Made by a program: the position numbers and the translations under genes
The notes under the pieces: generated by a model
What the model was told of the DNA's origin: nothing
Seen by the model: only the letters and a program-made list of their open reading frames with translations
Databases searched by the model: none
NCBI RefSeq assembly: GCF_014280195.1
Contig: NZ_CP047960.1
Coordinates: 600,001 to 632,000, forward strand
DNA: 32,000 nt
Source of the DNA: Synechococcus sp. A15-24
Lineage (GTDB): Bacteria > Cyanobacteriota > Cyanobacteriia > PCC-6307 > Cyanobiaceae
Direction of reading: 5' to 3'
Shown here: in pieces, positions 1-32,000 of the stretch
Position numbering within the stretch: position 1 is the first letter of the stretch
Layout of the letters: the number at the start of each line of letters is the position of its first letter

Positions 1-2
1 AA

Positions 3-647
3 AATAGCCATTGGTCCCAACTTTACCACTGGTCTTTTGGTTGGTGGAAATCAGCGGCGGCTCTAGACTGGATTGATTCTTATTGGCACGATTTGCAAAA
101 TGCTTACAATACGAATGAACACTTCGTCTTGAAAGATCCTCGCCTTTGTATTCTGCTCGAGGGCATAATTCCATGCCTAGTTGATTCGCTACTGCAGTTA
201 GATTTTTTGTTGATATTGCGCTCTCCTGTTGAGGTTGTTATGTCCTTGTGTAAGGCAGAGGAAATTTCTCCATACGATGCTCTTAATTTGTGGATCGGAT
301 CAGTATTTCGCGCAGAATGTAGTTCACGTCCGTATTCTCGCAATATTCTCACGTACTACCAGCTCCTTAGTAGGCCACAAACTATTTTGGATTCATTCGG
401 CTTGAACTGGAATCAAAGCTTTATGGAATCCAGGCTTGATCAAGCAACATCCTTTTTAAAGACTTCATTGTATCGAACCAAGGTTGATAACGTAAGGGAA
501 TCGTTCGTGGCAACAAATCCTGAGTTGACTAGTCTTCTTGTTTTGGCTGAACAGATTTTTGATTGTTTTCAACATCCAACCCCAGACATTGCTCGTACAT
601 CAGAGAAATTAAGGTACCAGTGGGTCGAAATCTTGGCAGATCGTTAG
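3..647 (+). CDS. Sulfotransferase-family protein, 5'-partial (the reading frame is open to the left window edge)
   Basis: Manual translation of frame 3 shows no stop from base 3 (NSHWSQLYHWSFGWWKSAAALDWIDSYWHDL...). 'FVLKDPRLCILL' followed by 'LILRSPVEVVMSL' resembles the KDPR...RNPxEVxxSL pattern of bacterial/cyanobacterial sulfotransferase-family proteins. The segment is low GC. Confidence 0.55.
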   Translation, partial: NSHWSQLYHWSFGWWKSAAALDWIDSYWHDLQNAYNTNEHFVLKDPRLCILLEGIIPCLVDSLLQLDFLLILRSPVEVVMSLCKAEEISPYDALNLWIGSVFRAECSSRPYSRNILTYYQLLSRPQTILDSFGLNWNQSFMESRLDQATSFLKTSLYRTKVDNVRESFVATNPELTSLLVLAEQIFDCFQHPTPDIARTSEKLRYQWVEILADR

Positions 648-675
648 CAAACTCTTCTGTAAATAACTTTGCAGC

Positions 676-3024
676 TTACTGTCGCTGATAGTAATCTTTC
701 ATCCTCCTGAAATTGGACCTCAGTTCAATTCCTTGCATAACGCTTTCTGGTGAAGTGTTGAAACTAAAATTTTCATGAATCTTTGTTAGATTTGGATTGT
801 AAAATAAATCACTTGGTAGTTCCCCATTACTTTGAATGTCGTATTGATTTAGCATGAAGTTTATCTCTCTCTTGAACCGTTCTTTCTTCTCGGGAGAGTC
901 CTCAGCTCCGCGGGATATTGATTCGTGGTGAAACAGCTCAGCATACGGGGTGAAAATATTTCGATATCCTCTTCCGTGAACCCTTATGCAAAAGTCGACA
1001 TCGTTAAATGCGATTGTGAGGTCTTGTTCATTGAGGCCGCCGACTTCGTTGAAAATTTCTCTGCGAATTGCGAGACATGCTGCAGTTACTGCTGTCATCT
1101 GTTGTACATATTGAAGCCTGTCGACATAACCAGGACTATCTCCCGGAAAGTATTTATGGGCATGACCGGCGACTTGGCCAATTCCAATAACTACGCCTCC
1201 ATGCTGAATAGTCCCATTTGAATAGTATAACTTTGCACCGACACATCCAACGTCTGGCCTTGAAGTGTGGGAAACAATTTCTTGGAGCCATTCGCCAGAT
1301 ATGACCTCGACATCATTATTGATCAAAGTAACAACATCTGCTTTTGATTGTCGGACTGCATAATTATTGATGGCCGAGTAGTTGAACTTCTTGTTGTATT
1401 TTATTATATTTATTTTTTCGCCATGCGCCCTCTTCAGTTTTTTGAATAGATTCTTCGTGGCGACTTCTTGGCTCTGGTTGTCAACAATTGTGATTGTGTA
1501 GTTCGTGTATGTCGTCTTGGCAATGATTGAATCCACTGCGAGATTCAATACCTCTGCTTGATCTCTAGTGGGGATGATGAGCTCAACAGATGGTGGCTTC
1601 TCTGATGTATGCCACTGGCAGGTGAATCGGTTCCTGGCCTTGATTCGGGCTGTCGCCCTTACGCCTCCACGTCGATGCTGCTCGTCTAGGAAATTCTGGA
1701 CTGCCTTGTGACCGCTTTCAGTTGTGTAATCCTTGCTGTCTGGGTTGCTGGCGGTTGATTCGGAATGTGCTCGCCAGTGGTACAAGACTCTAGGGATGTG
1801 AATAATTTGGTCCGGGGAAGATTCCAGGACAGTTCTGAGTGCAAGATCGTGATCTTGGCTTCCCTCGAAGCCAACTCGGAAGCCACCAATTTGTTTGAGG
1901 ATCTCCCTTCTGTAAACACCCAAGTGTGAGATAAAATTGTATGACAATAAAAGATCAATGTTAAAAGCTGGCTTGAAGTGTGGGCATGAACGCATTCCAT
2001 CGTCGCTGATCTTGTCTTCGTCGCTATAAACTAAATTTGCTTGCGGTTTTTGCTGCAACTCACGTGCAACCCAGTAAAGAGCATTGTCTGCAAGGATGTC
2101 GTCGTGATCTAGTAATGCTACGTATTCTCCTGTCGCCAGACTAAGTGCGTCATTGCTGGCTTCACATATGTGGCCATTCTTTTCGCGAAAGATAAGTTTT
2201 ATTCTAGGGTCTAACGATTGATAGCTCTTGAGGATTGTCTGGACGCTCGCCGCACTGGAGCTGTCATCGCAGATGCAGAGTTCCCAGTTGGGATAGCTTT
2301 GACGGCAGACACTTTCAATGCATTCGCGAAGGTGAATGCTGTTGGTATTGTAGGTAGGAATAACAATGCTGATAAGCGGGGCGTCTTGGTTTAGCTCAAG
2401 CCATTCCCTGATTTGCTCTTCATTGTGGTCGATTTCTGGCTCAATCTCTTTTAGATAGTTCTCATACCTTTCGTCTGTTTCTTTTTTGGTTGGTGTGTCG
2501 AAAGGTGCTTTTGGCCAGGTTTGATGCCTGATCTGAGCCAATCGATAGATCTGTTCCGTTCGCCAAGAAATTTCTTGCGTTATGGAGTACGTCTCTTGCG
2601 CAACTGCGTTGTCGTTTTCCTTGGGTTTTCTTGTTGTCCATTGTCTTAAAACATCTACAAACGTATCTATGGTTGTAGGTAATATTGAAAAGGTCGCATT
2701 GATTGGTCCTTGCCCGCTGATTGGTCTGATCTTGACTCTGCTCCTTTGCAGAACGACGATTGGAAGTACGAGGCACGGTTCTGACCTTGTGCTTTGGGTG
2801 GGCACGGTGAAAGTTCTTGCCAACGATTTGTTGGGCCCAACAGGCTCTATGCAAACGGAGCAAAGTAATGGGCTCTCTTCTGCATTAATTGATAATCGAA
2901 GTAGGTAATATCCTTTGCTTATGCCTTTGCGTGTTTCGAAGTAACAGTCTGCATGTTCGACGTGGTATTCCCCGTTGCCAATTGGTTGTATATTTCTTCT
3001 AACCCAATCCTGACGAAGGGACAT
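676..3024 (-). CDS. Large glycosyltransferase with two tandem GT2 (GT-A) domains and an unassigned ~230-aa N-terminal region; likely a rhamnosyl/polysaccharide transferase
   Basis: There are two GT2 signatures: 'ISIVIPTYNTNSIHLRECIESVCRQSYPNWELCICDDSS...LLDHDD' and 'VELIIPTRDQAEVLNLAVDSIIAKTTYTNYTITIVDNQS...LINNDVE'. I chose the start at ATG 3024 (MSLRQDW) because the longer ORF (to 3090) would overlap the rfbB 3' end. It lies directly downstream of rfbACDB on the same strand. Low GC. Confidence 0.8.
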   Translation of the reverse strand: MSLRQDWVRRNIQPIGNGEYHVEHADCYFETRKGISKGYYLLRLSINAEESPLLCSVCIEPVGPNKSLARTFTVPTQSTRSEPCLVLPIVVLQRSRVKIRPISGQGPINATFSILPTTIDTFVDVLRQWTTRKPKENDNAVAQETYSITQEISWRTEQIYRLAQIRHQTWPKAPFDTPTKKETDERYENYLKEIEPEIDHNEEQIREWLELNQDAPLISIVIPTYNTNSIHLRECIESVCRQSYPNWELCICDDSSSAASVQTILKSYQSLDPRIKLIFREKNGHICEASNDALSLATGEYVALLDHDDILADNALYWVARELQQKPQANLVYSDEDKISDDGMRSCPHFKPAFNIDLLLSYNFISHLGVYRREILKQIGGFRVGFEGSQDHDLALRTVLESSPDQIIHIPRVLYHWRAHSESTASNPDSKDYTTESGHKAVQNFLDEQHRRGGVRATARIKARNRFTCQWHTSEKPPSVELIIPTRDQAEVLNLAVDSIIAKTTYTNYTITIVDNQSQEVATKNLFKKLKRAHGEKINIIKYNKKFNYSAINNYAVRQSKADVVTLINNDVEVISGEWLQEIVSHTSRPDVGCVGAKLYYSNGTIQHGGVVIGIGQVAGHAHKYFPGDSPGYVDRLQYVQQMTAVTAACLAIRREIFNEVGGLNEQDLTIAFNDVDFCIRVHGRGYRNIFTPYAELFHHESISRGAEDSPEKKERFKREINFMLNQYDIQSNGELPSDLFYNPNLTKIHENFSFNTSPESVMQGIELRSNFRRMKDYYQRQ

Positions 3025-3053
3025 GTTTCCTCGGCTTTCTGGTATTTGTTCCA

Positions 3054-4121
3054 CTAGTATTTTTTGTGACCGTAGTGTGCGATGTACCACTGCACGGTCT
3101 TTGCGATGGCTACATCGAAATCATGCCTTGCTTTCCACCCCAGCTCGGTCTCAATACGAGTCGGATCAATGGCATACCGACGGTCGTGGCCGGGACGATC
3201 CGTCACTCGTGTGATCAACCTCGCATGGGGTGCCCCGTCCGGTTTTAGCTGATCCAAGTGGTTGCAGATGCATTCCACGACCTCGCGATTGGTTCGTTCT
3301 CCATAGCCGCCGACGCAGTAACTGCGGCCAGATGCTCCTTTGCAAGCGGCCAGCAGCAGGGCATCGACGTGGTCTTCCACATACAACCAGTCTCTGACGT
3401 TCAATCCATCGCCATACAAGGGAATGGGCTTTCCGGCAGCAGCTTTCAATGTCACGACAGGAATCAACTTTTCGGGAAATTGCCAAGGTCCGTAATTGTT
3501 GGAGCAATTCGTCAACACCACTGGCAATGCATAGGTGTGGTGCCACGCGCTGACGAGATGGTCACTGGCCGCCTTGCTGCTTGAGTATGGACTGCGCGGG
3601 TCATACGGCGTCGTTTCTGAAAAACGCCCCTCTGCGCCCAGGGAGCCGAAGACTTCATCGGTGCTGATGTGATGCAAGCGGAAGTTTTCTTGGCGGTCTC
3701 CGCTCAAGCCCTCGACATGCTCCCGTACCGCCTGCAGCAGGTTGTAGGTCCCAGTCACGTTGCTCTCGATGAACACACCAGGGCCTGCAATTGAGCGGTC
3801 CACATGACTCTCGGCCGCCAGGTGCATCACCAGGTCGGGATCCGCCGCCTTCACCGCCTCACGAACGGCCTTTGCATCCGCGAGGTCCACCCGTTGCAGC
3901 ACATGTCTTTGCTCGGCTCGTTCCCCGAGCTCGCTCAGCACCGCCTCAATCGACGTCAGATCGCTGGCGTAGCCCATCTTGTCGAGGTTGAACACGATCG
4001 CCTCGCTCTCCTTGAGCAGTCGCCGCACCACGGCCCCACCGATAAATCCAGCCCCTCCTGTCACCAGTACCCGCCGCCGGGATCCCAGCAGCTCTGCAGC
4101 AGTCGGCATTGAATCGGTCAT
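3054..4121 (-). CDS. rfbB: dTDP-glucose 4,6-dehydratase
   Basis: 'VLVTGGAGFIGGAVVRRLL', 'HISTDEVFGSL' and 'YSSSKAASDHLV' are typical of RmlB short-chain dehydratases. The start is ambiguous: TTG 4130, ATG 4121 or ATG 4109. Confidence 0.93.
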   Translation of the reverse strand: MTDSMPTAAELLGSRRRVLVTGGAGFIGGAVVRRLLKESEAIVFNLDKMGYASDLTSIEAVLSELGERAEQRHVLQRVDLADAKAVREAVKAADPDLVMHLAAESHVDRSIAGPGVFIESNVTGTYNLLQAVREHVEGLSGDRQENFRLHHISTDEVFGSLGAEGRFSETTPYDPRSPYSSSKAASDHLVSAWHHTYALPVVLTNCSNNYGPWQFPEKLIPVVTLKAAAGKPIPLYGDGLNVRDWLYVEDHVDALLLAACKGASGRSYCVGGYGERTNREVVECICNHLDQLKPDGAPHARLITRVTDRPGHDRRYAIDPTRIETELGWKARHDFDVAIAKTVQWYIAHYGHKKY

Positions 4122-4126
4122 CGGGA

Positions 4127-5035
4127 TCAAGGGTTCGTGGGGATGGCCTGCAGCACATCCTTAAGGGCTGCCCGCCAGGGCTGGGCCTTCAGTTGCAGCA
4201 CTTGACGGCTGGCCTGGCAATCCAATAACGAATAGCCGGGACGGGTGGCTGGGGTTGGATAGTCGGAGGTGCTGATCGGATTCACCGTGGCGGCGCGCTC
4301 TAGCAGGCCAAGGTCCATCGCCAGCTCACCCACCGCGACGGATACGTCGTACCAGCTGGCGGCACCGCCATCACACCAGTGCAGCACAGGGGGGAGTTCC
4401 ACCTCGTCGCGGCTGCTGGTGATCACCGTCCAACAAGCCGTCGCCAAATTCAACGTGCTGCTCGGGCAGCCCACCTGATCGACCACCACCCCCAATTGCT
4501 CTCTCTCTCGATGCAGTCGCAGCATCGTGAGCGCAAAGTTTTTGCCCATCGGACCCATCACCCAGCTGGTGCGCAGCACCACACCTTGGCCACTGGCCCC
4601 AAAAAGCTCTTCCACCGCCTCCTCTCCGCTGGCCTTGCTGGCGCCGTAGACCCCCAGGGGATCGCGGCTTTGATCCACCCGGTAAGGGGAGCCCTGCTGA
4701 CCGTTGAATACAAAGTCGGTGCTTAGCTGCAGCATGCGGCCGCCGTGTGCCTGGATCGCTTCTGCAAAAGCCCGTGGTGCTCCTCCATTCACGGCATGGG
4801 CCAGCTCCGGTTCCGCTTCTGCCTTGTCCACTGCGGTGTAGGCCCCGGCATTCAGCACCCAATCGGGGCGCTGTTCCTCCACCAACTGTCGGCATGCCGC
4901 TGCATCAGCCAGATCGAGTGCCACCAAGCCATTGCCGCCATTGCGGCTGCTCGCCACCAGTTCAATGCCTTCAGGCAACCTTCCAACCAGGGCCTGCCCA
5001 AGCTGTCCCGCGGCACCGGTGACCAACACTCTCAT
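4127..5035 (-). CDS. rfbD: dTDP-4-dehydrorhamnose reductase
   Basis: '[16 protein letters not shown]', 'STDFVFNG' and 'YGASKASGE' match the RmlD pattern. Operon context with rfbA/C/B. Confidence 0.9.
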   Translation of the reverse strand: MRVLVTGAAGQLGQALVGRLPEGIELVASSRNGGNGLVALDLADAAACRQLVEEQRPDWVLNAGAYTAVDKAEAEPELAHAVNGGAPRAFAEAIQAHGGRMLQLSTDFVFNGQQGSPYRVDQSRDPLGVYGASKASGEEAVEELFGASGQGVVLRTSWVMGPMGKNFALTMLRLHREREQLGVVVDQVGCPSSTLNLATACWTVITSSRDEVELPPVLHWCDGGAASWYDVSVAVGELAMDLGLLERAATVNPISTSDYPTPATRPGYSLLDCQASRQVLQLKAQPWRAALKDVLQAIPTNP

Positions 5036-5622
5036 CAGAAGACGTCTCCAGCTGACTTGGCCTGATCCAGCGTTGGAGCTTCTGCATCTTTGCCCGACAG
5101 GCTCACCTCAGTCCCTCCAAGCTGATCCAAGGGCCACTGAATGCTGATTGTGGTGTCGGCCCAGCGAATGGCGCGTTCACAGGCCTTGTTCCAGAACCCC
5201 CGGGCCTTGTACTGCACTTCAGCCACAGCGCTCAGGGTCAGAAATCCATGGGCAAAGCCCTCAGGGACCCAGAGCTGCTGCTTATTCTCTGCACTCAACT
5301 GGGCACCCACCCACTGCCCAAAGGTGGTTGAACCCTGGCGGATGTCCACCGCCACATCAAAGATCTCACCGACGCTGGCGCGCACCAGTTTGGCCTGCGG
5401 CTCCGGCGCGAGTTGGTAGTGCAACCCCCGCAGCACCCCCTGCACAGAGCGGGAGTGGTTGTCCTGCGAAAACACCACTGCTTCTCCAACGGCCTCATTG
5501 AATCTGCGCTGATTCCAGCTTTCAAAAAACCAGCCCCGTTCATCTCCGAAAGCCTGGGGGCTGATCAGCAATGGTCCTTCGATCGTTGCCCCCTGAGGGC
5601 TCTTCAGTTGCTCAACCTGCAT
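5035..5622 (-). CDS. rfbC: dTDP-4-dehydrorhamnose 3,5-epimerase
   Basis: '[13 protein letters not shown]', '[18 protein letters not shown]' and '[12 protein letters not shown]' are RmlC cupin motifs. The start is set at the internal ATG (MQVEQLK), overlapping the rfbA stop by 11 nt. The upstream extension to 5739 is out-of-frame overlap with rfbA. Confidence 0.92.
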
Positions 5623-6553
5623 GGGCCGGCACCTCCAGGCTGCACTGCAACGCCGCGTGGTCGCTGATGGTTTCTTCCAGCAGCTGCAATAAGTAAGTGC
5701 CGTAGCCGCTTTTCTTGAGTGGCTGCGCCAGGGACTCAAGTTGCTCCCCGCTGATCCAGCCCTGACGCCAAGCCACCTCTTCCGGGCAGCCCACCTTCAG
5801 GCCCTGGCGGTGCTCCAGCGTGCGGATGTAGCCGCCGGCATCGTTGAGGGAGTCGCAGGTGCCGGTATCCAGCCAGGCCATGCCCCGACCCATCAATTCC
5901 ACCTTGAGCTGGCCGTCATCCAGATACATCTGGTTGAGATCGGTGATCTCCAGCTCACCGCGGGCTGAGGGCTTCACCTGCCGGGCCCGTTCCACCACCG
6001 TTGCGTCATAGAAGTAAAGGCCGGTCACGGCGTAGCGACTCTTGGGCTGTTTGGGCTTTTCTTCGATGCTCAGCACACGTCCATCTGCGTCAAATTCCGC
6101 GACGCCGTAACGCTCCGGGTCGCTGACTGGATAAGCAAACACCGTTGCACCGTCCGCTCGCCCGTCGCTGCTCACCAGCTGCGGCACCAGGTCGTGACCG
6201 TGGAACAGGTTGTCTCCCAACACCAGCGCTGCAGGTGCACCATCGAGAAAATCAGCGCCGATCAGGAAAGCCTGCGCCAACCCATCGGGGCTGGGCTGCA
6301 CGGCGTATTGGATGGTCATGCCCCAGAGACTGCCATCGCCGAGCAACCGCTGAAAGGCCTCCTGATCATGGGGTGTGGTGATGATCAACACCTCACGGAT
6401 CCCCGCCAGCATCAGGGTGCTGAGCGGGTAATAGATCATCGGCTTGTCGTACACCGGCAGCAATTGCTTGCTTACCGCCTGGGTGATCGGATGCAGCCGC
6501 GTGCCACTCCCCCCGGCCAGGATGATTCCCTTGCGGCGCGAAGGTTCAGACAC
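5612..6553 (-). CDS. rfbA: Glucose-1-phosphate thymidylyltransferase
   Basis: '[51 protein letters not shown]' is the canonical RmlA N-terminus. GTG start. Confidence 0.95.
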
Positions 6554-6610
6554 GGATGCTCAAAAGTTGGCGATATTTCAGCACGGGACTGGCGTTGAAG
6601 AAGACCTGGC

Positions 6611-7132
6611 TCAATTGCGCCAGTCGAGCCAGGGGAGCCCGGCGGCAATGGCCGGGGTACTTGACCGGTACACCGCATAGTCCGGATGCAGCAGGAGCAA
6701 GGAGCGTTCCTCCCGGCGGGCTTTGCCCCCCAGCACAGCCACCAGCCCAAGTAGCAGTAGTAGATGCAGCAGGCTGCCGATGGCCAGCGCCACTCCCAGC
6801 GAGCACAGCAGCACGGCCTCGTACATCGGGTGCCGGCAGCGTTGGTAGGGCCCCTGGCTGATCAGCCGGTTTCCCTGCTTGGCTTCAGGCAATGGAGACA
6901 GGCTGCTGCCGAGGGCTGCAAAGGCCTGCGCCGCAACAATAAAGCCGCTCAACAGCAGCACCACGCCGACGACGAAGACGGGCCGGGGCCAGATGTTCAA
7001 CCCCCAGTCGGCGGGGGCAGGCCACGGCGGCAGCAGGTGTGCCGTGATCAGCAGCAGCTGGGCGAGCAGCCACCATTCGCCGCGGCGGTTGTCGAGCCAG
7101 CCTCCCCAGCTCAGTCCCCAGCCAGAGAACAT
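6611..7132 (-). CDS. Membrane methyltransferase-family protein (ICMT/PEMT-like)
   Basis: The protein has several hydrophobic segments. The C-terminal 'GPYQRCRHPMYEAVLL...GKARREERSLL' resembles the isoprenylcysteine carboxyl / phospholipid methyltransferase family signature (RHPxY). Confidence 0.6.
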   Translation of the reverse strand: MFSGWGLSWGGWLDNRRGEWWLLAQLLLITAHLLPPWPAPADWGLNIWPRPVFVVGVVLLLSGFIVAAQAFAALGSSLSPLPEAKQGNRLISQGPYQRCRHPMYEAVLLCSLGVALAIGSLLHLLLLLGLVAVLGGKARREERSLLLLHPDYAVYRSSTPAIAAGLPWLDWRN

Positions 7133-7171
7133 CCCATCGCCCCTGATAGATGCCCTGACGCTACGGCGTTG

Positions 7172-7561
7172 TTAAAGCTCGTCTTGCACCAGTTGTTGAG
7201 CGGTTTCGCCATCCAGTGAGCTCAGGTCGCAGCTGTCCGTCAGCTCCTGAGCCAACAGATCAGCCGCCTTGCGGACCTGGGGGTTCTCCAGCACAGCAGC
7301 GCTGATGCCCATCTCTTGCAGGGCAATGGTGGTGGCTTGATCGGCCTGCTGTTGGGATAGCTGCCCACTGCGCACCAGACACTCACCATTGGCCAACGAC
7401 CCCGTGGCAAAGGCGCGGATGCTGCGGGCCAGTTCCAGCCGCGCCACCTTGCGGATGGTCTCCGGTGACATGGTTCCCGGTGACATGGTGTCCGCTCGCA
7501 CCATCGGTGCCCAAAGGGCCAGCCCACCGATCAGCAGTCCGATTGAAGTGATGCCAGCCAT
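7172..7561 (-). CDS. Small secreted/periplasmic hypothetical protein
   Basis: N-terminal signal-like segment 'MAGITSIGLLIGGLALWAPMVRA'. I recognise no family. It contains an in-frame 15-nt tandem duplication. Confidence 0.5.
   Translation of the reverse strand: MAGITSIGLLIGGLALWAPMVRADTMSPGTMSPETIRKVARLELARSIRAFATGSLANGECLVRSGQLSQQQADQATTIALQEMGISAAVLENPQVRKAADLLAQELTDSCDLSSLDGETAQQLVQDEL
7461..7490. repeat. Imperfect 15-nt tandem duplication (13/15 identical) inside the 7172-7561 CDS
   Basis: Plus strand reads tccggtgacatggtt / cccggtgacatggtg. On the minus strand this encodes ...TMSPGTMSPE... Confidence 0.8.
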
Positions 7562-7564
7562 GGT

Positions 7565-8125
7565 TCAGTCGAGCCGTGGAAAACGCTCAGCGATGGAGTC
7601 GCCCGTAAAGGTCGCCACCCAGCCTGCGCTGTTGTTGAAAAAGCGCAGGGCGCAGAATGATGGGGTTGGTCCCATGTCGAACCAGTGGCGGGTGCCGGCC
7701 GGGACGCTGATCAGGTCGCCGCGTTCACACAGCGTCACCAGCACCTCCTGGTTGATGTGCAAGAAGAACAGCCCCTGGCCTTCCACGAAAAAGCGCACCT
7801 CGTCTTCGGCGTGGGTGTGTTCCGACAGGAATTTGTTGCGCAGAACCTCCCGCTCCGGGTGATCCGGCGTCATGCGGATGGCATCCACAGTTTGATAACC
7901 ACTATCCCTTTGGACCCTGGCCACCTCGGTGGAATAGGTCGCCAGGATCGTGCTCTGGTCGGCGTCTGGGGGTAGGTCATGGGCGGCAGGCCACTGCTCA
8001 AAGCCGATGCCCCGGTCGGCCAGTTCAGCCTGGATCGAGGCCGGGTCGTTGCAGACCAGCTTCGGCAGTGGGAGGGCGTCACCACGGCCATCCCCGTGGT
8101 CTGGAAAGATGCTGAGACGACTCAT
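7565..8125 (-). CDS. mtnD: Acireductone dioxygenase (1,2-dihydroxy-3-keto-5-methylthiopentene dioxygenase), methionine salvage
   Basis: 'KFLSEHTHAEDEVRFFVEGQGLFFLH...DLISVPAGTRHWFDMG...RFFNNSAGWVATFTGDSIAERFPRL' closely parallels Klebsiella ARD as I recall it. Confidence 0.93.
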   Translation of the reverse strand: MSRLSIFPDHGDGRGDALPLPKLVCNDPASIQAELADRGIGFEQWPAAHDLPPDADQSTILATYSTEVARVQRDSGYQTVDAIRMTPDHPEREVLRNKFLSEHTHAEDEVRFFVEGQGLFFLHINQEVLVTLCERGDLISVPAGTRHWFDMGPTPSFCALRFFNNSAGWVATFTGDSIAERFPRLD

Positions 8126-8172
8126 CGCCGGGCTCCCGGAGGACCGTTCCGCTGTCCATCATCAACCCGACC

Positions 8173-8904
8173 GTGCCCGCCGGCCTCACGCTGGTGGGGG
8201 TTGGCCCCGGCGATCCTGAGCTGTTGACGCTGGCGGCGGTGCGGGCGATCGAACAGGCCGATGTGGTGGCCACACCTGTGGCCCGTGAGGGGAGCGTCAG
8301 CATGGCTGCCGCCATTGCCTCCCACTGCATCAGTCCCAAGCAGCGCCTGCTGCCGCTGATGTTTCCAATGGTGTCGGCAGCTGGGCCCCGGCGTGAGGCC
8401 TGGCATCAGGCGGCCGATGCCCTCGCCGCGGAAGTACAGGCAGGACAGGCGGTTGTGCTGCTCTGTGAGGGGGATGCCTCCCTGTTTGCCACCGGCAGCT
8501 ACGTCCTGCTGGCGCTTCAACAGCGCCATCCTGATTGCCCCACGCAGGTGATTCCAGGCATCACGGCGATCTCCGCAGCAGCAGCAGCAGCTGCCTGGCC
8601 CCTCGCCCTGCAACAGGACCAGTTGCTGGTGATGCCCTGTCCTGAGACACCTGATGCTCTGACCGGTCTGCTCGAGACGGCAGCGCAGCATTCCAGGGTG
8701 CTGGCCTTGATGAAACTGGGCCATCGCTGGGCCTGGGTTCGTCCTCTGCTGGAGCTCCAGAATCTGCTCAGTGGAGCGCTGTTCGCTGAACGGGTGGGTT
8801 GGCCAGATCAGATCGTTCGCTCAGCTGGTGACATGGAGGCGAGTGAACGCCCCTACTTCTCCCTGCTGCTGGTGCGTCAGGATTGGCCCGACGTGCTGCC
8901 CTGA
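8173..8904 (+). CDS. cobI: Precorrin-2 C20-methyltransferase (tetrapyrrole methylase family)
   Basis: 'LTLVGVGPGDPELLTLAAVRAIEQADVV', 'VVLLCEGDASLF' and 'VIPGITAISAAAA' are typical of CobI/CbiL. GTG start. Confidence 0.85.
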   Translation: MPAGLTLVGVGPGDPELLTLAAVRAIEQADVVATPVAREGSVSMAAAIASHCISPKQRLLPLMFPMVSAAGPRREAWHQAADALAAEVQAGQAVVLLCEGDASLFATGSYVLLALQQRHPDCPTQVIPGITAISAAAAAAAWPLALQQDQLLVMPCPETPDALTGLLETAAQHSRVLALMKLGHRWAWVRPLLELQNLLSGALFAERVGWPDQIVRSAGDMEASERPYFSLLLVRQDWPDVLP

Positions 8905-8907
8905 GTT

Positions 8908-10890
8908 TCAAGGCCGTCGTGGCACAAGCGAGCGGTTGAGTGCGCCGGGAGTCGATCCGCCCAGGAGCAGCCGTTTCAGCAGCATCAGAAGCCCCAGCAC
9001 TTCCCGCCGTGGCCGCCGTTCCGGCCAGATCCCATCACTGCAGAACAACCAGCGGATGAGGCAGTGCTGCTCTCGCTGGTTGAGGTCCCCCCAGTGCAGG
9101 GCAACCCGATGCGGTTGGGCCTTCAGCAACACGACCGGTAGAGGCGGCACGTCAGACGTCCATTGCAATTGACTGCTGTCAACGAGGGGGGGCAGGGCTG
9201 AGGCAAAAGCCAGCTCCACACCGCTCTCACTGATGGCAGTGATCCGGCAGGGATGGCGATGCCCCCCGGCATCGGTCAGCTCGGCGGGGTGATCCAGGCT
9301 GAGCCAGGGGGAGGGATCGCTCTGGGGAGGATCCCAGCAGGCGCGCAGGGCTACCAGGGTCCCCAGCAGGTTCAGCACCGCCCACACCAGCCCCAGCTGA
9401 AGCGGCCCGAGTTCGCCCCAGCCCTGGCGCATCAGCTGTTGGATCAGCCCGAGGAGGTTCGCCAGGTTGAAGAGGCTTAGAAGAATCAGGGGCAGAGCCA
9501 GAAACCAGGCCCAGCCGCCCTGGGAACGGTGGCGATGCTTGGGGGTGACCCGAAAGCCCATGGAGGATCCGAGCACGTGGCTGATCAGGGTCACCACCAG
9601 CGGAACGGTGAGCACCCAACTGGTCAGTTCGGTCAACAGGGCTGAGCGGCTGTGGCGATTCAGCCAGCCGATGCTGAGCAGCACCGTGCCCCACAGCGGC
9701 AGCATTAATTTGATGATCGACTGCTGGTCCAGAAGGATCGGAGTGATGCCAAGTAGGCCGTAGCTCAGCGGCATCAGCATCAGCACCAACCTCGGCAGGT
9801 TGTTCAGCCAATGGACCACACCCTCCAGGTAGGCCAGCCGTTGGCCCAGGCTGAGGCCACGGGCCTGCAGCGGCCCCTGGGGTAACCGCAGACTCTGCAG
9901 GGTGCCGTTGGCCCAGCGTTGCCGCTGCCGCACGAAGTCGGCCATGGATTCCGCGGCAAGTCCTGCGCTGAGCTTCTGCTGCAGATACAGCAACTTCCAA
10001 CCCTGCTCGCGCAGGGCGATGCCGGTGACGTAGTCCTCCGACAAGGCCGCTTCGACAAAGCCGCCCACCTGATCCAGGGCATGCCGGCGCACCACAAACG
10101 CAGTGCCGGCGCAGACCACGGCCCCCCAGCCGTCCCGCACTGGCTCGATCCAGCGGTAAAAGCTTTCTTCATCCGGCAGCAGCCAGGATTCCAGCCGCAG
10201 GTTGCGCATCACCGGATCGGCATTGATGAACGACTGCGGGGTCTGCAGCAGAGCCACGTCGGGCTCCAGCAGAAAGCCGATGCTGCGCTCCAGGAAGCGG
10301 TGCTGGGGGATGAAGTCCGCATCGAAAACCGCCACGAGCTCGCCATGGCAACGGCGAAGGCCTGCATTGAGATTGCCCGCCTTGGCATGCCGCTGTTCGG
10401 TACGACGCTGATAGCGACAGCCCAGGCTCCTGGCCAGCTGTCTCACCTCCTCACGACCGCCGTCATCCAGCACCCAAACCGTGGTGTGGGGATAGCTCTG
10501 CTGCGTGCAGCCCAGGAGCGAGCGTTGCAGCACCGCCAGGGGTTCGCCGTAGGTGGGCACCAGGATGTCCACATGGGGTCTCCAGTCCGAGGCCTGCCAC
10601 GCCTGATGGCGACTGTCGGCTTCCTGGCGACGGTCGGGGAAGCGGCGCCAGGCCAGCCATAGCGGCAGCAGACCGGTGATCAGCAGCCAGCTCTCCGCCA
10701 GCAGCAACAGACCGCTGAGGCTGGTGGACACCTTGCTGTCGAGGTTGAGGCTGGCGGTGCAGCGCCACTGCAGATAACGAAAGGTCAGGCCGCTGATCAG
10801 CAGGATCAGGCTGCGGCGGGCCCATAGAGGAGATTCCGATTCCGGTCGCTGGATCAGCGCCAACGGCCAGAGCAGCAGCAGCAGGCTCAC
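8908..10890 (-). CDS. Cellulose-synthase-like processive GT2 (BcsA-like) with a PilZ-like C-terminal region
   Basis: Motifs seen: 'ILVPTYGEP', 'VLDDGGR', 'AKAGNLNAG', 'VAVFDADF', 'SEDYVTG' and 'QRQRWANG' (QxxRW). Several TM segments flank the catalytic domain. The C-terminus contains 'ITAISESGVEL' (PilZ xxSxxG-like). The GTG start overlaps the dus stop (GTGA). Confidence 0.85.
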   Translation of the reverse strand: MSLLLLLWPLALIQRPESESPLWARRSLILLISGLTFRYLQWRCTASLNLDSKVSTSLSGLLLLAESWLLITGLLPLWLAWRRFPDRRQEADSRHQAWQASDWRPHVDILVPTYGEPLAVLQRSLLGCTQQSYPHTTVWVLDDGGREEVRQLARSLGCRYQRRTEQRHAKAGNLNAGLRRCHGELVAVFDADFIPQHRFLERSIGFLLEPDVALLQTPQSFINADPVMRNLRLESWLLPDEESFYRWIEPVRDGWGAVVCAGTAFVVRRHALDQVGGFVEAALSEDYVTGIALREQGWKLLYLQQKLSAGLAAESMADFVRQRQRWANGTLQSLRLPQGPLQARGLSLGQRLAYLEGVVHWLNNLPRLVLMLMPLSYGLLGITPILLDQQSIIKLMLPLWGTVLLSIGWLNRHSRSALLTELTSWVLTVPLVVTLISHVLGSSMGFRVTPKHRHRSQGGWAWFLALPLILLSLFNLANLLGLIQQLMRQGWGELGPLQLGLVWAVLNLLGTLVALRACWDPPQSDPSPWLSLDHPAELTDAGGHRHPCRITAISESGVELAFASALPPLVDSSQLQWTSDVPPLPVVLLKAQPHRVALHWGDLNQREQHCLIRWLFCSDGIWPERRPRREVLGLLMLLKRLLLGGSTPGALNRSLVPRRP

Positions 10891-11888
10891 TCCAGGGCCA
10901 GACGTTGAATCTCCAGCAACGCTAGGGCGTCCTCTGGGGTGGGAGCGCGCATCAAGGCATGACGCAGCTGCGGAGCTCCGGGAAAGCCGGTGCAGGTCCA
11001 GCCCATGTGCTTTCGGGCGATCAACAGCCCGTGTTCACCGCGGGATTCCACCAGCGCCAGCAGCTGCTCCCGGGCCAGGGTCAGGCGGGCTGCGGGGCCA
11101 GGGGTGGCTGGGATCGGCAGGCCCTTGAGTGCCGCATCTATCTGCCCCACCAGCCAGGGGGCCCCCATGGTTCCCCGGCCCACCATGACGCCGTCGGCGC
11201 CGGTCTGGGACAGGCAGCGCTGGGCATCCCCGGGAGTGTTGATGTCTCCGTTTGCGATCACCGGGATGGTGAGGGCCTGCTTGACGGCGGCGATGGCAGC
11301 CCAATCCGCCTTGCCTTTGAACCCCTGCTCGCGAGTCCGGCCGTGCAGGGTGAGTAATTGCGCACCGGCGTCCTGCAACTGCCGGCACCAGGTCTGAGGG
11401 TCGGCGTCGCTGCCGCACCAACCGAGTCGTGTTTTCACCGTGACGGGCAACCGCACGGCGTTTGCCACGGCTTCGATAATCCTGCTGGCGAGGTCGGGGT
11501 CGCGGATCAGCCCTGATCCGCCGCCCTTACGGGCGATCTTGCGCACCGGGCAACCCATGTTGATGTCGATCAGGAATGCCCCTACGTCTTCGGCTCGGCG
11601 GGCTGCATCGGCCATGGCCTCCGGGCGGTGATCGAACAGCTGCACGCCGATCGGGCCTTGCTCGTCGCCGAGTTCCTCCACCTTGCCGCGCCCGAAGCCC
11701 AGCTCAAGGCTGGTGGCATTTACCATCTCCGTGAACAGCAGCGCATCAGGCGCCCAGCCGCGCACTAGATGCCGGAATACACGGTCGCTGACGCCGGCCA
11801 GGGGGGACTGCAGCACGCGGCACTCCAGCCGCCGCGCCGTGCCGGACCCGGAAAGCTGTAGCGGAACGGAGGCGAGCATGGTCACCAT
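10887..11888 (-). CDS. dusB: tRNA-dihydrouridine synthase
   Basis: 'LAGVSDRVFRHL...TEMV', 'QLFDHRPEAMADAA', 'IDINMGCPVRKI', 'VTVKTRLGW' and 'LTLHGRT' are Dus family motifs. Confidence 0.9.
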   Translation of the reverse strand: MVTMLASVPLQLSGSGTARRLECRVLQSPLAGVSDRVFRHLVRGWAPDALLFTEMVNATSLELGFGRGKVEELGDEQGPIGVQLFDHRPEAMADAARRAEDVGAFLIDINMGCPVRKIARKGGGSGLIRDPDLASRIIEAVANAVRLPVTVKTRLGWCGSDADPQTWCRQLQDAGAQLLTLHGRTREQGFKGKADWAAIAAVKQALTIPVIANGDINTPGDAQRCLSQTGADGVMVGRGTMGAPWLVGQIDAALKGLPIPATPGPAARLTLAREQLLALVESRGEHGLLIARKHMGWTCTGFPGAPQLRHALMRAPTPEDALALLEIQRLALE

Positions 11889-12354
11889 GCTGCCGACTCA
11901 CGTGACCGACCTCTGGCCCCTTAGCCGGGCATTGCTGATGCAGATCCTGGAGGACCGTTGCAGCGACCGTTTCGTCTGTGAGCGGATCTGGGAGCGCCTG
12001 GGTTATGTCGAGGCGGATGGCACTTGGAGTGCAGGTCCCGAGACACCTCTCGATTGGAGGGAGGCTTGTCCGAAGGGCCCACAGCTGATTGCGCAACGGC
12101 CGGCTTCGGTTCGCCTGACCCGCTCGATCCCGAAGCAGCACAAGCAATTGCTGAAGCAGCAACTGCAGTTTCAGGGCTACCGCATCGGTGAGCTCTACCC
12201 GCGACGGACCCGCCGCGCCACCGCCGTGAGCTGGCTCCTGGCCTGGCTGGCCCAGCAGGAGATGCCCCTTGCGGAACAGGGGCCGATGGCTCCCGAGCTT
12301 CCGGTGCCCATGGATCCGGTCGCCGGCCACCCAGGCGACTTGCCGGTGGCTTGA
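11878..12354 (+). CDS. Conserved cyanobacterial hypothetical protein (DUF1823-like)
   Basis: 'ILEDRCSDRFVCERIWERLGY...RPASVRLTRSIPKQHKQLLKQQLQFQGYRIGELYPRRTRRATAVSWLLAWL' matches my recollection of the DUF1823 family. The start is set at ATG 11878 (MVTMLPT). The upstream part of the 11683 ORF is antisense to dus. Confidence 0.6.
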   Translation: MVTMLPTHVTDLWPLSRALLMQILEDRCSDRFVCERIWERLGYVEADGTWSAGPETPLDWREACPKGPQLIAQRPASVRLTRSIPKQHKQLLKQQLQFQGYRIGELYPRRTRRATAVSWLLAWLAQQEMPLAEQGPMAPELPVPMDPVAGHPGDLPVA

Positions 12355-12408
12355 ACCAGCCGGTGTCATCGGGTCTGTAGGGTTAAGGATTGATCGGAGT
12401 TCCGCCCT

Positions 12409-13776
12409 TTGGCGCGTCCCGTCGTCGCGATCATCGGACGCCCCAACGTCGGCAAGTCGACTCTGGTGAATCGTCTCTGCCGCAGTCGCGAAGCTATTGT
12501 GCATGACGAGCCTGGCGTCACCCGCGACCGCACCTACCAAGACGGTTACTGGGGCGATCGTGAGTTCAAGGTGGTCGACACCGGTGGCCTGGTGTTCGAC
12601 GACGACAGTGAATTTCTGCCGGAGATCCGTGAACAGGCGGCTCTGGCCATGGAGGAAGCCAGCGTTGCTGTGGTGATCGTGGATGGCCAGCAGGGCATCA
12701 CGGCTGCGGATGAATCCATCGCGGAATTTCTGCGCAGTCGACCCTGTCCAACGCTGCTGGCCGTCAACAAGTGCGAGTCGCCGGAGCAGGGTCTGGCGAT
12801 GGCAGCTGAATTCTGGAGCTTTGGACTGGGAGAACCCCATCCGATTTCAGCCATCCATGGAGTGGGCACCGGAGATCTGCTGGATCAGGTGCTCACCTTC
12901 CTGCCCCTTAAGGATCAGGAGGGGGATGAGGAGGAGCCGATCCAGATGGCGATCATCGGACGGCCGAATGTGGGTAAATCCAGTCTGCTCAATGCAATCT
13001 GTGGCGAGCAGCGGGCAATTGTGAGCCCCATCCGCGGCACCACACGGGACACCATCGACACCAACATTGTTAGTGAGAACCGCCCCTGGCGGCTGGTGGA
13101 CACCGCAGGGATCCGCCGCCGTCGGAGTGTCAATTACGGCCCTGAATACTTCGGCATCAACCGCAGTTTCAAAGCGATTGATCGCAGTGACGTCTGCGTG
13201 CTGGTGATCGATGCCCTCGATGGCGTCACCGAACAGGATCAGCGGCTGGCGGGGCGGATCGAGGAGGACGGTCGCGCCTGTGTGGTGGTGGTGAATAAAT
13301 GGGATGCGGTGGAGAAGGACAGCCACACCATGACGGCCATGGAAAAGGAGCTCCGGGCCAAGCTGTATTTCCTCGACTGGGCGCCGATGCTGTTTACCTC
13401 GGCCCTCACCGGTCAGCGGGTGGACAGCATTTTTGCTCTGGCCGCCCTGGCGGTGGAGCAGCACCGCCGGCGCGTCAGCACCTCCGTGGTGAATGAAGTG
13501 CTCAAGGAGGCCCTTAGTTGGCGCAGTCCCCCCACCACTCGCGGCGGCCGTCAGGGGCGTCTGTACTACGGCACCCAGGTGGCCAGCCGCCCCCCAAGTT
13601 TCACCCTGTTCGTCAACGACCCAAAGCTCTTCGGTGATACCTACCGCCGCTATGTCGAACGCCAGATCCGCGAGGGGCTGGGATTCGACGGCACCCCGGT
13701 GAAGCTCTACTGGCGTGGCAAGCAGCAACGCGATGCCGAACGGGACATGGTGCGTCAGCAGAACCGCCAGAGCTGA
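12409..13776 (+). CDS. der: Ribosome-biogenesis GTPase Der/EngA (two GTPase domains + KH-like domain)
   Basis: Two P-loops are present, '[18 protein letters not shown]' and '[18 protein letters not shown]', each followed by DTGG/DTAG and NKCE/NKWD motifs. TTG start. Confidence 0.95.
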
Positions 13777-13779
13777 TCG

Positions 13780-14658
13780 ATGGACTGGCTGCGGCAGATC
13801 CCGATGGGGCAGTTCGTCGACGGCCGTGAGGGCTGGTTGCGTCGACTCGATGCCCGCTTGAAGTTGGCCTGGTCTCTGGTGTTTCTGCTCACCCCTGTGC
13901 TGGCGGGGCCGCTGTGGCGTGTGGCGCTGGTGCTTGGCCTGCTGCTTCTCACGTTGATCAGTGGCCTTCCCCGCAGGATCTGGTGGCGGTCCCTGCTGGT
14001 GCTGACGCTTTTGGCGCTGACGGTTGGCACTTTGTCGATGCTGTTGCCGGCCGCTGATCCGGCCGCAACGCTGGCCTTGCGTTCCCCCCAGGAGCTGCCG
14101 GATGCCCTGCCCCAGGGACCGTCCTGGGTGGTGTTTGAGCTGGGACCGCTCTCGGTGGACCGGGCCTCGCTGCTGTTGGGATTGCGCACCTCCACGCTGA
14201 TCTTCACGGTGATTCACAGCATCAATCTGGTACTGATCAGCACCCCACCTGAAGACCTGGTGTGGGCCCTGAGCTGGTGGCTGGCACCGCTCAACCGTCT
14301 CGGGCTGCCGATGGAACGGCTGGGGTTTCAGTTGTTGTTGGCCCTGCGCTTTCTTCCCCTGGTGCAGGAGGAACTGCAGAACCTGTTGCGATCCCTGGCC
14401 AGTCGTGCCGTCAACCTGCGCCGACTGGGGTTCAAGGCATCCTTCGGACTAGTGCTGGCGGTGGGAGAACGGCTGCTGGCCAACATCCTTCTGCGGGCGG
14501 AACAAGGGGCCGATGCCCTTGTGGCTCGCGGCGGCTCGGTCTCGGGGCCAGCAGGCTTCCGGATACCGGATGAGCGGCCGGCACCCCTGGTCAATGGACT
14601 GGCACTGTTGAGCCTATTGGCCGTGCTGGGTCTGAGGACTCGGTACGGTGATTTGTGA
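13780..14658 (+). CDS. Energy-coupling-factor transporter transmembrane (T) component, CbiQ family
   Basis: Polytopic membrane protein. 'LRTSTLIFTVIHSINLVLISTPPEDLVWALSWWLAPLNRLGLPMERLGFQLLLALRFLPLVQEE' resembles the CbiQ/EcfT conserved core. Confidence 0.7.
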   Translation: MDWLRQIPMGQFVDGREGWLRRLDARLKLAWSLVFLLTPVLAGPLWRVALVLGLLLLTLISGLPRRIWWRSLLVLTLLALTVGTLSMLLPAADPAATLALRSPQELPDALPQGPSWVVFELGPLSVDRASLLLGLRTSTLIFTVIHSINLVLISTPPEDLVWALSWWLAPLNRLGLPMERLGFQLLLALRFLPLVQEELQNLLRSLASRAVNLRRLGFKASFGLVLAVGERLLANILLRAEQGADALVARGGSVSGPAGFRIPDERPAPLVNGLALLSLLAVLGLRTRYGDL

Positions 14659-14672
14659 TCGAGGCTGCATCC

Positions 14673-14939
14673 ATGGCTGCCGAGCGCTATCTCAACCACC
14701 CCACATTCGGAATGTTGTATCGGGTGGCACCGGCCGGTGAGGGTCGGGACATCTACGCCACGTTGTATGCCCAGCGCATGTTCTTCCTAGTGACCTTGCA
14801 GCCCCGTGGAGCCCAGTTCGAGGTGATTCCCTACGGCGATGCCCGTCATCATGCCGATGTCAATCTGCAGCGCTGCCAGCGCGCCGGCTCCGAGGAACTG
14901 GAGAATTGGCGGCAGCTGTTTGATCAAACCTTCATCTGA
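14673..14939 (+). CDS. pipX: PII-interacting protein PipX
   Basis: 'ERYLNHPTFGMLYRV...ATLYAQRMFFLVT...FE' matches the S. elongatus PipX N-terminal Tudor-like domain (YLNHPTFGLLY...ATLYAQRLFFLV). An ATG 14673 start gives 88 aa, the typical PipX size. An alternative GTG at 14655 overlaps the preceding stop. Confidence 0.9.
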   Translation: MAAERYLNHPTFGMLYRVAPAGEGRDIYATLYAQRMFFLVTLQPRGAQFEVIPYGDARHHADVNLQRCQRAGSEELENWRQLFDQTFI

Positions 14940-14949
14940 CGGCTGAGCC

Positions 14950-15612
14950 TTGCCAGGCCTCCTCTCTGATCGCTGGACCGCTCTGCAGGCGGCGCTGCCG
15001 GCCACGGCACAGCTGCTGGCCGTCAGCAAGGGGCACCCCGCCGAGGCGATTCGTGAGCTGGCGGCCAGCGGTCAGCGAGCCTTTGGCGAGAGCCGGCTGC
15101 AAGAGGCGCTGCCCAAGCAAGAGCAGTTGGCGGACCTGGCCCTGCAATGGCATTTCATCGGGCGGCTGCAGAGCAACAAGGTGCGATCGGTGGTGCGTGC
15201 CTTTCCGGTGATTCATTCCGTCGATTCCTTGCCTCTGGCGCAGCGGGTATCCCGGATTGCCGGCGAGGAAGAGCAGCGACCGGAGGTGCTGCTGCAGGTA
15301 AAGCTACGGCCTGATGCCAACAAGGGCGGCTTCCTGCGCCATGAGCTGCTGTCTGCTTGGACAGAACTTGCTGCGTTGCCATCGATGACGGTCGTCGGAC
15401 TGATGACCATGGCGCCGATGGGCTGCGACGCAGATGATCGTCGGGCCTTGTTTCAGGAGTGCCGGGAACTGGCCGATCAGTTGGAGCTGAGCGAGTGCTC
15501 GATGGGCATGAGCGGCGATTGGCAAGAGGCGGCTGAGGCGGGCAGCACCTGGCTGCGTCTGGGGTCCGTGCTCTTTGGCCCCCGGCCGTCAGCACCACCT
15601 CAGGCTGGATGA
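14950..15612 (+). CDS. pipY: PLP-binding protein of the YggS/PROSC family (PipY)
   Basis: 'LLAVSKGHPAEAIREL...GQRAFGESRLQE', 'WHFIGRLQSNKV', 'HSVDS' and 'LSMGMSGDW' match the YggS pattern. It lies immediately downstream of pipX, as in other cyanobacteria. TTG start. Confidence 0.9.
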   Translation: MPGLLSDRWTALQAALPATAQLLAVSKGHPAEAIRELAASGQRAFGESRLQEALPKQEQLADLALQWHFIGRLQSNKVRSVVRAFPVIHSVDSLPLAQRVSRIAGEEEQRPEVLLQVKLRPDANKGGFLRHELLSAWTELAALPSMTVVGLMTMAPMGCDADDRRALFQECRELADQLELSECSMGMSGDWQEAAEAGSTWLRLGSVLFGPRPSAPPQAG

Positions 15613-15704
15613 CTTGCTGAGAGCTCTCTGAAACGTTATTCAAGGACAAGGTTGTCCCGACGCGCGGACTACCCCTTACGTCTCAGCCCGAGAGGAGTTT
15701 CAAG

Positions 15705-16271
15705 GTGTCGCTGATTTCCCGCCTGCGTGCCGTCGTCGCTGGTGACGACTATCTCGATGGCGATCTTGATGATCTGGTCTACGAGGACGATCAACCCGAA
15801 ACGGATCAGCGGGCCAGCCAGGCCGATGGTGGGGCTTTGGCCACCATCGGCGACAGCAATCCTTTCGACATGGGGGACAACTTTTCAGGGTCCAATGTGA
15901 TCGGCATGCCTGGCATCAGCACTGCCGCCGCTGAAGTGAATCTGATGGAGCCCCGCAGCTTCGATGAAATGCCCCGGGCGATTCAGGCCCTGCGTGAGCG
16001 CAAGACCGTCATCCTCAACCTGACGATGATGGAACCGGATCAGGCCCAGCGCGCGGTGGATTTCGTGGCCGGTGGCACCTTCGCCATCGACGGACACCAG
16101 GAGCGGGTGGGTGAAAGCATCTTCCTGTTCGCCCCCAGCTGCGTCACCGTGACCAACACCAGTCACGACGAAGCCACCACCCCCACGGTGGTGAGCCGTG
16201 ATGCGGAAGCCGAGCAACAGCAGGAAGCGTCGGCTGCTCCTTCCCCAGCTTGGGGCGCCGCCGCTCTTTGA
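15705..16271 (+). CDS. sepF: Cell division protein SepF
   Basis: '[63 protein letters not shown]' is the SepF/YlmF core. GTG start preceded by GAGGAG. Confidence 0.9.
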
Positions 16272-16282
16272 GTTCGAGTCTT

Positions 16283-17095
16283 GTGGTTCCTTCCCTCGGT
16301 GTGATCGGCCTGGGCCGCATGGCCCAGGCGTTGGTGGAACCACTGTTGAGTAGCAAGGCGTTTCCGGCTGATCAGGTGTTGGCGGTTGTCGGCACTGCCG
16401 CTACTGCAGAGCGTCTGCGACAAGGGACCTTTGCAGGGGTCCCGATCCAGTCCTCCGGCAGCGCTGAAGCAGCTCGGGTCTGGATGGCGCCCATCCAGTT
16501 GCTGGCCGTCAAGCCCCAGCAGATCGATGGGATCGCCGCGGCGGCCCCTGTCACCGAAAACAAGCCTCTGTTGGTGTCCGTTTTGGCCGGCGTCAGCCTG
16601 GACCGCTTGCAGCGCCTGTTCCCCGGGCATCGTGTAGTGCGCGCGGTCCCGAACACCCCTGCGCTGGTGGGGGAAGGGCTCACGGCCCTGGCCTGGGGGG
16701 AGGCGATCAGCTCTGAGCAGCGCCTGCAGGTTCGTGAGTTGTTTGCCGGCGTCAGTGAGGTGCTGGAGTTGCCTGAAGACAAGCTCGATGCCTTTCTTGC
16801 TCTCACCTCTTCCGGCCCGGCGTTTGTGGCGCTGATGGCTGAAGCGATGGCGGATGGTGCGGTTGCGGCTGGCCTGCCGCGGGATCTGGCCCATCGTCTG
16901 GCCCATCGCACCCTGGCTGGAACCGCTGCGTTGCTTAATCAGCGTCAGTTGCACCCCGCCACGCTGAAAGACATGGTGACGTCCCCCGGTGGCACCACCA
17001 TCGCTGGGGTGCGCGCCCTGGAACGGGCGGGAGCCCGTTCCGCCTTGATGGAGGCCGTCATCGCTGCCGCCGAGCGCAGCCGCGAGCTCGCCTGA
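16283..17095 (+). CDS. proC: Pyrroline-5-carboxylate reductase
   Basis: 'LGVIGLGRMAQAL', 'AVKPQ', 'RAVPNTPALVGEG', 'SSGPAF' and 'VTSPGGTTIAG' are ProC motifs. The start is uncertain: GTG 16283 is chosen, while TTG 16250/16268 would overlap sepF. Confidence 0.88.
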   Translation: MVPSLGVIGLGRMAQALVEPLLSSKAFPADQVLAVVGTAATAERLRQGTFAGVPIQSSGSAEAARVWMAPIQLLAVKPQQIDGIAAAAPVTENKPLLVSVLAGVSLDRLQRLFPGHRVVRAVPNTPALVGEGLTALAWGEAISSEQRLQVRELFAGVSEVLELPEDKLDAFLALTSSGPAFVALMAEAMADGAVAAGLPRDLAHRLAHRTLAGTAALLNQRQLHPATLKDMVTSPGGTTIAGVRALERAGARSALMEAVIAAAERSRELA

Positions 17096-17096
17096 G

Positions 17097-18266
17097 TCAG
17101 GCCGCCCTCTGGTCGGGGCGGACCAGGGATCCATAGAGCGCTTCGATCGCATCGATGTTGCGGCTGATCGTGTAGCGCTCAAGGGCACGCTGGCGGGCAC
17201 GTCTCCCCAGCTCCGCGGTGAGCACCGGCTGATCCCGCAGCACCGGCAACAGGGTGCGTAGTTGGGTGGTGACCCCCTGGGTGCTCAGAACGATGCCCGC
17301 GCCCCCTTCCAGTGCTTCGCCGTCGGCGCCGGCATCAGTGGCCACGCAGGCGGTGCCGCTGGCCATCGCCTCCAGCAATGCCAGGGACAATCCCTCAACG
17401 AGGCTGGGCAGCACAAAGACTTCGGCGCACTGCAGCAGCGCCACACGGGTTTCCAGATCGGGCTCATAGCCCCACCACAGCACCTCTCCATTGCCGAACT
17501 GGTTCATCAGTCCGCTGCAGAGGGGGCCATCGCCGACGATCACCAGTCGGCAACCGATTGGTGAGGTGAGCCGCCAGGCCCGCAACAGCGCTTCGACATT
17601 TTTCTCGGTGGCCAGCCGTCCCATGTAGAGGAAGATCCTCTGCGAACCCAGCCGCTCCCTCACCCGTTTGAGGGTTAGATTGCTGGTGCCTGGGGTGGCA
17701 GGGGCCCAGCATTCCGTGTCTACTCCATTGGGGATCACCACCAGGCGCTGCTCCGGCACACCAAGGCGGACCAGCACGTCGGCCTGGAGCTGGGAGAACA
17801 CGATTACCCGGTCGTAGCGGGCCAGGGCCGGGGCATAGAGCTGATAGGTGAGCTGCTGGGTGCCGGCGGTGATGTTGCGCAGTCCCGCATCAAAAGGGGG
17901 ATGAAAGGTGGCCACCAGGGGCACCCCAAGTTGTTGACAAAGGTCCGGCAGGCGGAAATCGAGGGGGGAGAGGGTGAGGCTGGCGTGAACGATGTCCGGC
18001 TTCAGCCGCTCCAGGGAGTCCCGCAGCTCCCGCTGTGCCCCTGGCGAGGGGATCGTGTACACCTGCGATTTGACCAGATACGGCAGGCTGACGTCCGGAT
18101 CATTGGCCAGCAACGACGTTCCGCGGCTCTCGGGATTGCGGGGATTGTCGAAATGAATGAAGTGGGTCTGATGCCCCCGCTGACGCAGCGCCTCGGTGGT
18201 GCTGAGGCCGTAGGAGACGTTCCCGCAGAACGGTGACTTCTTCCCCAGCCAGGCGATCTGCACCAA
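17097..18266 (-). CDS. Glycosyltransferase family 4 (GT-B, group 1)
   Basis: The C-terminal half carries 'FLYMGRLATEKNVEALLRAW...VIVGDGP...AEVFVLPSLVEGLSLALLEAMASGTACVATDAGA', the classic EX7E GT4 region. Confidence 0.85.
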   Translation of the reverse strand: MVQIAWLGKKSPFCGNVSYGLSTTEALRQRGHQTHFIHFDNPRNPESRGTSLLANDPDVSLPYLVKSQVYTIPSPGAQRELRDSLERLKPDIVHASLTLSPLDFRLPDLCQQLGVPLVATFHPPFDAGLRNITAGTQQLTYQLYAPALARYDRVIVFSQLQADVLVRLGVPEQRLVVIPNGVDTECWAPATPGTSNLTLKRVRERLGSQRIFLYMGRLATEKNVEALLRAWRLTSPIGCRLVIVGDGPLCSGLMNQFGNGEVLWWGYEPDLETRVALLQCAEVFVLPSLVEGLSLALLEAMASGTACVATDAGADGEALEGGAGIVLSTQGVTTQLRTLLPVLRDQPVLTAELGRRARQRALERYTISRNIDAIEALYGSLVRPDQRAA

Positions 18267-18298
18267 GCGCGACTGCCCTCCTCAGGCGGACTGGCAAG

Positions 18299-19654
18299 TT
18301 AGCAGCGCTTCCAGGGGCGTTCGAGCACCGCTGCCAGCAGGGCCATCGCCGCCAATAGCAGCAGGACCGGTTCCAGCCCGACGCTGCTCACCAGGGTGCC
18401 TGCCAGCACGAGCGGCAGGCTCAGGGCGATGTTGATCAGGTTGTTTTGCAGTCCGAACACCCTGCCGCGCTCCCGCTCCGGTGTGTCCTCCTGCAGGGTG
18501 GTCTGGGCTGGGATTGCCACCAGTGCCGCCCCGATGCCAAGGATGGTGCAGAGCAACAGGGTGATCAGCAGTCGACCCTGCAACTGCCCCAGCATCACCA
18601 GGGCAAAGGTGATGGTGGCCAGACCGGTGGCACCGAGGTGATGACGGCTGATCCGGTGACCGACCTGGGCGGTGACCACGGCTCCGATGGCCATGCCGAG
18701 GCCGCTCATGGCCAGCAGGCTGCCGAATCCGGTGGGGCCAAGACTGTTGATCGAGCCTGCCAGGCTGATGGCCAGCACGTACATGGCCGCCAGCAGGCTA
18801 TAGAGCAACACCAGATTGCGCATCGCCCGGCGCACCGTGGGTCGCTTCACCAACACCTGCAGGCCCTCGCGGACTTCTTCAAGGATGCTGACATCCCCCG
18901 TTTCCCTTGGGGCTTCCCGCATCTGGATCGTGCTCAGACTCACCGCGGCCATGCCATAGCAGAATGGCAGCAGCAGGAACTCACCGCCGGCGAGACCGAG
19001 TTGGAGGAAGGCGCCGTTGAGCAACCGCAGAATCGGCTCCCCCAGGGCGAACCCCACGATCGTGGCGGCCATGCTGGTGGCTTGATACAGGGAATTGGCC
19101 GCGAGCAGCAGCTCCCGTGGCACCAGGAGTGGAATCGCAGCCTGCTCAGCCGGCGCGAAGAACTGGGTCAGCACCGATTCGAAAAAGGTCATCACCAGCA
19201 GAGCCCAGTACCCCCAGCTCAAACCGAGAAACAACGGGCCCGGCACCAGGCAGAACGGTGCCAACAGCACCAGCAGGGCGCGCATGGCATTGGAGGCCAC
19301 CATCACCCGGCGCTTCGGCCATCGATCCGCCCAGACGCCGGCCAGCATCCCCAGCAGGATGGCGGGGACCGTGTTGGCCACGTAGATGCCTGTGGCCAGA
19401 AGCGTGATGCGTTCCGCCCGCGTCTCGATGTCCATGCGGATGGCTGACGCCACGTCCGCCAGCGGACCGCTGCTGGCGGGGTCGCTGCTCACCCAGTACT
19501 GGGCGATCAGGAACACCATCAACACGATGTAGAACTTGTCCGCCAGCTGGGAGAAGATCTGCCCCAGCCACAGCCGCCGGAACCCATCCAGACGGATCAC
19601 CGCCTGCAGACCTCGCCGGCTGGTGTCTGGAGCGCTAGTTGCAGATCCGCTCAA
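18299..19654 (-). CDS. MFS transporter (MFS_3 / EntS-like)
   Basis: About 12 hydrophobic segments. 'FRRLWLGQIFSQLADKF' and 'GVWADRWPKRRVM' are typical of this MFS subgroup. The start is uncertain: TTG 19654 (TTGA overlap with the recO stop) or ATG 19705. The ORF-track start at 19789 lies deep inside recO. Confidence 0.8.
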   Translation of the reverse strand: MSGSATSAPDTSRRGLQAVIRLDGFRRLWLGQIFSQLADKFYIVLMVFLIAQYWVSSDPASSGPLADVASAIRMDIETRAERITLLATGIYVANTVPAILLGMLAGVWADRWPKRRVMVASNAMRALLVLLAPFCLVPGPLFLGLSWGYWALLVMTFFESVLTQFFAPAEQAAIPLLVPRELLLAANSLYQATSMAATIVGFALGEPILRLLNGAFLQLGLAGGEFLLLPFCYGMAAVSLSTIQMREAPRETGDVSILEEVREGLQVLVKRPTVRRAMRNLVLLYSLLAAMYVLAISLAGSINSLGPTGFGSLLAMSGLGMAIGAVVTAQVGHRISRHHLGATGLATITFALVMLGQLQGRLLITLLLCTILGIGAALVAIPAQTTLQEDTPERERGRVFGLQNNLINIALSLPLVLAGTLVSSVGLEPVLLLLAAMALLAAVLERPWKRC

Positions 19655-20457
19655 CTGTTCCCTGCGTCGGCGCCATGTTGGCTTACCTGCGTCGCAGTGA
19701 CGCATTCCCGCAGCATCGCCAGGGCAGGGTTCCCCCGCTGCAGATGGGTTCGGATCCAGATTTCGACCACGGCCAGCAACCGCAACCAAACCGGGCGTGG
19801 CCCCATCAGCTCCCCGTCGCGGCGGCGCGGTAGATCTGCACGGGTCAGCCGTTGCAGCAAGGCCAGCTCCGAGGGATTGAGGGTCATCGCCGCTCCAGGC
19901 TGTCGATCAATGGCGAAGCCGTCCATCGGCAGGAGGCTGCAGCGCCACTCCCACGTCCCAATCGGAGGCTCCAGTGGAGCGCCGCTGAGACAACAACTCT
20001 GCAGCGGCAGGCTGTATCCCCCCAGGGTCAACAGATGGATGGCCCCCTGCACGCTGCTGGCCAGCAGCTCATCCAGGCAGTCGCTGCGCTGGTCCAGCCG
20101 TTCCAGATGCAGTTGGAGTGTGGCCAGCAATCCCTCCACCGGATCCTCCCGTCCCATCTGCAGACAGAGATCACAGAAGGCCTGAGCGGCGGACAAGGTC
20201 TCCAGCTGGCGGCCCAGTCCGGCATGGCTGTGGAGCACCCGCAGCTGGCGAACGCGGGCCAGACCACTGCGGCCGCCGACCTGCAGTTCCAGCAGGGTCA
20301 GGGGTGCCGCCGCGGCCAGGCTGCTCTCCGGCCGACGGGCACCCGGGACTGCTAGGCGGGTCACCCCCTCCGCATCGCTGAGCAGGCTGAGCAGCCGATC
20401 GTGCTCGCCGAGTGGCCCCACCTTCAGGGCTAAGCCCACCAGGGTGCGTTCGGCCAT
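19651..20457 (-). CDS. recO: DNA repair protein RecO
   Basis: The N-terminal OB-fold-like 'GLALKVGPLGEHDRLLSLLSDAEGVTRLAVPGARR' and the overall size match RecO. It directly abuts the deoC stop. Confidence 0.8.
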   Translation of the reverse strand: MAERTLVGLALKVGPLGEHDRLLSLLSDAEGVTRLAVPGARRPESSLAAAAPLTLLELQVGGRSGLARVRQLRVLHSHAGLGRQLETLSAAQAFCDLCLQMGREDPVEGLLATLQLHLERLDQRSDCLDELLASSVQGAIHLLTLGGYSLPLQSCCLSGAPLEPPIGTWEWRCSLLPMDGFAIDRQPGAAMTLNPSELALLQRLTRADLPRRRDGELMGPRPVWLRLLAVVEIWIRTHLQRGNPALAMLRECVTATQVSQHGADAGNS

Positions 20458-21135
20458 TCAGGCGATCGGTCGCCGGAGTGCCTGCAGCAATTCGGGGGCG
20501 CTGCTGGTGCCGAGCAGGGCTGCCCCGGCCTCAAGCAGATCCATGGCCAGCTCGGGGTGGTGGATCCCGCCGGCGGCCTTGATGGCGCAGCGTCCGCGGC
20601 ACAACCCTGACAGGGCGGCCACCTGCTCGGCCTGGCAGGGAGGTCCAAAGCCATTGCCGCTCTGTAGCCCTGCGGCGTCGGCATCGATGGAGGCTTCCAC
20701 AGCGATCGCCAGGAGATCCTCCGGCAACCGAGCCATGTCCAGCACCACCCGCACAGGCAGCCCCAAACCGGTTATGGCGGCTAGATCCTCGGCAAAGCCG
20801 CTGCTGTCTCCCTCCACCAAGGCACTGAAATCCGGCACTACGTCCAGTTCGTCAGCGCCATGGGCTGCCGCCCATGTCGCCTCAGCCAGCCGCAGTTCAG
20901 CGGGGAGGGCTCCAAAGGGAAAGCCGATGGCGGCGATCAGCTTCGGCCCTCCCTGGCCCCCCAGCCGTTCCCGCAGCAAGGGCAACTGACGCAGGCTGGT
21001 GCAGATCGCCCGCACCCTCTCCTGACGACCGGCGTCGCAGCGTTCGTGCAGCTGCTCCACGGTGAGCAGGGGGTCCAGCACCGCCTGGTCCAGACAGGAA
21101 GGCAGGTCGGATTGATCCTGCCGTGGGTCAGCCAT
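20458..21135 (-). CDS. deoC: Deoxyribose-phosphate aldolase
   Basis: 'IGFPFGALP', 'ELDVV' and 'AIKAAGGI' (Schiff-base Lys context) match the DeoC class I aldolase pattern. Confidence 0.82.
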   Translation of the reverse strand: MADPRQDQSDLPSCLDQAVLDPLLTVEQLHERCDAGRQERVRAICTSLRQLPLLRERLGGQGGPKLIAAIGFPFGALPAELRLAEATWAAAHGADELDVVPDFSALVEGDSSGFAEDLAAITGLGLPVRVVLDMARLPEDLLAIAVEASIDADAAGLQSGNGFGPPCQAEQVAALSGLCRGRCAIKAAGGIHHPELAMDLLEAGAALLGTSSAPELLQALRRPIA

Positions 21136-21149
21136 GGATGTCTTCGACC

Positions 21150-21737
21150 TCAGCCTCGAGCCTGGATCACGCCATAACCACCATGGTTCCGGCGGTAAAT
21201 CACCTGCAGTTGATCGCTCTCCTTGTCGCGAAATAGATAGAAGTCGTGGTCGATTAGATCCAGTTGTCGCCGGGCCTCCTCGAGGCTCATCGGCGGCATG
21301 GCGAAATACTTACGGCGAACACCGGGGTCGGGAAGCTCGGGTTCACGGCCTTGCAGCAGCGAGCCTTCCACCTGGCTGTCATCGGTGACCGCATCGGTGG
21401 TGGGGGTGTTGCTTGCACTATGGCCGTGACTGTGGTGGTGATCGCTGTGACGCTCCTTCCAGCGCCGCAGCTGACGCGCCAGCTTGCCGGCCGCCAGGTC
21501 GATGCTGGCGTAGAGGTTTTCGCTGCGTTCCTGGGCCCGAATCACAGTGCCATTGGCGAACACCGTGACTTCAGCGGTCTGTTGCGGAACCCTGGGGTTG
21601 CGGGCGACGGAGAGGTGCACGTCCGCCTCGCGGACGGCATCGCCGAAATGGTGGGTGGCCCGTTCGAGTTTGGTCTTGGTGTAGTCCCTCAGGGCCGGCG
21701 TGATCTCAAGGTTGCGACCATGGATCAGCAACTTCAT
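21150..21737 (-). CDS. hpf: Ribosome hibernation promoting factor, long form (LrtA-like)
   Basis: '[31 protein letters not shown]', 'VHLSVARN' and the C-terminal dimerisation domain '[51 protein letters not shown]' are present. Confidence 0.92.
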
Positions 21738-21748
21738 GCCTCGCTCCT

Positions 21749-22444
21749 GTGCCGGTTGATATCGGCAAACTAGTTACGCCTGTCGATTCGGCACACCCCG
21801 GCTCCGCAATTCTTGTTGAGCCCACCGCTGCCGTGCCGTTTGAGCAGGCCTGGGCCGATCAACGCCACTGGCAGCAGCGTCTGCTGGAGCAGCCGCACCT
21901 GCCGGAGGCGGTCTGGTTGCTGCAACACGAGGCCTGTTACACCTTTGGCCGCGGGGCCAGCAGCGAGCATCTGCATTTCCCGCTGGACCAACCACCGGCG
22001 CCGCTGCATCGGATCGATCGCGGTGGTGAGGTGACCCACCACCTGCCCGGTCAGCTGGTGGCCTACCCCGTCTTGGATCTGCGGCGGCGTCAGCCTGATC
22101 TGCACTGGTATCTGCGCGAGTTGGAGCAGGTGCTGATCGATGTCCTGGCGCAGCTCGACCTGCGGGGAGAGCGCCTGCCGGGGCTGACGGGTCTCTGGCT
22201 GAACAACCGCAAGGTGGCGGCCATTGGTGTGGGCTGTCGCCGCTGGATCACCCAGCACGGTCTGGCTCTGAATATCGACTGCGATCTGGCTGGATTTGAT
22301 CAGGTCACACCCTGTGGCCTCAGCGGTCGAGCGGTGGGGCGCCTGGTGGATTGGATTCCTGGATTGCGCCTCGCGGAGGTGCAGCCTCTGCTGCGGGATG
22401 CCTTGGCTGCCCGCTTCCACCTGGCCTGGTGCGATGAAGCGTGA
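21749..22444 (+). CDS. lipB: Octanoyl/lipoyl-[ACP]:protein transferase
   Basis: '[16 protein letters not shown]', '[21 protein letters not shown]' and '[20 protein letters not shown]' are LipB motifs. The only in-frame start candidate found is GTG 21749. Confidence 0.9.
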
Positions 22445-22474
22445 TAGGCCTGTGCCATCGACTGCAGGTGTTGG

Positions 22475-24388
22475 ATGACCGCCAGCTGGATGCCCACGGC
22501 CCGTGAACAGGTGGCCCTGCAGCGCCATGGCCACATTCAAGGGCTCGAGCGGGTTGATGCGGTCTGGCCTTGGCTGGCGGAACGACACGGCACCATCACC
22601 GCCGTTGATGCCCCCCATGCGGCCCATGCGGAGCGTTTCAGCTTCGCCGAACTGGCCCAGCGGATTGACACCGCGGCTGCTGCCTTTCAGCGCCAGGGGG
22701 TGCAGGAGGGAGATTTGGTGGCCCTGTTTGCGGAAAACAGCCCCCGCTGGCTGGTGGCGGATCAGGGCCTGATGCGTTGCGGGGCCGCCGATGCGGTGCG
22801 CGGCGCCTCGGCCCCGGTTGAGGAACTTCGCTACATCCTTGACGACTGCAATGCGACGGCCCTGGTGGTGCAGAACGCCGATCTCTGGCGTCGCCTGGAC
22901 CTGACGGCGTCCCAGCGCCAAGGTCTTCGATTGGTGCTGCAGCTGGAGGGGGAACCGGAGCATGGAGTGTTCGGTTGGGAGGCATTCCTCGCCTCCGGGG
23001 CCGGGCAGCAGACCGTGACACCGACGAGCGGTCGCACGGCCATCGCCACCGTTCTGTACACCTCCGGCACCACCGGTCAGCCCAAGGGCGTCCCCCTTAC
23101 GCACGCCAACCTGCTGCATCAGATGCAGTCCCTGGCCTGTGTGGCTCATCCCCAGCCGGGTGCACCGGTGTTGAGCGTGCTGCCGATCTGGCATGCCTAC
23201 GAACGCAGCGCCAGCTACTACTTCTTCTCCTGCGCCTGCACGCAGACCTACACCACGATCAAACAGCTGAAGAAGGACCTGCCACGGGTGCGACCGATTG
23301 CCATGGCCACCGTGCCGCGGTTGTGGGAGTCGGTGCAGGCGGGTTTCGAGGATGTGCTGAAAACCTTCCCGCCGTCCCGTCAGCGGCTGCTGCGGGCTGC
23401 CCTGGCCAACAGCGCGGCTCAGCGCAAGGCTGTGCGAACGACTCGAAATCTGCTGCTCCAACCGTTGAGCATAAGCGGCCGCATGGCAGCTGCAGCTGTT
23501 GCCGCTCTGCGCTGGCCCCTGCATGCCCTGGCGTCAGCCTTGATCTGGCCGAAACTGCGGCTGCAGCTCAGTGGTGGCCAGCTGGCTTATCCGATCAGCG
23601 GTGGTGGTGCCATTGCACCCCACATCGATGCGTTCTTCGAGGCGGTGGGCATCGAGCTGCTGGTGGGGTATGGCCTCACGGAGACCAGTCCGGTGGTGAG
23701 CTGCCGCAGGCCCTGGCGCAACATCCGCGGCAGTTCCGGCCTACCGATGCCGGACACGGAGTTTCGCATCGTTGATCAAGAATCCGGTGCAGCACTTGGT
23801 TTCCGGGAACGGGGCAGGGTTCTGGTGCGCGGCCCTCAGGTGATGGGGGGCTATCTGGGCAAACCGGAGGCGAGTGCCAAGGTGCTCAGCGCCGACGGCT
23901 GGTTCGACACCGGTGATTTGGGCATGCTGCTGCCCGATGGTTCGGTGGCGCTCACCGGTCGGGCCAAGGACACCATTGTGTTGAGCAGTGGCGAGAACAT
24001 CGAACCGGGTCCCTTGGAGGAAGCCCTGGTGGCCAGTCCGCTGATCGAGCAGGTAATGCTGGTGGGTCAGGACGAACGTCAGCTCGGGGCGCTGCTCGTT
24101 CCTCGGGTGGAACCGATCCGGGCCTGGGCCAGAGAGCAGGGCCTGTCCGTGGCGGAGGACCTCGGCGGGCGACCTGGTGATTCAGCACTGCTGAACCTGC
24201 TGATGCGGGAGTGCAACCGTGTGCTGGGGTTGCGGCCTGGATCCCGCGGTGATGAGCGCCTGTGCGGTGTTGGTCTGGTGGAGCCGTTCAGCATCGAGAA
24301 CGGTCTCCTGACCCAGACCCTGAAACAACGGCGCGATCGCATCAGCCGGCGTGATGCTGCTGTGATCGAGCGGATCTATGGCCGTTGA
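22475..24388 (+). CDS. aas: AMP-dependent long-chain acyl ligase (acyl-ACP synthetase Aas-like)
   Basis: AMP-binding motif 'LYTSGTTGQPKGVPLTHANL', plus 'GYGLTETSP' and 'WFDTGDLG...GRAKDTIVLSSGENIEP'. Size and architecture match cyanobacterial Aas. Confidence 0.85.
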   Translation: MTASWMPTAREQVALQRHGHIQGLERVDAVWPWLAERHGTITAVDAPHAAHAERFSFAELAQRIDTAAAAFQRQGVQEGDLVALFAENSPRWLVADQGLMRCGAADAVRGASAPVEELRYILDDCNATALVVQNADLWRRLDLTASQRQGLRLVLQLEGEPEHGVFGWEAFLASGAGQQTVTPTSGRTAIATVLYTSGTTGQPKGVPLTHANLLHQMQSLACVAHPQPGAPVLSVLPIWHAYERSASYYFFSCACTQTYTTIKQLKKDLPRVRPIAMATVPRLWESVQAGFEDVLKTFPPSRQRLLRAALANSAAQRKAVRTTRNLLLQPLSISGRMAAAAVAALRWPLHALASALIWPKLRLQLSGGQLAYPISGGGAIAPHIDAFFEAVGIELLVGYGLTETSPVVSCRRPWRNIRGSSGLPMPDTEFRIVDQESGAALGFRERGRVLVRGPQVMGGYLGKPEASAKVLSADGWFDTGDLGMLLPDGSVALTGRAKDTIVLSSGENIEPGPLEEALVASPLIEQVMLVGQDERQLGALLVPRVEPIRAWAREQGLSVAEDLGGRPGDSALLNLLMRECNRVLGLRPGSRGDERLCGVGLVEPFSIENGLLTQTLKQRRDRISRRDAAVIERIYGR

Positions 24389-24460
24389 ACCACGTTCGGT
24401 TCCCCGGTGATTGACCCAGGAGCAGAGCACTGAGACGCTGTCGGCATCTTCTTCAGCCCC

Positions 24461-24904
24461 ATGTCTGACGGCACCATCCTCACGATCAAGCGTCCGATCA
24501 CGGTGCGTGCTGTGGTGACGCCCACCTGGAAGGAAGAGGCTGAACGTGAGATCAGTAACGGCATTGCCAACGCTGATCAGCAGTTGGCACAGCTGGAGCA
24601 GGAAGGGCAGACCGTGGTGGACCAGGTGCGTCGTCAGAGCGCCAATCCCCTCGATCCTCGCGTGCAGGAGCAGGTGGCCAACATCCAGCAGCAGGTGGCA
24701 GGTAAGCGTTCGGAGCTGGAGGAGCAGAAGCGCAACCTGCTGCAGCAGCAGGCCCAGGTGCGTGAACTGGAGATGGATCAGATTGTGGAGCAGGGACAGC
24801 TGGAGAGCAGCTGCGAGATCAAGGTTGGCGACAACCTGGTCCAGAAAATGCAGGTTGCCATCGTCGTCAAGGACGGCGTGATCCAGTCGATCGAAGAGGC
24901 CTGA
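24461..24904 (+). CDS. YlqD-family conserved protein
   Basis: 'ILTIKRPITVRAVVTPTWKEEAEREI...QLAQLEQEGQ' followed by a coiled-coil-like Q/E-rich region resembles the YlqD family common in cyanobacteria. This assignment is from memory. Confidence 0.55.
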   Translation: MSDGTILTIKRPITVRAVVTPTWKEEAEREISNGIANADQQLAQLEQEGQTVVDQVRRQSANPLDPRVQEQVANIQQQVAGKRSELEEQKRNLLQQQAQVRELEMDQIVEQGQLESSCEIKVGDNLVQKMQVAIVVKDGVIQSIEEA

Positions 24905-24959
24905 ACTCGCGTGTCAGCTGACTCGTAAACTCCCCTGATCTGCCCTCTCGGAGACGGTT

Positions 24960-26285
24960 TTGGCGACCCACGACATCTTCATGCCTGCCCTCAGCTCCAC
25001 CATGACTGAGGGCAAGATCGTGGAATGGCTTAAGCAACCGGGCGACAAGGTCGGTCGGGGCGAGTCGGTGCTTGTCGTCGAGTCCGACAAGGCCGACATG
25101 GACGTTGAGTCCTTCCAGGACGGCTATCTCGCTGCAGTGCTGATGCCGGCAGGCAGCACAGCGCCCGTGGGTGAAACGATCGGCTTGATCGTGGAGACCG
25201 AGGCAGAGATCGCTGATGCCAAGGCCAAGGCCCCCAGTGCTGCGCCCGCCGCCTCAGCCCCTGCCTCCACACCGGCACCCGCAGCTGTGCAGGCTCCGGC
25301 TCCGACACCAGCTCCCACTTCGGCCCCAGCGGCTCCGGCACCGGTGGCTGCCGCTGCAGCGCCAGTGGCGAACGGACGGGTGGTGGCCAGCCCTCGCGCC
25401 AAGAAGTTGGCCTCCCAGATGGGCGTGGACCTCAGCACCGTGCGCGGCAGCGGCCCCCACGGCCGCATTCAGGCTGAGGACGTGGAACAAGCCGGCGGTC
25501 AGCCCATCTCTGTGCCCCGGGTTGCCGAGGGCACCGCAGCTGCTGTTGCCGCCAGCGCAGCCCCGGCGGCGGCAGCCTCCAGTGCTCCGGCGGGCAACAG
25601 CTTCGGGCGTCCTGGAGACACCGTGGCCTTCAACACCCTTCAGGGTGCAGTGAACCGGAACATGGAGGCCAGCCTTGCTGTGCCGTGTTTCCGTGTCGGG
25701 TACACCATCACCACCGACAAGCTGGATGCGTTCTCTAAGCTGGTGAAACCCAAAGGCGTCACGATGACGGCGCTGCTGGCCAAGGCCGTCGCCGTCACCC
25801 TGGCTCGCCATCCCCAAGTGAATGCTGCCACTACTGCGGCAGGCATGACCTACCCCTCTGAAGTGAACGTGGCCATTGCTGTGGCCATGGAAGACGGCGG
25901 CTTGATCACTCCGGTGCTGCGCAACGCCGACCGCACGGATCTCTACGAGATGTCGCGCCAGTGGAAGGATCTGGTGAAGCGGTCCCGCAGCAAGCAGCTG
26001 CAGCCTGAGGAATACAGCACCGGAACCTTCACCCTCTCGAACCTGGGCATGTTCGGTGTGGACCGCTTCGATGCGATTCTTCCCCCCGGTACCGGAGCGA
26101 TCCTGGCGGTGGCAGCCTCCCGCCCCACCGTGGTAGCGGGCAAGGATGGTTCCATCGCCGTGAAACGGCAGATGCAGGTGAACCTCACCGCTGATCATCG
26201 GGTGATTTACGGCGCTGATGGTGCCGCCTTCTTGAAGGATCTGGCGGAGTTGATCGAACATCGCCCCGAGAGCCTGGCGCTCTGA
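24960..26285 (+). CDS. pdhC: Dihydrolipoamide acetyltransferase, E2 component of pyruvate dehydrogenase
   Basis: Lipoyl domain '[25 protein letters not shown]...[12 protein letters not shown]', an Ala/Pro-rich linker, the E3-binding '[28 protein letters not shown]', and the catalytic '[17 protein letters not shown]'. TTG start. Confidence 0.93.
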
Positions 26286-26290
26286 TCGGG

Positions 26291-27388
26291 GTGTCCGATC
26301 CCAGGGACCTTCAGCTGAGCAGCTACGACTTTCGGCTTCCGCACGAGCGCATCGCCCAGGTACCAGCCGAGCCACGCCACAGTGCCCGTTTGTTGATGGT
26401 GCCCCCGGCGACGCAAGCCCTCGAGGCTGCCCGGCATGGGGTGGTCTGGGATCTGCTGGAGGAGTTGCAACCCGGCGACCTTCTGGTGGTGAACGACACC
26501 CGTGTGCTCAAGGCACGGTTGAAGGTGCGTCGCTCCGGTGGTGGGTTGTCGGAGCTGTTGGTGCTCGAGCCCCGCGGTGAGGGGCGTTGGCTCTGCCTGG
26601 CGCGGCCGGCGAAACGCATGCGGCCCGGCGACGTGCTGACGATTGATGGCACGTCCATCGGCCTGACGGTGTTGGCGGACGACGCAGCCAGTGGCGGGCG
26701 TTTGGTTCAGTTCCCGACGGACTGCCGTGATGCGGAGACGATCGAAACGCTGCTGAATCAGTGGGGCGAGGTTCCGCTCCCCCCTTACATCGACCGGCAT
26801 GAACCCGACGATGTCGAGCGCTATCAGACTCGCTACGCCGATCGACCGGGAGCCGTTGCGGCTCCGACGGCGGGCCTGCATTTCAGCGATGAACTGCTAG
26901 CAGGCCTCCAGCGCAAAGGAGTCGAGCTGGCCAGGATCACCCTGCATGTGGGACTGGGCACCTTCCGTCCTTTGGAGACGGATGATCTGACCAAACTGGA
27001 GCTTCACAGTGAGTGGATCGAGGTGAGTGCGGCGGTGGTGGAGGCCATTCAGCGATGTCGCGGCCGTGTGATTGCCGTGGGTACCACCAGTGTGAGGGCC
27101 CTGGAGGGTGCGGCTCAACACAACGGTGGAGTGCTCCAACCCTTCACCGGGCCCGTCAACCTTGTGATTCAACCGGGCTATCGCTTTACGGTGGTACAAG
27201 GCCTGATCACCAACTTCCACCTCCCGAAAAGCTCGCTGTTGTTGTTGGTCAGTGCGCTTATCGGACGAGAAAAATTGTTGCGGTTGTATGCCGAGGCGGT
27301 TCGAGAGCAGTATCGATTTTTTTCTTACGGAGATGCGATGTGGATTGCGCCAGAAGCAGTGCTGCTGTCGGCTCAGTTGTCGCCGTAG
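26291..27388 (+). CDS. queA: S-adenosylmethionine:tRNA ribosyltransferase-isomerase
   Basis: '[12 protein letters not shown]', 'LLVVNDTRV', 'LPPYI', 'YQTRYA...[12 protein letters not shown]', 'GTTSVRALE', '[17 protein letters not shown]' and '[10 protein letters not shown]' are QueA motifs. GTG start. Confidence 0.93.
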
Positions 27389-28020
27389 ATCGGGTCCAAC
27401 CAAGAAATATCAAGAGGGTCAATATGGAGGAAGGCCGGCTGAATCATCAATTTTTTTTCTTTAACTGCAGTGTGAATCGATTCGCTTGATTCCATCAAAG
27501 ATTTGGATGTGATAACGGCATGTTGGAGACAGGCATCGGCGTAGGAGTCGTCGTTATCGATGTCGATGCCGTGGTTGGTTAGTCCAAGCTTTATGTCGCT
27601 AACGAGCTCTGTTAATGAAGCTGAGAACATCTGTTCTTTGAGAAATGCTGCTTTTACTGCACCGCAACCTTGATGACTCATCACAAGGAGGACACGAACA
27701 TTGAGATCAAGAACGGCGTACTCTATCGATCCAGCCGCTCCAAAAGTGTTTGTATTTCCTGCATTGCGGATCACAAAGAGATCTCCGAAACCTGCATCGA
27801 AGATCACTTCAACCGGAACTCTTGAATCAGAACATGCCAGTAAAGCGACTTGTGGGTGCTGCCCCCCCGCAAGTTCGTGACGACGTGCTTGAGTTGCATG
27901 GGGGTGGTGAGAACTATTGTTCAAGAAGCGACCAAAACCGCGTTTTAATTCTTCAATGATCTCAGTCGGATCACTTAATTTTTGATCTGAATTAGAATCT
28001 ACGTAATCTGATTTGGTCAT
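27373..28020 (-). CDS. Beta-class carbonic anhydrase
   Basis: Zinc ligand motifs '[30 protein letters not shown]' (CxDxR) and '[10 protein letters not shown]' (HxxC). Low GC. The 3' end overlaps the queA 3' end by 16 nt (convergent). Confidence 0.88.
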
Positions 28021-28151
28021 TAGGTTAACTTCGCTATCTATTTCATCATCGCCAAAATCGATAAAAGGGAAGGTTTTGGTCAGCGAACCCTGACATTTTT
28101 GCGGGACATTCCCAAACTTTTCGTCATAATAAAATTACATATGAAAGATCG
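28021..28151. promoter_or_regulatory. AT-rich divergent intergenic region, presumed bidirectional promoter region for the carbonic anhydrase and the transporter operon
   Basis: A 131-bp non-coding gap between divergent ATGs. A -10-like 'cataat' lies at 28125-28130, 22 nt upstream of the 28152 ATG. I could not identify a convincing -35 element or a known operator. Confidence 0.3.
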
Positions 28152-29561
28152 ATGATCTCCAGTCTTGCAAATCTGTTGATTTTAGCTTTTACAAAGCCAG
28201 CTGCGGAAGTTGAGACTGCTGGTGAAATTCTTCAAAGCTTACCTGCTCTCCACTTTTCCTTTCCTGCGGCACTCCTATCGCTCTCTTTGCTGATACTGGT
28301 CAGCATCTTGTTTGAAAAACTTGGCGTCAAGCTTGGCATCCCGGGATCCATTTTCTTATTTTTTGCCGGTCTTTTTTCCCATGTTTCGGGGTTTAGTTTT
28401 GAATCTTTTCCGATAGAAGAACTTCATGTTGTAGCTTTATGCATTTTATTGTTCTTCAGCGGGCTTTCTTTTGATCGTTCGCTTTTGAGGGAAAGTAAAG
28501 TTCTAGCTAGCTCTATAAATTTGGCTTTATTCGGAACATTGCTGAGCATGTTGTTTTGGCTTTTTTATTTGTTGATAGGATTTGGTTTTTTTCAGAGTGC
28601 TTTTGGCTATTTAGAGGGAGTAAATCAAGAATTGATCAGTCTGGTAGTAGTTTCTGTAATTTTTTGCATTGCGGTACAAGATTGGAATTCTTTTATGTTT
28701 GTTTCCAAAAGAATAAAAGATTTCCGATCAACTTTGTCTAACATATTTAAAATAGAAACTGCCATATCAGCCTCAATTTCAGTGGCAATTGCTGAAATTC
28801 TTGTCCTTATTTGGCTCGCTATTCATCCTGAATATCAGTTTATGGGTAGTTCGCAGATGTTTATATCGATTTTCCAGGGAATATTGGTTGGATCAGTTGC
28901 AGGAATAGTCCTCGGTTACCTTTTGATGCTAACGATTCGTCATGTAATTACTTCCAAACCTCAGCTTGTTTTAGTTGCTGTTGCGTTCACTCTAATTGGT
29001 TACGTGGTATCTTTTTCAATCACGCACCAGGGCGGATATCTTTGTGCGCTAGTGATGGGTATTGTTACTTCTCTGGCTTACCGAAAAAGCTCAACCGATG
29101 AAGAAATAGAATTTCTCGCAGAAGAATTGGAAACTCTCAATATCGCTTCTGAAGCGATCCTCTTCTTTGCGATTGGTCTTGGACTTGAGGCCACTTCCTT
29201 TATTGCTCATCTGCCAGTGGCGATCTACGTCTGGCTTGGAATCATCATTATCAGGCCAATTACAGTCAACCTCTTTTTCAAAGGCTCTGCCGCAAAGCCG
29301 GAAGAACGTCAGCTGTTGTCGCTGTGGAGTCCGAAGGGTGCTATTTCAATGGCTTTAGCTGTTACAGCACCAGAACTGCTGGAGGGAACTTTCGGTCTCG
29401 AGATTGCTGAAATTTTTCCAGAAAATGCTTTTAACTTCTCAGCGGATATTGTTTGCGGCGCCGTATTACTTTCGATGATCATTAAATCCTTGGCGATTCC
29501 AAAAATGCATTCCCAACTTATTGGAAATCAAAAAATTGTCTCAATAAACCAAGAGGTCTGA
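28152..29561 (+). CDS. Divergent cation:proton antiporter (CPA / Na_H_Exchanger)-fold membrane protein
   Basis: About 11-13 hydrophobic segments. 'KLGVKLGIPGSIFLFFAGLF' and 'LHVVALCILLFFSGLSFD' resemble the first two conserved CPA helices (LGxPxxxGxLLAG, LLFxxGLEL), and 'WSPKGAISMALA' resembles the late (P)RG(E/L)VSxxLA motif. Low GC. Confidence 0.7.
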   Translation: MISSLANLLILAFTKPAAEVETAGEILQSLPALHFSFPAALLSLSLLILVSILFEKLGVKLGIPGSIFLFFAGLFSHVSGFSFESFPIEELHVVALCILLFFSGLSFDRSLLRESKVLASSINLALFGTLLSMLFWLFYLLIGFGFFQSAFGYLEGVNQELISLVVVSVIFCIAVQDWNSFMFVSKRIKDFRSTLSNIFKIETAISASISVAIAEILVLIWLAIHPEYQFMGSSQMFISIFQGILVGSVAGIVLGYLLMLTIRHVITSKPQLVLVAVAFTLIGYVVSFSITHQGGYLCALVMGIVTSLAYRKSSTDEEIEFLAEELETLNIASEAILFFAIGLGLEATSFIAHLPVAIYVWLGIIIIRPITVNLFFKGSAAKPEERQLLSLWSPKGAISMALAVTAPELLEGTFGLEIAEIFPENAFNFSADIVCGAVLLSMIIKSLAIPKMHSQLIGNQKIVSINQEV

Positions 29562-29564
29562 ATT

Positions 29565-30227
29565 ATGTTGAAAAGAAAGTTGACTGACCGATACCGACTC
29601 TTACGGGCTCTTTTGGTTGGAGCCGTGGTGAGTGTCCTCTTTTCGCCAGTCTTGGCAACTAAGGAAGTGATTACTGTTGCGATCACATTTTCGCTTTTAC
29701 TTGACTTTTTGATCTTGATCAAGCAGTCATGGCTAATTGGAATCAATGAAACGAGGGAAATCTTTCAGCAATTCAATGCCAAAGAGTCCTCTGTTGCTGT
29801 GAGGACTATAGCCCTTGTCTTCCTAAGTGTAGGTATCTTGAGTTTTTGTATTGCCGAACTGCATTCCAAGAATGATGTTTTGCCAAATAGCCTTCACATC
29901 TTTATAAGTTTCATTGCTCTTTTTTTAACCTGGTTTCAGCTGCACAATGGGTTTGCACTCTACTACGCGAAGAAGTACTTTGACATGAACCCGGATGTTC
30001 TTGTTGAATCCGAGGATCAAAAAGGATTTGTATTTGAAGGGGCAGAGCCTACATTTAGCGATTTTTTGTACATATCTTATTCAATAGGCCTTACCTATTC
30101 AATGACTGATTGTGGTATTAAGGATTCTTCCGTCAGGCGTGTTGTCATTATTCACTGTCTTTCATCATTTCTGTTTGCCTCAACAGTCCTCTCTATCATA
30201 TTTTCATTGGCAACTAAAGTGAGTTGA
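29565..30227 (+). CDS. DUF1345-family membrane protein
   Basis: 'WFQLHNGFALYYAKKYF...GFVFEGAEPTFSDFLYISYSIGLTYSMTDCGIKDSSVRRVVIIHCLSSFLF' matches the DUF1345 core as I recall it (FALHYA...F.G...P.Y.DFLYFSF.IG.T...SDV...R...L.H). It starts 3 nt after the transporter stop, with AAGAGG 8 nt upstream. Confidence 0.72.
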   Translation: MLKRKLTDRYRLLRALLVGAVVSVLFSPVLATKEVITVAITFSLLLDFLILIKQSWLIGINETREIFQQFNAKESSVAVRTIALVFLSVGILSFCIAELHSKNDVLPNSLHIFISFIALFLTWFQLHNGFALYYAKKYFDMNPDVLVESEDQKGFVFEGAEPTFSDFLYISYSIGLTYSMTDCGIKDSSVRRVVIIHCLSSFLFASTVLSIIFSLATKVS

Positions 30228-30257
30228 CGTGTGAGGGACCAGCCCGGCGCACGTCAA
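30224..30257 (+). terminator. Stem-loop (8-bp perfect inverted repeat TTGACGTG-N18-CACGTCAA) overlapping the DUF1345 stop, followed by a T-rich tract
   Basis: ttgacgtg (30224-30231) and cacgtcaa (30250-30257) are exact reverse complements, and the downstream sequence is 'tttgtgtgcatttgc'. The 18-nt GC-rich loop is long for an intrinsic terminator, so this could instead be a protein-binding palindrome. Confidence 0.35.
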
Positions 30258-30355
30258 TTTGTGTGCATTTGCAATCATTTCGGAGGGTTGCTGTAATGAG
30301 CACTTCCCAAAAACCAGATCATCTTTAAAATTCTGCTGATGAACCAAATTTTGTC

Positions 30356-30658
30356 ATGTTTGAACTCGAGTATCTCGTTGCCTTTGGCTTGGGCGCTGGG
30401 CTCGTCGCACTTACTCCTGTTGTAGCAGCTGCTGCCGGGAAAGAAAGTTCCATCACGAAATCTGTTGCAGGTGCTGGCCGCGGCCTTACAAAACAAGGCC
30501 TTAAGGTCGGCCTCTTCGTGGGTGGCAAGGTGTCTGGACTCTTTTCTGGCGTAAAGTCTGGCATTAATGAAGTTGGTGAAAGCTTCGGCGACATCCTTGC
30601 TGAAGCCAAAGCCGACATGGCGGCACCGAAAACCAAAACCGCATCACCAAAGGCTTAA
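30356..30658 (+). CDS. Small Gly/Ala-rich membrane-associated protein with a glycine-zipper repeat (DUF5132-like)
   Basis: N-terminal hydrophobic segment 'YLVAFGLGAGLVALTPVVAAAAG'. Gly falls at residues 48, 52, 56, 57, 61, 65, 69, 74 and 78 (GxxxG periodicity). The C-terminal 'EVGESFGDILAEAKADM' resembles my recollection of the DUF5132 consensus. The antisense ORFs here are judged artefacts. Confidence 0.6.
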   Translation: MFELEYLVAFGLGAGLVALTPVVAAAAGKESSITKSVAGAGRGLTKQGLKVGLFVGGKVSGLFSGVKSGINEVGESFGDILAEAKADMAAPKTKTASPKA

Positions 30659-30661
30659 GGC

Positions 30662-31102
30662 TTGCGAGTTACAGTTAAACACCGTATTTTTGGGCGCGTA
30701 AGATTTTGTTGGCAAAAAAAATTAACATTCTATGACATGCATTTCATGGAATGTTCATTTTTTTTTGTGTTTCCCACATGTCGTTTTCGACCGGTTTCGG
30801 GCAATTCTGGTTGTGTGATCCATTTTGATGAAGCTGCTGATCATTCACTCTTTTCTCAGATCACTACGTGGATAGGTGATTTCTTAGCAATTGGCAATTG
30901 TCAGGGACCCTTGCTTCCACCGTCCAAGACGGATTTATTGATCGATAAGGCTAAAGGTTGGACAGCTCAGTCCATGATCGTAATAGCAATACTTGGCTGG
31001 ATTCTTCCAATTCTTCCAGGAACACCTTTTTTCTTACTAGCTTGGTGGCTTGGTTGGAGACCAGTATCGTCAACTGAGCTGTCAGTTGTGACTGAACCAT
31101 AG
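30662..31102 (+). CDS. HMA2/CoBaHMA-like domain fused to a truncated DUF454 (YbaN)-like membrane hairpin
   Basis: 'VKHRIFGRVRFCW' resembles the H-x-x-P-G-R-x-R-f strand of HMA_2/CoBaHMA domains, with Pro replaced by Phe. 'PVSGNSGCVIHFDE' resembles the '..tgSllI.yd' strand. The C-terminal 'ILGWILPILPGTPFFLLAWWLGWRPVSS' resembles the DUF454 start (LP.LPTTPFLLLAA..F.RSS). A TTG start lies 3 nt after the preceding stop. Confidence 0.55.
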   Translation: MRVTVKHRIFGRVRFCWQKKLTFYDMHFMECSFFFVFPTCRFRPVSGNSGCVIHFDEAADHSLFSQITTWIGDFLAIGNCQGPLLPPSKTDLLIDKAKGWTAQSMIVIAILGWILPILPGTPFFLLAWWLGWRPVSSTELSVVTEP

Positions 31103-32000
31103 AGTAAGCCATCCTAGAGCGATTTGAGCACGCTCACATTGCTTGGAAACGAACTCTGTTGGCAATGCAATACTTCGGCAATACCCATTGAATATCAAAT
31201 GTATGCTTGCGTCGACTTGTTCGATTTTTAAATTAGCCTTTGTCACACCCGGCAAGAATATTTTTGCGCAAAGTTTCTCTGTATCCCACTCCTCGATGCG
31301 ATTGCTTGCTCTCTTCTCATCATTTGTTTTGGCTTCTTCAACTAAAGCGGGAACTGCGATTGATTTGTTGATCATTATTGGTCCCTGTCGGCATTCATTC
31401 TCGAGTTCAACATTGGCTTCAGTACTTGCCTCCTCGACTATTAGAATATGAGGTATTGCACGGTGCATTCCAGCAATGCTAAGCCGATTCCTTAGCTGCG
31501 CAGGCTTGTAGTTCTTGCCGTCAAGAATTAATGTGAAATGATGATTGCTACGATCAGAGATCGTTTTTTGTAGGAGATGTAAGCGGCTTTTCCAGGCGTC
31601 GTTAAGACGCAACTGTTGTGACGAGGGCAAGCGTAGGCGTAGTATTTTTTCGACTGTCGAGAGTGTTTGGCGCGTTTTGTCCCACCAGTTGAGCAACGGC
31701 TCAAGCAATTGGTCGATCAAGGCTGGACCCTTTTGCGCCATGCCCAGGATTTTCAGTGCATGCAATGGCGTTGGCAGGATTGCGATCAAAATTGTCCCCA
31801 TTTGAGCACTCTCCAGTGCTTCTGAGAAGAAGATTAATTTGGTTAAATCTTCGATTCCAGGTATTGGAGGGAGCTCGGTTGATTGTTTAGAGGCAATGTC
31901 GAGCAGTTGCCACCACTCACTAGCGTGAGGATTGAGCTGCTTCCAAAGCTGCTTGAGAACACTGATATGGTCGAAGTATTGAATAATACAATTGTTGCTC
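31082..32000 (-). CDS. Get3/ArsA-family-like protein with a C-terminal HSP20/alpha-crystallin-like domain, 5'-partial (the frame is open to the right window edge)
   Basis: Manual translation upstream of Met-31801 shows no stop up to base 31999. 'IPGIEDLTKLIFF...ILIAILPTPLHALKIL' aligns with the ArsA 'PGxDE...yDvivvDtAPTGHTLRLL' region but is degenerate. The C-terminal 'KIFLPGVTKANLKIEQVDASIHLIFNGYCRSIALPTEF...ERAQIALGWLTLWF' matches the HSP20-like tail of cyanobacterial/plastid ArsA homologues. Confidence 0.6.
   Translation of the reverse strand, partial: SNNCIIQYFDHISVLKQLWKQLNPHASEWWQLLDIASKQSTELPPIPGIEDLTKLIFFSEALESAQMGTILIAILPTPLHALKILGMAQKGPALIDQLLEPLLNWWDKTRQTLSTVEKILRLRLPSSQQLRLNDAWKSRLHLLQKTISDRSNHHFTLILDGKNYKPAQLRNRLSIAGMHRAIPHILIVEEASTEANVELENECRQGPIMINKSIAVPALVEEAKTNDEKRASNRIEEWDTEKLCAKIFLPGVTKANLKIEQVDASIHLIFNGYCRSIALPTEFVSKQCERAQIALGWLTLWFSHN

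Follow-up and report, generated by a model that had tools for sequence, protein, structure and literature searches.

The question raised by this locus in Synechococcus sp. A15-24 is whether six adjoining low-GC genes form one system, and whether that system acts on carbonate or on ions at a membrane, as an initial annotation had proposed. Here we report a computational analysis of the window, a 32,000-nt stretch of contig NZ_CP047960.1 (positions 600,001–632,000), with the block under study at 27373–32000. All six open reading frames annotated in the block were found at their positions (Table 1), and the G + C content falls from 0.645 (4000–27000) to 0.429 (27400–32000) immediately 3' of queA, which confirms the six genes as neighbours in low-GC DNA.

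Table 1. Island boundary and genes of the low-GC block, in window coordinates.
Feature	Position	Strand	Assignment or remark
queA-like core gene	26291..27388	+	left island boundary, host GC; ortholog in locus L001 has PF02547
beta-carbonic anhydrase, 215 aa	27373..28020	-	PF00484
CPA-superfamily (NhaP-like) cation/proton antiporter, 469 aa	28152..29561	+	PF00999
DUF1345 membrane protein, 220 aa	29565..30227	+	PF07077
Gz1, glycine-zipper small protein, 100 aa	30356..30658	+	DUF5132 (PF17195)
hp1, CoBaHMA-like domain and hydrophobic hairpin, 146 aa, TTG start	30662..31102	+	alignment, AF2 model
Get3d/ArsA-fold protein with C-terminal HSP20 (alpha-crystallin) domain	31082..32000	-	ArsA_HSP20

The left half of a conserved cluster

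The cluster reaches ~7 kb past the window end. Its right half, read in 10 marine contigs with 88% identical DNA, starts with a second glycine-zipper protein (Gz2), a P1B-type ATPase and a second hairpin protein (hp2); these are followed by an ATPase paralog that is catalytically dead, the transporter GDT1 and p175, a protein of 175 aa. The marine gene order is queA, carbonic anhydrase, CPA, DUF1345, Gz1, hp1, Get3d-like, Gz2, P1B ATPase, hp2, dead ATPase paralog, GDT1, p175, cysK. With 12–13 genes in the conserved cluster, the six in the window make up its left half and not the complete unit for which they had been taken; the core, consisting of the P1B ATPase and its dead paralog, lies outside the window.

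The same genes were found in the same order, with protein identities of 25–45%, in ~30 loci drawn from marine Synechococcus, Cyanobium, Vulcanococcus and lake MAGs. Because this order recurs in independent picocyanobacterial loci, the arrangement is far above chance, and since the genes form a conserved functional block, they are not random island cargo, the alternative that the initial annotation had raised. Marine copies form a low-GC island at one site; queA also borders the cluster in loci L001, L014, L018 and L019. The cluster proteins diverge far more between marine lineages than the flanking genes. All reading frames are intact in the window and in at least 10 marine contigs, and all six window genes had dN/dS values of 0–0.25 against a marine relative with 88% identity and are under purifying selection. 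Across the ~45 picocyanobacterial loci mapped, the carbonic anhydrase and a calcyanin-like gene (ccyA) recur, and no FeoA, Fur, TonB or ferritin-like genes were found.

The family assignments proposed for the carbonic anhydrase, the CPA antiporter, the DUF1345 protein and Gz1 (DUF5132) all scored above the Pfam cutoffs. The carbonic anhydrase (PF00484; E 1.4e-30; 107 bits, cutoff 25.7) carries CSDSR and HQGCG, which leaves the Zn ligands and the catalytic dyad intact; the corresponding CxDxR and HxxCG motifs are kept in 22 of 22 cluster carbonic anhydrases. No hydrophobic segment was found in the protein, which is by prediction a soluble beta-carbonic anhydrase with intact active-site residues. 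Its gene adjoins the cluster in 26 of 29 loci. The CPA antiporter (PF00999; 62.8 bits, cutoff 26.2; residues 47–449) has ~10 hydrophobic segments; the nearest NCBIfam model, the K+/H+ antiporter PRK05326, scored 57 bits, far under its cutoff of 355, and no equivalog was reached. CPA orthologs occupy the same place in marine loci; in freshwater clusters the gene is either absent or at the far end (five clusters, 34–36% identity), and the carbonic anhydrase still lies beside ccyA or Gz1. The DUF1345 gene (PF07077; 105 bits, cutoff 31.8; five hydrophobic segments) is present in nearly every cluster variant and adjoins a related ATPase gene on a plasmid of Gloeothece PCC 7822.

Membrane hairpins, Get3d-like protein and pump

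Gz1 consists of an N-terminal glycine-zipper (GxxxG) membrane helix followed by a DUF5132 helix (28.1 bits, cutoff 25; residues 61–90), and the N-terminal hydrophobic helix fits the description of Microcystis DUF5132 proteins. Its paralog Gz2 is encoded just past the window end.

The protein hp1 begins with a CoBaHMA-like domain and continues into a hydrophobic hairpin of 30 aa that is interrupted by PILPGTP. The CoBaHMA signature consists of a conserved His in an additional strand b0 and basic residues in b1/b2 of a ferredoxin-like fold. Residues H7, R12 and R14 of hp1 are invariant in 31 aligned sequences, and the AF2 model (pLDDT 82) predicts the topology b0-b1-a1-b2-b3-a2 plus a helical hairpin, with no b4. 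The Pfam profile HMA_2 (PF19991) was not matched by the window protein and was reached only weakly by 3 of 31 homologs (all E ≥ 0.17). DUF454 (PF04304), suggested as a further check, gave 27.4 bits, under the cutoff of 35.1 and limited to profile positions 10–39 of 115, i.e. the hairpin; this partial match recurs in all 31 homologs. A Foldseek search of the model against the PDB returned nothing significant. In profile alignment with hhalign, bona fide HMA_2 domains were matched weakly, with a probability of 50% over 70 columns, whereas for the N-terminus of the calcyanin-like proteins the probability was 94%; a related Phormidium cluster encodes a true HMA_2+DUF454 protein. Direct profile scoring does not support the HMA_2 assignment of hp1, for which the signature residues, the topology of the model and a weak similarity between profiles speak instead.

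The Get3d-like reading frame is open to the window end, with its 3' 306 codons inside the window; the full protein in L001 has 362 aa. The window protein matches ArsA_HSP20 (PF17886; 25.7 bits, cutoff 22.5), and a profile of 14 orthologs matches Nostoc All4481 (3igf/8egk; E 4.9e-11) and Arabidopsis At1g26090 (8elf; E 5e-5). By its predicted C-terminal alpha-crystallin domain the protein is assigned to the Get3d subgroup. It resembles All4481 and At1g26090 in this domain, with a weak match in the core, and differs from Get3d in having no Walker A motif (0 of 14 orthologs) and in the position of its gene within a cluster of transporter and envelope genes. Neither the window protein nor that of L001 matched PF02374 (ArsA_ATPase), and with the Walker A P-loop also missing, the protein does not qualify as a Get3/ArsA ATPase; the HSP20 tail of the initial description was upheld.

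The P1B-type ATPase (TIGR01525; 449 bits, cutoff 346) has intact DKTGT, TGES and GDGIND motifs; DKTGT, TGES and GDGxND are present in all its orthologs. The pump carries neither of the FezB/P1B-6 motifs D[Y/F]SCA and HNxxT but has FDLG[T/S]G and (L/F)LNNGS[C/A] at the aligned sites, i.e. Thr in place of Cys and Asn in place of His. A Cereibacter relative from an iron context, which aligns through the transmembrane metal site, has DYACP and HNGST. Ca2+ as the most likely substrate is a guess from these two motif positions, and we know of no P1B pump that transports Ca2+.

Relation to calcyanin gene neighbourhoods

At 18 of the ~30 loci, in freshwater relatives, the carbonic anhydrase and Gz1 have a calcyanin-like gene between them, and a reverse search seeded with this gene led to the same cluster in 19 of 19 loci. 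All database copies of the protein are labelled 'hypothetical protein'. Published calcyanins comprise 264–375 aa and have three C-terminal GlyZip repeats of ~50 aa with a central Gly-Pro, a Trp and a Glu in repeat 3, and a repeat 2 similar to PdsO (PMC8890360). The cluster proteins have 289–351 aa, an N-terminal His and RxR signature, and three glycine-zipper repeats, with Gly-Pro in repeat 1 in 5 of 8 sequences, an invariant AGPxGA in repeat 2, and invariant W242 and E253 in repeat 3; repeat 2 matches positions 45–81 of PdsO (TIGR03789) in 5 of 5 cases (E 7e-7 to 0.014). Judged by sequence against the descriptions in PMC8890360, the freshwater gene has the published features of calcyanin. A tblastn search with four calcyanin-like queries found no such gene in the window or at the marine loci; it is missing from five freshwater loci as well, and a compact cluster variant has ccyA and no carbonic anhydrase. 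The proposed link to calcyanin and carbonate is supported by synteny with the calcyanin-like gene of the orthologous freshwater cluster, although the window itself has no calcyanin.

In Microcystis, the genes flanking ccyA are two for DUF5132 proteins, one for a CoBaHMA-DUF454 protein and a cax gene, and ccyA shows co-expression with NhaP-type, UPF0016 and Ca-ATPase genes (10.1101/2024.07.07.602159); on a Fischerella plasmid, genes for two cation ATPases and for a carbonic anhydrase are found close to ccyA. The cluster shares with the ccyA neighbourhoods (Benzerara et al. 2022, PMC8890360; 10.1101/2024.07.07.602159) two DUF5132 proteins, a CoBaHMA or CoBaHMA-like domain on a DUF454-type C-terminal hairpin, further CoBaHMA proteins, cation/H+ exchangers, cation ATPases and carbonic anhydrase. 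However, its marine form has no calcyanin-like gene, and its antiporters are an NhaP-like CPA and GDT1 instead of Cax. The initial statement that no system of this composition had been described was too broad with respect to the DUF5132 and CoBaHMA-DUF454 genes already reported near ccyA, but these reports do not cover the whole composition: a P1B ATPase that, with its dead paralog and the Get3d-like protein, makes up a fixed module is not described around ccyA in PMC8890360 or 10.1101/2024.07.07.602159.

A candidate carbonate store and its alternatives

We favour, with a probability of roughly 0.55, the reading that the cluster is the machinery for an enveloped intracellular cation-carbonate store of the calcyanin type (amorphous Ca-carbonate granules). 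The catalytically intact P1B ATPase, possibly acting jointly with its dead paralog, would pump a hard divalent cation, likeliest Ca2+, from the cytosol into the compartment, beside which the soluble beta-carbonic anhydrase would speed CO2/HCO3- interconversion. Because carbonate precipitation releases H+, protons and counter-ions would have to be balanced, presumably by the NhaP-like CPA, GDT1 and perhaps the DUF1345 protein. The two glycine-zipper and two CoBaHMA-hairpin proteins would form or shape the envelope; the basic patch of the hairpin proteins may bind anionic lipid, and the short, proline-kinked hairpin may be embedded in a single leaflet or in a monolayer. Shielding and delivery of the C-terminally anchored hairpin proteins could fall to the Get3d-like protein, which has an alpha-crystallin domain and no P-loop. 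The marine form has no calcyanin, so its store may be of another kind or independent of calcyanin. Several points count against a store: the calcyanin-like gene is missing from the window, all marine copies and five freshwater loci; the compact variant has ccyA and no carbonic anhydrase; and harm to the cyanobacterial CO2-concentrating mechanism would be expected from a free cytosolic carbonic anhydrase. As far as sequence can tell, the idea of a modular carbonate or ion-handling system is largely borne out.

The formation of intracellular amorphous Ca-carbonate (iACC) costs cyanobacteria energy and has, to our knowledge, calcyanin as its single validated marker so far, a gene product of unknown function. 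In the cluster this marker is joined by a P-type pump and a carbonic anhydrase, by proton antiporters and envelope-type proteins, and by a putative tail-anchor chaperone, which provides a concrete parts list. The marine form without calcyanin is found in numerous ocean metagenome assemblies; should it store a carbonate of Ca, Sr or Ba, or some other cation, this would matter for the influence of picocyanobacteria on the cycling of alkaline earths and carbonate. Only tentatively, and with the odds against it, we suggest that the abundant open-ocean Synechococcus possess a calcyanin-independent iACC machinery with a ferrosome-like, envelope-bounded compartment, in which a new subgroup of P1B ATPases, its metal site changed from Cys/His to Thr/Asn, would be the long-sought energy-driven Ca (Sr, Ba) pump, while precipitation of carbonate would be driven by proton antiporters together with a carbonic anhydrase dedicated to the task. 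Two bacterial mineral organelles, the ferrosome and the iACC granule, would then be linked by common building blocks and share an organelle toolkit.

Four other readings have to be weighed against the carbonate store. An ion or pH homeostasis island at the plasma or thylakoid membrane, serving under salt, alkalinity or Ca/Mn stress with no compartment or mineral, would fit the four or five genes for transporters or putative transporters (P1B ATPase, CPA, GDT1, DUF1345), the one-site low-GC island typical of adaptive cargo, and the absence of calcyanin from the marine form. We consider it unlikely; it leaves unexplained the six non-transport partners (two Gz proteins, two hairpin proteins, the dead ATPase paralog and the Get3d-like protein), which keep a fixed order at 25–45% identity, and the calcyanin-like gene within the orthologous cluster. 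Still less probable is a ferrosome-type Fe or Mn organelle, in which the P1B ATPase would load a transition metal as FezB does, with carbonic anhydrase and antiporters as accessories. The parallels to fez clusters (10.1101/2020.01.10.902569) extend to a P1B ATPase whose N-terminal domain is arginine-rich and of the HMA type, to a small arginine-rich HMA-type protein that has two hydrophobic helices (FezC), to several GxxxG/glycine-zipper membrane proteins, and to a divergent second ATPase (FezH) and a soluble protein resembling a chaperone. The iron-context cluster of Cereibacter pORIO2 likewise combines a related ATPase (30% identity) with an HMA2 protein and glycine-zipper proteins. In addition, GDT1-family proteins can carry Mn2+. 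Yet the pump has Thr and Asn at the positions of the Cys and His of the FezB signature motifs, the mapped loci hold carbonic anhydrase and the calcyanin-like gene in place of iron genes, and the hosts are oxygenic phototrophs, whereas ferrosomes are known mainly from anaerobes.

The intact beta-carbonic anhydrase beside a cation/proton antiporter in the marine form might also suggest a vectorial CO2-uptake or bicarbonate system for the CO2-concentrating mechanism, of the DabAB or SulP-CA type, in which the genes for a carbonic anhydrase and for membrane transport are linked; the initial annotation had drawn this analogy. The enzyme of the cluster, however, is predicted to be a plain, free-standing soluble beta-carbonic anhydrase and not a DabA-type subunit; its constant neighbour is ccyA or Gz1 and not a transporter, as the distant or missing CPA of the freshwater clusters illustrates; no homolog of DabA/DabB or SulP was found in the Pfam search of the window or in the mapped loci; and the remainder of the cluster has no genes of the CCM type, which makes such a system very improbable. 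Equally hard to credit is a marine cluster that is merely a decaying relic of a ccyA cluster or functionless selfish island cargo. The missing ccyA, a G + C content foreign to the host and the strong variation of the cluster proteins between marine lineages would agree with decay, but the reading frames are intact and their dN/dS values low, and the Gz1 protein (dN = 0 against L001) is identical despite 88%-identical DNA and occurs in exactly this form in 89 blocks of marine metagenome assemblies.

Composition and extent of the low-GC block

Over positions 4000-27000 the window has a G + C content of 0.645; directly 3' of a queA-like gene this falls to 0.429 for the remaining sequence (from about 27400). 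All six open reading frames named in the initial annotation are present, and each is under purifying selection (dN/dS = 0-0.25 for 6/6 genes against L001, a marine contig). Profile searches confirmed the family assignments of the carbonic anhydrase (CA), the cation/proton antiporter (CPA), the DUF1345 and DUF5132 proteins and the ArsA-type HSP20-like tail (Table), whereas the HMA_2 domain proposed for the hairpin protein hp1 found essentially no match in Pfam and NCBIfam scans of hp1 and 31 homologs, and none in hp1 itself. The six genes belong to a conserved block, as had been proposed, but they had been delimited too narrowly, since the low-GC block runs on past the window. The exact 100-aa sequence of the glycine-zipper protein Gz1 recurs widely in marine metagenomes, TARA assemblies among them (89 indexed blocks); the contigs concerned share 88% DNA identity with the window, and on them the block continues to p175, a 175-aa protein, and is followed by the core gene cysK.

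Table. Coordinates and profile matches of the features. Positions refer to the window unless a contig or locus (L-number) is named.
Feature	Position (strand)	Length	Match or remark
Second low-GC stretch	1-5035		GC 0.41-0.49
Multi-domain glycosyltransferase ORF	676-3090 (-)	804 aa	adjoins dTDP-sugar (rfbB/rfbD-like) genes
Marine cluster copy	27400-32000		
beta-Carbonic anhydrase (CA)	27373-28020 (-)		PF00484, E 1.4e-30
CPA antiporter	28152-29561 (+)		PF00999, 62.8 bits
DUF1345 protein	29565-30227 (+)		105 bits
Gz1, DUF5132 protein	30356-30658 (+)	100 aa	28.1 bits (cutoff 25)
hp1, hairpin protein	30662-31102 (+)	146 aa	TTG start codon
Overlap of hp1 and Get3-like 3' ends	31082-31102	21 nt	convergent genes
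Get3-like gene	31082-32000 (-)	362 aa (full, marine contigs)	truncated by window end; HSP20-like tail, ArsA type, 25.7 bits (cutoff 22.5)
Gz2, second glycine-zipper protein	marine contigs		
P-type ATPase	marine contigs	844 aa	P1B type (TIGR01525, 449 bits)
hp2, second hairpin protein	marine contigs		
ATPase-like protein	marine contigs	696 aa	ATPase paralog
GDT1-family transporter	marine contigs		
p175	L001 12888-13415; L011 17649-18194	175 aa	last gene in almost every cluster variant; 175 aa on marine contigs
Two-component regulator genes	L011 2662-4636 and 18821-19585; L012		flank freshwater clusters
Simpler modules	L048 2374-10089; L052; L053		

The DKTGT, TGES and GDGIND motifs of the 844-aa ATPase are all intact; its catalytically dead 696-aa paralog lacks both DKTGT and TGES in 18/18 orthologs. 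The conserved soluble protein p175 (about 170 aa) is the last gene in almost every cluster variant and has no match in Pfam or NCBIfam; its N-terminus resembles a small helix-turn-helix, and it may be the cluster regulator. An Rfam scan of three full clusters detected no family and no riboswitch, and a promoter scan performed no better than chance.

Distribution, gene order and origin

Homologs of hp1, together with a species-level scan (a single genome for each species), show the hp1 family to be almost confined to picocyanobacteria, with carriers including a marine Synechococcus single-cell genome, Cyanobium, Vulcanococcus, Synechococcus UW140 and lake MAGs. Synechococcus AG-670-B23 is among the genomes with the marine variant. 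Co-occurrence, the check proposed in the initial annotation, was recovered by tblastn across all loci, at protein identities of 25-45%, in the common order (DUF1345), CA, (gene X), Gz1, hp1, Get3-like (opposite strand), Gz2, ATPase, hp2, ATPase paralog, (DUF1345 or CPA), p175, with variable members in parentheses. This conserved synteny rules out random island cargo. CA adjoins the cluster in 26 of the 29 loci that cover that side, and DUF1345 is present almost everywhere. The position of CPA differs: left in marine loci, far right in five freshwater ones. In marine loci GDT1 adjoins the cluster, and in L011 and L027 it is found 2-4 kb upstream; these upstream genes and the flanking two-component regulators of freshwater clusters may belong to an extended unit.

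The G + C content of the marine clusters (0.43-0.46) is below that of their flanks (0.57-0.64), about 20 points lower than the host, and that of the freshwater clusters (about 0.64) equals that of their hosts. Horizontal acquisition of the marine form thus seems likely, though at one conserved site: the marine copies (the window, L001, L014, L018, L019) all lie between queA and cysK. Between marine lineages, cluster proteins have diverged far more (hp1 34% identity, Get3-like 41%, ATPase 76%) than the flanking genes (queA 82%, cysK 94%). A search of viral contigs found no relatives of the cluster.

A compact second variant without CA, partly low in G + C, occurs in six loci (L040, L054, L073-L076) in the order p161, DUF1345, calcyanin-like, Gz, ATPase, hp (121 aa), ATPase paralog, Get3-like. 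Its calcyanin-like protein is also found under the name Synechococcus sp. UW140, and MAGs of that name also carry the cluster without ccyA, so that one lineage may hold two paralogous clusters. Picocyanobacterial clusters with their flanks also occur in MAGs labelled 'uncultured proteobacterium' or 'uncultured Klebsiella sp.' (L018, L038, L039), records that are probably mis-binned or mislabelled.

Calcyanin-like, hairpin and Get3-like proteins

Gene X, found in 18 loci (for example at L011 8654-9595), encodes a protein of 289-351 aa that carries three glycine-zipper repeats and, N-terminally, a His...RxRxR signature. Eight aligned sequences share without exception the His and two Arg, the GEEAG start and AGPxGA centre of repeat 2, and the Trp and Glu of repeat 3; in 5/5 sequences tested, repeat 2 gave a match to the PdsO model TIGR03789. 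W-type (CoBaHMA) calcyanins, markers of intracellular amorphous Ca-carbonate (iACC), have been described by these same features (Benzerara et al. 2022, PMC8890360), and gene X is on sequence grounds calcyanin-like. A profile search with its alignment reached 50 relatives, none of them a reference calcyanin. In a reverse metagenome scan seeded with gene X, all 19 loci lay inside this cluster. Neither the window nor any marine locus has the gene, five freshwater loci lack it too, and no calcyanin-bearing plasmid was found in PLSDB with the calcyanin-like protein, the HMA_2+DUF454 protein or CA as queries.

The hp1 homologs retain H7, R12, R14 and the motif GWxLPILPGTPFFLxAWWLGWRP. Of 10 marine contigs, gene finders predicted hp1 on just one (L008, 118 aa), yet it is conserved in >200 protein clusters. 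An AF2 model (pLDDT 82) has the order b0-b1-a1-b2-b3-a2, followed by a long and a short helix with PGTP between them. Hydropathy gives one single 30-residue hydrophobic stretch, and neither arm of the hairpin is long enough to cross a bilayer; the predicted anchor would accordingly be monotopic or monolayer. The hairpin part alone gave a partial DUF454 match below the cutoff, and likewise only the hairpin aligned (hhalign) between A1, the alignment of hp1 homologs, and a Phormidium HMA_2+DUF454 protein. In profile-profile comparisons, the N-terminal domain matched the N-terminus of calcyanin-like proteins with 94% probability and Pfam-validated HMA_2 domains from related cyanobacterial clusters with 50% probability (70 columns, His and RxR aligned); a Foldseek search against the PDB returned no significant match. 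Its assignment to CoBaHMA is thus plausible but not proven. A profile search with A1 recovered the same family, with Microcystis and fez (ferrosome cluster) relatives absent among the matches listed.

A profile of 14 Get3-like orthologs matches Get3d structures (Nostoc All4481, E 4.9e-11; Arabidopsis At1g26090, 5e-5), mainly in the alpha-crystallin domain. The Walker A motif is absent from all orthologs, which rules out an active Get3/ArsA ATPase. The convergent overlap with hp1, whose product is C-terminally anchored, suggests a possible holdase or targeting role towards the hairpin proteins.

Relation to known clusters and candidate function

In Microcystis PCC 7806, ccyA has as neighbours two DUF5132 genes, a CoBaHMA-DUF454-C-terminal gene, another CoBaHMA gene and cax, and is co-expressed with NhaP-type, UPF0016 (GDT1 family) and Ca-ATPase genes (10.1101/2024.07.07.602159); the cluster described here shares the DUF5132, NhaP-type and GDT1-family genes and, given the plausible CoBaHMA assignment of hp1, would share the CoBaHMA/DUF454 type. 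The Fischerella NIES-4106 megaplasmid carries, in the vicinity of ccyA, a Ca/H exchanger, two cation ATPases and a carbonic anhydrase; the latter two gene types also belong to the present cluster. Formation of iACC is known from the marine Synechococcus RS9917, whose calcyanin is of the CoBaHMA type. No description of the picocyanobacterial cluster was found in the calcyanin literature searched.

The part list is strikingly parallel to that of fez clusters, which encode two R-rich proteins, the P1B-6 ATPase FezB and the HMA protein FezC with its two TM helices, along with GxxxG proteins, a chaperone-like protein and sometimes a second ATPase, FezH (10.1101/2020.01.10.902569). An iron-context cluster on Cereibacter pORIO2 (FeoA, glycine-zipper proteins, P1B ATPase and HMA2 protein, flanked by TonB receptors) has an ATPase whose alignment with the cyanobacterial pumps extends across the membrane site, where IDYACP (TM4) and HNGST (TM6) are replaced by FDLGTG and NNGS[C/A] in the latter. 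With Thr and Asn in place of Cys and His, the cyanobacterial pumps lack the FezB signature, and FezB/P1B-6 membership is ruled out; the Thr/Asn site would fit a harder cation such as Ca2+. Related modules with DUF1345, DUF5132 and an HMA2 protein occur on a Gloeothece PCC 7822 plasmid (ATPase 42% identity) and, in related form, on Nostoc flagelliforme plasmids. There and in Phormidium LEGE 05292, simpler modules combine an HMA_2 P1B ATPase with DUF5132, HMA2 and DUF454 proteins, some adding DUF1345, DUF1269 or an HMA_2-EcsC fusion, so that the core toolkit extends beyond picocyanobacteria.

The cluster is a variant of the already known ccyA/iACC-associated, fez-like organelle clusters, and its best-supported reading is a putative machine for an enveloped intracellular cation-carbonate store. 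The P1B pump would load the cation and CA, intact in 22/22 cluster copies, would supply or equilibrate inorganic carbon; CPA, GDT1 and DUF1345 may handle protons and counter-ions, the glycine-zipper and hairpin proteins may make up the envelope, and the Get3d-like protein may deliver the hairpin proteins. Comparative genomics supports most of the candidate membrane system, possibly carbonate-related, that was proposed in the initial annotation, but calcyanin is absent from the window itself.

A ferrosome-like Fe/Mn store would account for the parallel with fez clusters, but the pump motifs and gene context speak against it. A plain ion-homeostasis island would accommodate the transporters, but leaves unexplained why six partners that are not transporters are conserved and why the calcyanin-like gene is syntenic with them. 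CA and a transporter could also form a pair of the CO2-concentrating type; CA, however, tracks ccyA or Gz1, not CPA. Decay of the marine cluster into a relic, finally, is at odds with intact reading frames and low dN/dS. The cluster offers a high-value, testable list of parts. The second low-GC stretch, at the start of the window, is probably a cell-surface polysaccharide island unrelated to these genes.

Follow-up and report, generated by a model that had tools for sequence, protein, structure and literature searches.

A beta-carbonic anhydrase, an NhaP-fold protein and a DUF1345 protein beside queA in Synechococcus sp. A15-24, probable members of a calcyanin-linked picocyanobacterial cassette

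The window analysed here, a 32,000-nucleotide stretch of the Synechococcus sp. A15-24 genome, contains a triad of genes for a beta-carbonic anhydrase (CA), a membrane protein of the NhaP/CPA1 fold (CPA) and a DUF1345 membrane protein. On balance, the triad is probably the queA-proximal part of an ancient, picocyanobacteria-specific cassette that handles cations and carbonate at a membrane. The marine version consists of the same core genes, with calcyanin absent and an NhaP-derived protein without the ND carboxylate added. Its most likely function is CO2/HCO3–/H+ equilibration for a membrane cation/carbonate system, and not CA-energised uptake of inorganic carbon (Ci) through an antiporter. 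No genetic marker for the formation of carbonate minerals inside cyanobacterial cells is known to date other than calcyanin, the product of ccyA. The dedicated cytosolic beta-CA and DUF1345 are nominated here as two concrete, conserved candidates for partners of calcyanin.

The core gene queA (26291–27388, + strand; NCBIfam queA, 2.6e-128) overlaps the 3' end of the CA gene (27373–28020, – strand; Pfam Pro_CA) by 16 nt at its own 3' end, in this genome and in four relatives. An intergenic region of 131 bp (28021–28151) separates the CA gene from the divergent CPA gene (28152–29561, + strand; 469 aa; assigned by Pfam, AF2/Foldseek and hhalign). The CPA stop codon TGA occupies 29559–29561, and the ATG of the DUF1345 gene (29565–30227, + strand; 220 aa; PF07077) stands 3 nt on, at 29565. 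Direct reading of the sequence places an AAGAGG ribosome-binding site at 29551–29556 (+ strand), 8 nt ahead of this ATG. The layout given in the earlier note thus holds in all coordinates: a complete beta-CA with CSDSR and HQGCG motifs, its divergence from a 469-aa CPA-fold protein across 131 bp, and DUF1345 after 3 nt with its AAGAGG element. The GC content falls from ~0.64 to 0.38–0.45 at 27.4 kb; the CA, CPA and DUF1345 genes are therefore island-borne, as the note had also stated, and the locus is patchy, being present in 5 of 37 genomes of the genus.

The low-GC island is 11.5 kb long, with the triad as its queA-proximal first genes and its left border fixed at the queA 3' end. Further cassette members in the window encode a DUF5132 small membrane protein (30356–30658, + strand; Pfam, 2.1e-6), a protein with a short DUF454-like C-terminus (30662–31102, + strand; weak Pfam DUF454 match) and an ArsA/Get3-like protein with an HSP20-like tail (31082–32000, – strand; Pfam ArsA_HSP20). 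The last continues beyond the window end and is 353 aa long in locus L039. Outside the window, the island carries a 132-aa ORF, a P1B ATPase without a CPC motif (844 aa), a 191-aa ORF, a degenerate 696-aa ATPase that is a dead twin of the former, GDT1 and a 175-aa ORF. No Rfam elements were found in the island.

In seven congeneric genomes, the island immediately follows the 3' end of queA, and the gene order of the triad recurs, far beyond chance, in six other congeneric genomes with protein identities of 54–81%. The left border is identical in five of the genomes (G010, G019, G029, G031 and G263), which have the triad and the remainder of the island in this position beside queA. MIT S1220 has the cassette without CPA. 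The dN/dS values for CA, CPA and DUF1345 are 0.04–0.18. All three are under purifying selection, and a decayed or pseudogene status of the triad is ruled out by these values. In wild marine Synechococcus, purifying selection thus maintains a cassette without calcyanin, and the chemistry that it performs in this form becomes a testable question.

The CA matches Pfam Pro_CA (PF00484) at 1.4e-30 and 107 bits (cut-off 25.7). Its catalytic residues Cys63, Asp65, Arg67, His116 and Cys119 are intact and invariant across 17 aligned homologues, giving the CxDxR ... HxxC pattern of a beta-CA with Cys-His-Cys ligands and an Asp-Arg dyad. No Tat, Sec or lipoprotein signal was found in the protein, whose N-terminus is acidic without a hydrophobic stretch, so that it is predicted to be cytosolic. 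EcaB and CcaA are likewise beta-class enzymes, but the island CA is distinct from both. The exported EcaB type is defined by an N-terminal signal, such as the RRQFL Tat signal of the second beta-CA of this genome (C1:2243390–2244088). The CcaA type is defined by close similarity and a C-terminal extension of ~50–60 aa, whereas the island CA ends at 215 aa, shortly past the catalytic domain, and matches CcaA (5SWC) at 2.1e-15, more weakly than its closest solved structure, Rv3588c (2A5V; 1.3e-24). Enzymes of the Rv3588c/CanB type (2A5V, 1YM3) resemble the island CA in length and in the Cys-Asp-Arg...His-Cys zinc site; the identity is only ~40% over the N-terminal half of the island CA, which has the HPHAT and GQHP motifs of its own picocyanobacterial clade. 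The premise that these cyanobacteria rely solely on CsoSCA proved incomplete, as a beta-CA exported by the Tat route occurs almost throughout the genus.

In the phylogenetic tree, all 23 of the CAs linked to a cassette group together in a single clade (SH-aLRT 94) that contains the island CA and picocyanobacteria only. Divergent lineages carry the CA at an unchanged position beside queA, its dS is only ~1–2 times that of queA, and its dN/dS is 0.07–0.12. The proposal of a horizontally acquired CA is contradicted by these results, and a recent foreign import is ruled out by the clade composition and the near-queA dS. A point against the cassette reading is that an unregulated cytosolic CA is expected to short-circuit the CO2-concentrating mechanism; control or tethering of the enzyme must be assumed, and how a cell dependent on this mechanism tolerates a cytosolic CA becomes testable at this locus.

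The wider context of the CA was mapped by tblastn at ~30 loci. On freshwater and estuarine contigs and genomes, the order is DUF1345, CA, ccyA, DUF5132, DUF454 protein, ArsA-like protein and ATPase, with DUF1345, ccyA and the ArsA-like gene on the strand opposite to the others. The CA of Vulcanococcus, Cyanobium and allied lineages (41–47% identical to the island CA) is transcribed away from DUF1345 and towards a calcyanin of the CoBaHMA type, and the downstream run of DUF5132, CoBaHMA-DUF454, ArsA-like protein and CPC-less P1B ATPase is the same. Calcyanins are recognised by three GlyZip repeats with a central Gly-Pro, conserved Trp and Glu in repeat 3, an N-terminal CoBaHMA domain with the beta0 His and a PdsO-like repeat 2 (PMC8890360). 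The freshwater CA neighbour (313–318 aa) is a calcyanin by these features, as its N-terminus is CoBaHMA-like and carries the beta0 His, Gly-Pro is invariant in the first two of its three GlyZip repeats, repeat 3 has an invariant Trp and Glu, and repeat 2 matches PdsO (2e-4). Orthologues of DUF5132 are present in nearly every examined cassette and those of the DUF454-tailed protein in nearly all. Adjacent orthologues of these two proteins, of the ArsA-like protein and of the CPC-less ATPase identify the island of A15-24 as a member of the calcyanin-associated cassette; a CoBaHMA domain in the 30662–31102 protein was not detected by Pfam.

Among 401 genomes of the family, the CA adjoins ccyA in 13 of the 18 ccyA-positive genomes. 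All 18 of these have the CA family, as do 100 of the 383 others, and DUF1345 occurs in 16 of 18 versus 20 of 383, both statistics being inflated by shared ancestry. That the CA does not always adjoin ccyA counts against the cassette reading: one genus has ccyA 360–400 kb away from the cassette, and another has a cassette with DUF1345 and ccyA and the CA elsewhere in the genome. The neighbourhoods described for ccyA (Benzerara et al. 2022, PMC8890360; Microcystis PCC 7806 preprint, 10.1101/2024.07.07.602159) resemble the present locus in the adjacent DUF5132 and CoBaHMA-DUF454 genes and in nearby cation/H+ exchangers and cation ATPases, and an orthologous CA abuts ccyA in freshwater picocyanobacteria. 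The present locus differs in having neither ccyA nor a cax gene. In Microcystis, ccyA is co-expressed with the genes for DUF5132 and for CoBaHMA-DUF454 (bioRxiv 10.1101/2024.07.07.602159), the latter being the published description of the Microcystis counterpart of the 30662–31102 protein. The calcyanin literature also places ccyA of the Fischerella NIES-4106 megaplasmid in the vicinity of a CA and of cation ATPases. The calcyanin/CoBaHMA papers found make no mention of a CA–DUF1345 pair, of an ND-less NhaP protein or of a CPC-less ATPase accompanied by a dead twin. A 9-sequence ccyA profile gave no hit in this genome (best E 0.18), and none of the sampled congeners had a match either; the link of the marine form to carbonate granules is therefore indirect.

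The DUF1345 protein matches PF07077 over profile positions 7–172 of 173 (4.7e-30, 105 bits, cut-off 31.8), which places it in this family, and has 6–7 helices. A Foldseek search of the PDB with its AF2 model (pLDDT 75) gave no match below E 0.9, and no molecular function was found in the DUF1345/BPSS1818 literature. In the survey of 251 genomes of the class, DUF1345 occurs in 15 of 20 ccyA-positive genomes versus 42 of 231 others, or by genus in 7 of 7 versus 21 of 120, again with inflation by shared ancestry. The five ccyA-positive genomes without DUF1345 count against the cassette reading.

CPA gave a weak match to Pfam Na_H_Exchanger (3.4e-17, 62.8 bits); a single-sequence PDB search with it returned no match, and a profile search only a weak one to MjNhaP1. 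Its AF2 model matched PaNhaP and MjNhaP1 by Foldseek at E 1e-9, and hhalign aligned it with canonical NhaP at a probability of 99.1, which assigns it to the CPA1/NhaP fold with crossed TM4/TM11 helices. CPA matches the 13-TM fold of MjNhaP1 (4CZB) and PaNhaP (4CZ8/9) with TM-scores of 0.63–0.70 and shares with these antiporters the TD-motif Asp (Asp177), the TM5 Glu (Glu202) and the TM10 Arg (Arg368), but the TM5 ND motif is replaced by Ser206-Ala207 (hhalign pairs ESAVND with ETAISA) and the TM11 Arg by Lys395. Ser206 is invariant and Ala207 at least 90% conserved in the CPA family, and freshwater homologues also carry Ser-Ala in place of ND. The ND carboxylate is required for CPA1 exchange, and CPA has lost this central ion/proton-carrier Asp. 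The family is small and, unlike other NhaP/CPA1 antiporters, occurs only within the cassette or at its chromosomal site. The locus singles out NhaP-fold proteins lacking the ND carboxylate as a group of interest for transport chemistry.

The earlier note had suggested that CA and CPA may be functionally coupled. In this model, the antiporter would pass ions or H+ and so power the hydration of CO2, by which Ci is taken up or leaked CO2 recaptured, much as in a DAB system. Three observations would suit such a pump: Ci uptake systems are few in marine Synechococcus, the CA sequence is that of a cytosolic protein, and six marine genomes retain the divergent arrangement of CA with CPA–DUF1345. We nevertheless regard it as unlikely. 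The survey of the proposed CA–CPA–DUF1345 triad revealed that CA and DUF1345 are widely kept together and that CPA is optional: it is missing from most cassettes with an orthologous CA and from MIT S1220, where no remnant was found in a 1-kb AT-rich gap; it stands alone beside queA in G002, G009 and G021; and three freshwater genomes (L065–L067) have a homologue at a different cassette position. The conserved neighbours of the CA are DUF1345, calcyanin/CoBaHMA and cation-pump genes. The DAB system shares the idea of a CA-type active site beside a cation-translocating membrane protein, but neither DabA (PF10070) nor DabB (PF00361) was found among all island proteins in Pfam and NCBIfam scans, the CA is a soluble beta-class enzyme of canonical type, its gene surroundings differ from those of DAB, and the antiporter lacks its ND carboxylate. 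What stands of the original interpretation is the intact signal-less CA, the island and the conserved divergence; the foreign import, the CA–CPA pairing and the Ci uptake do not.

A generic island for pH, salt or cation homeostasis with no carbonate link, in which the CA only buffers protons moved by the P-type ATPase, GDT1 and the NhaP-like protein as in a CA–transporter metabolon, has a small but real chance of being correct. Almost all island genes are ion-transport-like, the marine form has no calcyanin, and the CPA-only and DUF1345-only remnants suggest that the parts are useful singly. This is countered by the tight linkage of the gene set to calcyanin in those 13 family genomes and by the tracking of ccyA by DUF1345 across the class, and degenerate members such as the dead ATPase and the ND-less NhaP fit a dedicated assembly better than housekeeping transport. 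Very unlikely, in our estimate, is a trace-metal (Zn, Co, Cd, Mn) island in which the P1B-type ATPase and GDT1 manage metals and the CA is a metal-dependent client or sink. In its favour, TIGR01525, a profile of the P1B heavy-metal type, gives the ATPase 449 bits, Mn2+ or Ca2+ is transported by GDT1/UPF0016 proteins, and Zn is required by beta-CAs. The ATPase has, however, neither a CPC/SPC/CPH transmembrane metal motif nor a CxxC HMA domain (CoBaHMA, following PMC8890360), and the calcyanin linkage points to Ca and carbonate.

In the favoured cassette reading, the CA would equilibrate CO2, HCO3– and H+ beside the cassette membrane proteins, supplying (bi)carbonate and buffering the protons exchanged during pumping or sequestration of a divalent cation, most plausibly Ca2+. 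DUF1345 may be the membrane partner of the CA, as a channel, carrier or anchor, and the NhaP-like protein may provide an optional ion/proton pathway of altered specificity. The output of the calcyanin-less marine form would be cation/carbonate or pH handling, for which visible iACC granules need not form. A bolder and rather improbable extension is that open-ocean Synechococcus sequester or buffer alkaline-earth cations as (bi)carbonate independently of calcyanin, using the cytosolic beta-CA, DUF1345 and the ND-less NhaP derivative, with one of the two membrane proteins being a new HCO3–/CO3(2–) or Ca2+ pathway on an unexpected scaffold.

The sequence between CA and CPA is poorly conserved, with no motif shared across lineages, and the number of promoter-like elements in it is not above the shuffled expectation. 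One such element, GGGACA-16-CATAAT, lies at 28103–28130 (+ strand), and the conserved divergent arrangement is compatible with co-regulation of the flanking genes.

The β-carbonic anhydrase (CA, 215 aa) is encoded on the minus strand at positions 27373–28020 of the window. A gap of 131 bp separates it from a plus-strand gene (28152–29561) for a 469-aa Na_H_Exchanger-family protein (CPA), and the gene for a DUF1345 protein (29565–30227, plus strand) begins 3 nt past the CPA stop, with AAGAGG located 8 nt upstream of its ATG. These ORFs lie exactly where the earlier note placed them, and their families were confirmed by Pfam and NCBIfam matches. The GC content falls from ~0.64 to 0.38–0.45 at the stop of queA, and in the whole-genome view the low-GC block spans 11.5 kb (genome coordinates 627.4–638.8 kb). 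The genes that follow DUF1345 in this island are, in order, those for DUF5132, a protein ending in a short DUF454-like tail (assigned to the CoBaHMA-DUF454 type through its Microcystis orthologue), an ArsA/Get3-like protein whose tail is HSP20, a 132-aa ORF, a P1B-type ATPase (844 aa), a further ORF (191 aa), an ATPase relic (696 aa), GDT1/UPF0016 and a 175-aa ORF; core cysK-like genes come next. The two ATPase genes are just past the window end (6622–9156 and 9690–11780 of the extracted island locus, L039). In the 844-aa ATPase, DKTGT, TGE, and GDGIND are intact but the transmembrane CPC metal motif has been lost (..FDLGTGLRVSVPTAIM..); the adjoining paralogue is without DKTGT, TGE, and GDGxND.

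The order of queA, the opposing CA gene, and the divergent CPA, DUF1345, and DUF5132 genes is the same, at the same site, in five congeneric genomes (G010, G019, G029, G031, and G263), and protein identities between the source and genus cassettes are 54–81%. In five genomes, CA and queA have a 16-nt overlap at their stops (27373–27388 in the window and equivalent sites). Within the genus, the region 3′ of queA is a hotspot that occurs in three configurations: the full cassette, the CPA-like gene alone (G002, G009, and G021), or a divergent DUF1345 gene alone (G012, G023, and G024). In MIT S1220, the cassette is present without CPA. A 1-kb non-coding stretch of 36% GC between CA and DUF1345 (8961–10010 of its locus, L052) occupies the exact CPA position of the other marine cassettes, and no CPA remnant was detectable within it. 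The dN/dS values from unsaturated pairs were 0.07–0.12 for CA, 0.04–0.15 for CPA, and 0.04–0.18 for DUF1345, similar to those of queA (0.08–0.11), and the dS of the island genes was ~1–2 times that of queA in the same genome pairs. Together with the synteny, these values indicate that the island genes are functional, old, and roughly co-diverging with the core. The CA had been proposed to be horizontally acquired; a recent foreign import is rejected on the basis of its dS relative to that of queA and of the CA tree described below.

Beyond the genus, the comparison covered metagenome contigs together with 40 genome loci of picocyanobacteria, each anchored on a CA homologue. The cassette was present in 22 of the 40 loci; in Vulcanococcus, Cyanobium and allies it has a stereotyped arrangement: DUF1345 (leftward), CA (rightward), a 313–318-aa protein (leftward), DUF5132 and DUF454 (rightward), an ArsA-like protein (leftward), a small ORF, an ATPase, an ORF and a dead ATPase (all rightward), and a second DUF1345 copy (leftward). 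The GC content of the cassette equals that of its flanks (0.60–0.68) in these lineages, whereas marine cassettes have 0.42–0.46 against 0.58–0.63 in the flanks. The 313–318-aa neighbour satisfies the published definition of a CoBaHMA-type calcyanin (PMC8890360). Its N-terminal domain has the β0 His, and it contains three glycine-zipper repeats with an invariant Gly-Pro in repeats 1 and 2, a PdsO-model match in repeat 2, and invariant Trp and Glu in repeat 3. In the freshwater loci, the 3′ end of CA overlaps that of calcyanin rather than queA. No calcyanin match was obtained in the source genome, even by profile search.

In the CA tree, all 23 cassette-linked CAs formed one clade (SH-aLRT 94), nested in a picocyanobacteria-only group together with stand-alone Cyanobium CAs, and the marine sequences were a long-branched subclade adjoining Vulcanococcus. 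Calcyanin was found in 18 of 401 family genomes, none of them from the genus of Synechococcus sp. A15-24, and CA adjoins it in 13 of the 18. As raw genome counts that ignore kinship, the CA family occurred in 18/18 calcyanin-positive versus 100/383 other family genomes, and DUF1345 in 16/18 versus 20/383, the remaining two being cut by contig ends. One genus has a cassette with CA and DUF1345 360–400 kb from the calcyanin gene (ccyA); another has DUF1345 and ccyA inside the cassette and CA elsewhere. In the class survey of 251 cyanobacterial genomes, full-length calcyanin was present in 20 genomes of 7 genera. PF07077 (DUF1345) occurred in 15/20 calcyanin-positive versus 42/231 other genomes, and in 7/7 versus 21/120 genera, again with kinship ignored. 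Our strongest inference is that CA and DUF1345 are integral, co-inherited members of a calcyanin-type cassette. The literature on calcyanin and CoBaHMA covered by our incomplete search contained no mention of a CA–DUF1345 link, nor was calcyanin found paired with these cassette genera.

DUF1345 is the most constant membrane partner of CA. The protein has 6–7 membrane helices, its model had no fold match in the PDB, and no molecular function is described in the DUF1345 literature searched. In one genome of the class survey (G601, C1:1678243–1681102), a DUF1345 gene lies ~2 kb away from an ORF (619 aa) whose N-terminus resembles CoBaHMA, a neighbourhood that hints at a DUF1345–CoBaHMA link reaching outside picocyanobacteria.

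The NhaP-like CPA is an accessory component that may be lost or persist by itself. Its model (pLDDT 76) folds as an NhaP/CPA1 exchanger, with Foldseek TM scores of 0.63–0.70 against PaNhaP and MjNhaP1. In a profile alignment with canonical NhaP (probability 99.1), the TD-motif Asp, TM5 Glu, and TM10 Arg are all kept, while ES..ND is replaced by ET..SA and the TM11 Arg by Lys. The family is tiny (93 close marine homologues and a few freshwater ones, the latter likewise SA), with the Ser invariant and the Ala nearly invariant. In three freshwater genomes (L065–L067), an SA-type homologue also accompanies the cassette, at its distal end. A full-library profile search revealed that ND is also missing from other NhaP-like lineages (P0246, P0247, P0253, P0265, P0269, P0274, P0276, P0281, and P0305), where small or polar pairs (GS, GA, NC, SS, TN, TT, and ST) take its place and the TD Asp is kept. 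From their sequences, ND-less CPA1 proteins look like a wider, uncharacterised class.

Protons are released or taken up, and CO2 and HCO3− are interconverted, both when carbonate forms or dissolves and when cations are exchanged for H+. The earlier note suggested that CA energises Ci uptake through the antiporter-like CPA. Such a pump is not favoured because the CPA is dispensable and is without the ND carboxylate, and because a Dab-like component is absent from the island proteins. Gene context instead suggests that CA beside the membrane proteins of the cassette would provide (bi)carbonate and even out local pH shifts. This reading fits the presence of a CA near ccyA on a Fischerella megaplasmid and the finding that in Microcystis the counterparts of DUF5132 and CoBaHMA-DUF454 are co-expressed with ccyA (bioRxiv 10.1101/2024.07.07.602159).

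All catalytic residues of the island CA are kept in the homologue alignment, and the nearest solved structure is M. tuberculosis Rv3588c, with CcaA farther off. Given its acidic, non-hydrophobic N-terminus, the enzyme should be cytosolic, and a cytosolic CA within an alpha-cyanobacterium needs some kind of control. The source genome encodes a second β-CA of 232 aa outside the window (C1:2243390–2244088; 1890–2588 of L038), with intact CSDSR/HSGCG motifs and a twin-arginine signal (MGIQRRQFLQ...). Since this Tat-signal enzyme is found in almost all genomes of the genus, these 'CsoSCA-only' cells also have an exported EcaB-like CA. Another low-GC block (0.41–0.45) lies at the left window end (positions 1–3100; genome 591–603 kb) and is probably a cell-surface island, because it encodes an 804-aa protein with a double glycosyltransferase-2.

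Follow-up and report, generated by a model that had tools for sequence, protein, structure and literature searches.

In Synechococcus sp. A15-24, two small genes lie end to end within a stretch of 32,000 nucleotides (the window), and they raise the question of whether a calcyanin can be encoded as two separate polypeptides. An earlier note, made from the letters of the window, had proposed this on the grounds that a glycine-zipper protein and a CoBaHMA-like domain, fused in calcyanin, appear here as neighboring and probably co-translated products. Calcyanin (encoded by ccyA) is so far the only gene that marks the intracellular formation of amorphous Ca-carbonate by cyanobacteria, and its candidate partners have hitherto come from one Microcystis genome. 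The two genes, termed P1 and P2, and the features around them are as follows.

27373..28020, minus strand: beta-carbonic anhydrase (Pfam Pro_CA, 107 bits)
28152..29561, plus strand: NhaP-type cation:proton antiporter (Pfam Na_H_Exchanger, 62.8 bits)
29565..30227, plus strand: DUF1345 membrane protein (Pfam PF07077, 105 bits)
30356..30658, plus strand: P1, DUF5132-family protein of 100 aa, ATG start (exact match to QNJ28423.1, Synechococcus sp. A15-24)
30650..30664, plus strand: coupling junction, tandem AAGGCTT x2 (P1 stop TAA 30656-30658; P2 start TTG 30662-30664)
30662..30907, plus strand: P2 CoBaHMA-like N-domain, residues 1-82 (AF2, hhalign, invariant residues)
30908..31102, plus strand: P2 linker and putative C-terminal membrane anchor (partial DUF454 match, invariant block, AF2, hydropathy)
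31082..32000, minus strand: Get3d-like gene, convergent, cut by the window end (Pfam ArsA_HSP20; profile against PDB)

P1 and P2 share a reading frame in the window, with TAA-GGC between them and a 3-nt gap from the P1 stop to the TTG of P2. The start lies within an exact tandem 'aaggctt aaggctt' (30650-30663), as the earlier note described, and no start codon other than TTG 30662 lies between the in-frame P1 stop and His7, which is invariant in the P2 family. Four Tara contigs have exactly this junction. The related locus L002 reads AAGGCTTGA, where stop and start overlap as TTGA, so that the form in the window looks like a 7-nt duplication. The two genes are joined by GTGA, ATGA, or TTGA overlaps or stand 0-25 nt apart in most of 18 loci examined; the distance appears longer in 2/18, where start codons are ambiguous. 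With this geometry, co-expression of P1 and P2 is almost certain and translational coupling probable, as had been supposed. Fusion of the products by stop-codon read-through was rejected as a conserved feature; the two frames differ in L001 and L002. A promoter and terminator scan at the locus performed no better than on shuffles.

On an artifactual reading, the antisense ORFs at 30275-30496 and 30325-30636 would be the real products, as the earlier note had allowed for the opposite strand, or P2 would be the decayed remnant of a full-length YbaN. A 103-aa antisense ORF does exist, GC-rich relatives often keep one antisense frame open, P2 matches DUF454 in part, and gene callers skipped P2 on four contigs. 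However, the sense ORF is intact in 18/18 loci examined and matches a Pfam family, whereas the antisense frames are interrupted by stops in the window, L035, L012, L017, and others (the strands were judged by stop counts across loci; codon-position counting is useless here, as third positions coincide). P2 also retains its length, start region, and end across 33 homologs, the most distant at 28% identity, and each of its two domains has invariant residues. Conservation refutes this reading, to which we attach negligible probability.

Identity of the two proteins

The description of P1 given in the earlier note was accurate: the protein of 100 aa contains 16 Gly (residues 11, 13, 15, 28, 39, 41, 43, 48, 52, 56, 57, 61, 65, 69, 74, and 78), which form GxxxG chains (48-52-56, 57-61-65-69, and 74-78) and two GxGxG tracts (GLGAG, 11-15; GAGRG, 39-43), and its hydrophobic residues ~6-27 (hydropathy maximum 7-25) are consistent with an N-terminal TM helix. 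Residues 61-90 match Pfam PF17195 (DUF5132) at 28.1 bits (cutoff 25), and a homology search found 85 homologs, many with a precomputed PF17195 match. A Lys/Gly-rich amphipathic helix (~32-59) is followed by an acidic helix (~72-89), E72-x-G-E-S-F-x-D-x-x-A-E-A, that is invariant among homologs. The AF2 model places helices at 2-27, 32-59, and 76-89, and with a pLDDT of only 64 it matches the layout described for the Microcystis DUF5132 members, in which helices follow an N-terminal TM and the C-terminal helix carries the DUF5132 profile. Because this model is poor, the predicted topology, in which the Gly/Lys-rich and acidic helices would be cytoplasmic, rests on hydropathy and charge.

The glycine run of P1 was rejected as a transmembrane glycine zipper, the motif being present but neither membrane-spanning nor conserved. 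A chain of at least 4 Gly arises in 3.6% of P1 shuffles, so that the GxxxG run alone is weak against chance; among 25 homologs only G52, G69, and G74 (3/9 Gly of the run) are invariant, and distant DUF5132 homologs show a 7-residue deletion at this position. The stretch includes Lys50, Lys58, and Lys67 and holds no 19-residue window with a mean Kyte-Doolittle hydropathy above 1.6; mean Eisenberg hydrophobicity is 0.37 for residues 48-69, compared with 0.72 for the TM helix of the same protein, and AF2 confidence in the GxxxG segment is below 50. Searches of P1 against Pfam glycine-zipper families gave no match at E<=1, and the P1 family aligned with the calcyanin profile at an hhalign probability of 0.3%. 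The (GlyZip)3 domain of calcyanin consists of three ~50-aa repeats, each with ~12 apolar GxxxG units and a central Gly-Pro (Benzerara et al. 2022, PMC8890360). It was found in neither P1 nor P2; in contrast to it, P1 has a single short, charged, nonconserved, and nonhomologous run of ~6 GxxxG units and no G-P dipeptide. Judged by its sequence, P1 is an ordinary DUF5132 member and not a calcyanin-type glycine zipper. The earlier note had set its proposal against a DUF5132 protein of just this kind that does not co-occur with HMA2 proteins; P1 is ordinary, but it does co-occur with the CoBaHMA-type P2.

P2 comprises 146 aa (30662-31102) and opens with MRVTVKHRIFGRVRF; LPILPGTPFFLLAWW occupies residues 115-129 and leaves 17 residues before the C-terminal end. 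Its family is conserved, at 142-197 aa; in 33 homologs (28-85% identity), H7, R12, and R14 are invariant, as is a hairpin block, A-x-x-G-W-x-LPILPGTPFFL-x-AW-x-LGWRP. These motifs are far beyond chance. The AF2 model (pLDDT 82.5; N-domain 85-95) predicts a beta-beta-alpha-beta-beta-alpha order followed by a helical hairpin, with beta0 at 3-9 (His7; pLDDT ~90), beta1 at 12-17 (Arg12, Arg14), alpha1 at 23-36, beta2 at 41-44 (Arg41/43), beta3 at 50-54, and alpha2 at 57-77. In hhalign alignments, His7 falls on the family His of HMA_2/CoBaHMA, and Arg41/Arg43, which are not invariant, fall on the Arg of the HMA_2 V-R-x-N. Of the ferredoxin-like fold with an extra strand that had been anticipated, beta0 and the basic residues are in place, but no beta4 is predicted, so that the model falls short of a full beta-alpha-beta-beta-alpha-beta core. 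A Foldseek search of the PDB had no significant match (best E 0.087; no HMA domain in the top 50 matches).

P2 itself does not match Pfam HMA_2 (PF19991, cutoff 30 bits), and only 3/33 family members do so, at E~0.17. However, hhalign aligned residues 1-82 with a profile of 8 Pfam-positive HMA_2 domains at 90.6% (E 1.3e-6, 68 columns) and the N-domain with the calcyanin N-domain (CoBaHMA) at 94.2% (E 1.1e-7), with a reversed control at 0.6%. Small profiles were required for this, because aligning the P2 family with single sequences by hhalign was uninformative for the N-domain (7.6% with one ATPase N-terminus; hairpin alone aligned with the L031 protein). When a P2-family profile (A1) was searched against 1.8 billion proteins, the distant matches were Pfam-positive HMA_2+DUF454 proteins, and the full-profile matches P0179, P0182, P0185, and P0187 are HMA_2 proteins at 35-51 bits. 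These data support the P2 N-domain as a homolog of HMA_2/CoBaHMA, the assignment first made from its opening residues.

The CoBaHMA domain family, or Pfam HMA_2, was reportedly described by Gaschignard et al. in 2024, in Proteins 92:776. P2 shares with this family a beta0 bearing a conserved His, Arg in beta1 and beta2, and occurrence on membrane proteins, which include P-type ATPases and DUF454-type anchors; neither CxxC nor any conserved Cys column was found in the P2 family. Apart from the missing beta4 and its position below Pfam detection, P2 differs in A15-24 by a Phe in place of the Pro of the CoBaHMA H-x-x-P-G-R-x-R motif.

Beyond a linker with a conserved GP..PP, P2 continues into a predicted TM helix (~100-118), a P-G-T-P turn, and a short helix (122-132), which AF2 renders as helices 89-117 and 122-129. 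The chain ends 14 residues past the hairpin, a tail-anchor-like layout. Pfam DUF454 (PF04304) matches here at 27.4 bits, below its cutoff of 35.1, over profile positions 10-39 of 115, and it matches 33/33 family members; NCBIfam PRK10527 scores 20.7 (cutoff 163). The L-P-x-x-P-G-T-P-F helix-turn-helix of the first hairpin is shared with E. coli YbaN, but YbaN is a 125-aa polytopic inner-membrane protein that covers the whole profile, whereas the P2 hairpin would be a C-terminal anchor behind a soluble domain. By this comparison P2 shares the first DUF454 hairpin, as the earlier note had recognized, and is not a YbaN ortholog. The same note took the DUF454-like part to be truncated, which does not stand: the short end recurs across the whole family and is its conserved architecture. 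P2 is a conserved protein under-called by domain databases and often missed by gene callers.

A conserved cluster and its linkage to ccyA

The pair is found within a conserved cluster that encodes beta-carbonic anhydrase, DUF1345, DUF5132a, P2, a Get3d-like protein, DUF5132b, and a P1B-like ATPase fused to a CoBaHMA domain. Homologous adjacent pairs, which the earlier note had suggested looking for in other cyanobacteria, are frequent: a DUF5132 gene lies directly upstream of P2 in ~22/24 picocyanobacterial loci, and the Get3d-like, DUF5132b, and ATPase genes each occur in 21/24. DUF1345 is near the cluster in 17 loci, and beta-carbonic anhydrase adjoins it in 20. The ATPase is assigned to the P1B family (TIGR01525, 449 bits), and its N-terminus matches the HMA_2 profile; on reading its sequence, F-D-L occupies the position of the P1B metal-binding C-P-C. 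A Pfam HMA_2 search of the other CoBaHMA-like proteins in the A15-24 island returned no match. Beyond the picocyanobacteria, L029 and L034 again have DUF5132 as a neighbor of a DUF454-hairpin protein and an HMA_2-ATPase, and a DUF454-hairpin protein adjoins an HMA_2-ATPase at L027 and L031. Going by synteny, P1-P2 does not stand alone; it is a constant part of the conserved picocyanobacterial cluster, which is built around an atypical P1B-like ATPase with its own CoBaHMA domain.

The Get3d-like frame is open to 31999 in the window, and near-identical contigs give a full length of 362 aa; the 3' ends of this gene and of P2 overlap by 21 nt. An ArsA/Get3-like body is followed by a C-terminal alpha-crystallin (HSP20-like) domain, with Pfam matches to ArsA_HSP20 (24.9-48.5 bits) and, in the L002 ortholog, to ArsA_ATPase (29.5 bits). 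A phmmer search against PDB sequences found nothing, and an ortholog profile was needed, which matched NosGet3d 3IGF (E 5.8e-11) and AtGet3d 8ELF (E 1e-4). Get3d (Nostoc All4481, 3IGF/8EGK; Arabidopsis At1g26090, 8ELF) is the closest known relative of the cluster protein, sharing its two-part architecture and cyanobacterial occurrence. However, the cluster protein is without a P-loop, with no Walker A G....GK[ST] in three orthologs (where Get3/ArsA ATPases have the deviant GKGGVGKT, the position reads L-V-S-A-D), and it matches solved Get3d convincingly in the alpha-crystallin domain only.

Freshwater relatives have the pair next to ccyA; in 14 related loci, ccyA stands immediately upstream of it. 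The upstream ORFs encode ~310-330 aa with a CoBaHMA N-terminus, three Gly-zipper repeats, and central G-P dipeptides, and their one match in Pfam and NCBIfam is a weak PdsO match, on zipper 2; these features, PdsO included, agree with the published description of calcyanin (PMC8890360). When a calcyanin was used as the query of a homology search, low-complexity word limits restricted the matches to close relatives, and Synechococcus RS9917, with iACC confirmed by microscopy, was not among them. The link of the pair with calcyanin is real, and it is stronger than the earlier note guessed.

Such a pairing next to ccyA is already known in Microcystis, where two DUF5132, CoBaHMA_DUF454-Cter, ccyA, and cax constitute one co-expressed gene set (bioRxiv 10.1101/2024.07.07.602159). 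The ccyA neighborhood of M. aeruginosa PCC 7806 (Bruley et al., same preprint) encodes the same two protein types, one with a CoBaHMA N-domain and DUF454-like helical hairpin and the other a DUF5132 with an N-terminal TM and long C-terminal helix; two DUF5132 copies and linkage to cation/proton transporters are also common to both, and physical linkage to ccyA is shared with the relatives of A15-24. Unlike P2, which needs profile-profile methods, the protein from Microcystis is stated by its authors to match Pfam HMA_2. Further differences from Microcystis are that the A15-24 pair is directly coupled (3-nt gap), that the middle gene is Get3d-like and not a second CoBaHMA protein, that the CoBaHMA-P1B-like ATPase and beta-carbonic anhydrase are added, and that ccyA is absent from the A15-24 locus. 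To what was known, the present analysis adds the company of both small proteins with ccyA in more than 12 picocyanobacterial lineages; the larger conserved cluster with carbonic anhydrase, DUF1345, Get3d-like protein, and CoBaHMA-fused P1B-like pump; and a low-GC island version, ccyA-less at the locus, in a cultured marine Synechococcus.

Possible roles of the pair

The best explanation overall, and one that we consider fairly probable, is that P1 and P2 are small membrane proteins, co-transcribed and probably coupled in translation, that serve the CoBaHMA-ATPase cluster. P2 would be held on the cytoplasmic face of the membrane by its tail-anchor-like YbaN/DUF454-type hairpin, where the basic face of its CoBaHMA domain (His7, Arg12, Arg14, Arg43) could dock on an anionic surface. 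The binding partner may be anionic lipids, as has been proposed in the literature for the CoBaHMA family, or an acidic protein partner. P2 might then act as a membrane-tethered regulatory or scaffolding subunit, with P1, made in fixed proportion to it, as its membrane partner. The machinery served may handle cations (likely Ca2+), protons, and inorganic carbon, an ion specificity for which neighboring genes and the ccyA linkage in other genomes are the only indications.

On the split-calcyanin account, which develops the idea of the earlier note, a glycine-zipper membrane module (P1) and a CoBaHMA module (P2) would together rebuild a calcyanin-like protein that replaces ccyA in A15-24. The homology of P2 to the CoBaHMA domain of W-type calcyanins, the lack of ccyA at a locus where relatives have it, and the GxxxG chains of the window P1 all lend themselves to this account, as does the suggestion of the Microcystis authors that the CoBaHMA-DUF454 neighbor might complement a calcyanin lacking CoBaHMA (bioRxiv 10.1101/2024.07.07.602159). 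However, P1 departs from calcyanin in profile comparison, conservation, and repeat structure, its three Lys among ~6 units contrasting with three apolar repeats. Because the 14 relatives hold a complete CoBaHMA-type ccyA together with the pair, the pair is neither a fission product nor a substitute. The account is largely refuted on this evidence and of very small probability; of the calcyanin-like pair, the ccyA linkage and the CoBaHMA homology survive, but not the zipper. If P2 were instead a classical metallochaperone that hands Cu, Zn, or Cd to the P1B ATPase, with P1 an unrelated small membrane protein, the heavy-metal P1B score of the neighboring ATPase and the supported HMA superfamily relationship of P2 would both be expected. 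However, P2 has His and Arg, not Cys, as its invariant residues, the ATPase carries F-D-L for C-P-C, and CoBaHMA domains are defined by lost metal-binding cysteines (PMC8890360), so we give this role small probability.

A more tenable reading, though still an unlikely one, is that P2 and its paralog g174 are tail-anchored clients of the Get3d-like protein, with P1 as a receptor or insertion partner, and are not transport regulators. The sole hydrophobic segment of P2 ends 14-28 residues from the C-terminus, the Get3d-like gene is its co-conserved convergent neighbor, and binding of tail-anchored proteins by Get3d has been seen in vitro (PMC10248533). However, canonical ATP-driven targeting is unlikely because the Get3d-like protein is without Walker A, its strong match to solved Get3d is confined to the alpha-crystallin domain, and a role for P1 in insertion is without support. 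Client status is compatible with service to the CoBaHMA-ATPase cluster and does not exclude it. Broader, and quite doubtful, is the view that the pair is half of a 'CoBaHMA machine', self-contained and horizontally mobile, which would form the conserved core of intracellular Ca-carbonate handling, to which calcyanin would be an optional add-on. Its parts would be the CPC-less P1B-like pump, four CoBaHMA-bearing proteins, two DUF5132, and the P-loop-less Get3d-like chaperone. Each DUF5132 gene would precede a CoBaHMA gene because the DUF5132 acidic helix (E-x-G-E-S-F-x-D-x-x-A-E-A) would bind the basic patch of CoBaHMA as its anionic ligand, and the Get3d-like protein would insert tail-anchored CoBaHMA proteins. 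If this were true, marine Synechococcus with a ccyA-less island would still sequester Ca or carbonate.

The low-GC island of A15-24

The cluster constitutes a testable gene set, and its A15-24 version may offer a natural 'minus-calcyanin' comparison for the roles of calcyanin and of the remaining cluster. In A15-24 it occupies a low-GC island of ~11 kb, with gene-wise GC of 0.40-0.53 inside compared with 0.62-0.65 in the flanks; the left edge is the beta-carbonic anhydrase gene (GC 0.45, compared with 0.62 for the adjacent queA). Gains of the island are an NhaP-type antiporter and a GDT1/UPF0016 transporter. The NhaP gene sits where ccyA stands in the 14 relatives and is confined to the marine, low-GC form of the cluster, with matches in L001 and L002 and gene calls in L035-38.

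Domain composition of the DUF5132 and CoBaHMA-like proteins

The earlier note proposed that two adjacent genes, P1 and P2, encode a split calcyanin-like pair of glycine zipper and CoBaHMA domain. The observation behind this holds, as do the CoBaHMA homology and the link to calcyanin; the glycine zipper of P1 does not.

30356-30658, +: P1, DUF5132 protein (DUF5132a), ATG start, 100 aa, exact protein match QNJ28423
30662-31102, +: P2, CoBaHMA-like protein with DUF454 hairpin, TTG start, 146 aa, present as first described
31082-32000, -: Get3d-like gene, 3' ~305 codons of a 362-aa gene that continues past the window
E2, QueA, carbonic anhydrase, and antiporter genes of the window: exact protein matches QNJ28418-21 (A15-24)

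The P2 family is small (70 clusters among 5.8 billion proteins; only 37 representatives among 1.8 billion), with members 142-197 aa long. At identities of 28-85%, residues H7, R12, R14, and G50 are invariant, as is the hairpin block A-x-x-G-W-x-LPILPGTPFFL-x-AW-x-LGWRP; the short C-terminus is therefore the family architecture. Its likeness to the first hairpin of DUF454 stands, but the truncation originally read into it does not. P2 scores 27.4 bits against Pfam DUF454, below the cutoff of 35.1, and covers profile positions 10-39 of 115.

Residues 1-82 of P2 matched a profile built from eight HMA_2 domains recognised by Pfam (hhalign 90.6%, E 1.3e-6, 68 columns), with H7, G11, R12, R14, and R41/R43 aligned to H-x-x-P-G-R-x-R and V-R-x-N, and the N-terminal domain matched the CoBaHMA N-domains of calcyanins (hhalign 94.2%, E 1.1e-7; reversed control, 0.6%). 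The most distant P2-profile matches (P0179, P0182, P0185, and P0187) are Pfam-positive HMA_2+DUF454 proteins. The AF2 model (pLDDT 82.5) places strands at 3-9, 12-17, 41-44, and 50-54, and helices at 23-36 and 57-77, with C-terminal helices (89-117 and 122-129) flanking P-G-T-P; the predicted topology is beta0-beta1-alpha1-beta2-beta3-alpha2 plus a helical hairpin. The HMA_2/CoBaHMA resemblance noted at the start of P2 is thus borne out as homology, but P2 has no Pfam HMA_2 match, beta4 is not predicted in its model, and Foldseek against the PDB returned no significant match. CxxC is absent from P2. On family invariance, profile matches, and the model, we assign the N-terminal domain as a divergent CoBaHMA homologue with no predicted beta4, and the C-terminus as a first hairpin of DUF454 rather than a YbaN orthologue.

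A weak P2-profile match to P0183 (2646 aa, 18 Secretin_N repeats; E 4e-6, nine stretches) probably reflects similarity in fold between small beta-alpha-beta-beta-alpha domains rather than homology. Codons 19-35 of P2 (30716-30765) contain a 12-bp AT-rich inverted repeat together with runs of A8 and T9, in the shape of a bidirectional terminator; sites of this type are no more numerous than in shuffles, and the overlying protein region varies among relatives. Gene calls missed P2 on four near-identical metagenome contigs, and its exact product was not found in a 15-billion-protein collection, though A15-24 neighbour proteins occur there; the deposited A15-24 genome probably lacks an annotation for P2 or gives it a wrong start.

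P1 is a regular DUF5132 member (28.1 bits; cutoff 25), and its 85 homologues are picocyanobacterial almost without exception. Invariant residues lie in the N-terminal helix (E3, E5, G13, P21) and a basic stretch (G41, R42, T45, K46, K50), and most strongly in an acidic helix, E72-x-G74-E75-x-F77-x-D79-x-x-A82-E83-A84. The 16 glycines, each at its reported position, the two GxGxG tracts, and the hydrophobic N-terminus are all present. A calcyanin-type glycine zipper is nonetheless rejected, because only three of the nine "zipper" glycines are invariant (G52, G69, G74), the others being replaced in relatives by S, D, N, A, R, K, or T; distant homologues carry a seven-residue deletion within the region; 3.6% of shuffled P1 sequences give as long a GxxxG chain; the segment contains Lys50, 58, and 67, with hydrophobicity far below that of the true TM helix; its AF2 pLDDT is <50; and the P1 family shows no homology signal against a profile of 13 calcyanins (0.3% probability).

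The P1–P2 junction

The junction (30650-30664) reads AAGGCTT-AAGGCTT-G, the tandem motif originally described, with the P1 stop TAA at 30656-58; TTG at 30662, the start first proposed, is the sole start codon between the in-frame P1 stop and the invariant His7. Of 18 related loci, most have the P2 start overlapping or almost touching the DUF5132 stop, as GTGA (L004, L006, L010), ATGA (L007), or TTGA (L002, Synechococcus AG-670-B23); other gaps reach ~25 nt, and two seem longer, with ambiguous starts. Starts of the P2 homologues at these loci are mostly non-ATG. The window junction is common to four Tara Oceans contigs and has the appearance of AAGGCTTGA, where stop and start overlap in L002, after a 7-nt tandem duplication.

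In the window, P1 and P2 share a reading frame, with TAA-GGC alone between them. Read-through fusion as a conserved feature was ruled out, since the shared frame is restricted to one lineage. The antisense ORFs, raised earlier as possible real products, contain stops in several loci, and the sense ORF is intact in 18 of 18.

Gene cluster, calcyanin-like genes, and proposed working

Across 24 picocyanobacterial loci (Synechococcus, Cyanobium, Vulcanococcus, and "Prochlorococcaceae" MAGs), the gene order is DUF1345, beta-carbonic anhydrase, DUF5132a, P2, a convergent Get3d-like gene, DUF5132b, and a P-type ATPase. The Get3d-like gene overlaps the 3' end of P2 by 21 nt, and its ORF, first given a length of 239 aa (31082-31801), really stays open up to 31999. 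The product has an alpha-crystallin C-domain; its orthologues match Pfam ArsA_ATPase and ArsA_HSP20, their profile matches Nostoc and Arabidopsis Get3d structures, and they lack a Walker A motif. Beyond the window, the locus was read from contigs with identical P1 (L035 6557-12809), in this order:

DUF5132b, 132 aa
P1B-family ATPase, 844 aa, TIGR01525 449 bits
174-aa protein, ATGA overlap with the ATPase gene, CoBaHMA-like start, I-P-F-A-P-G hairpin
696-aa CoBaHMA-like degenerate ATPase
GDT1/UPF0016 divalent cation/proton antiporter, other strand

The first four form a second coupled set. The ATPase has a CoBaHMA-like N-terminus (ILHASSRRLRF), and F-D-L replaces C-P-C; the HMA_2 profile matches ATPase N-termini of relatives. 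HMA_2-ATPases again adjoin DUF454-hairpin proteins in Chroococcidiopsis, Phormidium, and one MAG, and a DUF5132 gene joins this neighbourhood in L029 and L034. The picocyanobacterial cluster or an identical P1 also occurs in MAGs labelled "uncultured proteobacterium", "uncultured Klebsiella sp.", "Rhodopirellula sp.", and "Verrucomicrobiales bacterium" (L001, L021, L022; P0084, P0247), labels that likely reflect mis-binning or contamination.

At 14 loci, from freshwater or brackish picocyanobacterial genomes or MAGs, a divergent ORF of ~310-330 aa lies directly upstream of DUF5132a:

L003 1046-1975, -: calcyanin-like gene
L010 2662-3591, -: calcyanin-like gene
L011 2683-3603, -: calcyanin-like gene
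11 further loci: calcyanin-like genes

These ORFs open with L-x-x-x-H-x-x-P-x-R-x-R-L and carry repeats such as RQxGGNxIGAxxGQVxxGG...LxGPxxAL and RKLGxRxGEEAGxSTGxxxGAALAGPAGAxAG; the second repeat weakly matches TIGR03789 PdsO, and the third has conserved W and E. They share with published calcyanins their length, CoBaHMA N-terminus, three long glycine zippers with central G-P, and PdsO match (PMC8890360). No calcyanin-like ORF was found in the window, L001, L002, or the 13-15 kb contigs of the A15-24 lineage; an NhaP-type antiporter sits on the ccyA side in the window lineage.

In Microcystis PCC 7806, the neighbourhood of ccyA holds a Ca2+/H+ exchanger, two DUF5132 genes, a "CoBaHMA_DUF454-Cter" gene, and another CoBaHMA gene; of these, the DUF454 and DUF5132 genes show co-expression with ccyA, and a correlation also holds for NhaP, UPF0016, and Ca-ATPase genes located away from this neighbourhood (bioRxiv 10.1101/2024.07.07.602159). 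The A15-24 pair therefore adds a more divergent member to a kind already described. New here are the breadth of synteny, the partners of Get3d-like and P1B-like type, and an island variant lacking ccyA; our literature search found no description of ccyA within this conserved cluster. The pair is of interest chiefly as a starting point for studying intracellular carbonate biomineralisation.

Alongside the demonstrated identities, architecture, junction geometry, synteny, and ccyA linkage, a working model can be proposed. P1 would have a single membrane pass and cytoplasmic C-terminal helices, because acidic residues precede the TM helix and Lys/Arg follow it. P2, produced in fixed ratio with P1, would lie on the same face, anchored by its C-terminal hairpin. 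CoBaHMA domains are proposed regulators that bind anionic lipids; the basic face of P2 may likewise bind an anionic surface, and P2 may modulate or scaffold the machinery by which the cluster would transport cations, protons, and inorganic carbon. A CoBaHMA gene follows each DUF5132 gene in the cluster. More speculatively, the CoBaHMA basic patch could bind the invariant acidic DUF5132 helix as its ligand, and the Get3d-like protein could chaperone tail-anchor-like CoBaHMA proteins.

The low-GC island in A15-24

From the carbonic anhydrase gene onward, gene-wise GC lies at 0.40-0.53, compared with 0.62-0.65 in E2, queA, and the gene on the far side of the low-GC stretch; given this drop, the cluster constitutes a low-GC island of ~11 kb, bounded in near-identical Tara contigs by queA and a PALP-domain gene. 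Along the window, GC switches sharply between 0.62-0.67 over the middle 22 kb (4000-26000) and 0.40-0.53 at 27373-32000. Positions 1-~4000, with glycosyltransferase and sugar-nucleotide genes, have a GC of 0.43-0.51.
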